64,000 bases of DNA, taken from assembly GCA_963811165.1 (NCBI GenBank), contig CAWEQH010000004.1:128001-192000 (forward strand). Reading direction: 5' to 3'. The notes under the pieces were generated by a model, which ran no database searches, was not told where the DNA came from, and saw only the letters and a program-made list of their open reading frames with translations. The position numbers and the translations under genes are program-made. The DNA is from an uncultured Nitrospiraceae bacterium. GTDB lineage: Bacteria; Nitrospirota; Thermodesulfovibrionia; Thermodesulfovibrionales; UBA6898. Each line of letters starts with the position of its first letter. Positions within the stretch are counted from its first letter, which is position 1. This document shows, piece by piece, positions 1 through 64,000 of this stretch.

Positions 1-60
1 ATGAGGCAGTAAGTGGAGTCGTGAAGCACTCCGGAGAAGGGAAGGTCGTTCACGAGAAAA

Positions 61-285
61 ATGGATAAGCTGGTATGTTATTGTTTCGGTCATTCCGAAG
101 CCGATATTGAACAGGATGTCATCATCAACAAAGGCCGTTCCCTTATCCTTGAGAAGATAAAGGCTTCGAAGAAGGAAGGAACCTGCCGGTGTCATGAGAC
201 TAATCCAACCGGGAAGTGATGCCTTGGAGATGTCCACCGTGTTGTGGACAGAGCAAAGGCAAGACTGAAACAGGAACTCTCATAA
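61..285 (+). CDS. Probable selenoprotein: small BFD-like/CopZ-N-type (2Fe-2S)-binding protein, UGA at 217-219 read as Sec
   Basis: Manual translation: MDKLVCYCFGHSEADIEQDVIINKGRSLILEKIKASKKEGTCRCHETNPTGK-U-CLGDVHRVVDRAKARLKQELS. It has the CYCF, CxC and NPxGxCC motifs, with TGA at the first Cys of CC. Hairpin TGTCCAC/GTGGACA follows at 231-250. Confidence 0.8.
231..250 (+). promoter_or_regulatory. Putative bacterial SECIS hairpin
   Basis: Perfect 7-bp stem TGTCCAC-cgtgtt-GTGGACA. The loop starts 18 nt after the UGA and has G at loop position 2. Confidence 0.65.
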
Positions 286-320
286 GGGGTGCGATATCCC
301 CTATTACAAAATAATCCGAT

Positions 321-1001
321 ATGTTTCCGATCCGAGACACCGTATCCAACAGAACATTCCCTTCAACCACATGGATGATCATAATTCTGTGCGGAATAGT
401 CTTCCTGTTTGAAACCACCCTGCCGCGGGAACTCCTTGAGCAATTCACCTATTATTTTGGAATTGTGCCGATTGAATATACGGGTCGTCATCGTCATGGG
501 CTTCCCCTGGTGGATTATCTGTCCTTCCTGACCACCATGTTCCTGCACGCAGGATGGCTGCACATCCTTGGCAACATGTGGTTTCTCAAGATATTCGGCA
601 GTAAGGTGGAAGACCGTATGGGCCACAGCCGTTTCCTTGTGTTTTATCTGGTCGTGGGGGTGCTTGCCAGTATGTTCTATATCTACTTCAGTCCCCGGTC
701 CTCCATGCCCGTCATAGGGGCATCGGGGGCGATTGCCGGGGTCATGGGCGCTTACTATGTGCTATTTCCGAGGGCAAGAATCCTCACCTTCATTCCGATA
801 TTCATTATCCCGTGGTTTATAGAGCTTCCCGCGGTCTTTTTCCTCGGGTGGTGGTTTTTATTGCAGTTATTTTCCGGTACGGTCGCTCAAGTGCTTCCCT
901 CCTCCGGTGGGGGAGTGGCGTGGTGGGGGCATATCGGAGGATTTATTGCCGGGGTTTTGTTGGTGTCATTTTTTAAAAAACCTTCCGGACAATACTATTA
1001 G
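321..1001 (+). CDS. Rhomboid family intramembrane serine protease
   Basis: MFLHAGWLHILGNM, GASGAIAG (catalytic Ser) and WWGHIGGF (catalytic His) motifs; hydrophobic. Confidence 0.93.
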   Translation: MFPIRDTVSNRTFPSTTWMIIILCGIVFLFETTLPRELLEQFTYYFGIVPIEYTGRHRHGLPLVDYLSFLTTMFLHAGWLHILGNMWFLKIFGSKVEDRMGHSRFLVFYLVVGVLASMFYIYFSPRSSMPVIGASGAIAGVMGAYYVLFPRARILTFIPIFIIPWFIELPAVFFLGWWFLLQLFSGTVAQVLPSSGGGVAWWGHIGGFIAGVLLVSFFKKPSGQYY

Positions 1002-1031
1002 GAGAAAAATTTGACTGACAGGAGAAACGAC

Positions 1032-1760
1032 ATGAGCGACTTCAACAAATCGGCATGGGCAGACAATACCTTTGCGCAGAACTATCTGGACAAGGCCGAT
1101 ATCTATATCGTGGAACGCAGGAAAATGTTTTGGTATGTTTCCTCGCTGGTTTCCCATTTTCGTCGTGGCAAACAGGATATTGCATTGCTCGAGCTGGGAT
1201 GCGGAGATGGGGCGCTGACAGAGGAATTGCTTAAAACCAATACCGGCGTGTCGGCAACGCTCCTTGATGGCGGTGAAGGCATGCTTGAGAAAGCCAAAGA
1301 ACGCCTCAAGGGATACCCGAATACGACGTTCATCCAGGCAACGTTTCAAGACCTGTTGGGCGGCAAGACCAGGCTCGAAACGTATGACTTCATTGTTTCC
1401 TCTATGGCGATTCACCATCTTGAAATGGACGAAAAGGCTTCCCTGTTCCGTCTCATGGCTTCACGGCTAAGGCCCGGCGGTCTTTTTGCAGATGTCGATG
1501 TGGTACTGCCCCCGTCAGAAGAACTGGAGGAATGGTATTTTGCCATGTGGAAGGATTGGCTTGCTGCTATGATGAGCCGGTATAATATCCATGACGAGCT
1601 TCCCGAAGACCTTATCAGACGGTATAAGGACCCTTCCAGCATGAACAAGCCCGACACGCTTGGAAATCAACTGGGCGCATTGGAATCGGCGGGATTTGTG
1701 GATGTGGACTGTTACTTCAAGAATGGTGTTTTTGTGGTATTTGGAGGCAAGAAGAAATAA
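1032..1760 (+). CDS. Class I SAM-dependent methyltransferase
   Basis: LLELGCGDG motif I, YDFIVSSMAIHHL and LRPGG; AGGAG RBS before ATG 1032. Confidence 0.88.
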   Translation: MSDFNKSAWADNTFAQNYLDKADIYIVERRKMFWYVSSLVSHFRRGKQDIALLELGCGDGALTEELLKTNTGVSATLLDGGEGMLEKAKERLKGYPNTTFIQATFQDLLGGKTRLETYDFIVSSMAIHHLEMDEKASLFRLMASRLRPGGLFADVDVVLPPSEELEEWYFAMWKDWLAAMMSRYNIHDELPEDLIRRYKDPSSMNKPDTLGNQLGALESAGFVDVDCYFKNGVFVVFGGKKK

Positions 1761-1819
1761 CTATGGCCCCAAAATATTAGATGACTTACGGATAAAGATT
1801 TGACCTTATTTCAAGGAGG

Positions 1820-2062
1820 ATGACAATGCCCGGAAAATGTGATTGCGGCGCCGTGACTGACTGGATAGAAGACGGAAGCACCTGGATTTGCAAGGATTGC
1901 AGCATACGGGAAATTAAAAAGAATATGGATGAGCTTAAAGAGGCAATGGAGAAAATGGAATCGGCAGCGCGTTCACTCGTTTCAATGAAAGTCGATACAT
2001 TGGCTGTCCCCAAATTGCTTGATAGCCTTAAAAAAGAAATCGCCAGGATTATACTCGAATAA
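1820..2062 (+). CDS. Small hypothetical protein with CxC/CxxC zinc-ribbon-like N-terminus and coiled-coil-like C-terminus
   Basis: AAGGAGG RBS; CDCG...CKDC. Confidence 0.6.
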   Translation: MTMPGKCDCGAVTDWIEDGSTWICKDCSIREIKKNMDELKEAMEKMESAARSLVSMKVDTLAVPKLLDSLKKEIARIILE

Positions 2063-2118
2063 GAATTACGGGGACGGCATCGATTCTCTCACAGATGAAT
2101 CACAGTGAGGAGAAGATT

Positions 2119-2165
2119 AAAGGGGTCGCTTTCGTAACCCCCTGAATTTGTCGGCGTCCCGGGCG
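2119..2165 (-). repeat. Degenerate copy of tRNA-Glu 3' end plus downstream hairpin (att-like)
   Basis: aaaggggtcgctttcgtaaccccctgaatttgtcggcgtcccgggcg resembles aaaagggcttgctctcgcaaacccttgaatttgttggcgtccccagcg at 16032-16079, in direct orientation. Confidence 0.7.
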
Positions 2166-2196
2166 TGACTCTGAGTCTCTGCGAGGGACAGTTTTT

Positions 2197-5100
2197 CTAT
2201 GATATTTTCGATTTTTGTGGATTATCTCTCTTCGTTTTGTCCGGTGCGGATATTCTCATCTCAACCGAATGTTCCCGATGGTCGTCAACAAGGGAGATTG
2301 CCACGTCGGATTGTGCAACACCATCTACGGTCATACTCGCCATGCTCCCGTCACGCGCTTGAAGCACTATGATATGGTAGACAGTTTCCCTGTAGCGGTA
2401 ATGCATCTTGAACGACTCCCACTCGGCGGGCAGACATGGAGCAAAGCTCAGCCTGTCTGCTTCAAGCCTCAGCCCCAGGAGTGATTCAAGGATAAGGCGG
2501 TACATCCAGCCGGCTGACCCGGTGTACCACGTCCATCCGCCGCGGCCGATGTGCGGCGAAACCGCATATACGTCAGCCGCGACAACATACGGCTCCACCT
2601 TGTAGGTTGAGATCTTCTCAGGAGATCCACCATGGTTTACCGGGTTGATCATCGACATCAGTTCCCACGCGCGGCTGCTGTCGCCCAATTGGGCGAATGC
2701 CATCGCGGCCCAGATGGCAGCATGGGTGTATTGCCCTCCATTCTCCCTTACGCCGGGGACGTATCCTTTTATGTAGCCGGGGTTCATATCCGATTTATCG
2801 AACGGCGGAGCCAGGAGCTGGACCAGGCCATGGTCACGCCGAACCAGAAATTTGTCAACGGCTTCCATTGACATGCGTGAGCGTTCGGCATCCCCGGCAC
2901 CGGACAGGACAGACCAGCTTTGCGAGATAGAATCGATCCGGCATTCGGAATTGCCAGCCGAACCAAGTGGAGAAGCGTCGTCAAAGTAAGCGCGCAGATA
3001 CCACCGGCCATCCCAGCCTTTCTCCTCGATATTCCTGCGCAGTGAAGCAGCTTCCTTTTGGCAGCGTTCTACGAAGGACGGATCGCCATGCAGACGCGCG
3101 ATCTCACAGAAATCTACGAGGACTTTATTGAGAAAGAATCCAAGCCAGATGCTTTCGCCTCTGCCCTGTTCGCCTACCATGTTCATCCCGTCGTTCCAGT
3201 CACCCGAGCCGATCAGCGGCAGACCATGCCCGCCGCGGCTGATGCCCTTGAGAACGGCCCGCACGCAATGGTCGTACAAACTCGCGGCTTCTTCGGAGAC
3301 GTGGGGAAGGTCGTAATACGAGTCCTCGTCTTTGTCTACCGGGCGGCCCTCGATGAACCGGACATTCTCATCCAATACCCCTGTGTCTCCGGTAATCAGA
3401 ACGTAGCGGCAGACGGCCAGGGGCAACCAGAGAAGGTCGTCAGAACAGTGCGTACGCACGCCCCGTCCGGTCGGGGGATGCCACCAGTGCTGGACATCTC
3501 CCTCCTGAAACTGATGGGCCGCGCAGAGGAGGAGGTGCTCGCGCGCAAGCCGCGGCTCAGTGAGGATGAGCGCCATCACGTCCTGCAACTGGTCGCGGAA
3601 ACCGAATGCGCCGCCGGGTTGGTAGTATCCGGACCGCGCCCAAAGACGACATGCCAGAGTTTGGTACAAGAGCCAACCGTTGGCCAGCACATTAACGGAC
3701 TGGTCCGGTGTCTCTACCTGCACAGCGCCCAGGGTATGATTCCAGTACTGCCAGACCTTTTCGAGGGCTTCGCGGGTAGCCATAGATCCGCGGAAGCGGC
3801 GCACCAGTTGACGGGCATCATTTGAATCACGCCCCACGCCAAGCCTGAAGATAATCTCCTGCTCCTGCCCATCGGCCAGATCGAAGGCAACCTGGATAGC
3901 GGCGCAGGGGTCGAGACCGGCCCCTACCCTGCCGGAAAGCCGGGCGCGGGTCATCGCGTCAGGGCTCCTAAGCGTGCCGTTACGGCCGAGGAATTCGGTC
4001 CGGTCTCCGCTCACGGTCCGGGTTCCCTCGTCCACGTCGAAGAACGCGGTCCGGTCGGCGAACTCCGTATTGTACGGGTTCCGGCCGAAAAGCGCGCCGG
4101 TTTTCGGGTCGATCTCTGTATTCACATGCATTGCCGTCTTCGCCCGCAAATCTCCCAGCACCCATTCCACGTACCCAGTGGCTGAGAGCCGGCGGGACCG
4201 GCCCGATTCGTTTTTCACCTTCAATACGGTGAACTTGACCGATGCATCTATTGCAACATAAACCCACATCTCCGAACTGATGCCGTCCTCAGTGTGTTCG
4301 AAGACACTGTACCCGAATCCATGACGGCTGATGTAATGCATCGCCCCCCGGACAGGCAGCGGTGAAGGGGACCAGAAAAGGCCGCTCTCTTCATCGCGAA
4401 GGTAAAAGGACTCACCGCCCGCGTCGCTTACCGGGTCGTTGTACCAGGGGGTGAGGCGGAACTCATGCGCATTCTCGCTCCAGGTGTAAGAAGATCCGCT
4501 CTCTGAAATAACAGTCCCGAAGTGCGGATTGGCAAGCACATTTACCCATGGCGCCGGGGTCACCTGTTCGCGGCTTGTCGTGATGATGTACTCATGGCCA
4601 TCAGGGGTGAATCCTCCGAGTCCGTTAAAAAACATGAGATCGCTGCGGGCAATTGCCGCGGCAGTCCGGGATTCGGGCCGGCGGCTCCTGGTAGGCTCAA
4701 GACGCGGCACTATGAGCGGCAAAATACTGCGACGGGTGATCTGGTCCTCGATTGGGCCAAGGCCGTCGGTGATGACGGCCCGGGCGACTGTCTGGAGCAG
4801 GATGCGGTCCTCGGCAGATATCTGGTCAGCAGGTCTTACGAAGATGCCGCCGGGCCGCTCCGTCACGTTCGCCTCGACGCCTGCGGCGATGAGTCCCATG
4901 ATCTGTTCCTGCAGAAGCTGCCGGTACCCCGCGTGATCTTCATTCCAGATCACGAGGTCAACCGCGAGTCCCTTAAGACGCCAGTATGCGTGTGCCTGTA
5001 CGAGCTGACGCACCAGGTCGATATTGGCCGGGTCTGCAATCTGCAGCAGCACTATCGGGAGATCGCCGGAGATGGCGTAGCCCCACAGGCCTGATTGCCC

Positions 5101-7344
5101 GCGATGGTTCCTGGCGATGATGCCCGGGTCTGCACGCAGCGAAGGGTTTGCATAGATCACTGAGCCTGCAAGGTTGGCATAGAGCTGTGCATCGGCCTCT
5201 GTGGCGTTGATCTGCCTAAGGAGTACCTGACTGTGCGTCCATGCAAGATCGAATACACGGTCTGCCAGATACTGGTCCTGGTATTTTTCGACAAGACCCA
5301 TACATAGGTCACGGGTTTCACCGATGCCGGTGACAATATTTATTGTTGCAGATCTTTCCGGATCAAGGGTCATGCGATAACGGATGGAGACTATCGGATC
5401 GAGCACCGGGCCCTCGCTGCCGGAAAGTGCAGCGGAACTGCTCAGGGCCTCAGGGTTTGCAACGGTATTTCCGCGACCGATGAACCTCAGGCGGTCGGTC
5501 TCATAGGAAACTTCGCCGGTTTCCGTCCCGTGGACGGCCATCAGATGAAACATCCAAGGCGATTGCTCGTCGAGGGAGCGGGGGCGACGGGTGCAGAGGA
5601 TCGCCCGCCTTTGGTCGATGATCTCCGTCTGTACAAAAAGATTACTGAACGCCGGATGAAGCGCATCTGCCGCGGGCGGAGCAAGCACGACCTCCGCGTA
5701 GCTCGTGACCTCGATCTCTCTGCGTGTTTTGCCGCGGTTGGTGATCGTTACCCTGCGCAGCTCGATATCATCCTCGGGAGAGACAGCGATTTCGGTGTGT
5801 GTGTCAAAGTCGTGGTCCAGGCAGCGAAACTCCGCCCTCCCCTCCGAGAAGATCGCCGCATAATTCTTCGCGCGCTTGAGCGCCGGCTGATATGCGGCCG
5901 ACCAGAAATCCCCGCTCGTCTTTTCACGGATATAACAAAAAGTGCCCCAGGAGTCGCGCGTTGTGTCTTCTTGCCAGCGGGTGACTGCGATGTCCTTCCA
6001 GCGGCTGTACCCGCCTCCGGCGTTCGTAACCATCACGTGGTATCTGCCGTTGGACAGCAACTGCACCTGGGGAAACGACGTGTCAGGGCTGCTGAAGGAG
6101 CGTACGGATGTCTCTGCGCCGGTCGAAGCCGTATGCGCCTCGGCGAGATCGGCGATCTGCGAAAAGAATGTCGTTGACCTTGGCACCCGCTCCTGCAGAA
6201 GAAGCGTGGTGGCCTGGAAAAGAGGGTCCGCCTCGAATCGCTTCTGCATCGGACGGTCCAGAAGCAGATAGGCAAGAGAGAGAAAGCTCATGCCGACATG
6301 ATGCGCCATAAATGACCGGACTACGGCGCTCGATTGTCTGCGCGGCAGACGCGATGGGGTGTAATCGACCGCTTCATAAAAGCCGAATTTTCCCTCACAT
6401 CCTTCCTTGGCGAGCCGCTGCAGATTCAGGCATGCCTCCTCGGGGGCCACCATCAGAGCAAGAGCCGAGGCATAGGGCGCAATTACCAGATCGTCGGCGA
6501 GCCCGCGTTTGAGTCCCAGGCCGGGGACGCCGAAGGCGCGGTATTGGTAATTGAGATGAGCGTCGATCGTGTTGTAGCCGGATTCAGAAATGCCCCAGGG
6601 CACTCCGCGTTTCCTCCCATACTCGATCTGCCTGGCCACCGCAGCCTTGCAGGTTTCATCAAGCAGCGTACGCTCGTAAGTGGGCATTACCAGAAGCGGC
6701 ATGAGGTATTCGAACATTGAACCGCTCCACGAAACGAGGATCGGCTCTCCGCCGACGTTAATGAGCAGGCGCCCCAGTGCAAACCAGCTCTCCTGCGGCA
6801 ATTGTCCCTGAGCGATCGCCACGAAACTGCAGAGTCTCGCCTCCGAGGCCAGCAGGTCGTAGTAACTCGCGTCCCGCCTCCGGCTGTCGACATTGTACCC
6901 GATGGCCAGTAAATGACTCGTCCTGTCGAACAGGAAGTCATACTCCATGCGGCTGAATTCGTCTGATTGCAATACGAGCTTTTCGATAGCCGTGATCCTC
7001 TCAACGGCAAGATCATTTCTAATGTTCGCCAGTCCACGCAGCGTCGGTATCTCATCAATGTCGCGAACCGTGGAAAAGTCGAAGATCGTCAGCTCATCGA
7101 GTGCTGCCCGGCATTGCCCGCCAAAAGCTCTTGCCCACCATACCAGCTGATTCTCCTGGCTGAGACCTAAAATATCGATCCTGGAAAGGGCCTCCTCCGC
7201 TTTGTTTGTAAATTGCTCAAGGAGAAGCCGCACAGCAGAGAGCGCCAGTCGGTTTGAAATCGCACGCGGATTCCAGCTCCTTCTCCATTTGAGCGAGCAA
7301 GTCAAAAATGTCTCCTTCAATGCGCGCATCGGCCGCAACATCAA
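2197..7344 (-). CDS. ndvB: Cyclic beta-1,2-glucan synthase, C-terminal part (glucoamylase-like/cyclase region plus GH94 phosphorylase); frameshifted from the upstream part
   Basis: [45 protein letters not shown] and ENGGQYTH motifs. The coding frame appears valid from about 7244 downward. Confidence 0.9.
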
Positions 7345-10300
7345 GAAGAACCCTTATTGTGTCGCGGAGGCCGTCGAAGACCTGCGGGCCAAGGATCGTC
7401 TGTTCCGGGAGCGCAAGCAGACCCTGCCTCAAAGTAAGCAGGTGGCCGGCAAGGTTGCCGCTGTCCACGGTCGAAACGTATTTGGGTGACAGCGGCTTGA
7501 GAGTCTGTGTTTCGTACCAGTTGTAGAAGTGGCCCCGATAGCGCTCCAGTGTTTCCATTGTGGAGAGGGTATTCGTTGTGCGTTCGATGAGTTGCCGCGT
7601 GGAGATGTAGCCAAAGTCGTGGGCGGATAAATTCGCCAGCAGCGCAAGCCCCATGTTAGTCGGAGACGTGCGATGTGCAACGGCAGGGGCAGGGTGGTCC
7701 TGATAGTTATCAGGCGGCAGCCAGTTTTCTCCGGGGCCTACGAATGTCTCGAAAAAGGCCCAGGTTTTTCGGGAAAGCTTTTGGAGAAAGACGGTCTGGT
7801 CAGGCCTCAGCCTGGCTTCGTCGCGGGCAAGCGGCAGGCTGATCCGCCACGCGATAACGGGTGAGGCAAACCAGAGTATTAGTATCGGAGCGGCAGTTAA
7901 CAGGGCGGCCGGATTAAAAAGCGCCAAATAGATTATCGCTGCAAAGGCAAGAAAGGGGGCGAACCACATCGTCCGCCATACACCGGCCAGGCCGTTCATC
8001 TTGGAATTATGGCGTGAGCCGCCGGTATTTTTATCAGGGGTGCCCGAAGGACTCCATTCGAGGAGTCGCTTGTGGGTGATCAGCATTCTCCAGATTGTAC
8101 GCAGAATCGCATCCAAGCTGAAAAAAGCCTCGTATGGGAGACACGCAAGCGTAAAGACAACCTGAACAAGACGCCCGGAGGTTGAGCGTCCCACGGCAGA
8201 GAGATGCTCCACAAAATGCAGATCGTCCGGCTTCCTGAGCAGGTCCAGGAAAGAGGATATCAAAGAGGGAATAAAGATGATCCCGATCACCGAAAGGGTC
8301 CAGACCCATGGCGATGAGGAGACCGTCCAACCCAGCAGCAGGAGAAGGATCAATGCCGAAGGCGTGAGGCTCCGCCGAAGGTTGTCGAAGAGCTTCCATC
8401 GGGACAGCAGCGAAAGAGGGTTCTTGTGGCGTTGCCCGTCGGGGCCGGGAATACCCGGCAGTATCCAGCGCAGAAGCTGCCAGTCCCCGCGGATCCAACG
8501 GTGCCGGCGGCCCACGTCCGCGCTGTAGCGGTACGGATACTCCTCGTAAACCATTACATCACTCAGCAAACCCGCGCGGGCGTAACACCCTTCGATAAGA
8601 TCGTGACTGAGGATCCGGTTTTCGGGAAAACGTCCGCCCACCGCCCGCTCGAATGCATCGACGTCATAGATCCCCTTGCCTATAAAAGAACCTTCATGGA
8701 AGACATCCTGGTAGACGTCCGAGACAGCGCGCGTGTACGGGTCGATGCCGGGATCACTCCCGTAGAGGCGCGCATACCGCGAGCGGTTTGTGCCGGGCAG
8801 ACTCACGGCGACCCGCGGCTGAAGGATGCCGTACCCTTCAACGATCCGCTGCCTGCCTTCGTCGTAATGCGCACAGTTCAGCGGGTGCGCCATTGCCCCC
8901 ACAAACTGCCGCGCCGCATCGCGGGGCAACTGAGTATCCGTGTCGAGGGTGATCACATACTTTACATTTGACAGGATTTCCGTATTCCCGACGATGAGCG
9001 AGAAGCTATTTCCCCTGCCGCGCAATAAGGCGTTCAACTCCTCCAGCTTCCCTCTCTTGCGTTCGTAACCCATCCAGACCAGGTCCCGGGCGTTCCATCG
9101 GCGCGGGCGGTGAAAGAGAAAGAACGTATCGCCTTTTGCGTTCCGGTATTTTTTATTCAGTCCTTCGACTCTCTGTCCGGCAAGCAATAACAGCAGTTCG
9201 TCCTCCGGAAGTGTTTCCTCTGCCGCATCCTGAAAATCAGTAAGCAGGCCGAAGTGCAGGTTTTCGTCGCGATTTGCAAGGAACCTGACTTCCAGCGCCT
9301 CGACCAGGTCTTCGATCCCCTGGGCGTTCGTGAGCATAGTCGGTACAATGGTTAGGGTCCGCGATTCGGGCGGAATACCTTTGGAAAAGTCCATTCGGGG
9401 CAGCGACTGCGGAGTTACCAGCAATGTCGCAAGCCAGTTAACTACAGCAAGCGCGAGTTGGCTTGCGCACAGCGCTGAAATGATGCCGGTCGTGACGAGA
9501 AGCCAAAGAGGTGAGCCGTCACCATGCGCCCTCAACAGTAATCCTCCCGTGAAAATCGCCGTCATGAGCGCGACTGCGCCCAGATAGAGTAGCAAAGGAG
9601 ACCGGGAACCCCATTTCCGAAGGGCCCCGGAGAAAGAGAATCGCATATGCGCCAGCCCTTCGAGCTTAGACAATCCCTTGTCGATCAGGTAATAGCCCAC
9701 ATGGGCTGTGCGGTCATCTCCACCCCGACTGCCGTCTTTATCGGCCGCGCTCTCGTGCGCGAGCCGTATCGCTTTTGCTGCCACCTCGCCCTCCGACAGC
9801 CGCCCGCCCTTTGCCAGTTTCTCCACCACGTGGCGGTAACGGTCACGGGTAGAGAAGTCCATTTTGCCGTATATACCGCCGGTGTCTTTACGCAGGGTCT
9901 GTTCGACAATGCTCATCGTCTCGACGAACTCGCGCCAGTCCATAGTGCCGAGGAAACGTAAGCTGCCGATGCTGTTGCTCATCGAGACCTGATCAGCCGC
10001 CTGTTGCTGGTTCTCCGACTGCACCAAATGGTCGATCGTCAGACTGCACTCCGAGAGTCGCTGTTCAATCCATGTGAGCGGCATTGCCAGGGCAGGGCCC
10101 TGACCCTGAAGCCGTCGGGCAAATTCCGCAACGAACGCGCTCCTCAGAGGGGGGTCCGACCGCGCCATGTCCGCGATGACTAATACGAGACTCTTCGGGT
10201 CCTTCACTGCCATTTCGGTAATCCGGTCTGCCCAATAATCGGCCTTGTTTCGGTCGAGCCTGTCTGCAGCGATCCTTGCCCCAACACGCCGGAGATTTTC

Positions 10301-10867
10301 GATCAGCGCGAGCCGCAGCATGATCGGTATTGCCCACAGCTCTCCCAAGTTGAGGACGGTGACTGTCTGGTAGGCTGCAACAAATCTACTTAAACTCTGG
10401 GGATCTATCCGTCCATCGCTGTGCGAGATCGTCTCCAAGGCGATGTCATAAACGCGCGGAAGTCCGGCCGAAAGGCCGTCTATCAGACGGGGAAGCTCGC
10501 GGCTGTACCCCTTCGGCAGGTGTCTTCTGGCCATGCGGATCTGTTCTTCGATCAGGTAGAAGTTATCGAGCAGCCATTCGCCTGCCGGCGTAATTCTACG
10601 ATCAGTCGTGACCGCCTCCATCAGTAGGCGACGCGTCCCTGTCAGGATGCCTTCATTGTCGTCCAGTCGCGCCAGGAGCTTATCAGGGGCATATCCCGGG
10701 CTCAATTTGTGTAAACCCGCCAGGGTCTTGCCGTGCTGCTCCATCTGGTCGCTGCTGAACAATTCCGATCTCAGCGGAGGCTCGCAGACTGCGCACTGCT
10801 TTGCCAGGTTTATTGCGCGAAAGCTCGCAGACAGTTGAGGCAGGTTTCCGATGTTGCTAATTTTCAC
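7217..10867 (-). CDS. ndvB: Cyclic beta-1,2-glucan synthase, N-terminal part (glycosyltransferase and membrane region)
   Basis: [42 protein letters not shown] and PPDNYQ...RTSPTN motifs. Removing one base near 7245 joins it to the downstream ORF. Confidence 0.9.
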
Positions 10868-11343
10868 GCCTGAGGTCTCCTTCCTTCCGAAGGCAAGCGG
10901 CCTCTGAAACTCAGAGTCCCCTCACTCCTGATGCGGCATTCCTATGCCACGGAATGCGCAATAATAATGTCCCTTTGAAAACTCTTAATCTTGCCGGCAT
11001 GTTTGAAGAAACAATATTTCCCCGGCTGCTAAAAAATTGTTACGTGAGGCCCCCATGCTAAGAGGGTTTTTAGGCATATGCAATGGGAGCCCCGTGAGGA
11101 AAAGAGAGTATATCCACTAATGAAAGAATAATGGAACCATTGATCAAAAGAATGAAAAAGGGCCTCTCTTCCCTTAGTTAACTATAGCACATAACTGCAC
11201 CCCCCCCGTTTGCAATGATCCGGAACATGCAGTGATTTCTGTTGAGATTATTGTTCTTGCTGAAATGATAGTGGAGAGTCGGAGCATAGGGGGTGAGAGG
11301 GTTTTGAAACAGGGGAAAGCGGGATGGGGTTATGGAGGTGAAT

Positions 11344-11553
11344 TTAAGAAGCGTAGCGGTATTGCCAACCGCTTCTTAAACATTTCGCCAAGAACAGAGA
11401 ACAGTTGTCATAGTTCTCGCTGTTACAGCGATTTAACCTTAACAATGCCCCTAATTTTAGGGATGCCACGGATGCCTTGCATACGTCAGCAGTATCATCA
11501 CAGTATGGACATATATCCTTATCTTCAGTACATTTTTTTTCTATTTGATTCAT
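11344..11553 (-). CDS. Small Cys-rich hypothetical protein
   Basis: AGGAGG RBS; CPYC...C...C...C pattern. Confidence 0.6.
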   Translation of the reverse strand: MNQIEKKCTEDKDICPYCDDTADVCKASVASLKLGALLRLNRCNSENYDNCSLFLAKCLRSGWQYRYAS

Positions 11554-11795
11554 ATCTACCTCCTTTCTTTTAGATTTAAAGATATTGATATTTTAAAGGA
11601 CAGATGTTACCAGAGTATTACAGAAAGAATAAATCTCGGAGTAAATATCTCGACCATCCTCACCATTGTTATCAATGCGGAGAGATAATGCTAACATAAT
11701 TGTATGACCTACTGCAAAGTTTAGGTGTAAAACATGAACATATTTACTGACATCGAAATGAAAGCTAGGGCAAACATCTTTGAGAGGAGAGAATC

Positions 11796-12383
11796 GTGAA
11801 TAAAATCAAAATAGATAAAAGTCTGTTCTGTCTTCCTGGGACTCAGACACTTCTGGGTACTCATCTGAATGGGAAAATAAATTTCATGGCTCTGGATTGG
11901 CTGACAAGAGTCAACTATGACCCTGTAATGTTCGGCATCTGTGTCAATAAGAGAAATGCATCGAATTCAGCCATCAGGGAGACAGGTGAATTCAGTATTA
12001 ATGTCCCGTCTGTTGATATGGTTGCTGTTACAGATTATTGTGGCATCGTATCGGGAAGCAAGACGGACAAGTCTGACCTGTTTGAGGTCTTCTACGGTGA
12101 GTTGAAGCAAGCTCCGCTAATCGAGCTTTGTCCAATCAATATTGAATGCAAATTATCTGAAATTGTTGAACTGCCAACAAACACTTTTTTCATAGGAGAA
12201 GTGCTCAATGTCTATAGCAAGGAAGATTTTCTCACTGACGGTAAGCCAGATGTAAAGAAGGTCAATCCTTTTCTTCTCACCATGCCTGATAACAGATTCT
12301 GGTCAGTTGGAGATAACGTTGGTAGAGCCTGGAACGCTGGATCTAAGTATAGAGAGCAGCTAAATCAGAAGAACTCCGAATAG
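11796..12383 (+). CDS. Flavin reductase family protein (DIM6/NTAB, flavoredoxin-like)
   Basis: GEFSINVP, DYCGIVSG...DK, APLIELCPINIECK and FIGEV motifs. Confidence 0.88.
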   Translation: MNKIKIDKSLFCLPGTQTLLGTHLNGKINFMALDWLTRVNYDPVMFGICVNKRNASNSAIRETGEFSINVPSVDMVAVTDYCGIVSGSKTDKSDLFEVFYGELKQAPLIELCPINIECKLSEIVELPTNTFFIGEVLNVYSKEDFLTDGKPDVKKVNPFLLTMPDNRFWSVGDNVGRAWNAGSKYREQLNQKNSE

Positions 12384-12528
12384 ATTGAGGCACAATCTAT
12401 TCGCGTTTGATCTTTGAAATATTTCTCATTTTTGGGCAAATCTCGCCCCTATTAGAAAGGCTTTCTCATGGAGTGTCGGATAGACGGTAAGCATCCTATC
12501 TTTGGACACGCCATATTCTTTTCGCTTC

Positions 12529-12906
12529 TTAGACATTAATCCCAAAATACTTCATCATATCCCCCAGAATCAAGGCATCTTCACCCTCTGTTTCTATGGA
12601 ATGTTCGATAGCCCCATGCTTAACAAGAAACTCATGATCCTCTTCCGCAGAGATATGTCCATGTACGCCTAATCGGGGATGGGAGTCAAAGTATTTGCGG
12701 ATGTCATGAGGGGGAAAGGCTAATCTAATCAGGAAAACAAATTTGATAAGCAGACCCTCACGCTCGATTATACGGGCTTTTTCTCGCTCATGGATTTCAA
12801 CCAAATTCATATCATAAAGGCGACTGCGGACTTGTTTTTCAATCACAGGGGTATAATTAAGTTGTTTTCGTTGCTGCTCAATCATTCGGCAGCCTTTGGA
12901 ACCCAT
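12529..12906 (-). CDS. Hypothetical protein
   Basis: 125-aa ORF in an AT-rich region; no family recognised. Confidence 0.45.
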   Translation of the reverse strand: MGSKGCRMIEQQRKQLNYTPVIEKQVRSRLYDMNLVEIHEREKARIIEREGLLIKFVFLIRLAFPPHDIRKYFDSHPRLGVHGHISAEEDHEFLVKHGAIEHSIETEGEDALILGDMMKYFGINV

Positions 12907-12966
12907 TGAATTACTCTTTGAAAAGCGATACAGTGGACATATAGCGACAATGAAAGGAGTGCAAAG

Positions 12967-13380
12967 ATGAGTTTAGAGGTGGTCAAAAGTTTTATTAAAG
13001 AAGTCGGATGGGGATTCCTTGCAACAAGTGACAGCAATAAGGTAGGGGTTCGACCTATGGGAAGCTGCGTTTGGATGGGGAATGAACTATGGTGTGCTAC
13101 TAGAGATAGTTCAGAGAAAATTAAACAACTCAGGAAAGTCCCTTATGCAGAATACTGTTTCAGCGATAGAGAAGGAAAACACGTCAGAATTGCTGGTTCC
13201 TGCACCATCAGTACAAACAATGATGACAAGTTGAAACTATATGAAGCCGTTCCAAGTCTTAAAAAATATTTTAAAGACTCTTCTGACCCTACGTATGTTG
13301 TTATTCGAATGAAACCGGAACGTATCCGATTTATGGCTCAAGCTGGTACGAGATATGAAGATATTGTAATTCCAAAATAA
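12967..13380 (+). CDS. Pyridoxamine 5'-phosphate oxidase-like FMN-binding protein
   Basis: FLAT...VRPM...T...SEKIKQL...P.AE pattern; AAGGAG RBS. Confidence 0.82.
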   Translation: MSLEVVKSFIKEVGWGFLATSDSNKVGVRPMGSCVWMGNELWCATRDSSEKIKQLRKVPYAEYCFSDREGKHVRIAGSCTISTNNDDKLKLYEAVPSLKKYFKDSSDPTYVVIRMKPERIRFMAQAGTRYEDIVIPK

Positions 13381-13498
13381 TCATGAGAATAATTCTGGGC
13401 GGAAATAGAACTCAGGGTAGGGCTGATTCAAAACCCGTGACTGTATCGTCTTGCACTTCTAAGACATTTCGGTAGGCTCCTCCTATGTATCCGGTTCA

Positions 13499-13720
13499 TT
13501 AATTATCCAAGTGAGCTAACTGAAGAATATCTCCAGCCATTTTTTCAGGTGTATATCTTCCGTTTAACAGTTCACTTAGAACCATAGAAATAATGGCTAT
13601 TTGGTGAGACTCATTACCAGCATTCCCCACCCAATCTTCGACAATTTCCCTGGTAATATCCTTGTTTGCTATTTGTGCTTTTCTCGTCAACTCTTTATAT
13701 AGGTTATCCAATATGGACAT
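13499..13720 (-). CDS. Hypothetical protein
   Basis: AAGGAGG RBS before the ATG (MSILDNLY...). Confidence 0.55.
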   Translation of the reverse strand: MSILDNLYKELTRKAQIANKDITREIVEDWVGNAGNESHQIAIISMVLSELLNGRYTPEKMAGDILQLAHLDN

Positions 13721-13918
13721 TTTCTTATCCTCCTTAGCCCTACGACTTAAGTAGGGCACCCTTGTGTCTTTAGTATACCATGCTGAGCTAGTAAAGAATT
13801 TTCAGGAGTGAATTAAATGTTCTGTTACAGCACATCAATAAAATCAATAATGAGCTTCTGTGTTAAGGTACGTACGTGCTCGCAATGTGGATAGTTATTA
13901 AGAAAGAGGGGAAGGATT

Positions 13919-14209
13919 ATGGAATGGAACAAGAATATGCAATGCTGGAAGTACAATAACTGTGGTCATGGAAAGGATTCATTATGTCCTGCTGCTGATC
14001 AGAATGAGGGAAGATCGTGCTGGCTTGTAGCAAAGACATTATGTGGGGGTAAGGTGCATGGTAAGCATACCGAAAGGATCAAGTCATGTGAGGGGTGTGG
14101 CTTTTACATATATATTCATTCATTACTCGCCATACCACCCTCGGATACATCAAACCTCCATGATATAAGGCGGATGAAAGTACTCCGTAGCAATCTATCC
14201 CGTTATTAA
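13919..14209 (+). CDS. Two-CW domain Cys-rich protein
   Basis: CWKYNNC...CPA...GRSCWLVAKTLCGG...CEGCGFY. Confidence 0.75.
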   Translation: MEWNKNMQCWKYNNCGHGKDSLCPAADQNEGRSCWLVAKTLCGGKVHGKHTERIKSCEGCGFYIYIHSLLAIPPSDTSNLHDIRRMKVLRSNLSRY

Positions 14210-14332
14210 AGTGCTATAAGGCTCTCCATAATACGATTTAAGACATGATCGGGAGAATTGAGGTGGTATTGGGACGCAGCATTTTGAGGGATGCAGTATA
14301 ATGAGAGTAAGTCTTATATAAAGGAGGACAGC

Positions 14333-14455
14333 ATGAGCAAAGAGAATAAGCAAAAACCCAATGCGAAGAAAAAACCACAGCACACCCTGAAAGAAAAAAG
14401 ACAGGCGAAGAAAGACAAGGTTCAAGGTAAGCCCCTCCAAATGATGCCCAGTTGA
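14333..14455 (+). CDS. Small basic (Lys-rich) protein, 40 aa, not in ORF track
   Basis: AAGGAGG RBS; MSKENKQKPNAKKKPQHTLKEKRQAKKDKVQGKPLQMMPS; TATAAT at 14297-14302. Confidence 0.65.
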   Translation: MSKENKQKPNAKKKPQHTLKEKRQAKKDKVQGKPLQMMPS

Positions 14456-14487
14456 ACTTACAATGGGCAGGTCATTTCCCGATCCCC

Positions 14488-14781
14488 CATACGGGCCTCA
14501 GAGCAGGGAATATCGTTAATCTGACTGTATCTCGGTGAGACTTTCATAATGATCGGATTAACATTAACGACCTCGAGATGAAAAACAGCGAGCCCTTCTC
14601 TATTGGGATGACCTCCGAGGTTAAGGCAACCCTCCAGAATGTCTTGAAGGAGCGCAAGGTAATAAGCCCCTATGTCTTTACTGATGAAATGGGTAGACCG
14701 TATTCGAGGAATGCAGTCTCTATGTCATTTAGGAGAGGGGCAGTGCTATATCCAGCGTGCAATAGTTCACGGGAAAAGTGA
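14488..14781 (+). pseudogene. Tyrosine recombinase/integrase fragment
   Basis: HTGLRAGNIVNL (box I), in-frame TGA at 14536, then MKNSEP...YVFTDEMGRPYS. Truncated before the HxLRH and Tyr motifs. Confidence 0.75.
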
Positions 14782-14804
14782 ATATGTGCGTACTGGATAT
14801 ACGC

Positions 14805-15098
14805 TCAGGCCTTCCTTGACTCCAGTTTTATGACAACCTTTGCATCCAGCGCATCAGCGATCTTCTTCAGTGTCGAAAGTTTGGGCAGTCCGTGGGTGAG
14901 ACCCTCTATTCTAGATATTGTCGACTGGGGCATGCCGGCCTTTTTAGCAACCTGCTCCTGAGTCATCTTTTTCCTCTGCCGCTGTTCGAGGATGCTCTTT
15001 GCCAACTCGTATTCAGGCAGGAGCTTTTCATACTCCTTTCTGACGTTCTTGTTCTTTAAAAGTTCTTTTACGTGTTCTTCGTATGCGTTCTTTTTCAT
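14805..15098 (-). CDS. XRE/HigA-like HTH antitoxin
   Basis: MTQEQVAKKAGMPQSTISRIE HTH; starts right after the toxin stop. Confidence 0.85.
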   Translation of the reverse strand: MKKNAYEEHVKELLKNKNVRKEYEKLLPEYELAKSILEQRQRKKMTQEQVAKKAGMPQSTISRIEGLTHGLPKLSTLKKIADALDAKVVIKLESRKA

Positions 15099-15099
15099 A

Positions 15100-15453
15100 T
15101 TACACCTCCCTCGAAAGGTAATCCTTCATCCTTTCTTCAGCTGTTTCAATCTCCCTCTGCGGGGTCTTGTCCGTCTTCTTTGTAAAGCCATGCAGAAGTA
15201 TGAACTTCTTTCCTGTATGGGTGAAGTAAAGTATCCTGCTGATTCCTGTCTTGTCCTTGATCCGTATCTCAAAAAGCTTCTTTCGGCCGGTAAGCTGTTT
15301 CACATACGGTTCTTTTACCATCACTCCGTATTCCGTGAGCAGCCTGGTAATGAAGATATACTTTGCCCGGCCTTCAGGCGAAAGACTATCGACAAATTCC
15401 CTGACAGGGCATCTGCCGTCGGTCGTTTCATAGTATTCGATGGCCCAGTGCAC
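15100..15453 (-). CDS. RelE/ParE (Gp49-like, HigB-type) toxin
   Basis: LFEIRIK...RILYF...ILLHGFTKKTDKTP motif; toxin-first order. Confidence 0.88.
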   Translation of the reverse strand: MHWAIEYYETTDGRCPVREFVDSLSPEGRAKYIFITRLLTEYGVMVKEPYVKQLTGRKKLFEIRIKDKTGISRILYFTHTGKKFILLHGFTKKTDKTPQREIETAEERMKDYLSREV

Positions 15454-15489
15454 GTATTATTATATAGCACTGATGCTATAAAGGCAATA

Positions 15490-15561
15490 ACGGTCAAGCT
15501 CTCAACTCTGGAGAGGGTGGCCCATGCGTTTGGGAAAAGACTTGAAGTAAAGGTAGCCTGA
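15490..15561 (+). pseudogene. C-terminal remnant of an HTH antitoxin
   Basis: TVKLSTLERVAHAFGKRLEVKVA resembles the C-terminus of the neighbouring antitoxin (KLSTLKKIADALDAKVVIKL). Confidence 0.45.
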
Positions 15562-15583
15562 AAGACAAGGCCTAAGGTATAAA

Positions 15584-15720
15584 ATGAAGGAGGCAAAAGA
15601 GCACAAGGCTGAAGTGGTACAGAAGTACCGGGTGCGCGAGATAGGCATCTTCGGCTCTTTTGTCCGCGGCGAACAGAAACGACGGAGTGATATCGATATC
15701 CTTTGTGGAATTTTATATGA
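15584..15720 (+). pseudogene. Truncated minimal nucleotidyltransferase (MNT antitoxin)
   Basis: IGIFGSFVRGEQKRRSDIDIL motif, then abrupt loss of the rest of the domain. Confidence 0.75.
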
Positions 15721-15926
15721 CGCGGGAATGGAAATTCTTCATTCAGGACATCTACGACGCAATACAGTACGTAAAAGAGTTTATCGGCTCGATGAAGCGC
15801 AAAGAATTTCTTGCCGATGAGAAAACAAGAAGCGCCGTCGCATTCAAGATCGAGAATATCGGGGAAGCGTCCAAAAACATACCCAAAGAGATAAAGGCAC
15901 AGTACAAGGAACTTCCCTGGACTGAC
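15717..15926 (+). pseudogene. Truncated HEPN/DUF86 toxin
   Basis: MTREWKFFIQDI...IENIGEASKNIP...LPW; lacks the downstream RxxxxH motif. Confidence 0.75.
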
Positions 15927-16030
15927 AAACTTCCCTTCACAAGCGAAAAGGGACTCCCAATAGATAAGCAGTGTCTTCAGTTGGCAATCGAAGAACTTCG
16001 GTCACGTCTGCTTTTCATGTTTTGGAAAAA

Positions 16031-16057
16031 TAAAAGGGCTTGCTCTCGCAAACCCTT
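16031..16057 (-). terminator. Hairpin downstream of tRNA-Glu
   Basis: On the minus strand: AAGGGTTTGC-gaga-GCAAGCCCTT followed by Ts. Confidence 0.55.
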
Positions 16058-16065
16058 GAATTTGT

Positions 16066-16143
16066 TGGCGTCCCCAGCGGGATTCGAACCCGCGTTACCG
16101 CCTTGAAAGGGCGATGTCCTAGGCCGGGCTAGACGATGGGGAC
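16066..16143 (-). tRNA. tRNA-Glu (TTC)
   Basis: GTCCCCATCGTCTAG...CGCCCTTTCAAGGCGG...GGTTCGAATCCC...GGGACGCCA. Confidence 0.96.
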
Positions 16144-16146
16144 ATT

Positions 16147-16222
16147 TGGTGAGCCGCGTTGGATTCGAACCAACGACCCACGCCTTAAAAGGGCGTTGCT
16201 CTACCAACTGAGCTAGCGGCCC
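16147..16222 (-). tRNA. tRNA-Lys (TTT)
   Basis: GGGCCGCTAGCTCAGTTGGTAGAGC...CCCTTTTAAGG...GGTTCGAATCC...CACCA. Confidence 0.96.
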
Positions 16223-16238
16223 CGAAACACAGACTATA

Positions 16239-16268
16239 AAGATACACTGTATCGCGTTTTCTTGTCAA
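16239..16268 (-). promoter_or_regulatory. Sigma70 promoter of the tRNA pair
   Basis: TTGACA-18 nt-TATCTT just upstream of tRNA-Lys. Confidence 0.6.
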
Positions 16269-16350
16269 TTGATCAGGACCTGTCGGCCGTGTCCTAATTG
16301 AGAAATCAATACAGGACACGATGCCCTATTTTAGGCTTTCACCGGCCGGG

Positions 16351-18297
16351 TTACGACGATGAAAGCCCCTTTGTGTAAGGCAGAAGGCCGCCTTTTTTCA
16401 AGACCTCCCTCTCCCGGTCGTTAAGGGTAGACCTGACGCTAAGGGATTTCCCGGAGGTGATATCTTCGACGGTATAGGTCTGTCCGCCGGAAAGCGCGCC
16501 CAAGAGGTCCTTTATGACGATGCGATCGCCTTTTTCTATCTTGTCGTAATCAACAGGGTTTTCAAAAACCAGGGGAAGTATACCGAAATTGATCAGGTTC
16601 GAGCGGTGTATGCGGGCAAACGACTTTGCGATGACGGCATGAACACCGAGGAACATCGGAGCGATGGCAGCGTGTTCCCTCGAAGACCCCTGGCCGTAGT
16701 TTTCCCCGCCTATGAGTATTCCCCCGCCCTTTGTCTTTGCCTCCTTCGCCCTGCCTGAGAATGTCTTGTCGATATTTTCGAAGACGAAATCGGAGATCGC
16801 CGGGATGTTGGACCTGAAGGGCAGTACCTTCGAACCCGCGGGCATGATGTCGTCCGTAGTAATATTGTCCCCGAGCTTAAGAAGCACCTCGGCCTCTATT
16901 CTGTCTTTGAGAGGCTCCTTTACCGAGACCTCCTTTATGTTGGGCCCCTTGACGACCCGTACCGCTCCGGTATCGTCTTTTGGCGGGATGATGAAATTCC
17001 TGTTGATCAGGTATTTCGAGGGCTCCTTGAAGCTCCTTATTTCGATACCTGAGTCGCGCGGGTCCGTCATTCTGCCCGCAAGCGCAAATACTGCGCATGA
17101 GACCGGACTTGCGAGATAGATGAGGGCGTCTTTTGTCCCGCTTCTTCCCTTGAAGTTCCTGTTGTAAGAGCGGACCGACACCTGGCCCGAAGCGGGCGCT
17201 CCGCCCATGCCTATACAGGGCCCGCAGGAAGATTCGAGCATGCGTGCGCCTGCGGCGATCATGTCGGAGGTAAGCCCCTCCTTCGATATCATCTCATAGA
17301 CCTGTTTCGATCCGGGGTTTATGAGGAGGTTTATATCCTCGGCAACCGTCCTGCCCTTAAGCACCGAAGCCACCGTCTTCATCGCCTGATAGGATGAGTT
17401 GGTGCAACTGCCGATACAGACCTGATCGACCTTTGTGCCGGCAAGACTCTTTACGGTCACCACATTATCGGGGCTATGGGGCTGTGCGATCATCGGCTCT
17501 ATCTGGCCGAGGTCGAGCTCTATCTTCTCTGCATATTTCGCCCCCTTGTCCGCGGTGAGTTCGGTCCAGTCTCCCCCCCTGCCGACCGCGGCAAGGTAGA
17601 ATTTAGTCCTCTTGTCACTGGGAAAAACAGAGGTCGTTGCGCCCAGCTCAGCCCCCATATTCGTGATGGTTGCGCGCTCGGTGACATTGAGGTCCCTGAC
17701 GCCGGGGCCGCCGTATTCCATGATCTTTCCCACGCCGCCTTTGACCGAAAGCCTCCTCAGTATCTCAAGGATCACATCCATTGCGGCCACCCACGGCCTG
17801 TTGAGTTTGCCCGTAAGGTGTATCTTTACCACCTGCGGCATGGTCAGCTCGAAAGGGGAACCGCCCATGACGGTCGCTGCGTCGAGGCCTCCGACGCCGA
17901 TTGCGATCATCCCCATCCCTCCGCCCGTAGGCGTATGACTGTCCGTTCCGAGGGCGATCTTGCCGGGGGCGGCGAATTGTTCGAGGTGCACCTGGTGGCA
18001 GATGCCGTTACCCGGCTTCGAAAAAAATGCGCCGTATCTTGCGGCTGCAGTCTGCAAAAACATGTGGTCGTCGGGGTTCATATAATTTTGCTGGAGCATG
18101 TTGTGGTCGACATACGAAACCGCAAGAGGGACTTTCACCCTGTTAAGTCCCATCGCCTCAAACTGCAGCCATGTCATCGTCCCGGTTGCGTCCTGGGTAT
18201 AGACCTGATCGACTCTAAGTCCCACGGAGGTCCCGGCCTTTATCTCGCCGTACACGCGATGTGCCTCGAATATCTTCTCTACAATGTTTTTGCCCAC
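16351..18297 (-). CDS. Aconitate hydratase (short ~650-aa type)
   Basis: DSHT, IGSCTN, CGPCIG, NRNF and GQGSSREHA motifs. Confidence 0.92.
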   Translation of the reverse strand: MGKNIVEKIFEAHRVYGEIKAGTSVGLRVDQVYTQDATGTMTWLQFEAMGLNRVKVPLAVSYVDHNMLQQNYMNPDDHMFLQTAAARYGAFFSKPGNGICHQVHLEQFAAPGKIALGTDSHTPTGGGMGMIAIGVGGLDAATVMGGSPFELTMPQVVKIHLTGKLNRPWVAAMDVILEILRRLSVKGGVGKIMEYGGPGVRDLNVTERATITNMGAELGATTSVFPSDKRTKFYLAAVGRGGDWTELTADKGAKYAEKIELDLGQIEPMIAQPHSPDNVVTVKSLAGTKVDQVCIGSCTNSSYQAMKTVASVLKGRTVAEDINLLINPGSKQVYEMISKEGLTSDMIAAGARMLESSCGPCIGMGGAPASGQVSVRSYNRNFKGRSGTKDALIYLASPVSCAVFALAGRMTDPRDSGIEIRSFKEPSKYLINRNFIIPPKDDTGAVRVVKGPNIKEVSVKEPLKDRIEAEVLLKLGDNITTDDIMPAGSKVLPFRSNIPAISDFVFENIDKTFSGRAKEAKTKGGGILIGGENYGQGSSREHAAIAPMFLGVHAVIAKSFARIHRSNLINFGILPLVFENPVDYDKIEKGDRIVIKDLLGALSGGQTYTVEDITSGKSLSVRSTLNDREREVLKKGGLLPYTKGLSSS

Positions 18298-18431
18298 GAT
18301 AACCTCTCTATAAATTTAATTTTTTATTTTACCTTTCGCCAGCCGGTCGAATCAACATTCTCACAAACGCGGAGCTTCGCCCCGCACAAAATATTTAGTA
18401 CTTTGTAATTTTCATTATTGATAGACTTTCT

Positions 18432-18630
18432 CCTCGGGACGTTGCCCCGAACCCCAGTTACCTTTCTTGCTCGCTCCAAGCAAGGTAACCCAAAGAAGGG
18501 CGCCCCGACGAAAATTTCATACGGCTGTGCAGACGTCCTCGGTAGATTTTAGGAACTCGCCTACGGCTCAGACAGCCTAAAATCTTTAACCCTGCGGGCG
18601 TCTGTGCTCGCCTAAATTTTCGAAGGGGAA
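18432..18630. repeat. Highly structured intergenic element (MITE/REP-like or ncRNA)
   Basis: Stems GTTACCTT/AAGGTAAC, CGAAAATTT/AAATTTTCG, CAGACGTCC/GGGCGTCTG and AGATTTTAGG/CCTAAAATCT, the last three nested. Confidence 0.55.
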
Positions 18631-18808
18631 TTACCTGGCGAAGGAGGCCTTGCTGAACCTGCCTTTTTGGAGTTTTACGAGGCCCCTTCTAAAATTAAGA
18701 GAATCGAAATGAGGCCGCAACCGCCCGTGGTTTTTGACTTTATGGGCGATGCTGTGTTAAAAATATTAGGCAAATCGGGCAATAAATATAACTTCACGGA
18801 GATCCACG

Positions 18809-20065
18809 ATGCATTTTTTCTGTTACAAGGGCGATGAACTGTACGCCGAAGACGTTTCGGTGGGTACGCTGACAAAGAAGTACGGTTCGCCCCTTTATAT
18901 CTATAGCTATCACACGCTGGTGAGGCACATCAGGGCATACGACGAGGCCTACCGTGCGTATCCGCATATCATCTGTTATGCGCTTAAGGCCAATACCAAC
19001 GGGGCAATTGTGAGGACCCTTGCAAAAAACGGCGGTGGGGCCGACATCGTCTCGGGGGGCGAACTCTTCAGGGCGCTTCGGGCCGGGGTGCCTTCGGACA
19101 AGATAGTGTATGCGGGCGTGGGCAAGACAGAAGAAGAGATACGCTTTGCGCTTAGATCGAAGATCCTTATGTTCAACGTCGAATCCGAAGACGAATTGAA
19201 GGAGATCGACAGGGTCGCGGGCATTATGAGGGTCAAAGCGCCGATAGCGCTCAGGATCAACCCCGACATCAATCCCCGGACGCACCCTTACATATCCACG
19301 GGCATGAAGGAGCATAAGTTCGGGATTTCGATCGACAGGGCGATAGAAAACTACAGGCTTGCCTCCAGACTCAGGAACGTCGAAGTGGTGGGGGTGCAAA
19401 AGCATATCGGCTCCCAGATAACGGAGTTGTCTCCCTTCGTGGATGCGATGAAGAGGATACTTACGCTCGTAGACGAGTTAAACAGGCGCGGCTTCGATAT
19501 CAGGTACTTAGACATAGGCGGAGGACTCGGCATCCCCTACCTGGATGAGACGCCTCCTTTGCCGAGCGACCTGGCGGCAAATCTGCTTCCCCTCGTAAAC
19601 GGAAGGAAGATCACGCTTATCATGGAGCCCGGAAGGTCGATCGTCGGCAACGCAGGCATTCTCGTCACAAAGGCCCTCTATCTGAAGAAGGGCGCCGGTA
19701 AGGATTTCGTGATCGTCGATGCGGGCATGAACGACCTTATGCGGCCGTCGCTCTACGATGCGTATCATCATATCCTGCCGGTAGTCAGACAAAGAAGGTC
19801 GACGATAACGGCCGACATAGTGGGGCCTATCTGCGAGTCGGGAGATTTTCTGGCCAGGAAGAGGCAGATCGAAAAGGTGAAGCAGGGTGAATATCTTGCG
19901 GTCATGAGTGCGGGGGCCTACGGGATGTCGATGAGTTCGAACTATAACAGCAGGCCGACGATTGCGGAGGTCATGGTAAAGGGCAGGACCCACAGCCTCA
20001 TAAGGAGGCGCGGCACGTATGAAGAACTCGTGGAAGACGAGATCACGCCGGGGTACCTCAAATGA
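18809..20065 (+). CDS. lysA: Diaminopimelate decarboxylase
   Basis: YALKAN, HIGSQI, DIGGG, EPGRS, GPICESGD and YNSRP motifs. Confidence 0.96.
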   Translation: MHFFCYKGDELYAEDVSVGTLTKKYGSPLYIYSYHTLVRHIRAYDEAYRAYPHIICYALKANTNGAIVRTLAKNGGGADIVSGGELFRALRAGVPSDKIVYAGVGKTEEEIRFALRSKILMFNVESEDELKEIDRVAGIMRVKAPIALRINPDINPRTHPYISTGMKEHKFGISIDRAIENYRLASRLRNVEVVGVQKHIGSQITELSPFVDAMKRILTLVDELNRRGFDIRYLDIGGGLGIPYLDETPPLPSDLAANLLPLVNGRKITLIMEPGRSIVGNAGILVTKALYLKKGAGKDFVIVDAGMNDLMRPSLYDAYHHILPVVRQRRSTITADIVGPICESGDFLARKRQIEKVKQGEYLAVMSAGAYGMSMSSNYNSRPTIAEVMVKGRTHSLIRRRGTYEELVEDEITPGYLK

Positions 20066-20892
20066 GGCTTGAGTTTACCAAGATGCACGGCCTCGGCAAC
20101 GATTTTATCCTGATCGACTGCCGGGACGAGGCGATCAGCGACCGGCTTTCGATGCCCGGGGACCTCAGCAAGAGGTTTTGTCACCGGCGTTTCGGCATCG
20201 GCGCGGACCAGATGCTATTACTCTACCCGTCGAAGATCGCGGATTTTATGATGAGGATCTTCAACGCAGACGGCAGCGAGGTCGAGATGTGCGGAAACGG
20301 CATCCGCTGCCTCGCACACTACATCTGGGACCGCGGCCTCTCGAAAAAGGATGCGCTTTCGGTGGAGACCGCTGCCGGGATCATAAGGCCCGAAAAGGCG
20401 GGTGAAATGGTAAAGGTCGATATGGGCGAGCCGATACTGCAGGCGCGCCAGATACCGGTGGATCTTGACGGTGTGATAAAAAATTACCCTCTGATGACGG
20501 ATGGGAAAGAGTTTCACATTACTTGCGTCTCGATGGGTAATCCGCATGCCGTGATCTTTGTCGGGGATGTCGACGGATTCGATGTCAGAAGATATGGGCC
20601 GGCGATTGAGACCCACGGACTTTTCCCTAAGAGGACGAACGTCGAATTTATTCAGATTACGGGCCCCGAAAGATTGAAGATGCGTGTATGGGAAAGGGGC
20701 GCGGGCGAGACTATGGCCTGCGGCACAGGCGCCTCCGCTGCCGCGGTAGCGTCAAACCTCAACGGCTTTACCGGAAAGAAAGTGACGGTGGCCCTTCTTG
20801 GGGGTGAGCTTGACGTCGAGTGGTCCGGAGATAACCATGTATATATGACGGGTCCAGCCCAGGAAGTATTTGAAGGCCGGATAGAGGTATAA
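20062..20892 (+). CDS. dapF: Diaminopimelate epimerase
   Basis: KMHGLGNDF, EMCGNGIRC, GNPH and ERGAGETMACGTG motifs. Confidence 0.96.
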   Translation: MRLEFTKMHGLGNDFILIDCRDEAISDRLSMPGDLSKRFCHRRFGIGADQMLLLYPSKIADFMMRIFNADGSEVEMCGNGIRCLAHYIWDRGLSKKDALSVETAAGIIRPEKAGEMVKVDMGEPILQARQIPVDLDGVIKNYPLMTDGKEFHITCVSMGNPHAVIFVGDVDGFDVRRYGPAIETHGLFPKRTNVEFIQITGPERLKMRVWERGAGETMACGTGASAAAVASNLNGFTGKKVTVALLGGELDVEWSGDNHVYMTGPAQEVFEGRIEV

Positions 20893-20920
20893 ATAATAAT
20901 CAGCTTTCAGAGGAGGATCT

Positions 20921-21796
20921 ATGTTCAAAGGCTCAATTGTCGCGATAGTCACACCATTTAAGAATGGGAAGGTTGATGAGAAGGCCTTAGGGGACCTTAT
21001 TGAATGGCATATAAAGCAGGGGACCAACGCGATCGTTCCGTGCGGAACGACGGGCGAATCCGCCACGCTTGACTACAAGGAACACGACAGGGTCATCGAA
21101 TTCACGGTGAAGGCCGTTAATAAACGGGTGCCGGTCATCGCGGGCACTGGAGCCAACGCGACCGACGAGACGATCATGATCACAAAACATGCGAAGAAGG
21201 CCGGCGCCGATGGAGCGCTCCTCGTCTCCCCCTATTACAACAAGCCGACACAGGAGGGGCTTTACAGACACTACAAGGCCGTTGCCGACGCGGTGAAGAT
21301 CCCTATCGTTCTTTATAATGTCCCGGGAAGGACAGCGGTGAACATACTGCCTTCCACTGTGGCGAGACTTGCCGAGGTAAAGAATATCGTGGCATTAAAA
21401 GAGGCCACAGGCGACATGAAGCAGGCCAGCGAGGTGATACGTCTCTGTGGTGACCGCATCGCGGTCCTTTCAGGCGATGATTTTACGACCCTCCCGCTCC
21501 TTGCCCTGGGCGGCAAGGGCACCATCTCGGTGACGGCAAACATAATGCCGAAGCTCGTCTCCGATATGTGCGCACTATGGGAACGGGGAAAGTTCGAGGA
21601 AGCAAGAGAGATCCATTTTACGCTTGAGCCCCTCAACGCCTCCATGTTTATAGAGACGAACCCGATACCGGTAAAAACGGCCCTTGCGATGATGGGCAAG
21701 ATAAAGGAAGAGTTCAGACTGCCGCTTTGCGAGATGGCGAAGGCAAACAGGGAGAAGCTTAAAAACGTATTGAAATCTTATAAGCTCGTCAGATAA
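20921..21796 (+). CDS. dapA: 4-hydroxy-tetrahydrodipicolinate synthase
   Basis: GTTGES, PYYNKP, YNVPGRT, KEA and NPIPVK motifs. Confidence 0.96.
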   Translation: MFKGSIVAIVTPFKNGKVDEKALGDLIEWHIKQGTNAIVPCGTTGESATLDYKEHDRVIEFTVKAVNKRVPVIAGTGANATDETIMITKHAKKAGADGALLVSPYYNKPTQEGLYRHYKAVADAVKIPIVLYNVPGRTAVNILPSTVARLAEVKNIVALKEATGDMKQASEVIRLCGDRIAVLSGDDFTTLPLLALGGKGTISVTANIMPKLVSDMCALWERGKFEEAREIHFTLEPLNASMFIETNPIPVKTALAMMGKIKEEFRLPLCEMAKANREKLKNVLKSYKLVR

Positions 21797-21831
21797 GACA
21801 AATATCTGCCTCTGACAAACTATTTCCAGGG

Positions 21832-21865
21832 AAGTCCCCCCTTAAAACAGGGGGGACTTTTTTTT
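21832..21865 (+). terminator. Rho-independent terminator after dapA
   Basis: AAGTCCCCCCT/AGGGGGGACTT stem followed by a T-run. Confidence 0.85.
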
Positions 21866-21943
21866 GGGAGTGCCTGCAGTAAAGCGGTCTGCGGTAAAAC
21901 GCTCTAGGATGAGCGGAGTCCTCCATGATATAATGTTTCCGGG

Positions 21944-22951
21944 ATGGCAAAGGTACTGGTAAAACTGCGAAGCGGCGAACAGATCAAAGGTGACCTTCTG
22001 TCTTTAAACGCGGCCAGGCCTTCGTTTTATCTGGTCGCCGAGGAAGAGGGCGGGAAGGTCCATAATATTAACGTAAGCATGGACTCGGTGAAGGCCATCT
22101 TTTTTCTTAAGAAACAGGAGAAGGACGCCTCGGTCGTCCACACCGAGACCATAGAGCAGTCTGTTGTTGCAGGTCTGCACGGGTTTCGGCTCGACGTGGA
22201 GTTCAAAGACGGTGAGATGGTTCACGGCTCGGCGCATAAATACAACCCCTCGGACAAGGGCTTTTATATGGTGCCTCTTAATCCCGCCGAAAGATATGAT
22301 CGCATGTACATCAATGCCGCGTGGGTGAAAAACGTGGACAGCAGAAGACTCATGGGGGATATCCTGCTCGACCAGAAAAAGATAACTGAGCAGCAGCTGA
22401 CCCACGCCTTAGAGTATCAGCGGGCGCAAAAAGAAAAAAAGATAGGCACGATCCTCAAAGAACACGATTATGTTACCCATGAGCAATTGGAAGAGGCCCT
22501 CAAAAAGCAAGGCGGACAGACAAAATTCCTTGGCGAGATTCTGCTCGAAGCCGGGTATATCACGGAAGAACAGCTGGCATTCGCCCTGGACATACAGCGG
22601 AAAAACAGGAAGAAGAAACTGGGCCGCATCCTGGTGGAACTCAGGTATCTTGCTCCAAACGATATATGCATCGCCCTGTCTGCCCAGTTGCAGCTGCCAT
22701 GGGCGGATTTGTCCTCAGCCGATATCCAATCGGACGTTGCCACAGCTCTGCCGGAGGAGGTCGCCCGCCGCCTCCAGGTCATCCCTATTGAACGGCAAGC
22801 AAATACCCTTGTAATTGCCAGCGCCGAGCCCCGGGAGCCTGGGTTAAAGGGTGAAATCGGCCGGTACACGGACCTCCGGATCGAGCTGGCGGTTGCTTAC
22901 GAGGACTATATAGAAGCGGTCATCAACCGGTTCTATCCGGGCAGGAATTGA
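21944..22951 (+). CDS. Protein with a duplicated N-terminal beta domain, four MshEN-like repeats and a GspE-N-like tail; no ATPase domain
   Basis: RLMGDILL, KIGTILK, FLGEILLEAGYIT and KLGRILVE repeats. Confidence 0.75.
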   Translation: MAKVLVKLRSGEQIKGDLLSLNAARPSFYLVAEEEGGKVHNINVSMDSVKAIFFLKKQEKDASVVHTETIEQSVVAGLHGFRLDVEFKDGEMVHGSAHKYNPSDKGFYMVPLNPAERYDRMYINAAWVKNVDSRRLMGDILLDQKKITEQQLTHALEYQRAQKEKKIGTILKEHDYVTHEQLEEALKKQGGQTKFLGEILLEAGYITEEQLAFALDIQRKNRKKKLGRILVELRYLAPNDICIALSAQLQLPWADLSSADIQSDVATALPEEVARRLQVIPIERQANTLVIASAEPREPGLKGEIGRYTDLRIELAVAYEDYIEAVINRFYPGRN

Positions 22952-22978
22952 CTTGATCTCACAGACGGCGGGAGCGCA

Positions 22979-23683
22979 TCAAAGATATTTTTTCAGTGCC
23001 TCGAGGTCCAGGTTTTTGACGGCGGCTTTTGCGATGGCGTCTTCGTCGAGAATTCTCAGGTAGGGAAAGATGCCTAGTATGGGGACAGGACATATCTGGG
23101 CGAGGAGCTTGGGGTTGGTCTTTTCCGCAAGACTGTCTTCAGGGGGTTTGCTATAGTTGATGATGACCCCTGCCACTTCGAGTCCTTCCTTCAGGGCACA
23201 GGTTATAGAAAGCATGGTATGGTTTACGGTCCCAAGGCCGGGCCTTGCCACTATCAAAAGGGGAAGGCCGAATTTTTTGGCCATATCCACTACGAAATAG
23301 TCCTTTTTTACAGGTACCATGAGCCCGCCGAGGCCCTCCACAATCATTGAGCTATATTTTGCAGACAGTCCTTTGAAGACCCTTCCGAGTTCATCCGTGT
23401 CGACCTCTGTTGCCTCTATCTCAGAGGCCGAAAGCGGGGCGAGGGGGCTTTCGAAACAGCAGGGGGTGACGAGCGTGACCGGTTCATCCATATGGGCGGT
23501 CTGTTTTAAAAACATGCCGTCAAAGGGGATAAGCACGTCGCCTTCGCGGCCGCAGCCGCTTTCGACCGGCTTCATGGCTCCCACACGATGACCGAGGAAG
23601 GAAAGCGCTTTTATCATAGCCCCCGCCATTATCGTCTTTCCGACTCCGGTATCGGTCCCCGCAATAAAAAAACCCTTAGACAT
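22979..23683 (-). CDS. bioD: Dethiobiotin synthase
   Basis: GTDTGVGKT, MKPVESG, VEGLGG and LGTVNHT motifs. Confidence 0.95.
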   Translation of the reverse strand: MSKGFFIAGTDTGVGKTIMAGAMIKALSFLGHRVGAMKPVESGCGREGDVLIPFDGMFLKQTAHMDEPVTLVTPCCFESPLAPLSASEIEATEVDTDELGRVFKGLSAKYSSMIVEGLGGLMVPVKKDYFVVDMAKKFGLPLLIVARPGLGTVNHTMLSITCALKEGLEVAGVIINYSKPPEDSLAEKTNPKLLAQICPVPILGIFPYLRILDEDAIAKAAVKNLDLEALKKYL

Positions 23684-23720
23684 AAAACCTCCTTCGTACC
23701 CTGCTTTCAATTTCGAAAAG

Positions 23721-24422
23721 TCAGAGGATACGGCTGTCGAGGCTGAAGACCTGCCCCGTAATGTTTTGCGTGCGCACGATCGACACTACTAGTGCCGCAA
23801 CCTCTGCCGGGTCGGACAAACTGTGCAGCATACTCTTTTCCCTTGCCTGGTCCATTGCCCTGCCGGCCCCTATTCCCATATCGGTCATCATAAATCCGGG
23901 CAGCACGGCGTTGACACGTATGTGATGCACTGCGAGTTCAGCTGCGCAGGTATAGGTGAGCCCGAGGAGGGCCGCTTTTGAAGCGCTATAGGCGGCCTGT
24001 CCGGCTTTTCCCGAAATCCCCGAACGGGAGGAGATATTGACCACGTGTCCACCACCGGATTTTACCATAAGCGGGGCCATAGTCTTAATGATATTGAAGC
24101 AGCCCTTAAGGTTTGTCCCGATGATCGAGTCCCATTCTTTTTCAGACTGCCTGATGAGCAAAGAGTCCTTCGTGATTCCCGCGTTATTTATTACCACATC
24201 GAGTCTGCCCGAAACTTTTTCGACAAAATCGGCCATTGCCCTGACCTGTGCTGCATCTGCGACATCAGCCCTTATAGTACGGCCGACTGATCGGACAAGT
24301 TCGGATACCTCCTTATCGGCCGAAAGATAGTTGGCAAAGACGGTATAGCCGTTTTTTGCAAGCGCAAAGGCGATCTCTTTCCCCAGCCCCCGCGACGCTC
24401 CGGTGACGAGGGCTACCGGCAT
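23721..24422 (-). CDS. FabG-like short-chain dehydrogenase/reductase
   Basis: TGASRGLG, NNAGITKD and YSASK motifs. Confidence 0.9.
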   Translation of the reverse strand: MPVALVTGASRGLGKEIAFALAKNGYTVFANYLSADKEVSELVRSVGRTIRADVADAAQVRAMADFVEKVSGRLDVVINNAGITKDSLLIRQSEKEWDSIIGTNLKGCFNIIKTMAPLMVKSGGGHVVNISSRSGISGKAGQAAYSASKAALLGLTYTCAAELAVHHIRVNAVLPGFMMTDMGIGAGRAMDQAREKSMLHSLSDPAEVAALVVSIVRTQNITGQVFSLDSRIL

Positions 24423-24666
24423 ATGCGGTGTTCCCGGGTGATTACGTCGAACCTATGATTGGTGGTCCTCATTTTGTTCGTTTATGGGTAATCCGGCACA
24501 ATTTGAAAATGGAATGACAGCTTCTAGAACTATCTTTACCGCTACATAGTGTCGGCAAATGTTTTCAGCTTAAAGGCAAATAGATTTTTTCAAGAATAAC
24601 ACATAACGTACTGACAGAAGAAGGGCCGGTCAAAAAAGGCGGGTGTAGCGCAATAGATTTCGGCAC

Positions 24667-24702
24667 AAAAAAAACAGGCAGCCAGGGGGGACTGGCTGCC
24701 TG
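24667..24702 (-). terminator. Minus-strand intrinsic terminator with no upstream minus-strand CDS
   Basis: 11-bp stem CAGGCAGCCAG/CTGGCTGCCTG plus U8 on the minus strand. Confidence 0.7.
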
Positions 24703-24797
24703 AAGGAGGGATTCGAAAAAGGGTTTTATTACCCTTGTTAGTAGCATAGTGGCAAATATTGAAGAAATTATGAAGGGGTAAAATACCCATCGCGTTC

Positions 24798-24826
24798 TTG
24801 ACAAGCGCCGAGGGTTGCGCGAGAAT
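24798..24826 (+). promoter_or_regulatory. Sigma70 promoter of the ALDH operon
   Basis: TTGACA-17 nt-GAGAAT. Confidence 0.5.
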
Positions 24827-24878
24827 TTGGGCATGAATCCCCGGTCTTTTTCCGATTTTCTCAAGGGTTGGGAGGTGC

Positions 24879-26372
24879 TTGGTGAAAACGATCGTGAAGA
24901 ATTTCATTGACGGACAATGGGTGGACTCGATTGCCGGGGAGGCCTTCGAACGCATCAACCCGGCGGATACGTCGGAGGTCGTTGCGGTCGTCAGCAGGGC
25001 AGACAGGCCCGACGTCGACACGGCTGTCGGCGCAGCGAAGGCGGCGTTTGGCGGCTGGAGACATACCCCGCCGCCAAAAAGGGGAGAGATACTTTTCAGG
25101 GCGGGCGAGATACTTACGAGGAGGAAAGAAGAACTCGGCGCGCTTATGACCAAGGAGATGGGCAAGGTCCTGCCCGAAGCGCTCGGGGACGTGCAGGAGG
25201 CCATAGACATGGCCTTTTATATGGCGGGGGAAGGCAGAAGGCTTTCAGGTGAAACGATCCCCTCGGAACTTCCCGATAAGGACTGTAAGTCCATACGCGT
25301 GCCCGTTGGGGTATGCGGCCTGATTACGCCCTGGAACTTCCCCATGGCCATACCGGCCTGGAAGATCATGCCTGCCCTTATCTCGGGCAACACTGTGGTT
25401 TTTAAGCCAAGCAGTTACACGCCCGCCTGCGCTTCGAAACTCGTAGAGACATTTCAGGAGGCCGGCCTGCCGAAGGGGGTTTTGAATCTCGTAAACGGCA
25501 GCGGTGAAGGGACCGGGAACTATCTCGCTTCGCATGCCGGCATAGACGCTCTGTCTTTTACGGGTTCGACCGCGGTCGGGCTGGGGATCGCAAAGACCTG
25601 CTCAGAGAACGGCAAGAAGGTATCTTGCGAGATGGGCGGGAAAAACGCCATCATCGTCATGGACGACGCTGACCTGGACCTTGCGGTCGAAGGTGCGATA
25701 TGGGGCGGGTTCGGGACGAGCGGTCAAAGGTGTACGTCGTCAAGCCGCATAGTCGTACACCGGAAGGTCTACGATATGTTCCTTCAGATGTTCTCTGCGG
25801 CCGCATCAAAGCTGAGACTCGGAAACGGACTCGATAAAAATACCGACGTAGGTCCTGTCGTAAACGAGACTCAGATGAAGCGGATACTCGACTTCATAGA
25901 GATCGGAAAGAAAGAAGGGGCCAAAGTGGTAACGGGGGGCAATGCCTGCAGGGAAGGCGAATGCGGGAGAGGATACTTCATCCGGCCTACAATCTTTTCC
26001 GGGGTCGCCCCCGGCATGAGGATCGCGCAGGAGGAGATCTTCGGCCCTGTGGTGGCGGTGATCATGGCAGAGGACCTGCAGGACGCGATACGGATAGTCA
26101 ACGGCACCTCTTACGGACTTGTATCTTCGATATACACGAGGGACGTCAATAAGTCCGCCGTCGCAGAGCGCGAGCTCGATACCGGCATTGTCTATATCAA
26201 TGCCTCAACGATAGGCGCAGAGATCCAGCTTCCCTTCGGCGGGACGAAAAAAAGCGGCTTTGGACATGAAGAGGCCGGAGGAAGGGGGGGCGCCCTCGAT
26301 ATGTTTACTAAGTGGAAGGTGATCTACAGGGACTTCAGCGGCAGGCTCCAGAAGGCCCAGATCGACAGATAA
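24879..26372 (+). CDS. Aldehyde dehydrogenase family protein (possible glutamate-5-semialdehyde dehydrogenase)
   Basis: ITPWNFP, FTGS, EMGGKN, GQRCT, EEIFGP and PFGG motifs; substrate inferred from context only. Confidence 0.92.
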   Translation: MVKTIVKNFIDGQWVDSIAGEAFERINPADTSEVVAVVSRADRPDVDTAVGAAKAAFGGWRHTPPPKRGEILFRAGEILTRRKEELGALMTKEMGKVLPEALGDVQEAIDMAFYMAGEGRRLSGETIPSELPDKDCKSIRVPVGVCGLITPWNFPMAIPAWKIMPALISGNTVVFKPSSYTPACASKLVETFQEAGLPKGVLNLVNGSGEGTGNYLASHAGIDALSFTGSTAVGLGIAKTCSENGKKVSCEMGGKNAIIVMDDADLDLAVEGAIWGGFGTSGQRCTSSSRIVVHRKVYDMFLQMFSAAASKLRLGNGLDKNTDVGPVVNETQMKRILDFIEIGKKEGAKVVTGGNACREGECGRGYFIRPTIFSGVAPGMRIAQEEIFGPVVAVIMAEDLQDAIRIVNGTSYGLVSSIYTRDVNKSAVAERELDTGIVYINASTIGAEIQLPFGGTKKSGFGHEEAGGRGGALDMFTKWKVIYRDFSGRLQKAQIDR

Positions 26373-26399
26373 CCGGATGGACAGGAGGTCAACAGCCGC

Positions 26400-27683
26400 A
26401 TGGACGATTATCTGAACAGGGCGAAAGCCGTTTTGACAAACGCGCTCGTCATTCACACCGGGATCGTCGCAAAGAAGGCCCACGGTATTTATGTCGAAGA
26501 TCTTGATGGCAGGAGGTACATGGACTTTACCTCCGGGCTTGCCACCGTAAATATCGGACACAACCACCCCGGCGTCGTCGAGGCGATAAAGAGACAGGCG
26601 GAAGATTTCGTTCATTCCGGGTGCATCTTTTATTACGAACCGCTTATAACGCTTGCCGAGAAGCTAAGGCAAGTGACGCCTCCGGGGATTGATATGTTCT
26701 TCTTCAGCAATTCCGGGGCCGAGGCTGTCGAAGGCGCGATAAAGCTTGCGCGCTATAGCACAGGCCGGCAGGGCATCGTCGCGTTTACCGGAGGGTTCCA
26801 CGGCAGGACCTTCGGTGCAATGAGTCTGACCACATCGAGCATGAGGTACCGAAGGATGTATCACCCCGTGGTCCCCTCGATCTACCACACTCCTTACCCC
26901 TATTGTTTCCGGTGTTTCTTTGGTCAACGGCCGGGCGCCTGCAACATGGATTGTTATACATACCTTGAGAGGCTCTTTAAACATCTCATCCCTCCTGAGG
27001 AAGTGGCCTGCATGATAATCGAACCGGTGCTCGGCGAAGGGGGTTACGTGCCGCCTCCGCCCGAGTTCCTTGCCAGACTCAGGGCCATCTGCGACAAATG
27101 GGGTATACTCCTTGTGCTCGATGAGGTTCAGGCAGGCATGGGAAGGACGGGAAAGTGGTTTGCGTCGGAGCATTTCGGGGTTGTCCCTGACATTATGACC
27201 GTCGCCAAAGGCATCGCCTCGGGCATGCCTCTTAGTGCGGTGGCCGCAAGAAAAGAGATCATGGAGAAATGGCCCAAAGGCGCGCACGGCACGACCTTCG
27301 GAGGCAACCCTGTTTCATGCGCCGCCGCCCTTGCGACAATCGGGATTATAGAGAAAGAGGGTCTTTTAGCAAAGGCCACTCAAACCGGCGGGCATGCCAT
27401 GACAAGATTGAGATCGATAAAGGAGAGGTATCCTGCAATCGGCGACGTAAGGGGACTCGGGCTCATGATAGGCATAGAGTTTGTCACGGCAGCGGGGGAG
27501 GCCGACACAGTGGGTCTTGGCAAAGTGATCCGGAACAGTCTTGAAAAAGGGCTGGTGCTTCTGGACTGCGGGGTTGATAAAAATATCATAAGGCTGGCCC
27601 CGCCGCTCATAGTGAAGAGGGAAGAAATAGATGCGGGACTCGATATATTCGAAGGTGCGCTCAACGCAACGTATGGGGGTTGA
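26400..27683 (+). CDS. Class III PLP aminotransferase (GabT/ornithine omega-aminotransferase-like)
   Basis: NSGAEAVE, FHGRT, EPVLGEGG, DEVQ, AKGIASG and HGTTFGGNP motifs. Confidence 0.93.
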   Translation: MDDYLNRAKAVLTNALVIHTGIVAKKAHGIYVEDLDGRRYMDFTSGLATVNIGHNHPGVVEAIKRQAEDFVHSGCIFYYEPLITLAEKLRQVTPPGIDMFFFSNSGAEAVEGAIKLARYSTGRQGIVAFTGGFHGRTFGAMSLTTSSMRYRRMYHPVVPSIYHTPYPYCFRCFFGQRPGACNMDCYTYLERLFKHLIPPEEVACMIIEPVLGEGGYVPPPPEFLARLRAICDKWGILLVLDEVQAGMGRTGKWFASEHFGVVPDIMTVAKGIASGMPLSAVAARKEIMEKWPKGAHGTTFGGNPVSCAAALATIGIIEKEGLLAKATQTGGHAMTRLRSIKERYPAIGDVRGLGLMIGIEFVTAAGEADTVGLGKVIRNSLEKGLVLLDCGVDKNIIRLAPPLIVKREEIDAGLDIFEGALNATYGG

Positions 27684-29024
27684 ATGATGAAGAGACAGAA
27701 GGTCCTTATCATGGGTGCCGCCGGCAGGGACTTCCATAACTTCAATATGGTTTACAGGGAGGACCCCTCCTATGAAGTTGCTGCATTTACCGCGGCCCAG
27801 ATACCCTTTATAGGAAGAAGAATGTATCCGGCCACCCTGGCAGGACCTCTTTATCCGGATGGGATCCCGATCTTTCCCGAAGAGGACCTTGCGACGCTTA
27901 TCCATCTGTACGGGATCGGGCAGGTGGTCTTTGCCTACAGTGATGTCACGCACGAACATGTTATGCACAAGGCCTCTCTCTGCCTTTCGCTGGGGACCGA
28001 TTTTGTTCTGCTCGGCCCTGACAAGACAATGCTCGAATCGACACTGCCCGTCATCTCCGTATGTTCGGTAAGGACGGGATGCGGAAAGAGTGGAATGACG
28101 AGATATGTCCTTGGAGTGCTTAAGAAAAGAGGAGTGGTCCCTGTTGCGATACGACATCCGATGCCCTATTGCGACCTGGTAAAAAGCCGCGTGCAGCGGT
28201 TCGGGAAGATGGAAGACCTAGACGACGGGAGCTGCACCATAGAGGAACGCGAAGAATTCGAGCCGCTTATCAGGGCAGGCGTCCCCGTGTACGCCGGGGT
28301 CGATTATCGGGAGGTTTTGAAAGACGCCGAAAAAGAGGCCGGGGTCATTGTATGGGACGGGGGGAACAATGATATGCCCTTTTTAAGGTCCGGGCTTGAA
28401 ATAGTGGTCCTCGACCCTCACCGGCCCGGCCATGAGTTGTCTTTCCATCCGGGTGAAGCCAATTTAAGGAGGGCGGATATAGCGGTTATCAACAAGGTCG
28501 ATACCGCGGACGAGGGAAAGGTGAGAGAGGTCGAAAAAAACATCCGGAAGGTGAACCCGGTAGCGGTCATTGTATATACGACTTCACCCATAAGTGTCGA
28601 CTATCCCGGCAAGATCGCGGGAAAGAAGGTCCTCGTGGTAGAGGACGGACCGACGCTTACCCACGGCGGCATGAAATACGGGGCCGGGTTTCTGGCCGCA
28701 GAGAAATACTCGGCGGCCGAGATTGTCGACCCGCGTCCCTATGCGGTTGGTTCGATCAGAGAGACCCTCGAAAAATATCCCGATCTCAGGAGGGTGTTGC
28801 CTGCGATGGGGTACGCCCCGGAGCAGATAAGAGAACTGAAAGAGACGATAGAGCGCGCGCAGGCAGACCTTGTGCTGGTCGCAACGCCCACCGACCTGCG
28901 CCGGCTGCTGGAGCTTAATAAAGATTCCGTGCGCGTCAGTTACGAAATAGAGGAGCTTGACGGTATGGAGCTGAAAGGGTGCATAGAGGGCTTCATCGAC
29001 AGCCATCTCCATGCTGCGAAATAG
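27684..29024 (+). CDS. P-loop protein of the cyclic 2,3-diphosphoglycerate synthase-related family; probable arginine synthetase (ArcE-like)
   Basis: MGAAGRDFHNFN, VRTGCGKS, RHPMPY, TIEEREEFEP, WDGGNND and EDGPTLTHGG motifs; adjacent to carbamate kinase. Confidence 0.8.
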   Translation: MMKRQKVLIMGAAGRDFHNFNMVYREDPSYEVAAFTAAQIPFIGRRMYPATLAGPLYPDGIPIFPEEDLATLIHLYGIGQVVFAYSDVTHEHVMHKASLCLSLGTDFVLLGPDKTMLESTLPVISVCSVRTGCGKSGMTRYVLGVLKKRGVVPVAIRHPMPYCDLVKSRVQRFGKMEDLDDGSCTIEEREEFEPLIRAGVPVYAGVDYREVLKDAEKEAGVIVWDGGNNDMPFLRSGLEIVVLDPHRPGHELSFHPGEANLRRADIAVINKVDTADEGKVREVEKNIRKVNPVAVIVYTTSPISVDYPGKIAGKKVLVVEDGPTLTHGGMKYGAGFLAAEKYSAAEIVDPRPYAVGSIRETLEKYPDLRRVLPAMGYAPEQIRELKETIERAQADLVLVATPTDLRRLLELNKDSVRVSYEIEELDGMELKGCIEGFIDSHLHAAK

Positions 29025-29090
29025 TGCGATGACATGGCATGGAACATCATTTTTTATTGCCGCCTTAAAGAAATGATTACATCGTTTATG

Positions 29091-29162
29091 AAATCCCTTC
29101 TGCCCTCCCTTTGTCAAAGTGAGGAATAATTCTCCTCTTTGGCAGAAGAGGGGGGAGATTTT
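29091..29162. repeat. REP-like palindromic element
   Basis: aaatcccttc...ccctttgtcaaagtg...ctcctctttggcagaagagggggga gattt: terminal inverted arms with two internal hairpins; a similar shorter element lies at 55527. Confidence 0.55.
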
Positions 29163-29188
29163 CTCATTCATGTGATACCCTTGATAGT

Positions 29189-30148
29189 ATGAACGGCACT
29201 GGGCGATACAGATTGTGCGTCGTTTCCCTTGGCGGCAACGCCCTGATAAGGAGGGGCGAGGAGGGCACAATCGAAGAACAGTTCGCACATACTCGCGCAT
29301 GCACGTCGCAGCTGTCACGTATGGTCAGGGACGGGTTCAGGATAGTAATTACCCATGGAAACGGCCCGATCGTCGGAAACATCGTAATCCGAAACGAAGC
29401 GGCGAAGAACACGGTCCCCCCCATGCCCCTTTATATCTGCGACGCCGACTCGGAGGGCGGCATCGGCTACATGATCCAGCAGACACTCTATAACAGCCTC
29501 AGAGGCATTCGGGAGGTGCGTGGCGTGGTCACGGTCATCACCCAGGTCGTTGTCGACAAGAAAGACCGTGCCTTTGAAATACCGTCAAAACCGATAGGAC
29601 CCTTCTACACTGAGGACGAGGCGGCCGAACTGGAAAAGTCGAGGGGGTGGATCTTGAGGGAAGACAGCGGCAGAGGCTATAGAAGGGTTGTCCCGTCGCC
29701 CCGGCCGAAGAAGATAATCGAGACGGAGGTCATCAGGCAGCTCACTCAATCTGGCGTCATTACGATCGCGGCCGGAGGGGGCGGCGTACCGGTCGTCGAA
29801 CTGGCATCGGGCGATCTTCAGGGAGTGGATGCGGTTGTGGACAAGGACCTTGCGAGCAGTCTCCTTGCGATGGATCTGGGTGCCGAATGTTTCATCAACC
29901 TTACCCAGGTCGACAACGTCTACCTCGATTACGGAAGGGCCGGCCAGAGGGCGCTTCGTGATGTCGGTCTGGAAGAGATCAGCGCGTACTACGAGCAGGG
30001 CCATTTTCCGCCGGGAAGCATGGGACCGAAGATAGAGGCGGCCATCGAGTTTCTTCGTGCCGGAGGTAAAGAAGTGATCATCACGACCCCGGAACTTGTC
30101 GGAGAAGCGATGCAGGGAAGGGCAGGGACGAGGCTAAGGGCGACTTGA
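29189..30148 (+). CDS. arcC: Carbamate kinase
   Basis: LGGNAL, THGNGP, GYRRVVPSP, GGGGVPV, AVVDKD and GSMGPKI motifs. Confidence 0.95.
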   Translation: MNGTGRYRLCVVSLGGNALIRRGEEGTIEEQFAHTRACTSQLSRMVRDGFRIVITHGNGPIVGNIVIRNEAAKNTVPPMPLYICDADSEGGIGYMIQQTLYNSLRGIREVRGVVTVITQVVVDKKDRAFEIPSKPIGPFYTEDEAAELEKSRGWILREDSGRGYRRVVPSPRPKKIIETEVIRQLTQSGVITIAAGGGGVPVVELASGDLQGVDAVVDKDLASSLLAMDLGAECFINLTQVDNVYLDYGRAGQRALRDVGLEEISAYYEQGHFPPGSMGPKIEAAIEFLRAGGKEVIITTPELVGEAMQGRAGTRLRAT

Positions 30149-30219
30149 TTACGTTTTCAAATGCCGGATAATTAGTGTAGGGTGTACTATTTATGACCAT
30201 ATGAAGGGAGAATTGAAGG

Positions 30220-31071
30220 ATGCCTAAGAAGACAGAAACTCATGCACGGCTGACAAAGGACGAAAGGGCCTTTTCGTTCATTGCGCTCAATGACCGGGAA
30301 GGTAAACCGAGGAAACAGGGTATTACGGAGATGAGAGGCCCATACTATACGCCCATGGGAAAGCGCTATCTTGAAGACATCCTTGAGACCATGGGGGCTT
30401 ATGTCGATATCCTTAAGTTTGCGGGAGGGTCCTTCAGTCTCATGCCCCGCAAAGCGGTAAAGGAACTCATCGATCTATGCCACAGGTACGATGTGCAGGT
30501 CGACACGGGAGGCTTTATCGAGCATGTGCTTACGCTCGGTGCAGGCATGGTCGATCGCTATATCGAGGAATGCAGGAGCCTTGAATTCGATATAGTCGAG
30601 ATATCGGGCGGCTTTCTGAGTATCCCCGCAGATGACCTTGTCCGTATAACCGAAAAAGTGCGGAAAAGGGGGATGAAGCCCAAAGCCGAGGTGGGCATCC
30701 AGTTCGGTGCAGGGGGAGCGAGCACGGTCGGGGAACTCGAGGCCGAAGGGACAGGGGATGTCGACTGGGCGGTCATGAGGGCGAAGAAGCATCTCGATGC
30801 CGGCGCATATATGATCATGATCGAATCAGAGGGCATAACAGAAAGCGTCAACACCTGGAGGACGGATGTGATCTCCAAATTCATCCGGGAGCTGGGGATC
30901 GAAAAGACGATGTTCGAGGCCGCTGACCCGGAGGTGTTCAACTGGTATATCAAAAACTACGGGCCGGAAATGAATCTTTTTGTCGACCATAGCCAGATCG
31001 TGCTTCTTGAATCCCTGAGGTCGGGCATCTGGGGGACGAAAAAACCTCTGGGGAAGGGTGTTGACCTATAA
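30220..31071 (+). CDS. Phosphosulfolactate synthase (ComA/HSA32-like) family protein; probable terminal frameshift
   Basis: KPRKQGITEMRGPYY, LKFAGGS, MIESEGITE and NLFVDHSQ motifs. Removing one A at 31039-31044 gives TKNLWGRVLTYKGR ending at 31081. Confidence 0.85.
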   Translation: MPKKTETHARLTKDERAFSFIALNDREGKPRKQGITEMRGPYYTPMGKRYLEDILETMGAYVDILKFAGGSFSLMPRKAVKELIDLCHRYDVQVDTGGFIEHVLTLGAGMVDRYIEECRSLEFDIVEISGGFLSIPADDLVRITEKVRKRGMKPKAEVGIQFGAGGASTVGELEAEGTGDVDWAVMRAKKHLDAGAYMIMIESEGITESVNTWRTDVISKFIRELGIEKTMFEAADPEVFNWYIKNYGPEMNLFVDHSQIVLLESLRSGIWGTKKPLGKGVDL

Positions 31072-31191
31072 AGGCCGCTAAGAAAGTCCGACCAAGGAGG
31101 GGACTATCTTCTCGCTCATTCAAAACGAAACATAGAAAGGCGGGAGAATACCATATCCCGCCTTATTGACCGAGTTTGTGAATAATCCTGG

Positions 31192-32433
31192 TTAGACAAA
31201 AAGGCTTACTACTGCCCCTGTCATGCAGGTGGCCAATGTCCCGGCCACAAGCGCCTTGATGCCGAGGGAGACCACTTCGGTCCTTCGATCAGGGACCATG
31301 CTGCCGAGTCCTCCGATCAGTATCCCGAGGCTCCCGAAGTTGGCAAAGCTGCACAGGGCATACGTCATGATAAGTCGGGACCGCGGGCTGAGCAGGGTTG
31401 CGGGGGTCTTTGCGAGTTCAATAAACGCAAGCAATTCGTTAAGGATGGTCTTTGTGCCCATCAGATACCCTGCTGTCTGCGCTTCCGCCCACGGGATGCC
31501 GAAAAGCCAGACGATGGGGGCCATGATATACCCCAGGAGCATCTGCAGTGTGACCGCCCTGCCGCCTGCCGGGGGGAGAAGGCCGAGCCCCTGATTTACG
31601 AGGTTGACCAAAGCGACGGCGACGATGAGCATAGCCACTATATTAATTAGGAGAGTGAGTCCGTCAAGGGTCCCTTTTGCGATTGCATCCATAGGGCTCT
31701 TTGCTGTCTGCTCCGGCGCAAGCATCCCGGCAGTCTGTGCGCTGGTCTCAGGTATCATGATCCGTGAGACGGTTATCGCTGCGGGGATATGGATGAGTGA
31801 AGCCGTCAGGATATGCCCCAGAGGGTCGGGGATGATGCCTTTGAGGATCGTGGAATAGAGCACCATAACAGTGCCCGCTATCGAAGCCATGCCGCAGGCC
31901 ATCAGGGAAAAGAGTTCGCTCCTTGTCATCTCGCGAAGGTATGGTTTGATCAGAAGCGGGGCTTCCACCATGCCAAGAAAGATCGTGGTCGATGCGCCCA
32001 GACTAAGCGCTCCCCCAAGGCGCAATGTTTTTTGAAAGAGCAGCGAGAACACCCTCACTATGGCCGGAAGTATTCGCCAGTAAAAAAGAAGCGACGACAA
32101 TGCCCCGACTAAAAGCACAAGGGGCAGGGCCTGAAATGCCAGCGTGTAACTCATGCCCGGACCCTTTTCGTCGAACGGCAGGGGGCCGCCTCCCAGATAG
32201 CCGAAGACGAAAGAAGTCCCTGCCCTTGTCGCTTCTTCAAGCGAAAGCACGAGCCCGTTTAATAACAAAAAAATCTGCCTGAATATGGGGATGTGCAAAA
32301 GTATTGCGGCGATAACGAGTTGTAAAACGACCCCGGCGATGATCGCCTTGTAATTGATGTTCCTTCTTTTTTCGCTGACGGCCCATGCTATCCCAATCAG
32401 CACAACCAGTCCGGCTATCCCTTGAAGATGCAT
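31192..32433 (-). CDS. Concentrative nucleoside transporter (NupC/CNT family)
   Basis: GTSFVFG, IFLGMVEAPL, KTILNE and ALCSFANFGS motifs. Confidence 0.92.
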   Translation of the reverse strand: MHLQGIAGLVVLIGIAWAVSEKRRNINYKAIIAGVVLQLVIAAILLHIPIFRQIFLLLNGLVLSLEEATRAGTSFVFGYLGGGPLPFDEKGPGMSYTLAFQALPLVLLVGALSSLLFYWRILPAIVRVFSLLFQKTLRLGGALSLGASTTIFLGMVEAPLLIKPYLREMTRSELFSLMACGMASIAGTVMVLYSTILKGIIPDPLGHILTASLIHIPAAITVSRIMIPETSAQTAGMLAPEQTAKSPMDAIAKGTLDGLTLLINIVAMLIVAVALVNLVNQGLGLLPPAGGRAVTLQMLLGYIMAPIVWLFGIPWAEAQTAGYLMGTKTILNELLAFIELAKTPATLLSPRSRLIMTYALCSFANFGSLGILIGGLGSMVPDRRTEVVSLGIKALVAGTLATCMTGAVVSLFV

Positions 32434-32671
32434 TTCCTGTCCCTCATACGATATGTCTTTTCAATCTGGAAGATACAAGCTCTATGATAAATGCGGCGCG
32501 GGAATAATTCAAATGCAGTACGGCGGATATTAGCCACAGGTATCTTTAGAAGTTTTTTGTCGAAAGAAGTAAAAAAAGATTAAGGACATTGACGGAAATG
32601 TACGATAATGGCATAAGGAGTGTGAGGCGCTAGAAAAACTGCGGCGGTTGACAAAAGGGAAGGGGGTTGAG

Positions 32672-33004
32672 ATGTATTATTCGCGGGACAGAATTTTGCT
32701 CTGCAATGTCTGCAAACGGGAATACACTTCTTTTCATTTTGAGGCCAGACCCGGACTTAAGGTCTACGTCTGTGAGAACTGCCTCGACTCGGCAAAGTCC
32801 AATTTTGTCTGGATATGCCTTAACTGCGGAAATTCCTATCAGCGGGCAAAGGAAGTAGTCATGGGCAGGATCTGCGATTACGGCGTCAAAGAGGCGTCTT
32901 TCCTTTGCGATAACCAGATCATCCAGGGGATTGAGTCCTGTATACATTGTAATCCCGAACTCATAGTGGAGTATTCGGGCAAGTTGCGGGAATGCGTTTT
33001 GTGA
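32672..33004 (+). CDS. Cys-rich hypothetical protein
   Basis: Four CxxC motifs: CNVC, CENC, CLNC, CIHC. Confidence 0.7.
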   Translation: MYYSRDRILLCNVCKREYTSFHFEARPGLKVYVCENCLDSAKSNFVWICLNCGNSYQRAKEVVMGRICDYGVKEASFLCDNQIIQGIESCIHCNPELIVEYSGKLRECVL

Positions 33005-33125
33005 CCGGAAGGTAACCCGGCCCCCTGACTGTTTTTTACCCCGTTAGGAGACTTTGACTTCTCACGGGGTTTACAAACATTTTTCTTTTATTTATCATTG
33101 TACATATGCGAAAAGGACTATCCAC

Positions 33126-34859
33126 GTGAAGACCCTCCGGCTTGCCCTTGCCCAGATCAATCCCACGGTAGGAGACCTCTCCGGCAATTCAAAAAAGATC
33201 CTTGAATATGTGAAAAAAGCGAAACGAAAAAAAGCCGATATCGTTGTCTTCCCCGAGCTTGCGGTGACGGGGTACCCCCCTGAGGACCTTGTGCTGAAGC
33301 CCCAGTTCATCTCCGATAACATGGCCGCCATAAAAAAGATAAGCCTCGGGGTATCAGGGATAGTAGTGGTAGCGGGTTTTGTCGACCGTGGGGAAGGCGG
33401 AGATATTTATAACGCCGCGGCCCTTATTGCTGACGGCAAAATCAAAGATGTCTACCATAAGATGCTGCTTCCGAATTACGGGGTCTTCGACGAGTTCAGA
33501 TATTTCAGGCCCGGCAAAAGGTCCCCGGTTTACCATATCGGCGGGGCGAAGGTCGGGATCAATATCTGCGAGGACATCTGGCACAGGGAGGGGCCGGCGC
33601 GCATGCAGTCCCTCGCCGGCGCCGAGCTGATACTAAACATAAACGCCTCACCTTACGAGCGGGGAAAACCGGAGACCCGGGAGAAGGTTCTTTATGAAAG
33701 GACGACCGAGAACTCCGTGATGATAGCATATGTGAACACGGTCGGCGGCCAGGACGAGCTGGTATTCGACGGGCTGAGCATGGTCTTTGACCATAGGGGC
33801 CGCAGGATAGCCAGGGGAAAGCAGTTTGAAGAAGAGTTGATGTTTGTCGACGTCGACCTCGATGAGGTAAGAAGGTTCAGAAGAGAAAAGGCACGGAAAA
33901 GGGGACGCGTGCCCGAGGCCCGGACCTGCCCTGCAATGAAGGTGCGGATTTCTTCGGCTGAATATTCCGACCGCAGATCCATGCCCTGTCCGGTGGAGCC
34001 CCGCCTGGTAAAGGATGAGGAGATCTACAGGGCGCTTGTACTGGGTACTGCCGACTACGTAAGGAAAAACGGCTTTAAAGGGGTTGTTATCGGCTTAAGC
34101 GGCGGGATCGACTCTTCGTTAGTTGCGGCGTTGGCCGTCGATGCGGTCGGGAAAGAAAACGTGACCGGGCTTTTTATGCCGTCACAGTTTACCTCACGGG
34201 AAAGCAGGGAAGACGCCTTTGAGCTTGCATCAGGCTTAGGCATTGCCATAAAAGAAATCATGATAAGCCGCGTCCTTGAGGGATATCTGAAGGAGCTTAG
34301 TCCGCATTTCAAGGGGAGAGGAAAGGACATAACCGAGGAGAACCTCCAGGCCAGGATAAGAGGGAACCTCCTCATGGCCTTTTCGAACAAGTTCGGTTGG
34401 CTCGTCCTAACGACCGGGAACAAGTCGGAAATGAGTGTGGGATACGCCACTCTCTACGGCGACATGGCGGGCGGGTTTGCGGTCATCAAAGACGTGCAAA
34501 AGACGCTTGTGTATGACCTCTGCAGGTGGAGAAATTCCGTAGGCAAGGCCCCCGTGATACCTGCGAGGGTCTTGGTGAAAGAGCCGACTGCGGAACTCAG
34601 GCCCGGACAGAAAGATACCGACACGCTCCCGCCCTATGAGCTCCTGGATCCCGTGCTTAAGGCCTATGTCGAGGAGGAAATGAGTTTTGAGGAGATCGTG
34701 AAGCTGGGCTGTGACGGCGAAAGTACGCGCAAGGTCATACGCATGGTGGATAAGAGCGAATATAAGCGGAGGCAGTCGCCGCCGGGCGTCAAGATCACCG
34801 GCAGGGCGTTTGGCAGGGACAGGCGCTTCCCGATAACAAACAAGTACAGGAGCTACTAA
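33126..34859 (+). CDS. nadE: Glutamine-dependent NAD+ synthetase
   Basis: Nitrilase domain (FPEL, ICEDIW) plus GLSGGIDS, ENLQARIR and TGNKSE. Confidence 0.96.
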   Translation: MKTLRLALAQINPTVGDLSGNSKKILEYVKKAKRKKADIVVFPELAVTGYPPEDLVLKPQFISDNMAAIKKISLGVSGIVVVAGFVDRGEGGDIYNAAALIADGKIKDVYHKMLLPNYGVFDEFRYFRPGKRSPVYHIGGAKVGINICEDIWHREGPARMQSLAGAELILNINASPYERGKPETREKVLYERTTENSVMIAYVNTVGGQDELVFDGLSMVFDHRGRRIARGKQFEEELMFVDVDLDEVRRFRREKARKRGRVPEARTCPAMKVRISSAEYSDRRSMPCPVEPRLVKDEEIYRALVLGTADYVRKNGFKGVVIGLSGGIDSSLVAALAVDAVGKENVTGLFMPSQFTSRESREDAFELASGLGIAIKEIMISRVLEGYLKELSPHFKGRGKDITEENLQARIRGNLLMAFSNKFGWLVLTTGNKSEMSVGYATLYGDMAGGFAVIKDVQKTLVYDLCRWRNSVGKAPVIPARVLVKEPTAELRPGQKDTDTLPPYELLDPVLKAYVEEEMSFEEIVKLGCDGESTRKVIRMVDKSEYKRRQSPPGVKITGRAFGRDRRFPITNKYRSY

Positions 34860-35044
34860 TGGAAGAAGAGCTGAGGGTTTGTCTGAGCTGCAATTATGAG
34901 AAGGGATTCCATATCTGTTTCAAAAAGGTCAGGGGACGGGTCCGGATATGTCTCGTCTGTCCGAACTGCGGTCAGTCGTATGATTTGGGCTGGTCGACCT
35001 CGGCCATCAAGTCATTTAAGACTAAACCGGGGGTGATCTATTGA
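34859..35044 (+). CDS. Small zinc-ribbon protein
   Basis: CLSC...GFH...CPNCGQSYDLGW; overlaps the nadE stop. Confidence 0.7.
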   Translation: MEEELRVCLSCNYEKGFHICFKKVRGRVRICLVCPNCGQSYDLGWSTSAIKSFKTKPGVIY

Positions 35045-35298
35045 TGAGGCCGACGCATATCCTTCTTGCCGCGACCCTGCTGTTTTTTTCGGCTTCTTCC
35101 GCCTATCCTCTGGATAAGAAGGAGGCATTCCCGGTCAAAAAACAGCCCGAACTCCAGCAGATAAAACCGAAGAAGCCCGTCAAGATCAAGCTAAAGAGGA
35201 CCGCCAAGGACGAATACAGTTGGGAACTCAGCGGCGACGACGCGGATGATATCGTCAGGACCGACCAGCGGCTGAGAAAGATGCTGAATGTCAAATAA
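35044..35298 (+). CDS. Small exported hypothetical protein
   Basis: Signal-peptide-like N-terminus; operonic position. Confidence 0.65.
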   Translation: MRPTHILLAATLLFFSASSAYPLDKKEAFPVKKQPELQQIKPKKPVKIKLKRTAKDEYSWELSGDDADDIVRTDQRLRKMLNVK

Positions 35299-35322
35299 CG
35301 CGCCCGGCCTTCTCAAATAGAC

Positions 35323-36153
35323 ATGCCCAAGGGTACGCTCTACATTGTATCTACTCCCATAGGAAACCTCGAGGACATCACCTTTCGCGCTATCCGGATA
35401 CTCAAAGAGGTCGACCTGATCGCAGCCGAAGACACCAGGCACACGCTTAAGCTCCTGAACCATTACGGCATAGCGAAGCCCCTGATCAGCTACTGGGGGG
35501 AAAGAGAAAAGGCCAAGGCCGAAGAGGTGATCGACAGTCTCGGCAACGGCAACTCGGTCGCACTCGTCTCCGATGCGGGTACGCCGGGCATATCCGATCC
35601 GGGCAGTGTCCTCATCAGAAGGGCGCTTGAGGAGGGTATCGAGGTGGTGCCGATCCCCGGGCCAACGGCCATGATCGCCGCGCTTACCATATCGGGGTTT
35701 TCAACCGAAGAGTTTGTCTTTTGCGGGTTCCTGCCTGCAAAACAGTCGCAAAGAAGGAAATTTCTTGATGAACTGAGTCTCGAGAAAAGGACGGTCGTCA
35801 TATACGAATCCCCGCACAGAGTCCTTGAATCCATGGCGGAAATTTCCGGTATATTCGGCAACAGGAGGATGGTCCTCGCCAAAGAGATTACGAAGCTCTA
35901 TGAGGAGGTCATAAGGGGGACGGCAGGTGAGGTGTTTGAGCGTCTTGAGGACTCAAAGATTGTGGGAGAATACGTCCTGGTCATCGAAGGCAGGCAGGAG
36001 GTCGAAAGCGGCCCGCGGGAAGGAGACGCGATAAAGGAGATCAGATCCCTTATGAGAAAGGGTCTCGGCAGAAAAGAGGCGGTCAAACGTGTTGCGGAGC
36101 AGTACGGACTGAGCAGAAAAGAACTGTACGACCGGAGTCTCGAAGGAGAGTAA
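35323..36153 (+). CDS. rsmI: 16S rRNA (cytidine1402-2'-O)-methyltransferase
   Basis: TPIGNLEDIT, AEDTR, SDAGTPGISDPG and YESPHR motifs. Confidence 0.96.
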   Translation: MPKGTLYIVSTPIGNLEDITFRAIRILKEVDLIAAEDTRHTLKLLNHYGIAKPLISYWGEREKAKAEEVIDSLGNGNSVALVSDAGTPGISDPGSVLIRRALEEGIEVVPIPGPTAMIAALTISGFSTEEFVFCGFLPAKQSQRRKFLDELSLEKRTVVIYESPHRVLESMAEISGIFGNRRMVLAKEITKLYEEVIRGTAGEVFERLEDSKIVGEYVLVIEGRQEVESGPREGDAIKEIRSLMRKGLGRKEAVKRVAEQYGLSRKELYDRSLEGE

Positions 36154-36159
36154 CGCATT

Positions 36160-37686
36160 ATGCTCCTCCATCGTCATTTCATCCGGATCGCCAGGAGGTT
36201 CGGCGGCAAACTCGCATTTATCGACAGGAGTGCCGATAAGCGTATCACGTATTCAAAGGCCCTCATCGCCTCTCTTATTCTCGCCGAGAAGTTCAGAAAA
36301 TATGAAAAGGGCTGTGTAGGGATCATGATCCCTACTTCGGCCGGCTGTTCTTTGTCGATCCTCGGCGCACTTATGAGCGGAAGGACGCCGGTGATGATCA
36401 ATTATTCAACGGGTGCGGACCGTAACTGCAGGTACGCCCAGAGGAAGTGCGGTTTCAAGACGATCGTTACTTCGAAGGCGCTTCTTGAGAAGATTAATTG
36501 CCCTTTGGTTGACGGGATGGTCTTCATCGAAGACATCATGGCCGGCGTTTCGGCAAAGGACAAGATAAAGGCCGCGCTCGTCTCGAAATTGCCTTTGCCT
36601 CTGTTGCTCGGAAAATTCCGTTTCGGGGGAGAGGAAGATGATGGCGTGGTTCTCTTTACGAGCGGCAGCGAAAAGGACCCGAAGGCCGTGCAGTTGAGTC
36701 ATCGCAATATCTTTTCGGATATCAGGAGCTTCAGCGAAGTCGTAAGCCTTTCTAGTAAAGACAGTATACTCTCCAATCTCCCGCTCTTCCATGTCTTCGG
36801 CCTTACTATCAACATGTGGACCCCGCTTTTTCACGGGATGACGGTCGTCACCTATGCAAACCCGCTCGATTACAAGGCGATCTGCGACATCATAAGGGAA
36901 GAAAAACCCTCTATAATGGTCGGTACCCCAAGTTTTTTATCGGGATACGTGCGAAAGTCCGAGGCCGGCGATTTTAACAGCCTGCGTCTTGTCTTTTGCG
37001 GCGCCGACAAGTGTCCCGATGCTCTACGGGATGAGTTTTTTAGGCGGCACGGCATCACGGTGTATGAGGGATACGGGGCGACCGAGACATCGCCCGTGAT
37101 CTCGGTAAACACGCCCGACCAAAACAGACCCGGCAGTATCGGCAAGGCGCTTCCGGGAGTGCAGGTGAGGATAGAGAGCTACGAAACCGGCGGGGCCTGC
37201 GGGCCGGGGGACACGGGGAGGATCCTCGTAAAAGGCGCCATTGTTATGAAGGGTTACTTCAATGACTCAGAGGAAACATCTATGCGTATCCGGCACGGTT
37301 GGTACGACACCGGCGACATGGGTTTTATCGACGAAGACGGGTTTCTTTGGCATGCCGGGAGGCTCAGGAGATTTGTAAAGATCGGCGGGGAAATGGTCTC
37401 ACTCGTGAACGTGGAAAACGTCATGGAAAAGTTCCTGCCGGGAGACGTATCCTGCTGTGTGGTCGATGCGCCGGACCCGATCAAGGGCGCAAGGGTCGTT
37501 GCTGCGGTAACGAAGCCGGTAGACGAGAAGAAGATCCTGAAACAGATGACCGAACATATTTCGAATATCGCGCTTCCGAGGCGGATGGTGGTCATAGAAG
37601 AACTCCCCAAGATGGGAAGCGGGAAAATAGATTTCAGGACTGTGACGGAAATGGTGAGCGAGCGGTTGCAGAAAGAGTGCCCTTAA
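36160..37686 (+). CDS. AMP-binding enzyme, Aas C-terminal-like acyl-ACP synthetase (stand-alone)
   Basis: FTSGSEKDPK, EGYGATE, WYDTGD, KIGGEMVSL and GSGKID motifs. Confidence 0.88.
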   Translation: MLLHRHFIRIARRFGGKLAFIDRSADKRITYSKALIASLILAEKFRKYEKGCVGIMIPTSAGCSLSILGALMSGRTPVMINYSTGADRNCRYAQRKCGFKTIVTSKALLEKINCPLVDGMVFIEDIMAGVSAKDKIKAALVSKLPLPLLLGKFRFGGEEDDGVVLFTSGSEKDPKAVQLSHRNIFSDIRSFSEVVSLSSKDSILSNLPLFHVFGLTINMWTPLFHGMTVVTYANPLDYKAICDIIREEKPSIMVGTPSFLSGYVRKSEAGDFNSLRLVFCGADKCPDALRDEFFRRHGITVYEGYGATETSPVISVNTPDQNRPGSIGKALPGVQVRIESYETGGACGPGDTGRILVKGAIVMKGYFNDSEETSMRIRHGWYDTGDMGFIDEDGFLWHAGRLRRFVKIGGEMVSLVNVENVMEKFLPGDVSCCVVDAPDPIKGARVVAAVTKPVDEKKILKQMTEHISNIALPRRMVVIEELPKMGSGKIDFRTVTEMVSERLQKECP

Positions 37687-37744
37687 TGAGGTATCATTTG
37701 AGAAAAAAATATATCCGAGAATTGTTTTGTAAGGAGCTATAGCT

Positions 37745-38866
37745 ATGTCAAAGGTCTATTTTGCATCTGCGAGGGTGAAAAAGTGGAGATACGAAGACAG
37801 CATGCCCGGCAAACTCGACATGCTTCTTAAGAAACTTGGCCTGATGGACTATTTCAGCCCTGATGAATGGGTCGCGTTGAAGACGCACTTCGGTTCCGAT
37901 GGCGCCCACAGGATCGTGAGGCCTGTATTTTTAAGAAAGATCGTGGAGTCCCTTAAAAGGATAGGGGCCAAACCCTTTGTGACGGATACGGTGCGCATAA
38001 AGGGACTTGACTATCTCGAGGTCGCCAACCAAAACGGCATAAACCACCTTTCGGTAGGTGCGCCTGTCTTACTTGCCGACGGCCTATACGGGAACGACAA
38101 CATCATGGTGAAGGCCGGAGAAATACTTGGCGAGGTCGCTGTGGCCTCAGTGATCCACGATGTCCCGGCTATGGTTGTCTGCTCCCATGTCAAGGGACAT
38201 ATCAACGCAGGGTACGCCGGGGCCATCAAGAACCTGGCGATGGGGGGGGTAAGCGCCAACCATCGCACCTGCGGGTGGAAGTGCGGGAGGGGATCGATGC
38301 ATACCATCGGCGAGGGCGAGCTTGTATGGGACGAGAATAAATGCGAGCTTTGTTATCAGTGCCGGGACATATGTCCGATGGATGCCATTGAATTCAAGGA
38401 GGGCGAACTGGTATGGGAAGGCGATAATTGCTGGAGGTGCGGCAGGTGCGAAAGGGTCTGCCAGTCGGAAGCCCTCACCATCGCCGGAGATGACAATAGG
38501 TTTATGAAATCCCTGGCAGAGGCGGCCGGAGCAGTCCTGAGCACCTTCGGTGAAAAGAAGGTGGTCTTCATTAATTTTCTTACCGAGATTCAGCCCGAAT
38601 GTGACTGCATGCCGGCAGCGGAAGTTCCGGTCATGCAGGATGCCGGAATCCTTCTTTCGGACGACCTGGTCTCGATAGAGCAGGCGAGCATAGACATCCT
38701 TCTCAAGTCGGAGCCCTTGCCCGGCTCCCTTGCATCCGACAAAAAGATCGGACCGGGTGAGGATATACTGATGAAAATCCATAATAAGCCTTATATCCTA
38801 CAGGTGGAGGAAACAGAAAGGCTTGGACTTGGCACAAGGAGTTATGAACTGATCGATCTGGAATAA
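37745..38866 (+). CDS. DUF362 family Fe-S protein with ferredoxin insert
   Basis: KTHFG, HVKGH...GAIKNLAMG, two CxxCxxCxxxC motifs and CDC. Confidence 0.85.
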   Translation: MSKVYFASARVKKWRYEDSMPGKLDMLLKKLGLMDYFSPDEWVALKTHFGSDGAHRIVRPVFLRKIVESLKRIGAKPFVTDTVRIKGLDYLEVANQNGINHLSVGAPVLLADGLYGNDNIMVKAGEILGEVAVASVIHDVPAMVVCSHVKGHINAGYAGAIKNLAMGGVSANHRTCGWKCGRGSMHTIGEGELVWDENKCELCYQCRDICPMDAIEFKEGELVWEGDNCWRCGRCERVCQSEALTIAGDDNRFMKSLAEAAGAVLSTFGEKKVVFINFLTEIQPECDCMPAAEVPVMQDAGILLSDDLVSIEQASIDILLKSEPLPGSLASDKKIGPGEDILMKIHNKPYILQVEETERLGLGTRSYELIDLE

Positions 38867-38903
38867 AAAAAAGTGCTGCTGCCCGTGGGATGTGGGCAGC
38901 AGC
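38865..38903 (-). terminator. Intrinsic terminator (U-tract on minus strand; may act bidirectionally)
   Basis: GCTGCTGCCC/GGGCAGCAGC stem with A8 on the plus strand to its left. Confidence 0.7.
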
Positions 38904-39209
38904 TTAGGGGAGGTAACGAGGCGCTTAATAACTATATGAAACCAGACTTTATGGGTGATGTCAAGTAAAAAAAATAGATAACCTATAAATTATAACTTTA
39001 GCTTCTGTGAGTAGCTTTTCAAGGTAGCCCCGCGTATCGGGAGCCTTTTCCGCCTCATCCCTGCGCCGGGTACGGTTTACCTTCTAAAGACGGTATTCTC
39101 ACATGTACCCTTCTTTCTTCAATTATTTCAAAGAGTTCCGGGCTCTTTTTTCCGCACTTGGCGTAATTGATCTGTTGTAATTTGAAATAATATTGATTAT
39201 GCTACTCCT

Positions 39210-39878
39210 ATGTTTGATGTAAGGCAGATTGCGATCTTCAATACCCTGAGTGCTGAGGAGGCAGGGGAGATTTCCCCCTACTTTCTGGCGGGGAGGTTCA
39301 GAAAGAAAGAGGCCATATTTTCAGAGGGGGACTCCTCTGAATGGTTTTACATCGTCAAGAAGGGAAAGGTCAAGATCACCAAGCTCTCGCACGATGGCAA
39401 AGAGATCATCCTAGAAATCATCTCCCCCCTGGATTTCTTCGGGGGCATCGCGGTCTTAAGAGGCTTCCCTTATCCTGCCAATGCAGTAGCGATGGAGGAC
39501 ACGGAGGTGCTGAAGATATCCCGGAAGAACCTGATGCGAGTCATCGACAGGTTCCCCAACCTCATGTACTGCATGGCAACGAACATCGGCGACAGGATAA
39601 AAGGATCCCATGAGACGCTCAAGAGCATCGCCCTCGAAAAAGTCGAATCCAGGATAGCCTCGCTTCTCATCAAGTTATCCGATAAGGCCGGGGAAAAGAC
39701 CCCGGAGGGGACGGCGATCAATATGAAGCTTACCAAGCAGGACATCGCAGAAATGGTTGGGACAACCGTCGAGACATCGATACGCACCATGAGCAAACTG
39801 TCGAAGGCTGGACTGGTGAGTTCGAAGGCAGGCAGGATCGTTATTAGGGACCTTGAGAGACTTAAATCCCTGACTTAG
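39210..39878 (+). CDS. Crp/Fnr family transcriptional regulator (HcpR/Dnr-like, no FNR Cys cluster)
   Basis: cNMP-binding-like domain (GKVKI, YPANA) plus HTH LTKQDIAEMVGTTVETSIR. Confidence 0.92.
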   Translation: MFDVRQIAIFNTLSAEEAGEISPYFLAGRFRKKEAIFSEGDSSEWFYIVKKGKVKITKLSHDGKEIILEIISPLDFFGGIAVLRGFPYPANAVAMEDTEVLKISRKNLMRVIDRFPNLMYCMATNIGDRIKGSHETLKSIALEKVESRIASLLIKLSDKAGEKTPEGTAINMKLTKQDIAEMVGTTVETSIRTMSKLSKAGLVSSKAGRIVIRDLERLKSLT

Positions 39879-40159
39879 CAGGAAGGCATCGGTCGTCCCA
39901 TTGGAGGGTACTTTATAGCTTTCCCTCTTGCAGGAGTTTCAGCAGTGCCTTTGCATATCTGGACGAAAATGAGAATATACGTTCATCTCTATGCTCTTAT
40001 TGAAGAACTCCTTGGCACCTTTTATATCTTTTCAATAAGTAATAATATGCATCACAAAGTCTGTGTTGCACCGCTTTTTCATTCTTGCCGTTTCGCGCCC
40101 CAGCAAGCAATTTTGTGTCCGTAAAGTCCTCCATCAGGTAATATTTCGAGATGGTCCTT

Positions 40160-40567
40160 TCAATGAGCCGCCTTAGGCAGAAGCGTTGCCATCATATTGT
40201 AAAGGAAGAGCGCGATGGAGAAGACCTCGACTACGCCGAAGGTTACCGATAACATCTTGTAGGCTTGAGAAGGGTTGTAGACCCCCAGGGCATAGAAAAG
40301 GAGCATGCCGATAAGCCCTATGTTTGCGGTCCAGAACTGCAGTTCCCCAATTTTCGGATATTTAAGAGGCCTGCCCGAAAACCTCGGCAATACGTGATAG
40401 CCGACGCCGTATATCATCATCGATACCCAGCCAAGCAGGTTCAGATGTGAATGCACGAACTTCAGGGACAGCAGTGATTCGTTCCATAACATGCACACGC
40501 CAAGGACGGAAGCGGCGCCAAGATAGACGATGCTTATGATGATAAAGTTTCTTACAAAGCGGTCCAT
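40160..40567 (-). CDS. Small four-helix membrane protein resembling a heme-copper oxidase subunit I fragment
   Basis: VHSHLNLLGWVSMMIYG...YHVLPRF motif; AGGAGG-like RBS before ATG 40567. Confidence 0.75.
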   Translation of the reverse strand: MDRFVRNFIIISIVYLGAASVLGVCMLWNESLLSLKFVHSHLNLLGWVSMMIYGVGYHVLPRFSGRPLKYPKIGELQFWTANIGLIGMLLFYALGVYNPSQAYKMLSVTFGVVEVFSIALFLYNMMATLLPKAAH

Positions 40568-40629
40568 AATTCCTCCTCTTTTTCTTTTAAAGGTTGAATA
40601 AAAGTATATCTCCATATTTGGTGTTGTTC

Positions 40630-40645
40630 TATGACGCTTGTCATA
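40630..40645. promoter_or_regulatory. Crp/Fnr-type palindrome in divergent promoter
   Basis: TATGAC-gctt-GTCATA (TGA-N6-TCA core). Confidence 0.6.
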
Positions 40646-40703
40646 AACTTTCGTCCCCCGCTGTTTTATACTCTTAGTGAGAACAAAAAATAAGGAGGAC
40701 GAT

Positions 40704-40934
40704 ATGAACGCGACAAAAAAACTTGTTACGAAAGATTCGGTCATAGGTGAGGTGATCAGGGAAAACCCTGGGGCCAGGGATGTGATCCAGAAATATTTCG
40801 GGGGAGGGTGTTTCACCTGTCCCGGTATTAATATGGAATCAATATCCTTCGGTTCCATGATGCATAACCTCGATCCTGAGAAGATCGTCAAAGAGATCAA
40901 TGAGCTGCCGGATTTACCCGGCTCGCCGGAATAA
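40704..40934 (+). CDS. DUF1858 domain protein
   Basis: IGEVI...P...GCFTCP...ESI...H.LD pattern; AAGGAGG RBS. Confidence 0.82.
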   Translation: MNATKKLVTKDSVIGEVIRENPGARDVIQKYFGGGCFTCPGINMESISFGSMMHNLDPEKIVKEINELPDLPGSPE

Positions 40935-40948
40935 GGAGGAACAACGAT

Positions 40949-41077
40949 ATGTCGGCAAAATGTTTTCTCTGCGGTGTTACTGACAAAGAGAGGGTCTGCT
41001 TGAAATGCGTCTCGGAAGGCGTCGAAAAATTTGTCTGCGTAAGGTGCTTGCCGGTCCTCATTCACGGCGGACATTGA
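40949..41077 (+). CDS. 42-aa Cys-rich microprotein, not in ORF track
   Basis: AAGGAGG RBS; MSAKCFLCGVTDKERVCLKCVSEGVEKFVCVRCLPVLIHGGH. Confidence 0.75.
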   Translation: MSAKCFLCGVTDKERVCLKCVSEGVEKFVCVRCLPVLIHGGH

Positions 41078-41162
41078 TTTATTATAGCGGCCCGCCTGAG
41101 TGTTTTTAAGGAGGCAGGAGGGACCATTGAGCCTGCCTCCGGCCGTTATGGTAAAATCGGCT

Positions 41163-42020
41163 ATGAGAAGGCTCGGCGTCCATACGTCCATAGCGGGAGG
41201 GCTTCACCTGAGTTTGGAAAGGGCGAGGGAACTCGGGTGCGATACGGTGCAGATCTTTTCTCATAATCCCCGCGGGTGGGCGCTCCCGTCAAGAGGAGCG
41301 GACGAAATTGCCCTGTTTAAAAAGCTGGCTGCAACATACTTGATTGCGCCGGTCTTCATCCATACGTCTTATTTGATCAACCTTGCATCTGCGGACCGGG
41401 AACTGCTCAAGAGATCTATGGACATGGTAATCGAGGAATTGAATATAGCCGATTCCATAGGCGCTGAGTTCGTTGTGCTGCACTCGGGAAGCGCCTCTGG
41501 TGATGATCCGAAGACCTCCAGAAAAAGGGCAGCTGTACTTCTTGGGGAGGTCTCAAAAAGACACAGGTGGCGGGCTGCCCTTCTCCTCGAAAACACCGCG
41601 GGAGAACGCGGTGATATAGCTTCTAAGATCGAAGAGATATCGGAAATACTTGAGGACGTGCCCGCCGGTCTTATCGGGGGCATTTGTCTTGATACCTGCC
41701 ATGCCTTTGCGTCGGGCTATTGCCTTACATCAGAGGACGGGGTCGATTCGCTTGCCGGTGACATTCGCAAATACATAGGGAGGGACGCTATCAAACTCCT
41801 TCATCTGAATGATTCAAAAGGGGGCATCTCTTCCGGCACCGACAGGCATGAGCATATCGGGAAGGGGAAAATAGGTCTCCAGGGCTTCGGGAACCTCCTC
41901 AAGCATCCTTACTATGCCGATATCCCGCTTATCCTTGAAACGCCAAAGAAATCAAAGGTCGACGACATCATTAATTTGCGGGTTGTGAAAAAGCTTCTCG
42001 GGGCGGCTTCTTTAAGGTAA
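41163..42020 (+). CDS. nfo: Endonuclease IV
   Basis: GVHTS, HTSYLINL, LLENTAG, CLDTCH, HLNDSK, DRHEHIG and ILETP motifs. Confidence 0.94.
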   Translation: MRRLGVHTSIAGGLHLSLERARELGCDTVQIFSHNPRGWALPSRGADEIALFKKLAATYLIAPVFIHTSYLINLASADRELLKRSMDMVIEELNIADSIGAEFVVLHSGSASGDDPKTSRKRAAVLLGEVSKRHRWRAALLLENTAGERGDIASKIEEISEILEDVPAGLIGGICLDTCHAFASGYCLTSEDGVDSLAGDIRKYIGRDAIKLLHLNDSKGGISSGTDRHEHIGKGKIGLQGFGNLLKHPYYADIPLILETPKKSKVDDIINLRVVKKLLGAASLR

Positions 42021-42380
42021 TAAATAATAGCCGGCGTTCTTTTCAGCTACAGACGCGGATTTCATACTCGATCTCCGCGCCCCCCGGCACCTTATTGGGC
42101 AGCTATTATTTCAATAAAATCTTCGATAAAACCAATCTTGCTGGACAAGGTGGACTTTATTGATCGGTCGATCCATTCTTGTCAATGATCGTTTATGTTA
42201 TGAAACGATTGTATCCTTCGGCAGTTCGATCCTTCAGGATAGGTATTCATTGGTATATTGAATACGATTCATCTGTATCAAAGATTCAAATGTCTGTATC
42301 ACTTTTTTCATTGGGTGTTATTAAGAAAGAATGCTTTGTATTCTTATGTGATAAAAATGTATTTAAACTGCATTTTGTTG

Positions 42381-42418
42381 TTGACAAACGCAATTTAGTT
42401 GTTGTATAAATATATACA
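42381..42418 (+). promoter_or_regulatory. Sigma70 promoter overlapped by an inverted repeat (possible autorepressor operator)
   Basis: TTGACA-18 nt-TATAAA; TGTATA-aata-TATACA at 42403-42418; ATG at 42421. Confidence 0.55.
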
Positions 42419-42420
42419 GA

Positions 42421-42987
42421 ATGTCGAAACAAGCACGAGATACACTAAAAAGTTTATTCTCCTCGGCAATCAGGGCTGATCTTCTGGCGCTTCTTCTGAA
42501 CAATCCTGAAGAAAGATTTTATGTAAGGGAAATCGCGACACTCTTAAGAAAGAACCCGTCAGGCGTAAAAAGAGAGCTCGATAATCTCGAAAAAATGGGT
42601 ATACTTTCCAGTAAAAAAGTTGCCAACCTCAAATACTTCCAGGCTGAAAAGAAATCACCCCTTTTCTCTGAGTTGAAGAGTCTTATCGCGAAATCGCTGG
42701 GCGCTTCAGGGGCACTGAAGGCCGCGCTGAAAAATTCCGGATCGAAGATCGCTTTTATTTTTGGTCCCTACACGGAAAGTGAAGATACAGCGACGGTGGA
42801 TTTATTTATAGTCGGTTCCCCGTCATTAAGCGGCGAGGTGCTTAAGGACATCGAGGAAAAATTCGGGAAAAAAATCAACACAACGATAATGGATGAAAGC
42901 GAGTTCAGGGACAAAAAAGACAGCGGAGATCCCGAACTGGAAAAGCTCCTGTCTGGTGATAAAATAGTGCTGGCAGGGAAGCTTTAA
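42421..42987 (+). CDS. Winged-helix plus degenerate nucleotidyltransferase-fold protein
   Basis: FYVREIA...GVKRELDNLEKMGIL wHTH; AFIFGPY...VDLFIVG NTase-like segment. Confidence 0.8.
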   Translation: MSKQARDTLKSLFSSAIRADLLALLLNNPEERFYVREIATLLRKNPSGVKRELDNLEKMGILSSKKVANLKYFQAEKKSPLFSELKSLIAKSLGASGALKAALKNSGSKIAFIFGPYTESEDTATVDLFIVGSPSLSGEVLKDIEEKFGKKINTTIMDESEFRDKKDSGDPELEKLLSGDKIVLAGKL

Positions 42988-43031
42988 CTTAATTTTCCCC
43001 GTTTTTCGGGGATAGAAAGGTGGTGAAGAAC

Positions 43032-43115
43032 ATGGCAGTTAAGAAAGCAGCAGCAAAGAAGCCGGCAGCAAAGAAGGCAGCTCCGAAGAAAGCCGCCCCT
43101 AAGAAAAAGAAATAA
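43032..43115 (+). CDS. 27-aa histone H1-like Lys/Ala/Pro microprotein, not in ORF track
   Basis: MAVKKAAAKKPAAKKAAPKKAAPKKKK; AAGGTGGTG RBS; terminator follows. Confidence 0.75.
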   Translation: MAVKKAAAKKPAAKKAAPKKAAPKKKK

Positions 43116-43137
43116 GTTAAAGGAAAAAAATTACTCT

Positions 43138-43174
43138 GGGCTGGGGAACCCTAATTCTCCAGCCCCTTTTTTTT
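43138..43174 (+). terminator. Intrinsic terminator
   Basis: GGGCTGGGGAA/TTCTCCAGCCC stem plus T8. Confidence 0.8.
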
Positions 43175-43240
43175 GATATCTTAGCATAGAAAAAGGGGAA
43201 ATGGGAACTTTTTTTGTGAAATTCTGTAACTGCCGGAAAT

Positions 43241-44128
43241 TTAAGTATTAATCTGCAAAAGGGGACTAACTCTCACCGGTTCTTCCAATATGAGATCCCA
43301 TGCCTCGGGAAAAGCGAGAAGTTTTTTAAGAAATTTTATATTGGTGGAATGCCCTGATTTGTTTGCTATGATATGGCCGTAAATAGGGAACCCAAGAATA
43401 GCTAAATCTCCAATAGAATCAAGGACTTTATGGCGTACAAATTCATCTTTGAACCGCAGTCCCGAAGAGTTCAGCACTCCTTTTTCTCCCAGGATAATTG
43501 CGTTTTCGAGGGATCCGCCCTTGGCAAGACCATTCGTCCTGAGATATTCTATGTCTTTCAGAAAGCCGAAGGTCCTTGCCGGGGCGATTTCCCTGGCGAA
43601 AGTCTCTTCATTGATTTCGATGCTCAGCCGCTGTTCACCAAACCCGTAGTGATTGAAAAATATACTGTAGGTAATACGACTGCCTTCGTAAGGAAGCGCT
43701 GCCACTTTTGAATTGCCGTCGTCGAATATTATCGGCCTCTTTATCCGCAAATAGGGCATTTTTTTGCCCTGTTTTGCGATGCCCGCGCTCAGTATAATGT
43801 TTATCAATTGCGTTGAACTGCCGTCAAGTATGGGGATCTCGGGACCGTCGACATCCACCATGATATTATCTATCCCGAGTCCGGCGAGCGCGGCCATGAT
43901 GTGTTCTACCGTTCTGATCTTTGCGCCGTCCCGACCTATAGTAGTAGCAAAGGCCGTATCGATTACCGAGCCGACATGCGCCTTTATAAGCGTGTTTTTG
44001 TCGCTTCTCATAAAGGCAATACCCGAGTCCCTTGATGCGGGTTTGAGCGTAACTCTGGCATGCCTTCCGGTATGGAGGCCAATACCTTCAAATGAGACTT
44101 CGCTTTTTATGGTTCTTTGTGAGCGCAT
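43241..44128 (-). CDS. lpxC: UDP-3-O-acyl-N-acetylglucosamine deacetylase
   Basis: GIGLHTG, TVEH, PILDGSS, ARTFGF, RHKVLDSIGDL and GH motifs. Confidence 0.96.
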   Translation of the reverse strand: MRSQRTIKSEVSFEGIGLHTGRHARVTLKPASRDSGIAFMRSDKNTLIKAHVGSVIDTAFATTIGRDGAKIRTVEHIMAALAGLGIDNIMVDVDGPEIPILDGSSTQLINIILSAGIAKQGKKMPYLRIKRPIIFDDGNSKVAALPYEGSRITYSIFFNHYGFGEQRLSIEINEETFAREIAPARTFGFLKDIEYLRTNGLAKGGSLENAIILGEKGVLNSSGLRFKDEFVRHKVLDSIGDLAILGFPIYGHIIANKSGHSTNIKFLKKLLAFPEAWDLILEEPVRVSPLLQINT

Positions 44129-44149
44129 AATAATCAGGAATATTAAATA

Positions 44150-44166
44150 AGCAAAATAGATGCCAA
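44150..44166 (-). promoter_or_regulatory. Sigma54 (-24/-12) promoter upstream of lpxC
   Basis: Minus strand TTGGCATCTATTTTGCT matches TGGCA-N6-TTGC. Confidence 0.7.
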
Positions 44167-44339
44167 ATGCAATTGCTGTTAATTCAAAGACCCGCATCAA
44201 TGGTAGTGTTGATAAATAACCTCACTTGTGCAGCCCTCGACACAGTCCAATAGGTAAAAAACGGCTGGTAATTAATGAAAAAGGACCCAATCTTGATGCC
44301 GGATATTGGACCTGGACGGCCGTTGTTCGTTCTGAGTTG

Positions 44340-45725
44340 TCAATCATAAGTGCCGCCGACAACGATCTCCGGTATCCTTACTGTAGGCATTGCGTCCGAT
44401 ACAGGAACCCCCTGAGCGTCTTTGCCGCACGTTCCTATCGAAAACCCCAGGTCATCGCCGACCATATCTATCGACTGAAGGACCCTGGGGCCGTTGCCTG
44501 TCAACGTCGCCCCTCTCACCGGTTCCCCTTTTTTTCCGTTTTTGATTACATATCCTTCCTGAACTTCGAAGACGAAGTCGCCTGTTACGGTATTTACCTG
44601 TCCACCTCCCATTTTTTCCACGAGGAGGCCCTTATCGAGCGAGTTCAGTATCTTATCGGGGTGCATGCTCCCTTGGGCGATAAAGGTATTTGTCATCCTT
44701 GGAATCGGGCGGTGGCGGTACGATTCACGTCTCCCATTTCCTGTTGAAATTGTCTTATCTTTCATTGAAGTAAGTTTGTCGTACAGATAGCTCCGCAGGA
44801 CACCTTTTTCCACGAGAACGGTCCTTTGAGACGGTGTCCCTTCATCGTCGAACCTGAAAGAGCCTCTCTTGCCCGGAAGGGTCGCATCGTCCATCACGGT
44901 GATAAGTGGGGAAGCCACCTGCGTCCCGATTTTTCCGGAAAATACCGAGAGACCCTGCTGGGCAAGGTCGGCCTCGAGTCCGTGCCCAATCGCCTCGTGT
45001 ATCATCGTGCCGCCTGCTCGCGATGAAATAATAACGGGCATCCTGCCGCCCTGGGTTTTTCTTGCCGACAGCATCATCACCGCCCGTTTTGCGGCCCTGA
45101 GGCTCACCTCTTCGATAGTATTCTCTTCGAAGATCTCAAAGCCGACGAATCCCCCGACCGGTTCAATGCCTGACTGGATGATGCCGTCATCTACCGCGAT
45201 GACCTGGACGACCGCCGTAGTATACACCCTGTCGTCCTCAGTGAATGAACCCTCGGACGTTGCAACCCGGACTTTCTGCACCGAATCCCTGTACGTGACC
45301 GTCACCTGTTTTATCCTGCGGTCGAACTTCCTGGCCGTTTCATCAGCTTTTCTCACGAGCGCTATTTTCACGCCAACGGCAATGTCCGCAGGCAATAATT
45401 TTATATCAAAAGCCACCGACGGTCTTCTCACCTCTAGGTCGATAGGCCTCTCAAAGGAGCCTTCTCCTGCCGCCTTACTTGTCTTGAACGCGGCCTCCAG
45501 CAACGCTTTTTCCGAAAGGTCATTACTGTAAGCATAGGCGGTCCTCCCCTTATATATCAGGCGCAGGCCCATGCCCGTTTCAGTCCCGGTCACCACTTTT
45601 TCGAGTTTCCCGTCTTCAAGCACAAGAGACGTCTGCTCCCGCTGTTCGAAAAAGGCATCGGCGTATTCTCCGCCGCGGGAAAGGGTTTTCCCGATCAGTT
45701 TCGATTGGAGTTCTTTATCGATCAA
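44340..45725 (-). CDS. tldD: TldD metalloprotease
   Basis: HEAIGHGLEAD, DDEG, TGNGRRES, PRMTNT and CGK motifs. Confidence 0.93.
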   Translation of the reverse strand: MIDKELQSKLIGKTLSRGGEYADAFFEQREQTSLVLEDGKLEKVVTGTETGMGLRLIYKGRTAYAYSNDLSEKALLEAAFKTSKAAGEGSFERPIDLEVRRPSVAFDIKLLPADIAVGVKIALVRKADETARKFDRRIKQVTVTYRDSVQKVRVATSEGSFTEDDRVYTTAVVQVIAVDDGIIQSGIEPVGGFVGFEIFEENTIEEVSLRAAKRAVMMLSARKTQGGRMPVIISSRAGGTMIHEAIGHGLEADLAQQGLSVFSGKIGTQVASPLITVMDDATLPGKRGSFRFDDEGTPSQRTVLVEKGVLRSYLYDKLTSMKDKTISTGNGRRESYRHRPIPRMTNTFIAQGSMHPDKILNSLDKGLLVEKMGGGQVNTVTGDFVFEVQEGYVIKNGKKGEPVRGATLTGNGPRVLQSIDMVGDDLGFSIGTCGKDAQGVPVSDAMPTVRIPEIVVGGTYD

Positions 45726-45845
45726 ATCCGCTCCTCTCGGCCAATTAGAAAATATTTTGCAATCCCATCGTCGAAAATATGAGACAAATTATTATACACT
45801 ATTACCCTGACTATGAAGCCCAGACAGCCTAAAAAAGGAGATCGT

Positions 45846-46631
45846 ATGCCGATAATTGGAGTGATAGGAGGTAGCGGACTGTATGATATTCCGGGAATGG
45901 AGATAAAAGATTCCGTGAAGATCAGTACGCCTTACGGTGAGCCTTCGGACCTGTACAGGACCGGGAGATGGTCGGGTAGGGATGCGGTCTTTCTCCCCAG
46001 GCATGGTTCGATGCACCACATCCAGCCGCACAAAGTGAACTACAGGGCCAATATTTGGGGGTTTAGGGAACTGGGGGTCGAGAAAATTATTTCCGTATGC
46101 TCCTCAGGCGGAATTACCCCGGCGATGAAACCCGGGATGATTGCGGTGCCGGAGCAGATAATCGATATGACACACGGCCGGATGTCGACGTTCTATGACG
46201 AAGATGAAGTAGTGCATGTGGATTTCACCGAGCCTTTCTGCCCTGATATGAGAACGTATGTTTCCGACGCCGCCGCGGCGGCCGGAGTGGCAGTGATCAA
46301 CTCCGGAGCGTATGTCTGCACGAACGGCCCCAGGCTTGAGACCGCCTCGGAGATAAGGACTTTTTCGAAGTGGGGGGCAGATATGGTCGGCATGACGCTT
46401 ATGCCCGAGGCCGTGCTTGCGCGGGAGCTTGAAATATGTTTTACTTGTATTGCGGTGATCACTAACTTTGCTGCGGGGATAGCGGCCAAGAAACTTACGA
46501 CGAAAGAGGTCCTTTCAACTATGCACTCCTCCTCGGAAAGCCTGCGCTCGGTCCTGCAGGCCCTCTTTTCCCTCAGGATGGGACCTTCCTCCTGCGGGTG
46601 TAAACATACTCTGAAAGAAGCAAGAATGTAA
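45846..46631 (+). CDS. mtnP: S-methyl-5'-thioadenosine/thioinosine phosphorylase
   Basis: IGGSG, TPYGEPS, PRHG, NYRANI, GPRLET and GMT motifs. Confidence 0.88.
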   Translation: MPIIGVIGGSGLYDIPGMEIKDSVKISTPYGEPSDLYRTGRWSGRDAVFLPRHGSMHHIQPHKVNYRANIWGFRELGVEKIISVCSSGGITPAMKPGMIAVPEQIIDMTHGRMSTFYDEDEVVHVDFTEPFCPDMRTYVSDAAAAAGVAVINSGAYVCTNGPRLETASEIRTFSKWGADMVGMTLMPEAVLARELEICFTCIAVITNFAAGIAAKKLTTKEVLSTMHSSSESLRSVLQALFSLRMGPSSCGCKHTLKEARM

Positions 46632-46635
46632 ATCC

Positions 46636-48006
46636 ATGCAGACGATCCTCCTGGTCGAAGACAAAGATTCGATGGCGCAGATGCTGAAAGAAACACTTGA
46701 GTCCGCCGGATACGGGACTGTTGTGGCCAGAGACGGACTTGAAGGCATTCGCATACTGAAAGAGGGCCATTTCGACCTTGTCCTTTCCGATCTGAAACTT
46801 CCCAAAAAGGACGGGATCGAAGTTCTCAAGGCCTCTAAAGCTGAGAATCAGCTTACGCCGGTTATCGTGATGACGGCCTTCGGCACTGTGGAGAACGCGG
46901 TTGCCGCCATGAAGGAAGGGGCTTTTGACTTCATTACTAAACCCTTTGATACCGACCACCTGCTTTTGCTGATCGGAAGGGCGCTTGAGACGCAGAGACT
47001 GCTTACCGAGAACATACTCCTCAAGGACGAACTGGCCGCTAAATTCGGGACCCCGAAAATCATCGGCAAGAGCAGCGGCATTGTCGAGGTCGCTCAAAAC
47101 GTCCGGAAGGTGGCCCAGGGGAAAACAACGGTTCTCCTTCTTGGTGAAAGCGGCACGGGGAAAGAGCTCTTTGCACGGGCGATTCACAACCTCAGCCCGA
47201 GGGGGAAGTATCCCTTCGTACCCATCAATTGCGCTGCAATTCCGAAGGAGCTTCTCGAGAGCGAACTTTTCGGACATGAAAAAGGGGCATTTACCGGAGC
47301 CGAGGCCAAGAAGATCGGCAAGTTCGAGCTTGCCGATAAGGGCACAATATTCCTCGACGAGATAGCCGACATGGAATTGTCGCTTCAGACAAAGCTATTG
47401 AGAGTGATACAGGAAGGCGAGATAGAGAGGGTGGGCGGCGTCAAGTCCGTCATCATTGATGTAAGGATAGTGGCGGCAAGCAACCGAAATATCGAAAGGG
47501 CGGTCGAGGACGGGACATTCAGAGAAGATCTCTATTACCGGCTGAACGTCTTCCCCATAGTGATACCGCCTCTTAGGGACCGGACAGACGATATCCCGCT
47601 TCTATCGGAATATTTTATCATTAAGTACAGTACGGAACTCAAAACTTCTTTAAAGAAAATGTCGAAAGAGGCGACGGAAATGTTAATGGGTTATCCCTGG
47701 AAGGGGAATGTGAGGGAACTCGAAAATTGCATCGAGAGGGCCATCATTCTCTGCGACGGAGATACGATCCTGCCTGAGCACATGGCGCTCAACCAGAAAC
47801 TCTCCCTCGAACACTCGCTCAAAAACCTGCCGGCGGAGGGGCCCCTGGAGAATACTGCAAGAGAGGCCACGAGGATCGTGGAGACACAAAGGATAGTCCG
47901 CGCCCTTAAAGAGACGAGGGGGAACAAAAGCAAGGCTTCCGAACTGCTTCAGGTAAGCTATAAGACACTTCTGACAAAGATAAAGGAATACGGCATCGAA
48001 TCATAA
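46636..48006 (+). CDS. Sigma54-dependent NtrC-family response regulator
   Basis: Receiver domain, [14 protein letters not shown] and Fis-type HTH. Confidence 0.95.
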
Positions 48007-48255
48007 AGGCCCGTAGGGATCTGCGGTGGACTGTGCGAGAATGTATAGTCACAGATCGATTTCCCGGTCCCAAGGTGTTCAAAACGTATATATTCGGCCG
48101 GCCTCTCCTTGACAGTATTAAGTTCCTGGAATTAATATAAAAAAGACGGTAAATTCCTTTCTCTATTCCTCGATTTTCAGGGAAGGTTGGGTTTTCGTAA
48201 CAGAGGCTGATGAGAAAAGGCAGGACGAAAGACAAAAATTGCTCAGGAGGTTTTC

Positions 48256-49011
48256 GTGTCAGGACATTCCAAGTGGTCTCAGATAAAACATAAGAAAGGT
48301 CATACGGACGCAAAGAGGGGAAAAATATTTACAAAAATAGTGAAAGAGATCTCTATTGCGGCGAGACTGGGCGGCGGCGACCCCAACGGTAACCCCAGAC
48401 TTCGCACCGCGATTGAAAAGGCCAAAGAAGTGAACATGCCTCACGATAACGTGAAAAAGGCGATCATGAAGGGCACAGGTGAACTCCCTGGCGTCGCCTA
48501 TGAAGAATATGTGTATGAGGGGTACGGACCGGCTGGAGTTGCACTGATGATCGAGGTCATGACCGACAATAAAAACAGGACATTGCCCGAGATCAGGCAC
48601 GTATTGGCAAAGACCGGCGGCAGCCTTGGGGAGACGGGATGCGTGTCGTGGATGTTCGATAAAAAGGGATACATATTGGTCGGTAAGTCGAAGTCATCGG
48701 AGGATACGGTGATGTCGATCGCGCTGGATGCGGGCGCCGAGGACATGAAAAACGACCCCAACGAGGAGAACTATGAGATCATTACGGCGCCGGAGGATTT
48801 CACAAAGGTAAAGGAGGCGCTTGAAAAAGCCAACATACCGATCTCTTCAGCCGAGGTGTCGATGCTGCCCAAGAATTATGTCGTGCTGGATGAAAAGGCC
48901 GCCGAACAGATGGTGAGGCTCATGGACGGCCTTGAAGACAATGATGATGTCCAGAATGTATACGCGAACTTTGATATCCCCGACGAGGTTGCCGAAAAGG
49001 CGGGGGCATAA
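48256..49011 (+). CDS. yebC: YebC/PmpR family protein
   Basis: SGHSKW, YEGYGP, TDNKNRT and DDVQNVY motifs. Confidence 0.95.
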
Positions 49012-49103
49012 CGGCTTCCAACCGGTGTCTTATCCATGCAAAATCAAATGGGCCATCGTACAAAGGACATTGCAATAATAACCTTGGCGATTTATCATAA
49101 AAA

Positions 49104-49724
49104 ATGAGCGGTCCTTTCTTTAGTATCTTCAAGAGAAAGTTTATCACGGGTTTGTTTGTTTCGATACCCGCGGTGATTACCATTTTGATCATAGGAAAAT
49201 TCATCTCTTTCGTCGACAGTCTCCTTGAACCCATTTATTACAGTATCCTCGGGTATCACACCCAGGGCCTGGGTTTCATTTCGGCGATAATAATTGTTTT
49301 TGTGATCGGCATACTCTCGACGAACGTATTTGGGAAGAGGATCATCAATTTCTTTGAACAGATATTTATCAATATTCCTGTTTTTAAAGGCTTCTATACT
49401 GCGGTAAAACACCTCGTCGATGCATTTTCACCTGATAACAAATCTGTTTCTTTCAAAAAGTTCGTCATTATTGAATATCCAAGGCCCGGCCTGTTTGCCT
49501 TCGGCTTTCTCACGAAAGAATGCACGGTTAAATCCTCAAAAGACGGAACGGAGTCCCGTTTCAGGGCCATTTATGTTCCCACAAATAACCTTTATCTCGG
49601 TGAAATCGTGCTTGCCAGTGAAGGGGACGTGTATTACACTGATATCCCTATCGAGGAGGGAATAAAAATAATCCTCTCGGGGGGGATCGCCGCACCCAAT
49701 GTAATACGGGAAACAGAGAGATGA
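49104..49724 (+). CDS. DUF502 family membrane protein
   Basis: FITGL, IEYPR.G, YVPT and ILSGG motifs. Confidence 0.85.
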   Translation: MSGPFFSIFKRKFITGLFVSIPAVITILIIGKFISFVDSLLEPIYYSILGYHTQGLGFISAIIIVFVIGILSTNVFGKRIINFFEQIFINIPVFKGFYTAVKHLVDAFSPDNKSVSFKKFVIIEYPRPGLFAFGFLTKECTVKSSKDGTESRFRAIYVPTNNLYLGEIVLASEGDVYYTDIPIEEGIKIILSGGIAAPNVIRETER

Positions 49725-51127
49725 AGACCGCATGTATAATCCTCGCCGCAGGGCTGGGGAAGAGGATGGGTTCTCCGCTGCCGAAGGTGCTGCACCGGAT
49801 ATGCGGGACCACCATGCTTGAGAGTGTCCTCTCCTCTGTGCGAAAACTCCGGCCCGACAGGACCATCATAGTCGCGGGCAGGCATATTGAGGCAATAAAG
49901 GAGACCTTGGGAAACGAGGGCCTTTCCTACGTCCTGCAGAAAGAGGCAAAGGGCACAGGCCACGCTGTGTTGTGCGCCAGGGCGGCATTGAAAGCCTTTA
50001 GGGGAACGGTGGTCGTCTTAAACGGCGATACGCCCCTTTTGGACTGTGAAACGATAAAAAAGTTTTTAAGGATGCACAGGAGAGACGGAAACACTCTTTC
50101 GGTGCTTTCTTTTACGGCCAAGGACCCGACGGATTACGGAAGGATCCTCAGGGACGGTTCCGGAGAGGTATCGGCGATCATCGAGGAGAAGGACGCCAGT
50201 CCGTCTCAGAAGGGAATACGCGAGATAAACAGCGGTGTCTACGCCATTAATAATGAAGCGCTTCCCCTTCTTGACGTGATCAGGATGAACAGGGCCAAGG
50301 GTGAATACTATCTTACCGATATCGTCTCTGAGGCGGCGAAGCGCGGGGTAAAGACATCCGCCTACTGCATCGGCACCGAGGAAGAATTTATGGGAGTCAA
50401 CACAAGGGAGGAACTTGGCAGGGCATCACTTCTTATGAGGAAGCGCATAGTAAAGAAATGGTCCGAAAGAGGGGTGATTTTTCTCGATGCCGATTCGGCG
50501 TTTGTCCATGCCGGTGTCTCGATAGGGAAAGATGCGACAATCTACCCGAATGTGTATCTCGAAGGGAATACAAAGGTAGGGCGGGAAGCTACGATATTCC
50601 CCAACGTCCGGATCGTCGACGCCGAGATCGGGGCGGGGGCCGTCATCAAAGACTCGACGGTCATCGAGGATTCGAAGGTGAAAAACGGAGCATCAGTGGG
50701 CCCCTTTGCCCATCTGAGGCCCGGTTCTGAGGTGGGTGCCGGAGCAAGGGTTGGAAATTTTGTAGAGTTGAAGAAGGCGGTCATGGGCAAGGGAAGCAAG
50801 GCCTCCCACCTGAGCTATCTCGGCGATGCTCACATCGGAAAAGGCGTAAACATAGGGGCCGGGACGATTACCTGCAATTACGACGGGACGAAGAAACACA
50901 GGACGGTCCTGGGCGACGCTGTTTTTGTCGGCAGCGATACGCAGTTCATTGCGCCGGTGAAGGTCGGCAAAGGCGCTTATATAGGGGCCGGTTCGACGAT
51001 CACCACGGACGTCCCTGCGGGTGCCCTTGCGGTAAGCAGGACAAAGCAGAAGAACATACGCGGCTGGGCGGACAGAAGACGCCAGGAAACGCAAGGCGGG
51101 AGAAAGAAGGCTCCGATACAAAAATGA
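49721..51127 (+). CDS. glmU: Bifunctional GlcNAc-1-P uridyltransferase/acetyltransferase
   Basis: LAAGLGKRM, GTGHAV, EYYLTD, hexapeptide repeats and CNYDG. Confidence 0.96.
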   Translation: MKTACIILAAGLGKRMGSPLPKVLHRICGTTMLESVLSSVRKLRPDRTIIVAGRHIEAIKETLGNEGLSYVLQKEAKGTGHAVLCARAALKAFRGTVVVLNGDTPLLDCETIKKFLRMHRRDGNTLSVLSFTAKDPTDYGRILRDGSGEVSAIIEEKDASPSQKGIREINSGVYAINNEALPLLDVIRMNRAKGEYYLTDIVSEAAKRGVKTSAYCIGTEEEFMGVNTREELGRASLLMRKRIVKKWSERGVIFLDADSAFVHAGVSIGKDATIYPNVYLEGNTKVGREATIFPNVRIVDAEIGAGAVIKDSTVIEDSKVKNGASVGPFAHLRPGSEVGAGARVGNFVELKKAVMGKGSKASHLSYLGDAHIGKGVNIGAGTITCNYDGTKKHRTVLGDAVFVGSDTQFIAPVKVGKGAYIGAGSTITTDVPAGALAVSRTKQKNIRGWADRRRQETQGGRKKAPIQK

Positions 51128-51184
51128 AAAGGGAATTTTGCGTGGACTTATTCCCCATACTGTCTCACGGATTACGGTGGTAGC

Positions 51185-53011
51185 ATGTGTGGAATAATCG
51201 GATATACCGGAAATAAAAACGCAGTGACGGTCATTCTCGATGGGCTCAAGAGGCTCGAATACCGTGGATACGATTCAGCGGGGATCGCCTTTTTTTCGAA
51301 GAAGGGTGTGGACGTGATCCGGTGTAAAGGGAAGATCAAAGAGCTGGCATCGATCGTTGAGAAGGGGAACCTTGCAAGCATGACCGCCATCGGGCATACC
51401 CGATGGGCAACGCATGGGAAACCATCAGAAGAAAACGCCCATCCCCACCGCTCAGATGGCATCGTTGTCGTGCATAACGGCATAATCGAGAATTATCTCA
51501 TCTTGAAAAAGAGACTTCTTCTTAAAGGATATAAATTCTATTCAGACACCGATACCGAGGTGCTCTGCCACCTTATCAGGGATTATGCAAACACCCTTCC
51601 GTTTGAAGAAGCGGTGAGGGCCGCATTGAGGGAAGTACGGGGTGCATACGCTCTGGCCGTGATCAACGAAAAGGAACCGGGCAAGGTCATCGGCGTCAGG
51701 AAGGACAGCCCTCTTGTGGTGGGGCTGGGTGACGGTGAATATTTCATCGCCTCCGACGTCCCGGCGTTCCTGAGTTATTCGAGGAACGTGATGTATTTAG
51801 ATGAGGAGGAAATGGTTGTCCTTACCAACGACGGGGTCCTTGTGACGAAACTTGACGGCACCCCTGTGCAAAAAGAGGTGCAGTCCATCACGATGAGCCC
51901 GTCCATGGCCGAAAAAGGAGGGTACAGGCATTTCATGCTCAAAGAGATTTTCGAGCAGCCCCGTGCCGTTGCAGATACTCTCAGGGGCAGGTTTTCGCTC
52001 GACAGCGGCGAGGTCAACCTCGATGAGTTCGGGATCCCCCGGAATATATTGAAAGATATAAAAAAGATCTTCATCGTGGCCTGCGGAACTTCATGGCATG
52101 CGGGACTTGTCGGCAAGTACATGTTCGAGGAACTCGCCAGAATGAGTGTAGAAGTCGACATCGCATCGGAATTCCGTTACCGCAAGCCCCTTGTCGGCCC
52201 CGGACATCTGCTTATCGTCATTTCCCAGTCGGGGGAGACTGCGGACACCCTCGCGGCGCAGAGGGAAGCAAAAAAGCTGGGCGCCACGGTACTGAGCATC
52301 TGTAATGTCGTAAACAGTACGTCTGCGCGAGAGGCTGATGCGGTTTTCTATACCCACTCCGGTCCCGAGATCGGGGTGGCATCGACGAAGGCTTTTCTGA
52401 CGCAGGTCTCGGCGATTTACCTGCTGGCGGTTGCGTATGGGCGCCTGTGCGGAACGCTCACCCCTGAGCATGGCAGGGAACTTCTCGAAGAACTCATCCT
52501 CATCCCCGGGAAGGTGGAAAAGGCACTTGCCGCCGACGAAGCGATCAGGTCGATTGCAAAGGACTATTTCAAGGCAAGAGGGTTTATCTTCCTGGGCAGA
52601 GGGATCAACTATCCGATCGCGCTTGAGGGCGCGCTCAAGCTGAAGGAGATATCCTATATCCATGCCGAGGGATATCCGGCCGGGGAAATGAAGCATGGTC
52701 CGATCGCGTTGATAGATGAAGAACTCCCGGTCGTGGTACTGGCCTGCCGGGACGGTCTTTTCGAAAAAATGGTGACGAGCATTCAGGAGGTCAACAGCAG
52801 GGGAGGAAAGGTCATCTCGATAGCGGCCGAGAGCGCGCGGGACGTCTGTGAAATTTCAAGAAGCTGCATCCTCGTGCCCGACACCAACAGGTTCCTGTCC
52901 ACGATGCTCTTTGCGGTCCCTCTTCAGTTGCTTGCATACCACATTGGAGTGCTCAGGGGATGCGATGTCGACCAGCCCAGGAACCTCGCCAAGAGCGTTA
53001 CGGTCGAATAA
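51185..53011 (+). CDS. glmS: Glutamine--fructose-6-phosphate transaminase
   Basis: MCGIIG, HTRWATHG, SQSGET and PRNLAKSVTVE motifs. Confidence 0.97.
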   Translation: MCGIIGYTGNKNAVTVILDGLKRLEYRGYDSAGIAFFSKKGVDVIRCKGKIKELASIVEKGNLASMTAIGHTRWATHGKPSEENAHPHRSDGIVVVHNGIIENYLILKKRLLLKGYKFYSDTDTEVLCHLIRDYANTLPFEEAVRAALREVRGAYALAVINEKEPGKVIGVRKDSPLVVGLGDGEYFIASDVPAFLSYSRNVMYLDEEEMVVLTNDGVLVTKLDGTPVQKEVQSITMSPSMAEKGGYRHFMLKEIFEQPRAVADTLRGRFSLDSGEVNLDEFGIPRNILKDIKKIFIVACGTSWHAGLVGKYMFEELARMSVEVDIASEFRYRKPLVGPGHLLIVISQSGETADTLAAQREAKKLGATVLSICNVVNSTSAREADAVFYTHSGPEIGVASTKAFLTQVSAIYLLAVAYGRLCGTLTPEHGRELLEELILIPGKVEKALAADEAIRSIAKDYFKARGFIFLGRGINYPIALEGALKLKEISYIHAEGYPAGEMKHGPIALIDEELPVVVLACRDGLFEKMVTSIQEVNSRGGKVISIAAESARDVCEISRSCILVPDTNRFLSTMLFAVPLQLLAYHIGVLRGCDVDQPRNLAKSVTVE

Positions 53012-53081
53012 TAAAGGGATTTCCGGATGCGCCGTAGATTTAAATTGGGGAAATCTGTTATCCTAATAATGCCTAGGACGA

Positions 53082-55196
53082 ATGATGTCTAAAGAGAATT
53101 TAATGCAAGACTTAAATCCACAGCAGAAAGAAGCCCTCAAACATATCGAAGGTCCATTGTTGGTATTGGCGGGGGCTGGCAGCGGTAAGACGAGGGTGAT
53201 CACCCATAAATACGCGCACTTCGTAAAAGCCCATAAAACCTTGCCCGAATCGATACTTACCGTCACCTTTACCAATAAGGCCGCAAACGAGATGAAGGAA
53301 AGGATCCATAATCTCCTTGGCAAGGAGCTAAAGCAGGCATGGATCGGGACGCTCCATTCGCAGTGCGGCAGGATACTGAGAAAAGAGATCAAATCTCTCG
53401 GTTACAGCCAGCAATTTTCCATATACGATGAGGACGACCGGTGCAGCCTTATACGCCATATACTTAAGGAGTTCAAGATCTACGAGGCACTCTATAAAGG
53501 GGTATCAACGAGGATCAACTTCCTGAAGGCCTCGCTTGTCGGACCCGAGGATTTCCTTTCTTCTGGCGACGGGTTCGGCTTTGACGAAAAACTGGCTAAG
53601 GTCTACGTAAGATACCAGGACGAACTCAAGCGCAGTAACGCACTTGATTTCGACGACCTGATCATGCTTACCGTCAGGCTTTTTAAGGAATATCCCGTTG
53701 TCCTCAAAAAGTACCAGTCGATGTTCCCCCATATTCTCGTCGATGAGTTCCAGGACCTCAACTACGCCCAGTACCAGTTGATCAGGACGCTCGCAAAGGC
53801 CCATATGAACATATGCGCGGTCGGCGACGACGACCAAAGCATTTATAAATTCCGGGGCGCCGACGTCCGCAATATATTGAATTTTGAAAAAGACTTCCCG
53901 GGGGCAAAGATCGTCAGGCTCGAGAGGAACTACCGTTCCACGCAGAACATACTCGATGTTTCGAATGCCGTGATCGCGATGAACCCGCACAGGAAAGAAA
54001 AGAAGCTCTGGACGGACAAGGGCAGGGGTGAAAAGGTCCACTTCTGCTGGCTCAACAACGAGGAGGAAGAGGCAAAGCACGTCGCAAAGATCATCAAGGA
54101 ACTCTACCTGAAAGAGGCCTTTTCCTTCAGAGATATCGCGATCCTTTACCGGGTCAACCTCCAGTCCAGGGCGATCGAGGACGGGTTGCGCGAGATGGGG
54201 CTGCCGTACCAGGTTATCGGGGGCATCAGTTTTTACCAAAGGAAAGAGATCAAAGACATTGTCTCTTATGCGCGGCTGGTGCTGAACCACGGGGACAACG
54301 TCAGTCTAAGGAGGATCATCAACTGTCCTTCACGGGGTATAGGGGCTGCGACGCTTTCGAAAATAGAAAATGAGGCAAAAAAGAAATCGGCCTGCCTTTA
54401 CGATACGCTTAAGGCGAGTATGCGCAACAACGGTATCGTTTCTGCCACGAAGGATAAGATAGGCAGTTTCGTCAGTCTTGTCGAAAAGCTGTCTTCGGCC
54501 TCTTTTGATTCGGCTTCAGACCTGTTGAAGGCGATCATCGATAAGTCCGGCTACTCGGCTGCCCTTGATGACGAGAGAAAGCAGAACCTCAATGAGCTGA
54601 TTTCCTCCGCCGAGGGAAAAGAGATCCGTGATTTTATCGACAGGGTCTCTTTGCTGACAAATGTCGATGAACCATCCGGTGAAAACCGTATATCTCTGAT
54701 GACGCTGCATAATGCAAAAGGACTTGAATTTCCCGTAGTGTTTGTGGCCGGTCTTGAAGAAGGCATCCTCCCTTATTTCAAGGCCAACGGAAATGAGGAC
54801 GAGATATCGGAGGAACGGAGACTCTTTTATGTGGGGATGACCCGCGCGAAGGACCTTCTTTTACTGACGGGCGCACGCAGGAGGAGGTTATATTCACGCA
54901 TACAGGACCAGGAGCCTTCCAGGTTCCTCAAAGACATGCCCAAGAGCTACTGCCAATGGATCGAGAAAGTGGCCGACCCCCATCCATTTCGCGGCAGGAC
55001 CGACAAGAAAAAGCCGGAGATAAAAAAAGTAAAGCCTCTCTTCTCCTCCGGGTGCAGGGTGAAACATCCGGTATGGGGAATAGGCGTAATACGCGACTGT
55101 TATGGCGACGGGGAAGAACAGAAGGTCATGGTCAACTTCCCGAATATCGGTCTGAAGAGACTCTCTCTGAAACTCGCTAACCTGACAAAGATATAA
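53082..55196 (+). CDS. pcrA: UvrD/PcrA DNA helicase
   Basis: AGAGSGKT, DEFQD, GDDDQSIY, KGLEFP and EERRLFYVG motifs; C-terminal Tudor-like domain. Confidence 0.93.
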   Translation: MMSKENLMQDLNPQQKEALKHIEGPLLVLAGAGSGKTRVITHKYAHFVKAHKTLPESILTVTFTNKAANEMKERIHNLLGKELKQAWIGTLHSQCGRILRKEIKSLGYSQQFSIYDEDDRCSLIRHILKEFKIYEALYKGVSTRINFLKASLVGPEDFLSSGDGFGFDEKLAKVYVRYQDELKRSNALDFDDLIMLTVRLFKEYPVVLKKYQSMFPHILVDEFQDLNYAQYQLIRTLAKAHMNICAVGDDDQSIYKFRGADVRNILNFEKDFPGAKIVRLERNYRSTQNILDVSNAVIAMNPHRKEKKLWTDKGRGEKVHFCWLNNEEEEAKHVAKIIKELYLKEAFSFRDIAILYRVNLQSRAIEDGLREMGLPYQVIGGISFYQRKEIKDIVSYARLVLNHGDNVSLRRIINCPSRGIGAATLSKIENEAKKKSACLYDTLKASMRNNGIVSATKDKIGSFVSLVEKLSSASFDSASDLLKAIIDKSGYSAALDDERKQNLNELISSAEGKEIRDFIDRVSLLTNVDEPSGENRISLMTLHNAKGLEFPVVFVAGLEEGILPYFKANGNEDEISEERRLFYVGMTRAKDLLLLTGARRRRLYSRIQDQEPSRFLKDMPKSYCQWIEKVADPHPFRGRTDKKKPEIKKVKPLFSSGCRVKHPVWGIGVIRDCYGDGEEQKVMVNFPNIGLKRLSLKLANLTKI

Positions 55197-55204
55197 GGCC
55201 CTGC

Positions 55205-55483
55205 ATGAAGATCTCGATCGAGCATATCGCAACCCTCGCACGGCTGTCGCTTTCCGAGCAGGAAAAGGAACTTTTTGGCGGTCAGCTGGAGGGTATCCTC
55301 CGGTATATGGATAAGCTCAATGAGCTCGATACGAAAGACATAGGACCTACGTCCCACGTCCTCGACATACACAACGTTACCAGGGACGACGTCCCTGCCC
55401 CTTCCCTCGGCAGGGAAGACGCCCTGTCGAACGCTCCCGACAAGACCGAGAAATTTTACCGGGTCCCGAAGATCATCGAATGA
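55205..55483 (+). CDS. gatC: Asp/Glu-tRNA amidotransferase subunit C
   Basis: HIATLARL, PTSH, REDALSNAP and YRVPKI motifs. Confidence 0.94.
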   Translation: MKISIEHIATLARLSLSEQEKELFGGQLEGILRYMDKLNELDTKDIGPTSHVLDIHNVTRDDVPAPSLGREDALSNAPDKTEKFYRVPKIIE

Positions 55484-55491
55484 TACACTGC

Positions 55492-55598
55492 GCGGAAGTC
55501 CGGAAGTCGGGAAATTCAGAAGTATTACCCCTCACGGCCTCCCCTTGCCAAGGAGAGGAAAAAGGTGGAGTTGGTTTTCACTTTTCACTCTTTACTAT
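55492..55598. repeat. Short 7-8-nt tandem repeats flanking a REP-like hairpin
   Basis: cggaagt-like units, then cccctcacggcctccccttgccaaggagagg...ggtggag, then ttttcac-like units. Confidence 0.45.
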
Positions 55599-55619
55599 CC
55601 GCGATTCACGAGGGATTAT

Positions 55620-55979
55620 ATGCTGAGGTGCATGCTCAGGGCCAAGATCCACATGGCGACCGTTACCGAATCGAACCTCGAATATGAGGGCAGTATCACA
55701 ATCGATGAGGACATCCTGAAGAAGACGGGGATACTTCCTTACGAACAGGTGATGATCAGCAACGTAAACAACGGGGAACGGTTCGAGACTTATGTGATCC
55801 CGGGCAGGCGGGGTTCCGGGGATATATGTCTTAACGGCCCTACCGCGAGGAAGGGTGTCGTAGGGGACAAGGTCATTATATTTTGCTACGCGTATCTCTC
55901 GGACGACAGGATAAAAAGATTCAGCCCCAGGATAGTCAAACTCGACTCAAAGAACAAGATAGCGGGAAAGGCCAGATAG
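55620..55979 (+). CDS. panD: Aspartate 1-decarboxylase
   Basis: AKIH, YEGSITID, NGERFETY and CLNG motifs. Confidence 0.95.
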   Translation: MLRCMLRAKIHMATVTESNLEYEGSITIDEDILKKTGILPYEQVMISNVNNGERFETYVIPGRRGSGDICLNGPTARKGVVGDKVIIFCYAYLSDDRIKRFSPRIVKLDSKNKIAGKAR

Positions 55980-56113
55980 ACGGCCTTTATCTGCCTCGTG
56001 TTTTCTCCAATTTCTTCCAGTAAGAGACTTCTGTGTTAATCCGCTAGCGGTACCATTGGTTGACCGGCCTGGTTGAGAAATTCCCTCTTTCGTGCTATTC
56101 TTCCAACGTGCGA

Positions 56114-57016
56114 ATGAAAAGCAGTTATCGGTATACGTCGTTCATAAAAAGGATCGGGGTTTTTTCCCTGATCCTGGTTGCGGCATCACTTACCGGCTGC
56201 ATCACCTTTCTGACCCAAATCAGGGTCAGGGGCGACGGCAGCGGGACGATGGTGCAGACGATGACCATGAACCCGGAACAGATAAAGGCGTCGATGGAAG
56301 GAATGGCCAAGCAGATGGGCGCGGCAACGACCGAACCGAAAGAGGAGTCGAAAAATAAGCCGGAGAAGGCCCCGGATGAGGGCCCGATCAAGGAAAGTGA
56401 CCTTAAGGGAAGGGCCCCGGATATGGGTCAGGGCGTAACGTTCGTGTCGGCGGAGAAGATCGACACGAAGACTGCAGTCGGCGTCCGCGTGACCTACGCC
56501 TTCAAGGACATCAATCAGTTGGCCGTCAACCCCAAGCCTGCGGCGGCCATGGGAACAGAGGGCGCCGGGGCTTCCTCGGAGGACGCCCTTAAGTTCCGGT
56601 TCAACCGCACGCCAAACGGTAACGCGGTTCTTACGGTAGTTTTTCCCAAGCCCAAGCCGGATGCGGCAAAGGAAGAAGCCGCTACGCCGCCGACGACGGC
56701 ATCTCCGGAGGGACCGGCCAAGGATATGTCAATGATGGTAATGCAGATGTTTAAAGGTCTCCATATGGGCATGGCCATCGATGTCGAAGGTAAAGTCATA
56801 AAGACAAATAGTCCGTATGTCGAAGGATCGAAGGTCACGCTTATGGACATCGACTTCGATCCGCTTCTTTCGGACGAGAAGGGCATCAAGGCCTTAAGCG
56901 AAAAGATGGAAAAGACTATGGGAGATGACCGAAAGACAATGGAGGCCCTGAAGGGAATCAAGGGCCTGAAGATCACTACAGAGCCGGAAATTACGATCGA
57001 GTTCGCCCCAAAATAA
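56114..57016 (+). CDS. Hypothetical lipoprotein
   Basis: Lipobox SLTGC after a hydrophobic stretch; DGSG motif. Confidence 0.75.
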   Translation: MKSSYRYTSFIKRIGVFSLILVAASLTGCITFLTQIRVRGDGSGTMVQTMTMNPEQIKASMEGMAKQMGAATTEPKEESKNKPEKAPDEGPIKESDLKGRAPDMGQGVTFVSAEKIDTKTAVGVRVTYAFKDINQLAVNPKPAAAMGTEGAGASSEDALKFRFNRTPNGNAVLTVVFPKPKPDAAKEEAATPPTTASPEGPAKDMSMMVMQMFKGLHMGMAIDVEGKVIKTNSPYVEGSKVTLMDIDFDPLLSDEKGIKALSEKMEKTMGDDRKTMEALKGIKGLKITTEPEITIEFAPK

Positions 57017-57163
57017 GAGACCCCGGCCTCCTTGATCGTTGAGGCTGAGGTTTATAGCTCGCTTTTTTTATGCATGCTTGATCCGCTAATTCTTGATTTT
57101 TGCAATTGATCACCGGAGGGCCGGAATAGGTCACGACTTATGATGCGTATGCGGACCCCGTCG

Positions 57164-57904
57164 CTATAATTCAATACGAACGGCTTCGGCCTCGCGAATA
57201 AGATCCGGCCAGATCTTCTCGGGGGGCTTCTTAAATATTGTCTCGGCATCCGCCCCTACGACCTCCCAGTCCCCTCTCCACATCTCCTGTTGGAGTTGTC
57301 CGTCGATCCATCCCGCATAACCGGCATAAGCGCGAAATTTCGCTTCCCCGTCAGGATTCTTAATAAGCTTCTCAAGGACGGTCTTGCTCGCACTCACATA
57401 TACGTCATCGAATATCCACTGGGACCCTTCAGACTTATTCTGTAAACGTATGAGAAGAAGCACCTGGTTCATGCCGACCGGCCCCCCGATATAGATGAAA
57501 TGCTCATCCCCTTTTCGCTCCTTAATCTCCGGGAAAAAGTCAGAAAGTCTCACCGTGGTCGGCCGGTTGACAATCAGGCCTACCGTGCCGTTTATATCGT
57601 GTTGGATCAATACTATGACGGTTTCCTTGAATCTTGGATCCCTTATCTGTCTGCTTGCAACGAGGAACTTGCCCTTTGATAACCTGCCGTTTAACTGACT
57701 ATTCCCCAGCGAAATGAGACTGCGAGAGGCCGGCAAAGACAGGAAGGCGGCATGGCCTGCCTGATGGGATGGGGGCACCGCCTTTTCCCATGTGACGGTC
57801 CTTGCACTCTCGCTCTTCCACGGGGGCGTGCCCCCTGTTTCAGTACCCCAGCACAAAAAAAAGGCAAACAGAAATAGTAAAAAATAACTCTTAGGAAGTA
57901 TCAT
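57164..57904 (-). CDS. YqgE/AlgH (DUF179) family protein with N-terminal extension
   Basis: DPRF.ETV, GLIVNRP, GGPV and AGYAGW..GQL motifs. Confidence 0.88.
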   Translation of the reverse strand: MILPKSYFLLFLFAFFLCWGTETGGTPPWKSESARTVTWEKAVPPSHQAGHAAFLSLPASRSLISLGNSQLNGRLSKGKFLVASRQIRDPRFKETVIVLIQHDINGTVGLIVNRPTTVRLSDFFPEIKERKGDEHFIYIGGPVGMNQVLLLIRLQNKSEGSQWIFDDVYVSASKTVLEKLIKNPDGEAKFRAYAGYAGWIDGQLQQEMWRGDWEVVGADAETIFKKPPEKIWPDLIREAEAVRIEL

Positions 57905-58197
57905 TTTTTCAACCTCTATCGATACCAGTATAACAGGGTTGAGGGATATGAACTAGTGCAAGTAAGAACCGTTTGACAAGGTACGGGAAGTGAGATTAGG
58001 CTTATACGCATACGAGGGACTTCCATGGTAAATATACCTTCCGTTTACCGTGGCCGACTCCTTTATCCCAAGTATGAGTATCACGGTGATGATCTGTTCA
58101 CACGTATTTCAACTCTATCTCTGATGGCCTTAATGCGCAAGTGTTTGCCGAAAAAAAAGAGACGATTATGCGGCTGCAGCAGAATAGGGCGGTATGA

Positions 58198-58812
58198 CTA
58201 TGAGGATTTCTTTACAAATTCTCCGAAACCGGCAAGGACCTTCAATCCAAGTCCCTGGCTCTTTTCGGGATGGAACTGCGTTGCAAAGACATTGTCCTTC
58301 CATATCATCGAAGTAAAAGAAACACCGTAGTCGGTCGTTGCGGCGATAATGTCTTGGTCATCAGGCACCACGTAATAAGAGTGGACAAAATAAAAGAATG
58401 CTTCATTGGGGACCGCCGAAAGTATAGGGGGCTTCTTTACGATCCTTACGTTGTTCCAGCCCATATGCGGGACCTTCTCTTTGATCTGGAACCTTACCAC
58501 TTTTCCTCTGAAGATATCGAGACCTCTACATCTGCCGAACTCCTCTGATTCGCTGAAGAGTACCTGAAGGCCAAGACAGATCCCGAGATAGGGTTTGCCT
58601 TTTTGTATCGCCTCCGCGATTGCGCCGGTCAAAGAAAGGTCCGTAAGATTTCTTATACAGTCTCTAAATGCCCCGACGCCCGGGAGAACGACTGCCCGGG
58701 CGTTTTCGACATCTTGAGGACTTGAGGTCACCTTTGCGTTGACGCCGACCTTCTTAAAGCCCTTCTCGACGGACCTCAAATTTCCCATCCCGTAATCAAC
58801 GATAGCGATCAT
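58198..58812 (-). CDS. hisH: Imidazole glycerol phosphate synthase glutaminase subunit
   Basis: DYGMGNL, LPGVG, GICLG, VPHMGWN, FVHSY and QFHPEKS motifs. Confidence 0.96.
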   Translation of the reverse strand: MIAIVDYGMGNLRSVEKGFKKVGVNAKVTSSPQDVENARAVVLPGVGAFRDCIRNLTDLSLTGAIAEAIQKGKPYLGICLGLQVLFSESEEFGRCRGLDIFRGKVVRFQIKEKVPHMGWNNVRIVKKPPILSAVPNEAFFYFVHSYYVVPDDQDIIAATTDYGVSFTSMIWKDNVFATQFHPEKSQGLGLKVLAGFGEFVKKSS

Positions 58813-59107
58813 GTCTTTTAAATTACTTTCCCGCAGGCGTAATTGTCAAATTTCTCGCAGGGCCGACGCCGACCGTGTAAAGCACGTTCACATTAAGCCA
58901 AATTCCCTCTGCCGACCGAAGCTCGGAAGATCAACGTCCAAAACATGCCAGAATCCCCTCTCAGCGGCAATAGCAGAAGCCCAAGTTTTCATACCATTGG
59001 TCCAGAGGTCCTCGGGTCTTGTCACACCTCGCAAGAATCCCGTTCAATACAGGCAAGTTCGCTTCCTTCAGCAGATTTATGAATAATCCCGGGTTGGACC
59101 TCTGCCT

Positions 59108-59136
59108 TGACAGTCAACACAATATGGCTGACAATG
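59108..59136 (+). promoter_or_regulatory. Putative sigma70 promoter upstream of the Pat gene
   Basis: TTGACA-17 nt-GACAAT, overlapping palindrome TTGACAGTCAA. Confidence 0.4.
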
Positions 59137-59372
59137 TAATTGTGAGTGCAAGATATCGCTATCCATGTCTTAGCCTTAGGCAGATGCTATGAACAGCTAT
59201 GAACCGGCACCATGACAGCACTCTTTACCGGCTGGATTTCTTTCTTATCTGCGTCGCGAGCAACACTTTGACTGCTGTCTTGCGCCAGAGAGAAACGGAA
59301 TGTTTCTGTTGTTACGCTCTGTCTGAGCCGGCTATTTACCGTAGCCGAAGCGTGCAATAATGAGGTTGCGAC

Positions 59373-62051
59373 ATGTCTATTAAAAATCTCGACGTGTTTT
59401 TCAACCCCCATCGGATAGCTGTCATTGGAGCGAGCGACGACACGCGGTCTCTGGGGTACTATGCCTTCAGGAATCTTGTGGGAAAAGGGTTTCCCGGGGT
59501 TGTCTTTCCTGTGAATCAACACCGGGAGGCTGTGCAGGGCGTCGAGGCGTATAAGACGATCACCGCAATACCTCACCAGATCGACCTGGCCATCGTCGCA
59601 TCTTCTGCCGCTGAGCTTTACACAGCGCTAGATGAGTGCGGGCAGAAGGACGTCAAAGGTGTCATCATCCCTGCGCCGCACTTTGAACGCGCCGGCGCCG
59701 ACTCTGAAGAGCTTGAAAGCCAGATCAGGAGGCTCTCGAACATCTATGGCTTCAGGGTCATGGGTCCCAACTCCTTCGGCTTTCTGCGACCGTCGAAAAA
59801 CCTTAATGCGAGCCTTTTCCCCCATATTCCCCGGAAGGGGAACATCGCCTTCATCTCCCATAGCGGCATCTTCTCTTCCGCCTTTTTGGAGAGGGCGATA
59901 AGCAAACAAATGGGGTTCAGTCATTTCATCTCGGTGGGAGGAAAGCTGGATATCGACTTTGCCGATCTGATCGACTACCTGGGGATCGACCCCGAAACAC
60001 GAGCGATCATCCTGTATGTCCAGAATATCAATAACGGAAGAAAGTTCATGACTGCGGTCAGAAGCTTCTCAAGCAGCAAGCCGATAGTGGTGGTGAGGTC
60101 CGGACGGGCTGAGGTTTCAGGGCGGATGTTCCTGACCCATTCCGGTGCGCTCGCAGGGGAAGACAAGGTCTATGAGGCGGCATTCAGGAGGGCCGGCGCG
60201 GTGCGCGTGTACGAGATGCTCGATCTTTTCTATATTACTGAGACACTCGCAAAACAGCACCGTCCACGGGGGAAGAAGTTGGCGATTATCACCAATTCCC
60301 TGGGGCCGGCTTCCATGGCGGTAGACGCCCTCGTCCTGATGGAGGGGGAACTGGCAGCGCTGGGGAAAGAAGTCCTGGATGAAATCGAGGAACACCTAAC
60401 CCTCAGAAGGAGGGTCAATAATCCTGTCTGCCTTCTGCCGGATGCCTCGCCCGAAGACTTCGAACTGGCGGTGAGAAGCTGTTTGAAGGACAATGGGGTC
60501 GACGGTATTTTGGTGGTCTATGTCCCTTTTCCCTGCTTTGATCCGAGGGACGTAGCCGCTGCCGTGGTAAAGGTTGCGAAGTCGGATCCCGAGGTCCCTT
60601 TGTTTACGACATGGCTGGGAGACGAACAGGTGCTTCGGGCCCGCGAATTTTTCAGCAGCAACGAGATACCCACCTTTGTAACTCCCGAGCAGGCGGTAAG
60701 GAGTTTCCTTTATATGTACCGGTATGACTTTAACCTTACACTGTTGCACGAAACTCCCGAGGCGATCCTCAAGGACTTTGTCCCCCATATCGATAGGGTG
60801 GGGAAGATCATCAGGAATGCGTCGGAGACCCGCAGGGGCACCCTCCGCCTGGACGAAGCAAAGGAAATCTTCGAGGTATACGGCATTCCCATGGTTGAGA
60901 CGGTGAGGGCGGTCCATGAAGATGATGCTGTCCGGCTGTCGGAAAAGATGGGCTATCCGGTGGTCCTCAAAATTGATTCTGAGAAGATCTTTCACAAGCT
61001 TGAAAAAGGGGGCGTCGTTCTGAACCTCAGGGATGAGAAGTCGGTCAGGGAGGCGTTCCGGGCACTGAAGATTATAGCCTCCAAGATGGGAGATACCGAG
61101 GCAGGCGTGGTCATTCAACCGATGGTATTAAAGAAGGGGTACGAACTGGTGATCGGCGCAAAAAAGGACCCCAGTTTCGGAGCCGTCATCGTCTTCGGAA
61201 CAGGAGGTGAACTTCTCGATGCGATAAAGGATTATTCTATCGGCCTTCCTCCCCTGAATCAGGCCCTGGCGAGACGGATGATGGAGGAGACAAAGATATA
61301 CCAGTATCTGCAAAGTCTCCCTGCCTATCAGGGAGTTCTGCGGCTTCTTGAAGAGATACTGGTCAGGTTTTCCCAGTTGATCGTCGATTTTCATCACATC
61401 CGCGAGGTTGAGATCAACCCCTTCGTCCTCTCCGACAAATACTGTATTGCCCTGGACGGCGGGATCCTGCTTGAAGAGGAGGCCTTGACCAACAATCGCA
61501 GAGTCACGGGCGACCTCTGCCCTCCGCATCTGTCGATCTGCCCGTATCCCTTCAAATATGTCGTGGAAAGAACGCTTGGCGACGGGACCGTCTGTAACGT
61601 CAGGCCGATACGCGGCGAGGACGAGCCGCTCATCTATGAGTTTTTAAAGACCCTCTCAACTGAGACCATCGTATACCGGTTTTGCCATCTGCTTACCTAT
61701 TTGCCCCATGAGAAGCTTGTCAGATACTGCCAGGTGGACTATGATCGCGAACTCGCTTTTGTGGCCCAGAAAGAAGATGAGAAAAACATTATCGGGGATG
61801 TCAGAATCAGCAAGCTCCCCGACCTGGAGAATGCCGAGGTGTCGATTCTGGTCGCCGACGAGTGGCAGGGAAGAGGGGTGGGAAGCATGCTGATGGATTA
61901 CTGCATAGATATCGCGAAGGAGGCCGGCCTGACGACACTCTGGATGGAGATACTCAAAAACAATCTCCGCATGTTGGCCCTTGCCCGAAAATATGACTTT
62001 AAACAGGCCTATGACGACGAAGACATGGTGCGTGTGGTCCTTAAGCTATAG
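59373..62051 (+). CDS. Pat/PatZ-type protein: acetate-CoA ligase-like and ATP-grasp domains plus C-terminal GNAT
   Basis: IAVIGAS, GPNSFG, HSGALAG, GYPVVLK, DPSFG, EINP and WQGRGVG motifs. Confidence 0.9.
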   Translation: MSIKNLDVFFNPHRIAVIGASDDTRSLGYYAFRNLVGKGFPGVVFPVNQHREAVQGVEAYKTITAIPHQIDLAIVASSAAELYTALDECGQKDVKGVIIPAPHFERAGADSEELESQIRRLSNIYGFRVMGPNSFGFLRPSKNLNASLFPHIPRKGNIAFISHSGIFSSAFLERAISKQMGFSHFISVGGKLDIDFADLIDYLGIDPETRAIILYVQNINNGRKFMTAVRSFSSSKPIVVVRSGRAEVSGRMFLTHSGALAGEDKVYEAAFRRAGAVRVYEMLDLFYITETLAKQHRPRGKKLAIITNSLGPASMAVDALVLMEGELAALGKEVLDEIEEHLTLRRRVNNPVCLLPDASPEDFELAVRSCLKDNGVDGILVVYVPFPCFDPRDVAAAVVKVAKSDPEVPLFTTWLGDEQVLRAREFFSSNEIPTFVTPEQAVRSFLYMYRYDFNLTLLHETPEAILKDFVPHIDRVGKIIRNASETRRGTLRLDEAKEIFEVYGIPMVETVRAVHEDDAVRLSEKMGYPVVLKIDSEKIFHKLEKGGVVLNLRDEKSVREAFRALKIIASKMGDTEAGVVIQPMVLKKGYELVIGAKKDPSFGAVIVFGTGGELLDAIKDYSIGLPPLNQALARRMMEETKIYQYLQSLPAYQGVLRLLEEILVRFSQLIVDFHHIREVEINPFVLSDKYCIALDGGILLEEEALTNNRRVTGDLCPPHLSICPYPFKYVVERTLGDGTVCNVRPIRGEDEPLIYEFLKTLSTETIVYRFCHLLTYLPHEKLVRYCQVDYDRELAFVAQKEDEKNIIGDVRISKLPDLENAEVSILVADEWQGRGVGSMLMDYCIDIAKEAGLTTLWMEILKNNLRMLALARKYDFKQAYDDEDMVRVVLKL

Positions 62052-62267
62052 AAGACGCAGCAGCTATTTTCCGCCTGCAGCCGGTTCGCCGCCGCCCCTG
62101 TGTGGTTGTTTCGATCGTTCTCCCGCGGTGAACAGTCACCAGTGGGGAGAAATTGGCCGATTGATTATAATAAAACCTCCTACTTTACTATTCTCTACAA
62201 TCGTCATATCGTAAATTCTCATACTTAAGAAACCGCCGAAGTCTCAATCTCCTCGCTTTCTAAGTCA

Positions 62268-62297
62268 TTGACACTCTTAGATTTTTCCTGATATACT
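62268..62297 (+). promoter_or_regulatory. Sigma70 promoter of glgC
   Basis: TTGACA-18 nt-TATACT with TGn extension. Confidence 0.6.
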
Positions 62298-62385
62298 CGA
62301 CTATAAAAAAGATTGGTCCGGCAACTAACCGGGATGAATATTTACAGAATACTGCTGTCCCCATTTAAGGTGAGCGGAGCACCTG

Positions 62386-63636
62386 ATGATTGAAAGAATG
62401 AGAAGGGAAAAGGCGATGGACAATGTGTTGGCCCTTATCCTTGCGGGCGGCAAGGGAGAAAGGCTGCACCCGCTTACGATCCACAGGGCGAAGCCTGCGG
62501 TGCCTTTCGGCGGCAAGTTCAGGATTATCGATTTTACCCTCAGCAACTGCATTAATTCCCATGTCCGAAGGATCGTAGTCATTACGCAGTATAAGTCCCT
62601 CTCCCTTGACAGGCACCTTGCGTTGGGATGGGAGCACCTTCTGAACCCGGAACTGGGCGAATATATATTCACTATCCCGCCCCAGCAGAGGATCGACGAA
62701 CGGTGGTATGAGGGCACCGCCGATGCGGTCTTCCAAAACATATATCTCATAGAAAAAGAAAACCCCCCGTATATCCTTATACTTTCGGGCGACCATATCT
62801 ATAAAATGAACTATGCCGAGATGTTCGACTTCCATCTCATGAGGGAAGCTACGGGGACTGTGGCCACAATAAAGGTACCCCAAAAAATAGCCTCTTCTTT
62901 GGGCATAGTTGAAGTGGACAGCGATTTCAGGATCATCGGGTTCAAGGAAAAGCCGGCGGACCCTGTTACCATACCCGGTGACCCCGAGCATTGTTTTGCC
63001 TCGATGGGGATATATCTTTTCAATAAGGAAGATATCATACACGAACTGAGGGCCGACTCCGGAAAATCGTCAGCCCATGATTTCGGCAAGAACATCCTGC
63101 CCGAAATGCTTCATACCGGAAAACTCTTCGCCTATGAGTTCAAGGACGAGAACAAAAAGGAGGCGAAATACTGGCGCGACGTCGGGACGATAGACTCGTA
63201 TTGGGAGGCGAATATGGACCTCGTCGCGGTCGATCCCCAGTTTAACCTTTATGACGGTGGATGGCCGCTCAGGACGAACCAGGGACAGCATCCGCCCGCT
63301 AAATTCGTCTTTGCCCAGGAATATAAAGGCGGCAGGTTAGGGATAGCACTGGATTCGATAGTCTGCGGAGGCTGCATCATAAGCGGCGGCAGGGTGCAAA
63401 ATTCAGTCCTCTCTCCCAGTGTCAGGATCAACAGCTATGCAGATGTCAGGGAGTCCATTCTGATGGAAAATGTGCAGATAGGGAGGAACTGTAAGATTAG
63501 ACGGGCCATTATCGACAAGGACGTGTATGTCCCGGCCGGTACCACGATAGGGTACGACCTCGAGGCCGACAGGGAGCGGTTTTTCGTAAGCGAAGGGGGA
63601 GTAGTCGTGATACCAAAAGGGGCTGAAATACGATGA
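62386..63636 (+). CDS. glgC: Glucose-1-phosphate adenylyltransferase (start may be 62416)
   Basis: LAGGKGERL, RAKPAVPFGG, GTADAV, GDHIY, DFGKN and YWRDVGT motifs. Confidence 0.96.
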   Translation: MIERMRREKAMDNVLALILAGGKGERLHPLTIHRAKPAVPFGGKFRIIDFTLSNCINSHVRRIVVITQYKSLSLDRHLALGWEHLLNPELGEYIFTIPPQQRIDERWYEGTADAVFQNIYLIEKENPPYILILSGDHIYKMNYAEMFDFHLMREATGTVATIKVPQKIASSLGIVEVDSDFRIIGFKEKPADPVTIPGDPEHCFASMGIYLFNKEDIIHELRADSGKSSAHDFGKNILPEMLHTGKLFAYEFKDENKKEAKYWRDVGTIDSYWEANMDLVAVDPQFNLYDGGWPLRTNQGQHPPAKFVFAQEYKGGRLGIALDSIVCGGCIISGGRVQNSVLSPSVRINSYADVRESILMENVQIGRNCKIRRAIIDKDVYVPAGTTIGYDLEADRERFFVSEGGVVVIPKGAEIR

Positions 63637-64000
63637 GCCTTGCCGGCAGGCTTGAAGACCTCGCTATTTCGGACATCTTTCAGATACTCAGTGTGGGCAG
63701 AAAGACCGGCACTTTCATTGTAAGCGGGTCAAGAGGGGTCGCAATGATCGTCTTTAAAAACGGGATGGTCGTAAGGGCTGAGACGGACGACCTGGAAGGC
63801 TCTCTCGGGCAAAACCTGCTTGATGCCGGCCTCGTGAAAAATACGATACTGAATATGGCGTATGAGGTAAAAAAAAAGTTGCCCGGCAAATCCGTGGCCG
63901 AAGTCCTTTTTGAGTTGGGCTCGGTGACACAGGAGACGCTGGAAAAAGCTACCAGAAAGCGGATCGAAAAAGTCATTTACCGTCTGCTTATGTGGGAAGA
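63633..64000 (+). CDS. DUF4388 domain protein with MshEN-like motifs (partial, runs off window)
   Basis: MSLAGRLEDLAISDIFQILSVGRKTG...FKNG...SLGQNLLDAGLV; overlaps the glgC stop (ATGA). Confidence 0.8.
   Translation, partial: MSLAGRLEDLAISDIFQILSVGRKTGTFIVSGSRGVAMIVFKNGMVVRAETDDLEGSLGQNLLDAGLVKNTILNMAYEVKKKLPGKSVAEVLFELGSVTQETLEKATRKRIEKVIYRLLMWE

Follow-up and report, generated by a model that had tools for sequence, protein, structure and literature searches.

Results

Gene organization of the locus

In the window, a stretch of 64,000 nucleotides from an uncultured Nitrospiraceae bacterium, four intact open reading frames on the forward strand were identified at 24879-30148, encoding an aldehyde dehydrogenase (ALDH), a class III aminotransferase, a P-loop protein (gene 3, arcE) and a carbamate kinase (arcC). 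They are called the cassette here and are listed in Table 1. The intergenic gaps were 27 nt, 0 nt (the aminotransferase stop codon abuts the arcE start) and 164 nt, which bore out a preliminary description of four co-directional genes with the first three tightly coupled. The ALDH could alternatively start at GTG 24882, 6 nt after GGAGG at 24871-24875. Upstream, sites resembling TTGACA-17-GAGAAT numbered 6 in the region against 4.6 +/- 2.5 in shuffled sequences, so the site in Table 1 is at most suggestive of a promoter. The repeat between arcE and arcC had 5 further matches in the genome (83-93% identity), and a hairpin was located at 29130-29157; arcC abuts arcE in relatives such as L008, L014, L021 and L107. 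The GC3 of the four genes (0.63-0.70) agreed with that of the neighbours, and recent transfer was set aside on this ground, yet arcE was present in 0/5 genomes of the same family.

Table 1. Features of the cassette and its surroundings.
Feature	Position	Strand	Basis or remark
Candidate sigma-70-like promoter, TTGACA-17-GAGAAT	24798..24826	+	10/12; weak evidence
NAD(P)-dependent ALDH, ALDHTt/ALDH7-like, with C-terminal arm; predicted glutamate-5-semialdehyde dehydrogenase	24879..26372	+	PF00171, 497 aa
Class III PLP omega-aminotransferase, PRK08117 subfamily; predicted ornithine delta-aminotransferase	26400..27683	+	427 aa; substrate from context only
ArcE, arginine synthetase / ATP-forming arginine deiminase family	27684..29024	+	446 aa; similarity, tree, fold
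Dispersed hairpin-forming repeat copy, ~65 bp, between arcE and arcC	29085..29153	.	Genomic matches
Carbamate kinase ArcC	29189..30148	+	TIGR00746 above cut-off

Identification of gene 3 as ArcE

The family of gene 3 is named cyclic 2,3-diphosphoglycerate synthetase (cDPGS) or GTPase in databases, and no Pfam or NCBIfam family was matched by the protein. For comparison with the arginine synthetase TK2200 of Thermococcus kodakarensis, a reference gene was used that matched both published TK2200 primers with 0 mismatches; its identity as TK2200 is deduced from the primers, both of which are matched by two genomes. A first scan of the collection with the forward primer gave no match. Gene 3 shared 266/435 identical residues (61%) with this reference (553 bits, E 0.0, no gaps), and carried the motifs GAAGRDFHNF at residue 11 and RTGCGKS at residue 130. 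The legend of Fig. S10 in PMC11032458 delimits ArcE by BLASTP E < 1e-100 to TK2200 and a length > 380 aa, and gene 3 fell within both limits when measured against the primer-matched gene. Among 144 columns conserved at least 95% in 31 non-cassette ArcEs, 140 were kept, and the four changes were A>T, A>S, D>G and Y>F.

The relation to cDPGS was distant. Local identity was 24% (35 bits). In the comparison with 8ORK/9SXB, gene 3 aligned over 119 aa at E 1.5e-4 and lacked strong full-length similarity, while a genuine Thermococcus cDPGS reached E 3.7e-190. In a 52-row maximum-likelihood tree, built from matches with at least 400 aligned residues plus 4 of the Thermococcus loci, gene 3 grouped with ArcE to the exclusion of the confirmed cDPGS outgroup, which stood on a long, fully supported branch (SH-aLRT 100 on the separating branch). 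The predicted structure (pLDDT 91) showed an LpxK-like P-loop fold (4EHY, E 4.9e-9), as reported for TK2200, and its top structural match was cDPGS at TM ~0.43 and 16% identity. On similarity and phylogeny, gene 3 is an ArcE and not a cDPGS, with predicted arginine-to-citrulline activity, and the cDPG synthase/GTPase label on the Nitrospirota homologues is a mis-annotation. The ArcE-like assignment of the preliminary description, which grouping with cDPGS would have overturned, thus stands.

ArcE and carbamate kinase were 52-57% identical to the copies in cassettes of the same order, and ALDH and aminotransferase 67-77%. A mosaic origin by in-place replacement of ArcE/ArcC was considered and dropped because the other group has a long stem (0.43) and most cassette ArcEs fall in one supported clade, a rejection that comes from reading the tree rather than from a clade test.

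Carbamate kinase and partner genes in the genome

The fourth gene scored 383.9 bits with TIGR00746 (cut-off 358.25), which confirmed its earlier reading as carbamate kinase, and no further copy turned up in the genome (single tblastn match); in 3 cassette genomes carbamate kinase had no match. Ornithine carbamoyltransferase (OTC) was encoded once, in an argD-argF operon on contig C10 unlinked to the cassette. Likewise, one OTC-grade gene per genome, never beside arcE, was found in 30/30 ArcE genomes. PF02274, the arginine deiminase family, had no match in the genome, in line with the earlier statement that neither an OTC nor a deiminase lies in the window. The gene content was thus that of the arginine synthetase pathway, with ArcE, OTC and carbamate kinase present and ArcA absent in a genome 95% complete. 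The proposal that the anabolic ArgF is borrowed is supported insofar as it is the sole OTC available, and it would have to work in the catabolic direction.

Besides argF, the genes argG, argH and carB were present, so arginine can be made without ArcE. Neither an arginase/agmatinase-family gene nor a putrescine carbamoyltransferase gene was found in the genome; TK2200 is specific for L-arginine and does not accept agmatine (PMC11032458), and the agmatine alternative offered earlier was weakened by both. The ArcD antiporter was found in 0/13 cassette genomes and the YfcC/DcuC antiporter in 0/13. A link to cyanophycin was rejected, no synthetase being over the cut-off.

Aminotransferase

The aminotransferase exceeded the NCBIfam cut-off for PRK08117 (NF005993; 626 vs 574 bits) and fell below that for PRK05769, the TK2101/PH1423 type (529 vs 552 bits). 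It was 43% identical to a TK2101-like protein and not close to RocD (3RUY, 214 bits). Arg136 of FHGRT, Glu213 of EGG, Lys270 and Arg398 were present. Cys-Ile-Phe was found where the PH1423/TK2101 type has a Thr-Asp loop, which we take to be the ornithine-recognizing loop of PH1423 (Thr92/Asp93). The loop Asp occurred in 0/22 members of the cassette clade, against its presence in the TK2101-like protein and in 18/18 related Nitrospirota enzymes (18 of the 21 second-tier aminotransferases were taken in). Leu47 presumably occupies the position of Tyr85 in human ornithine aminotransferase. This tyrosine separates ornithine from GABA (PMC13327489).

In the tree, the cassette enzymes formed their own clade, sister to PRK08117-type enzymes of Bacillus and to a Peribacillus member, and 21/22 kept Asp/Glu389, which may be a candidate substitute for binding the alpha-amino group. 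No substrate-tested member of the subfamily was found in the literature search, and no characterized close relative was found among plasmid homologues or 50%-cluster representatives. The known ornithine-recognizing residues being absent, ornithine is proposed as the substrate from context only; the earlier claim that it is the substrate was thus not established, and the enzyme, although outside the TK2101/PH1423 subfamily, could still work like one of its members. Beta-alanine, presumably a possible substrate as for PydD, was rejected, as no pyrimidine-degradation genes recurred beside the cassette among the neighbours listed.

Aldehyde dehydrogenase

The best PDB match of the ALDH was Thermus ALDHTt (6FKU, E 8.6e-117), with the C-terminal tail included. 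Both ALDHTt and the ALDH7 family share with it the LQxAQ "crook" tail and the GAE anchor loop, and its tail is shorter than that of ALDHTt. These elements are linked to family 7 in the accessible text of PMC6127216, which gives no physiological substrate for ALDHTt. When residues were paired by numbering rather than by direct alignment, E107, F154, W161, R284-C285-T286, G446-A447 and F453 corresponded in identity and local spacing to the aminoadipate-site residues of ALDH7A1 (Glu121, Phe168, Trp175, Arg301-Cys302-Thr303, Gly461-Ala462 and Phe468), and the crook tail was also kept. All nine were found in 46/55 aligned relatives; 80 of the 249 metagenome ALDH loci were taken in.

No NCBIfam ALDH model was reached by the protein, neither those of RocA/PutA (TIGR01237, 420 vs 660 bits; PRK03137, 444 vs 648 bits) nor that for piperideine-6-carboxylate (371 vs 730 bits). 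It carries Arg-Cys-Thr instead of the Lys-Cys-Ser of RocA/PutA, and branches apart from the PutA encoded in the same genome, which makes a second semialdehyde dehydrogenase redundant here. Proline dehydrogenase was found in the same gene run at five loci (L024, L025, L027, L054 and L073). A stand-alone proline dehydrogenase without a RocA/PutA-grade P5C dehydrogenase occurred in 8/12 other cassette genomes, and in 7 of these 8 the best TIGR01237 match was the cassette-type ALDH or its fragment. The nine residues and the proline dehydrogenase linkage suggested that glutamate semialdehyde, as proposed earlier, is the likely substrate.

Distribution of the cassette

The aminotransferase directly preceded arcE in 12/29 other ArcE-bearing genomes of the phylum, and all four genes occurred in order in 8/29. 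All cassette-clade aminotransferases among 301 genomes lay beside arcE (13/13). In metagenomes, arcE followed the aminotransferase in 14 of the 19 loci where that gene was intact and at least 1.5 kb of sequence continued beyond it, and ALDH and aminotransferase lacked an adjacent arcE in the other 5/19; ArcE-ArcC occurred without both in 7/29 genomes. Since this gene order is found again in other genomes where the surrounding genes differ, the linkage is beyond chance, and the conserved synteny expected in the preliminary description was confirmed. As the surveyed genomes are related and 79-100% complete, the counts cannot be treated as independent observations, and a gene that was not found may still exist.

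Discussion

The four genes rather probably form an intracellular arginine-to-glutamate route that passes through the unlinked ArgF and yields two ATP. ArcE would split arginine into citrulline and ammonia and form ATP from ADP and phosphate; the biosynthetic ArgF, run backwards, would release ornithine and carbamoyl phosphate from citrulline; carbamate kinase would gain a second ATP from carbamoyl phosphate; and the aminotransferase and ALDH, presumably co-transcribed with arcE and arcC, would take ornithine through glutamate-5-semialdehyde to glutamate. The predicted net reaction is Arg + 2 ADP + 2 Pi + 2-oxoglutarate + NAD(P)+ -> 2 Glu + 2 NH3 + CO2 + 2 ATP + NAD(P)H. Both products of the unfavourable reverse OTC step have a sink within the cassette, which would explain why it can do without a catabolic OTC and without an arginine/ornithine antiporter. 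OTC favours the forward direction (PMC4581275), and reverse OTC beside argG/argH/carB risks a futile cycle.

The pathway of T. kodakarensis consists of ArcE TK2200, OTC TK0871, carbamate kinase TK2158 and ornithine aminotransferase TK2101 (PMC11032458, PMC13260591). The cassette resembles it in its ArcE with all core motifs, its carbamate kinase, the lack of arginine deiminase and an available omega-aminotransferase. Differently, the cassette is bacterial and its genes are clustered, its unclustered OTC also belongs to a full biosynthetic set (argD-argF, argG, argH and carB), its aminotransferase is of another subfamily, and its ALDH would take the semialdehyde to glutamate instead of proline. 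The legend of Fig. S2 in PMC11032458 names no aminotransferase or ALDH, and Figures S2, S10 and S11 may already show such clusters. The arginine deiminase pathway (arcA-arcB-arcC-arcD) likewise leads from arginine via citrulline to ornithine and carbamoyl phosphate, with ATP from carbamate kinase, whereas no ArcA, dedicated catabolic OTC or ArcD- or YfcC-type antiporter was found here, ornithine would be oxidised intracellularly, and two ATP would be formed rather than one. RocD-RocA / PutA is the ornithine-to-glutamate route, and its chemistry is that predicted for the last two cassette steps, but the cassette enzymes fall short of the RocA/PutA models and bear no close resemblance to RocD, and no arginase was found.

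It is unlikely, though worth weighing, that ArcE and carbamate kinase act on arginine while the aminotransferase is of a GABA/diamine type, with ornithine passing through putrescine, aminobutanal and GABA to succinate, or that the ArcE substrate is a guanidino acid without an alpha-amino group. The PRK08117-type enzyme has a hydrophobic distal pocket and is named 4-aminobutyrate aminotransferase in databases, and an ornithine-decarboxylase-like gene lies on C10; but the latter is followed by a spermidine-synthase-like gene, a biosynthetic context (both recognized by motif, not by family cut-off). Moreover, the residues for binding alpha-amino and alpha-carboxyl groups (Glu and Arg/Thr/Gly-Ala) are conserved in the ALDH, the Km of plant ALDH7 for aminobutanal is millimolar (PMC11362210), proline dehydrogenase joins the gene run, ArcE shows no marked cassette-specific change, and no second carbamoyltransferase for another ureido compound was found.

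We regard as quite unlikely a grouping of basic-amino-acid genes rather than one linear pathway, in which the aminotransferase and ALDH serve lysine (via aminoadipate semialdehyde to aminoadipate), or lysine and ornithine alike, beside ArcE-ArcC. In its ALDH7 site residues the ALDH agrees with aminoadipate-semialdehyde dehydrogenases, close relatives adjoin lysine-type genes (a saccharopine-dehydrogenase-like gene at L157, L158 and L176; an aminotransferase with a glyoxalase-like gene at L139 and L140), and ALDH-aminotransferase pairs without adjacent arcE exist. However, the ALDHs in lysine contexts branch off as a supported clade of their own, in which residue 447 is Ser, no lysine-pathway gene recurred beside the cassette among the neighbours listed, and the proline dehydrogenase linkage points to a five-carbon semialdehyde.

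It is improbable that ArcE and carbamate kinase work biosynthetically when ammonia is high, supplying carbamoyl phosphate and arginine at low cost to buffer nitrogen or ATP, and that the remaining two genes only remove surplus ornithine. The ArcE reaction is reversible with a Keq of about 10 (PMC11032458), the carbamate kinase of Pyrococcus is able to form carbamoyl phosphate when ammonium bicarbonate is high (PMC13260591), and no arginine uptake gene was seen in the cassette; against this, argG, argH and carB are already present, the PNAS paper argues that ArcE is catabolic where argG/argH exist, and two genes of the same run that consume ornithine would work against the synthesis of arginine. 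That gene 3 is a cDPGS or GTPase with incidental neighbours, as database names and the top structural match would have it, is exceedingly improbable given the bit scores, the separate cDPGS branch and the conserved linkage of arcE to carbamate kinase.

The arginine-to-glutamate reading has a bolder form, which we hold only tentatively and with some doubt: a closed, transporter-free arginine synthetase pathway in which a mobile cassette pulls ArgF backwards by clearing away both its products, so that arginine from within the cell yields two ATP, NADH and glutamate. The aminotransferase would then represent a third structural way of recognizing ornithine. The ALDHTt-like enzyme would be a glutamate-semialdehyde dehydrogenase without relation to RocA/PutA, and would work for stand-alone proline dehydrogenases as well.

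All the individual reactions are already known, and the cassette is a variant of a known pathway, useful rather than startling. In the literature found, ArcE has been characterized in one hyperthermophilic archaeon only, and its role elsewhere is stated in the PNAS paper as unevaluated; the cassette provides a bacterial test set for ArcE and corrects the label on its Nitrospirota homologues. It also raises the questions whether catabolic flux runs through an anabolic OTC in vivo, which substrate PRK08117 aminotransferases use, and whether ALDHTt-like enzymes are overlooked glutamate-semialdehyde dehydrogenases that fill the P5C-dehydrogenase gap beside a lone proline dehydrogenase. If so, the tailed ALDHTt family would gain a physiological substrate, glutamate semialdehyde.

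Organization and conservation of the four-gene locus

The genes for an aldehyde dehydrogenase (ALDH), a class III aminotransferase, a P-loop protein (gene 3) and a carbamate kinase were all intact among the window ORFs, with gaps of 27, 0 and 164 nt in gene order. The repeat in the last gap could be a terminator or processing site, and arcC abutted arcE in several relatives. A ComA/phosphosulfolactate-synthase-like gene followed 71 nt past the carbamate kinase on the same strand; it matched PF02679 and scored below the TIGR03849 cut-off, and its linkage to the carbamate kinase was seen in no relatives other than the closest two, L049 and L050. A DUF6982 gene in the window was flanked by dapA and a dethiobiotin-synthase-like gene.

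Features of the cassette and its surroundings in the window
Feature	Position	Strand	Remark
DUF6982 protein with tandem MshEN-type c-di-GMP-binding motifs	21944-22951	+	
Aldehyde dehydrogenase (ALDH)	24879-26372	+	
Class III aminotransferase	26400-27683	+	
P-loop protein, 446 aa (ArcE)	27684-29024	+	
Short hairpin-forming repeat, dispersed in genome	29085-29153		arcE-arcC gap; 5 other genomic matches
Carbamate kinase	29189-30148	+	TIGR00746 over cut-off
ComA/phosphosulfolactate-synthase-like gene	30220-31071	+	

Named homologues suggest Nitrospirota as the source phylum, probably the order Thermodesulfovibrionales. Across 301 genomes sampled from the phylum, 30 carried ArcE; it was found in none of 5 genomes from the source's own family. 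The linkage seen in the preliminary description recurred in the synteny survey: 8 of the 29 other ArcE genomes carried the four genes in the window's order, one carried aminotransferase-arcE-arcC cut by a contig end, three ALDH-aminotransferase-arcE with no carbamate kinase match, seven arcE-arcC alone, and ten a solitary or fragmented arcE, counts which are descriptive and not a test because the genomes are kin and incomplete. Since the flanking genes vary between genomes, the four-gene unit behaves as a cassette, which is real and conserved. Among 34 genomes with a close aminotransferase match, all cassette-clade aminotransferases (13/13) adjoined arcE. At least 11 metagenome loci, some of them near-duplicates, held all four genes among the 80 of 249 ALDH loci listed; in the same set, arcE followed the aminotransferase in 14 and was absent in 5 of the 19 loci having an intact aminotransferase with at least 1.5 kb downstream. 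One lineage (L053:8582-12797, L054, L113) had two genes inserted inside the cassette, a rubrerythrin-like one and one for a PAP2-glycosyltransferase fusion. Family f25 (L016, L017, L019, L020, L026) had arcE without arcC, adjoining acetyl-CoA-synthetase-like and pyruvate-dehydrogenase-like genes.

As had been noted, no ornithine carbamoyltransferase (OTC) lay in the window; the genome (95% complete) held a single OTC gene on another contig, immediately 3' of argD, and additionally pyrB. The genes argG, argH, carB and putA were all present, as was an ornithine-decarboxylase-like gene followed by a spermidine-synthase-like gene. The genome search found no deiminase-family, arginase-family or cyanophycin synthetase genes. 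An OTC-grade gene was single in 30/30 ArcE genomes (fragmented in 2) and beside arcE in none, and ArcD or YfcC/DcuC-type antiporters gave no matches in 13 cassette genomes.

Assignment of gene 3 to ArcE

The reference ArcE gene, taken to be that of the Thermococcus kodakarensis arginine synthetase TK2200, was located by searching 62 Thermococcus genomes with the published TK2200 primers; the reverse primer matched in 9, and both primers matched with 0 mismatches in 2 of 5 loci examined. Gene 3 aligned to it gaplessly with 266/435 identical residues (553 bits), versus 24% and 35 bits for a confirmed cyclic 2,3-diphosphoglycerate synthetase (cDPGS). It fell inside the ArcE clade and distant from cDPGS in a 52-row tree, as the preliminary description had anticipated, and kept 140 of the 144 columns that are at least 95% conserved across 31 non-cassette ArcEs. 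The predicted structure (pLDDT 91) matched cDPGS and LpxK (4EHY), and the same fold relation is reported for TK2200 in the accessible part of PMC11032458. By sequence, gene 3 is assigned to ArcE. According to that same part, TK2200 accepts L-arginine and not D-arginine, agmatine or guanidine; together with the ArcE identity, this makes L-arginine the likely substrate of gene 3. In the ArcE tree, the stem of one cassette group (L008-L010, L018, L081, L083, L084, L097) was long (0.43), which hints at accelerated evolution or a change of function.

Substrates of the aldehyde dehydrogenase and aminotransferase

The top PDB match of the cassette ALDH was Thermus ALDHTt (6FKU), including the C-terminal arm that its authors tie to ALDH family 7 (PMC6127216, available portion). 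Nine residues line the aminoadipate site of human ALDH7A1 (PMC11362210, available portion); both the cassette ALDH and 46 of the 55 relatives aligned have them with the same local spacing, which favours a semialdehyde whose alpha-amino and alpha-carboxyl groups are retained. Proline dehydrogenase lay within the same gene run in five of the loci listed, in three arrangements. A stand-alone proline dehydrogenase without a RocA/PutA-grade partner was found in 8 of 12 other cassette genomes, with the cassette-type ALDH its best candidate partner in 7 of these 8. Against a glutamate-semialdehyde role, a sister clade of the ALDH adjoins lysine-type genes and the source genome additionally has PutA. 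Sister-clade neighbours included a saccharopine-dehydrogenase-like gene (L157:4337-5419, L158, L176) and an aminotransferase with a glyoxalase-like gene (L139, L140:8725-9336), arrangements that suggest a route of lysine breakdown in other Nitrospirota.

Of the enzymes in the proposed pathway, the aminotransferase is the least secure. As omega-transaminases do, it retained both the Arg that binds the carboxylate and the Glu-Arg switch, the site residues of human OAT (ornithine aminotransferase) and omega-transaminases being compared from the available portion of PMC13327489. The enzyme belonged to PRK08117, versus PRK05769 for the protein resembling TK2101, the T. kodakarensis OAT, and the two were 43% identical. 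Leu occupied what we take to be the position equivalent to Tyr85 of human OAT. A loop Asp, presumably the binder of ornithine's alpha-amino group in the TK2101-like protein and PH1423, was present in both of these and in 18/18 second-tier relatives, and missing from the cassette enzyme. Ornithine is predicted as substrate because the gene sits between those for ArcE and an amino-acid-semialdehyde dehydrogenase. Thus, of the route from ornithine via glutamate semialdehyde to glutamate proposed earlier, the ALDH step gained support from the nine residues and the proline dehydrogenase linkage, whereas the aminotransferase step did not, given PRK08117 membership without the loop Asp.

Thr-Asp-type aminotransferases adjoined an arginase/agmatinase-family gene in arcE-free genomes (L160, L168, L170:7418-8341), with 2-oxoacid:ferredoxin oxidoreductase genes too at L160 and L168; a possible arginase-based counterpart of the cassette. 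In Deinococcus radiodurans (L136:3927-8955), genes for a CoA transferase, a KamA-family radical SAM enzyme, an aminotransferase and a semialdehyde dehydrogenase formed a cluster, possibly for beta-lysine catabolism, on which the literature search found no publication.

Discussion

The primary ArcE literature found concerns T. kodakarensis; its accessible parts, supplementary figures S2, S10 and S11 aside, do not describe the cassette (PMC11032458, PMC13260591), and bacterial ArcE homologues, Nitrospira included, are already listed there (PMC11032458). Gene 3 belongs to the ArcE family, and the source genome has the genes that the arginine synthetase pathway calls for; by gene content, the cassette is a variant of that known pathway. 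Its final steps resemble RocD-RocA in predicted chemistry, but its enzymes tested as non-members of RocD-RocA.

ArcE would convert arginine to citrulline with formation of ATP, and ArgF, the biosynthetic OTC run in reverse, would yield ornithine and carbamoyl phosphate. OTC favours forward carbamoyl transfer, and some single OTCs work both ways (PMC4581275, available portion). Carbamate kinase would give a second ATP, and the aminotransferase and ALDH would produce glutamate and NAD(P)H. We consider this overall mechanism, inferred in every reaction, moderately probable. TK2200 responds sigmoidally to ADP (PMC11032458, accessible part), a property which, if common to the window ArcE, would curb futile cycling against argG/argH. 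In contrast to deiminase operons, which export ornithine, the cassette would provide a sink for each product of reverse OTC. Because it carries no transporter, it may draw on arginine from within the cell when energy or nitrogen is limiting.
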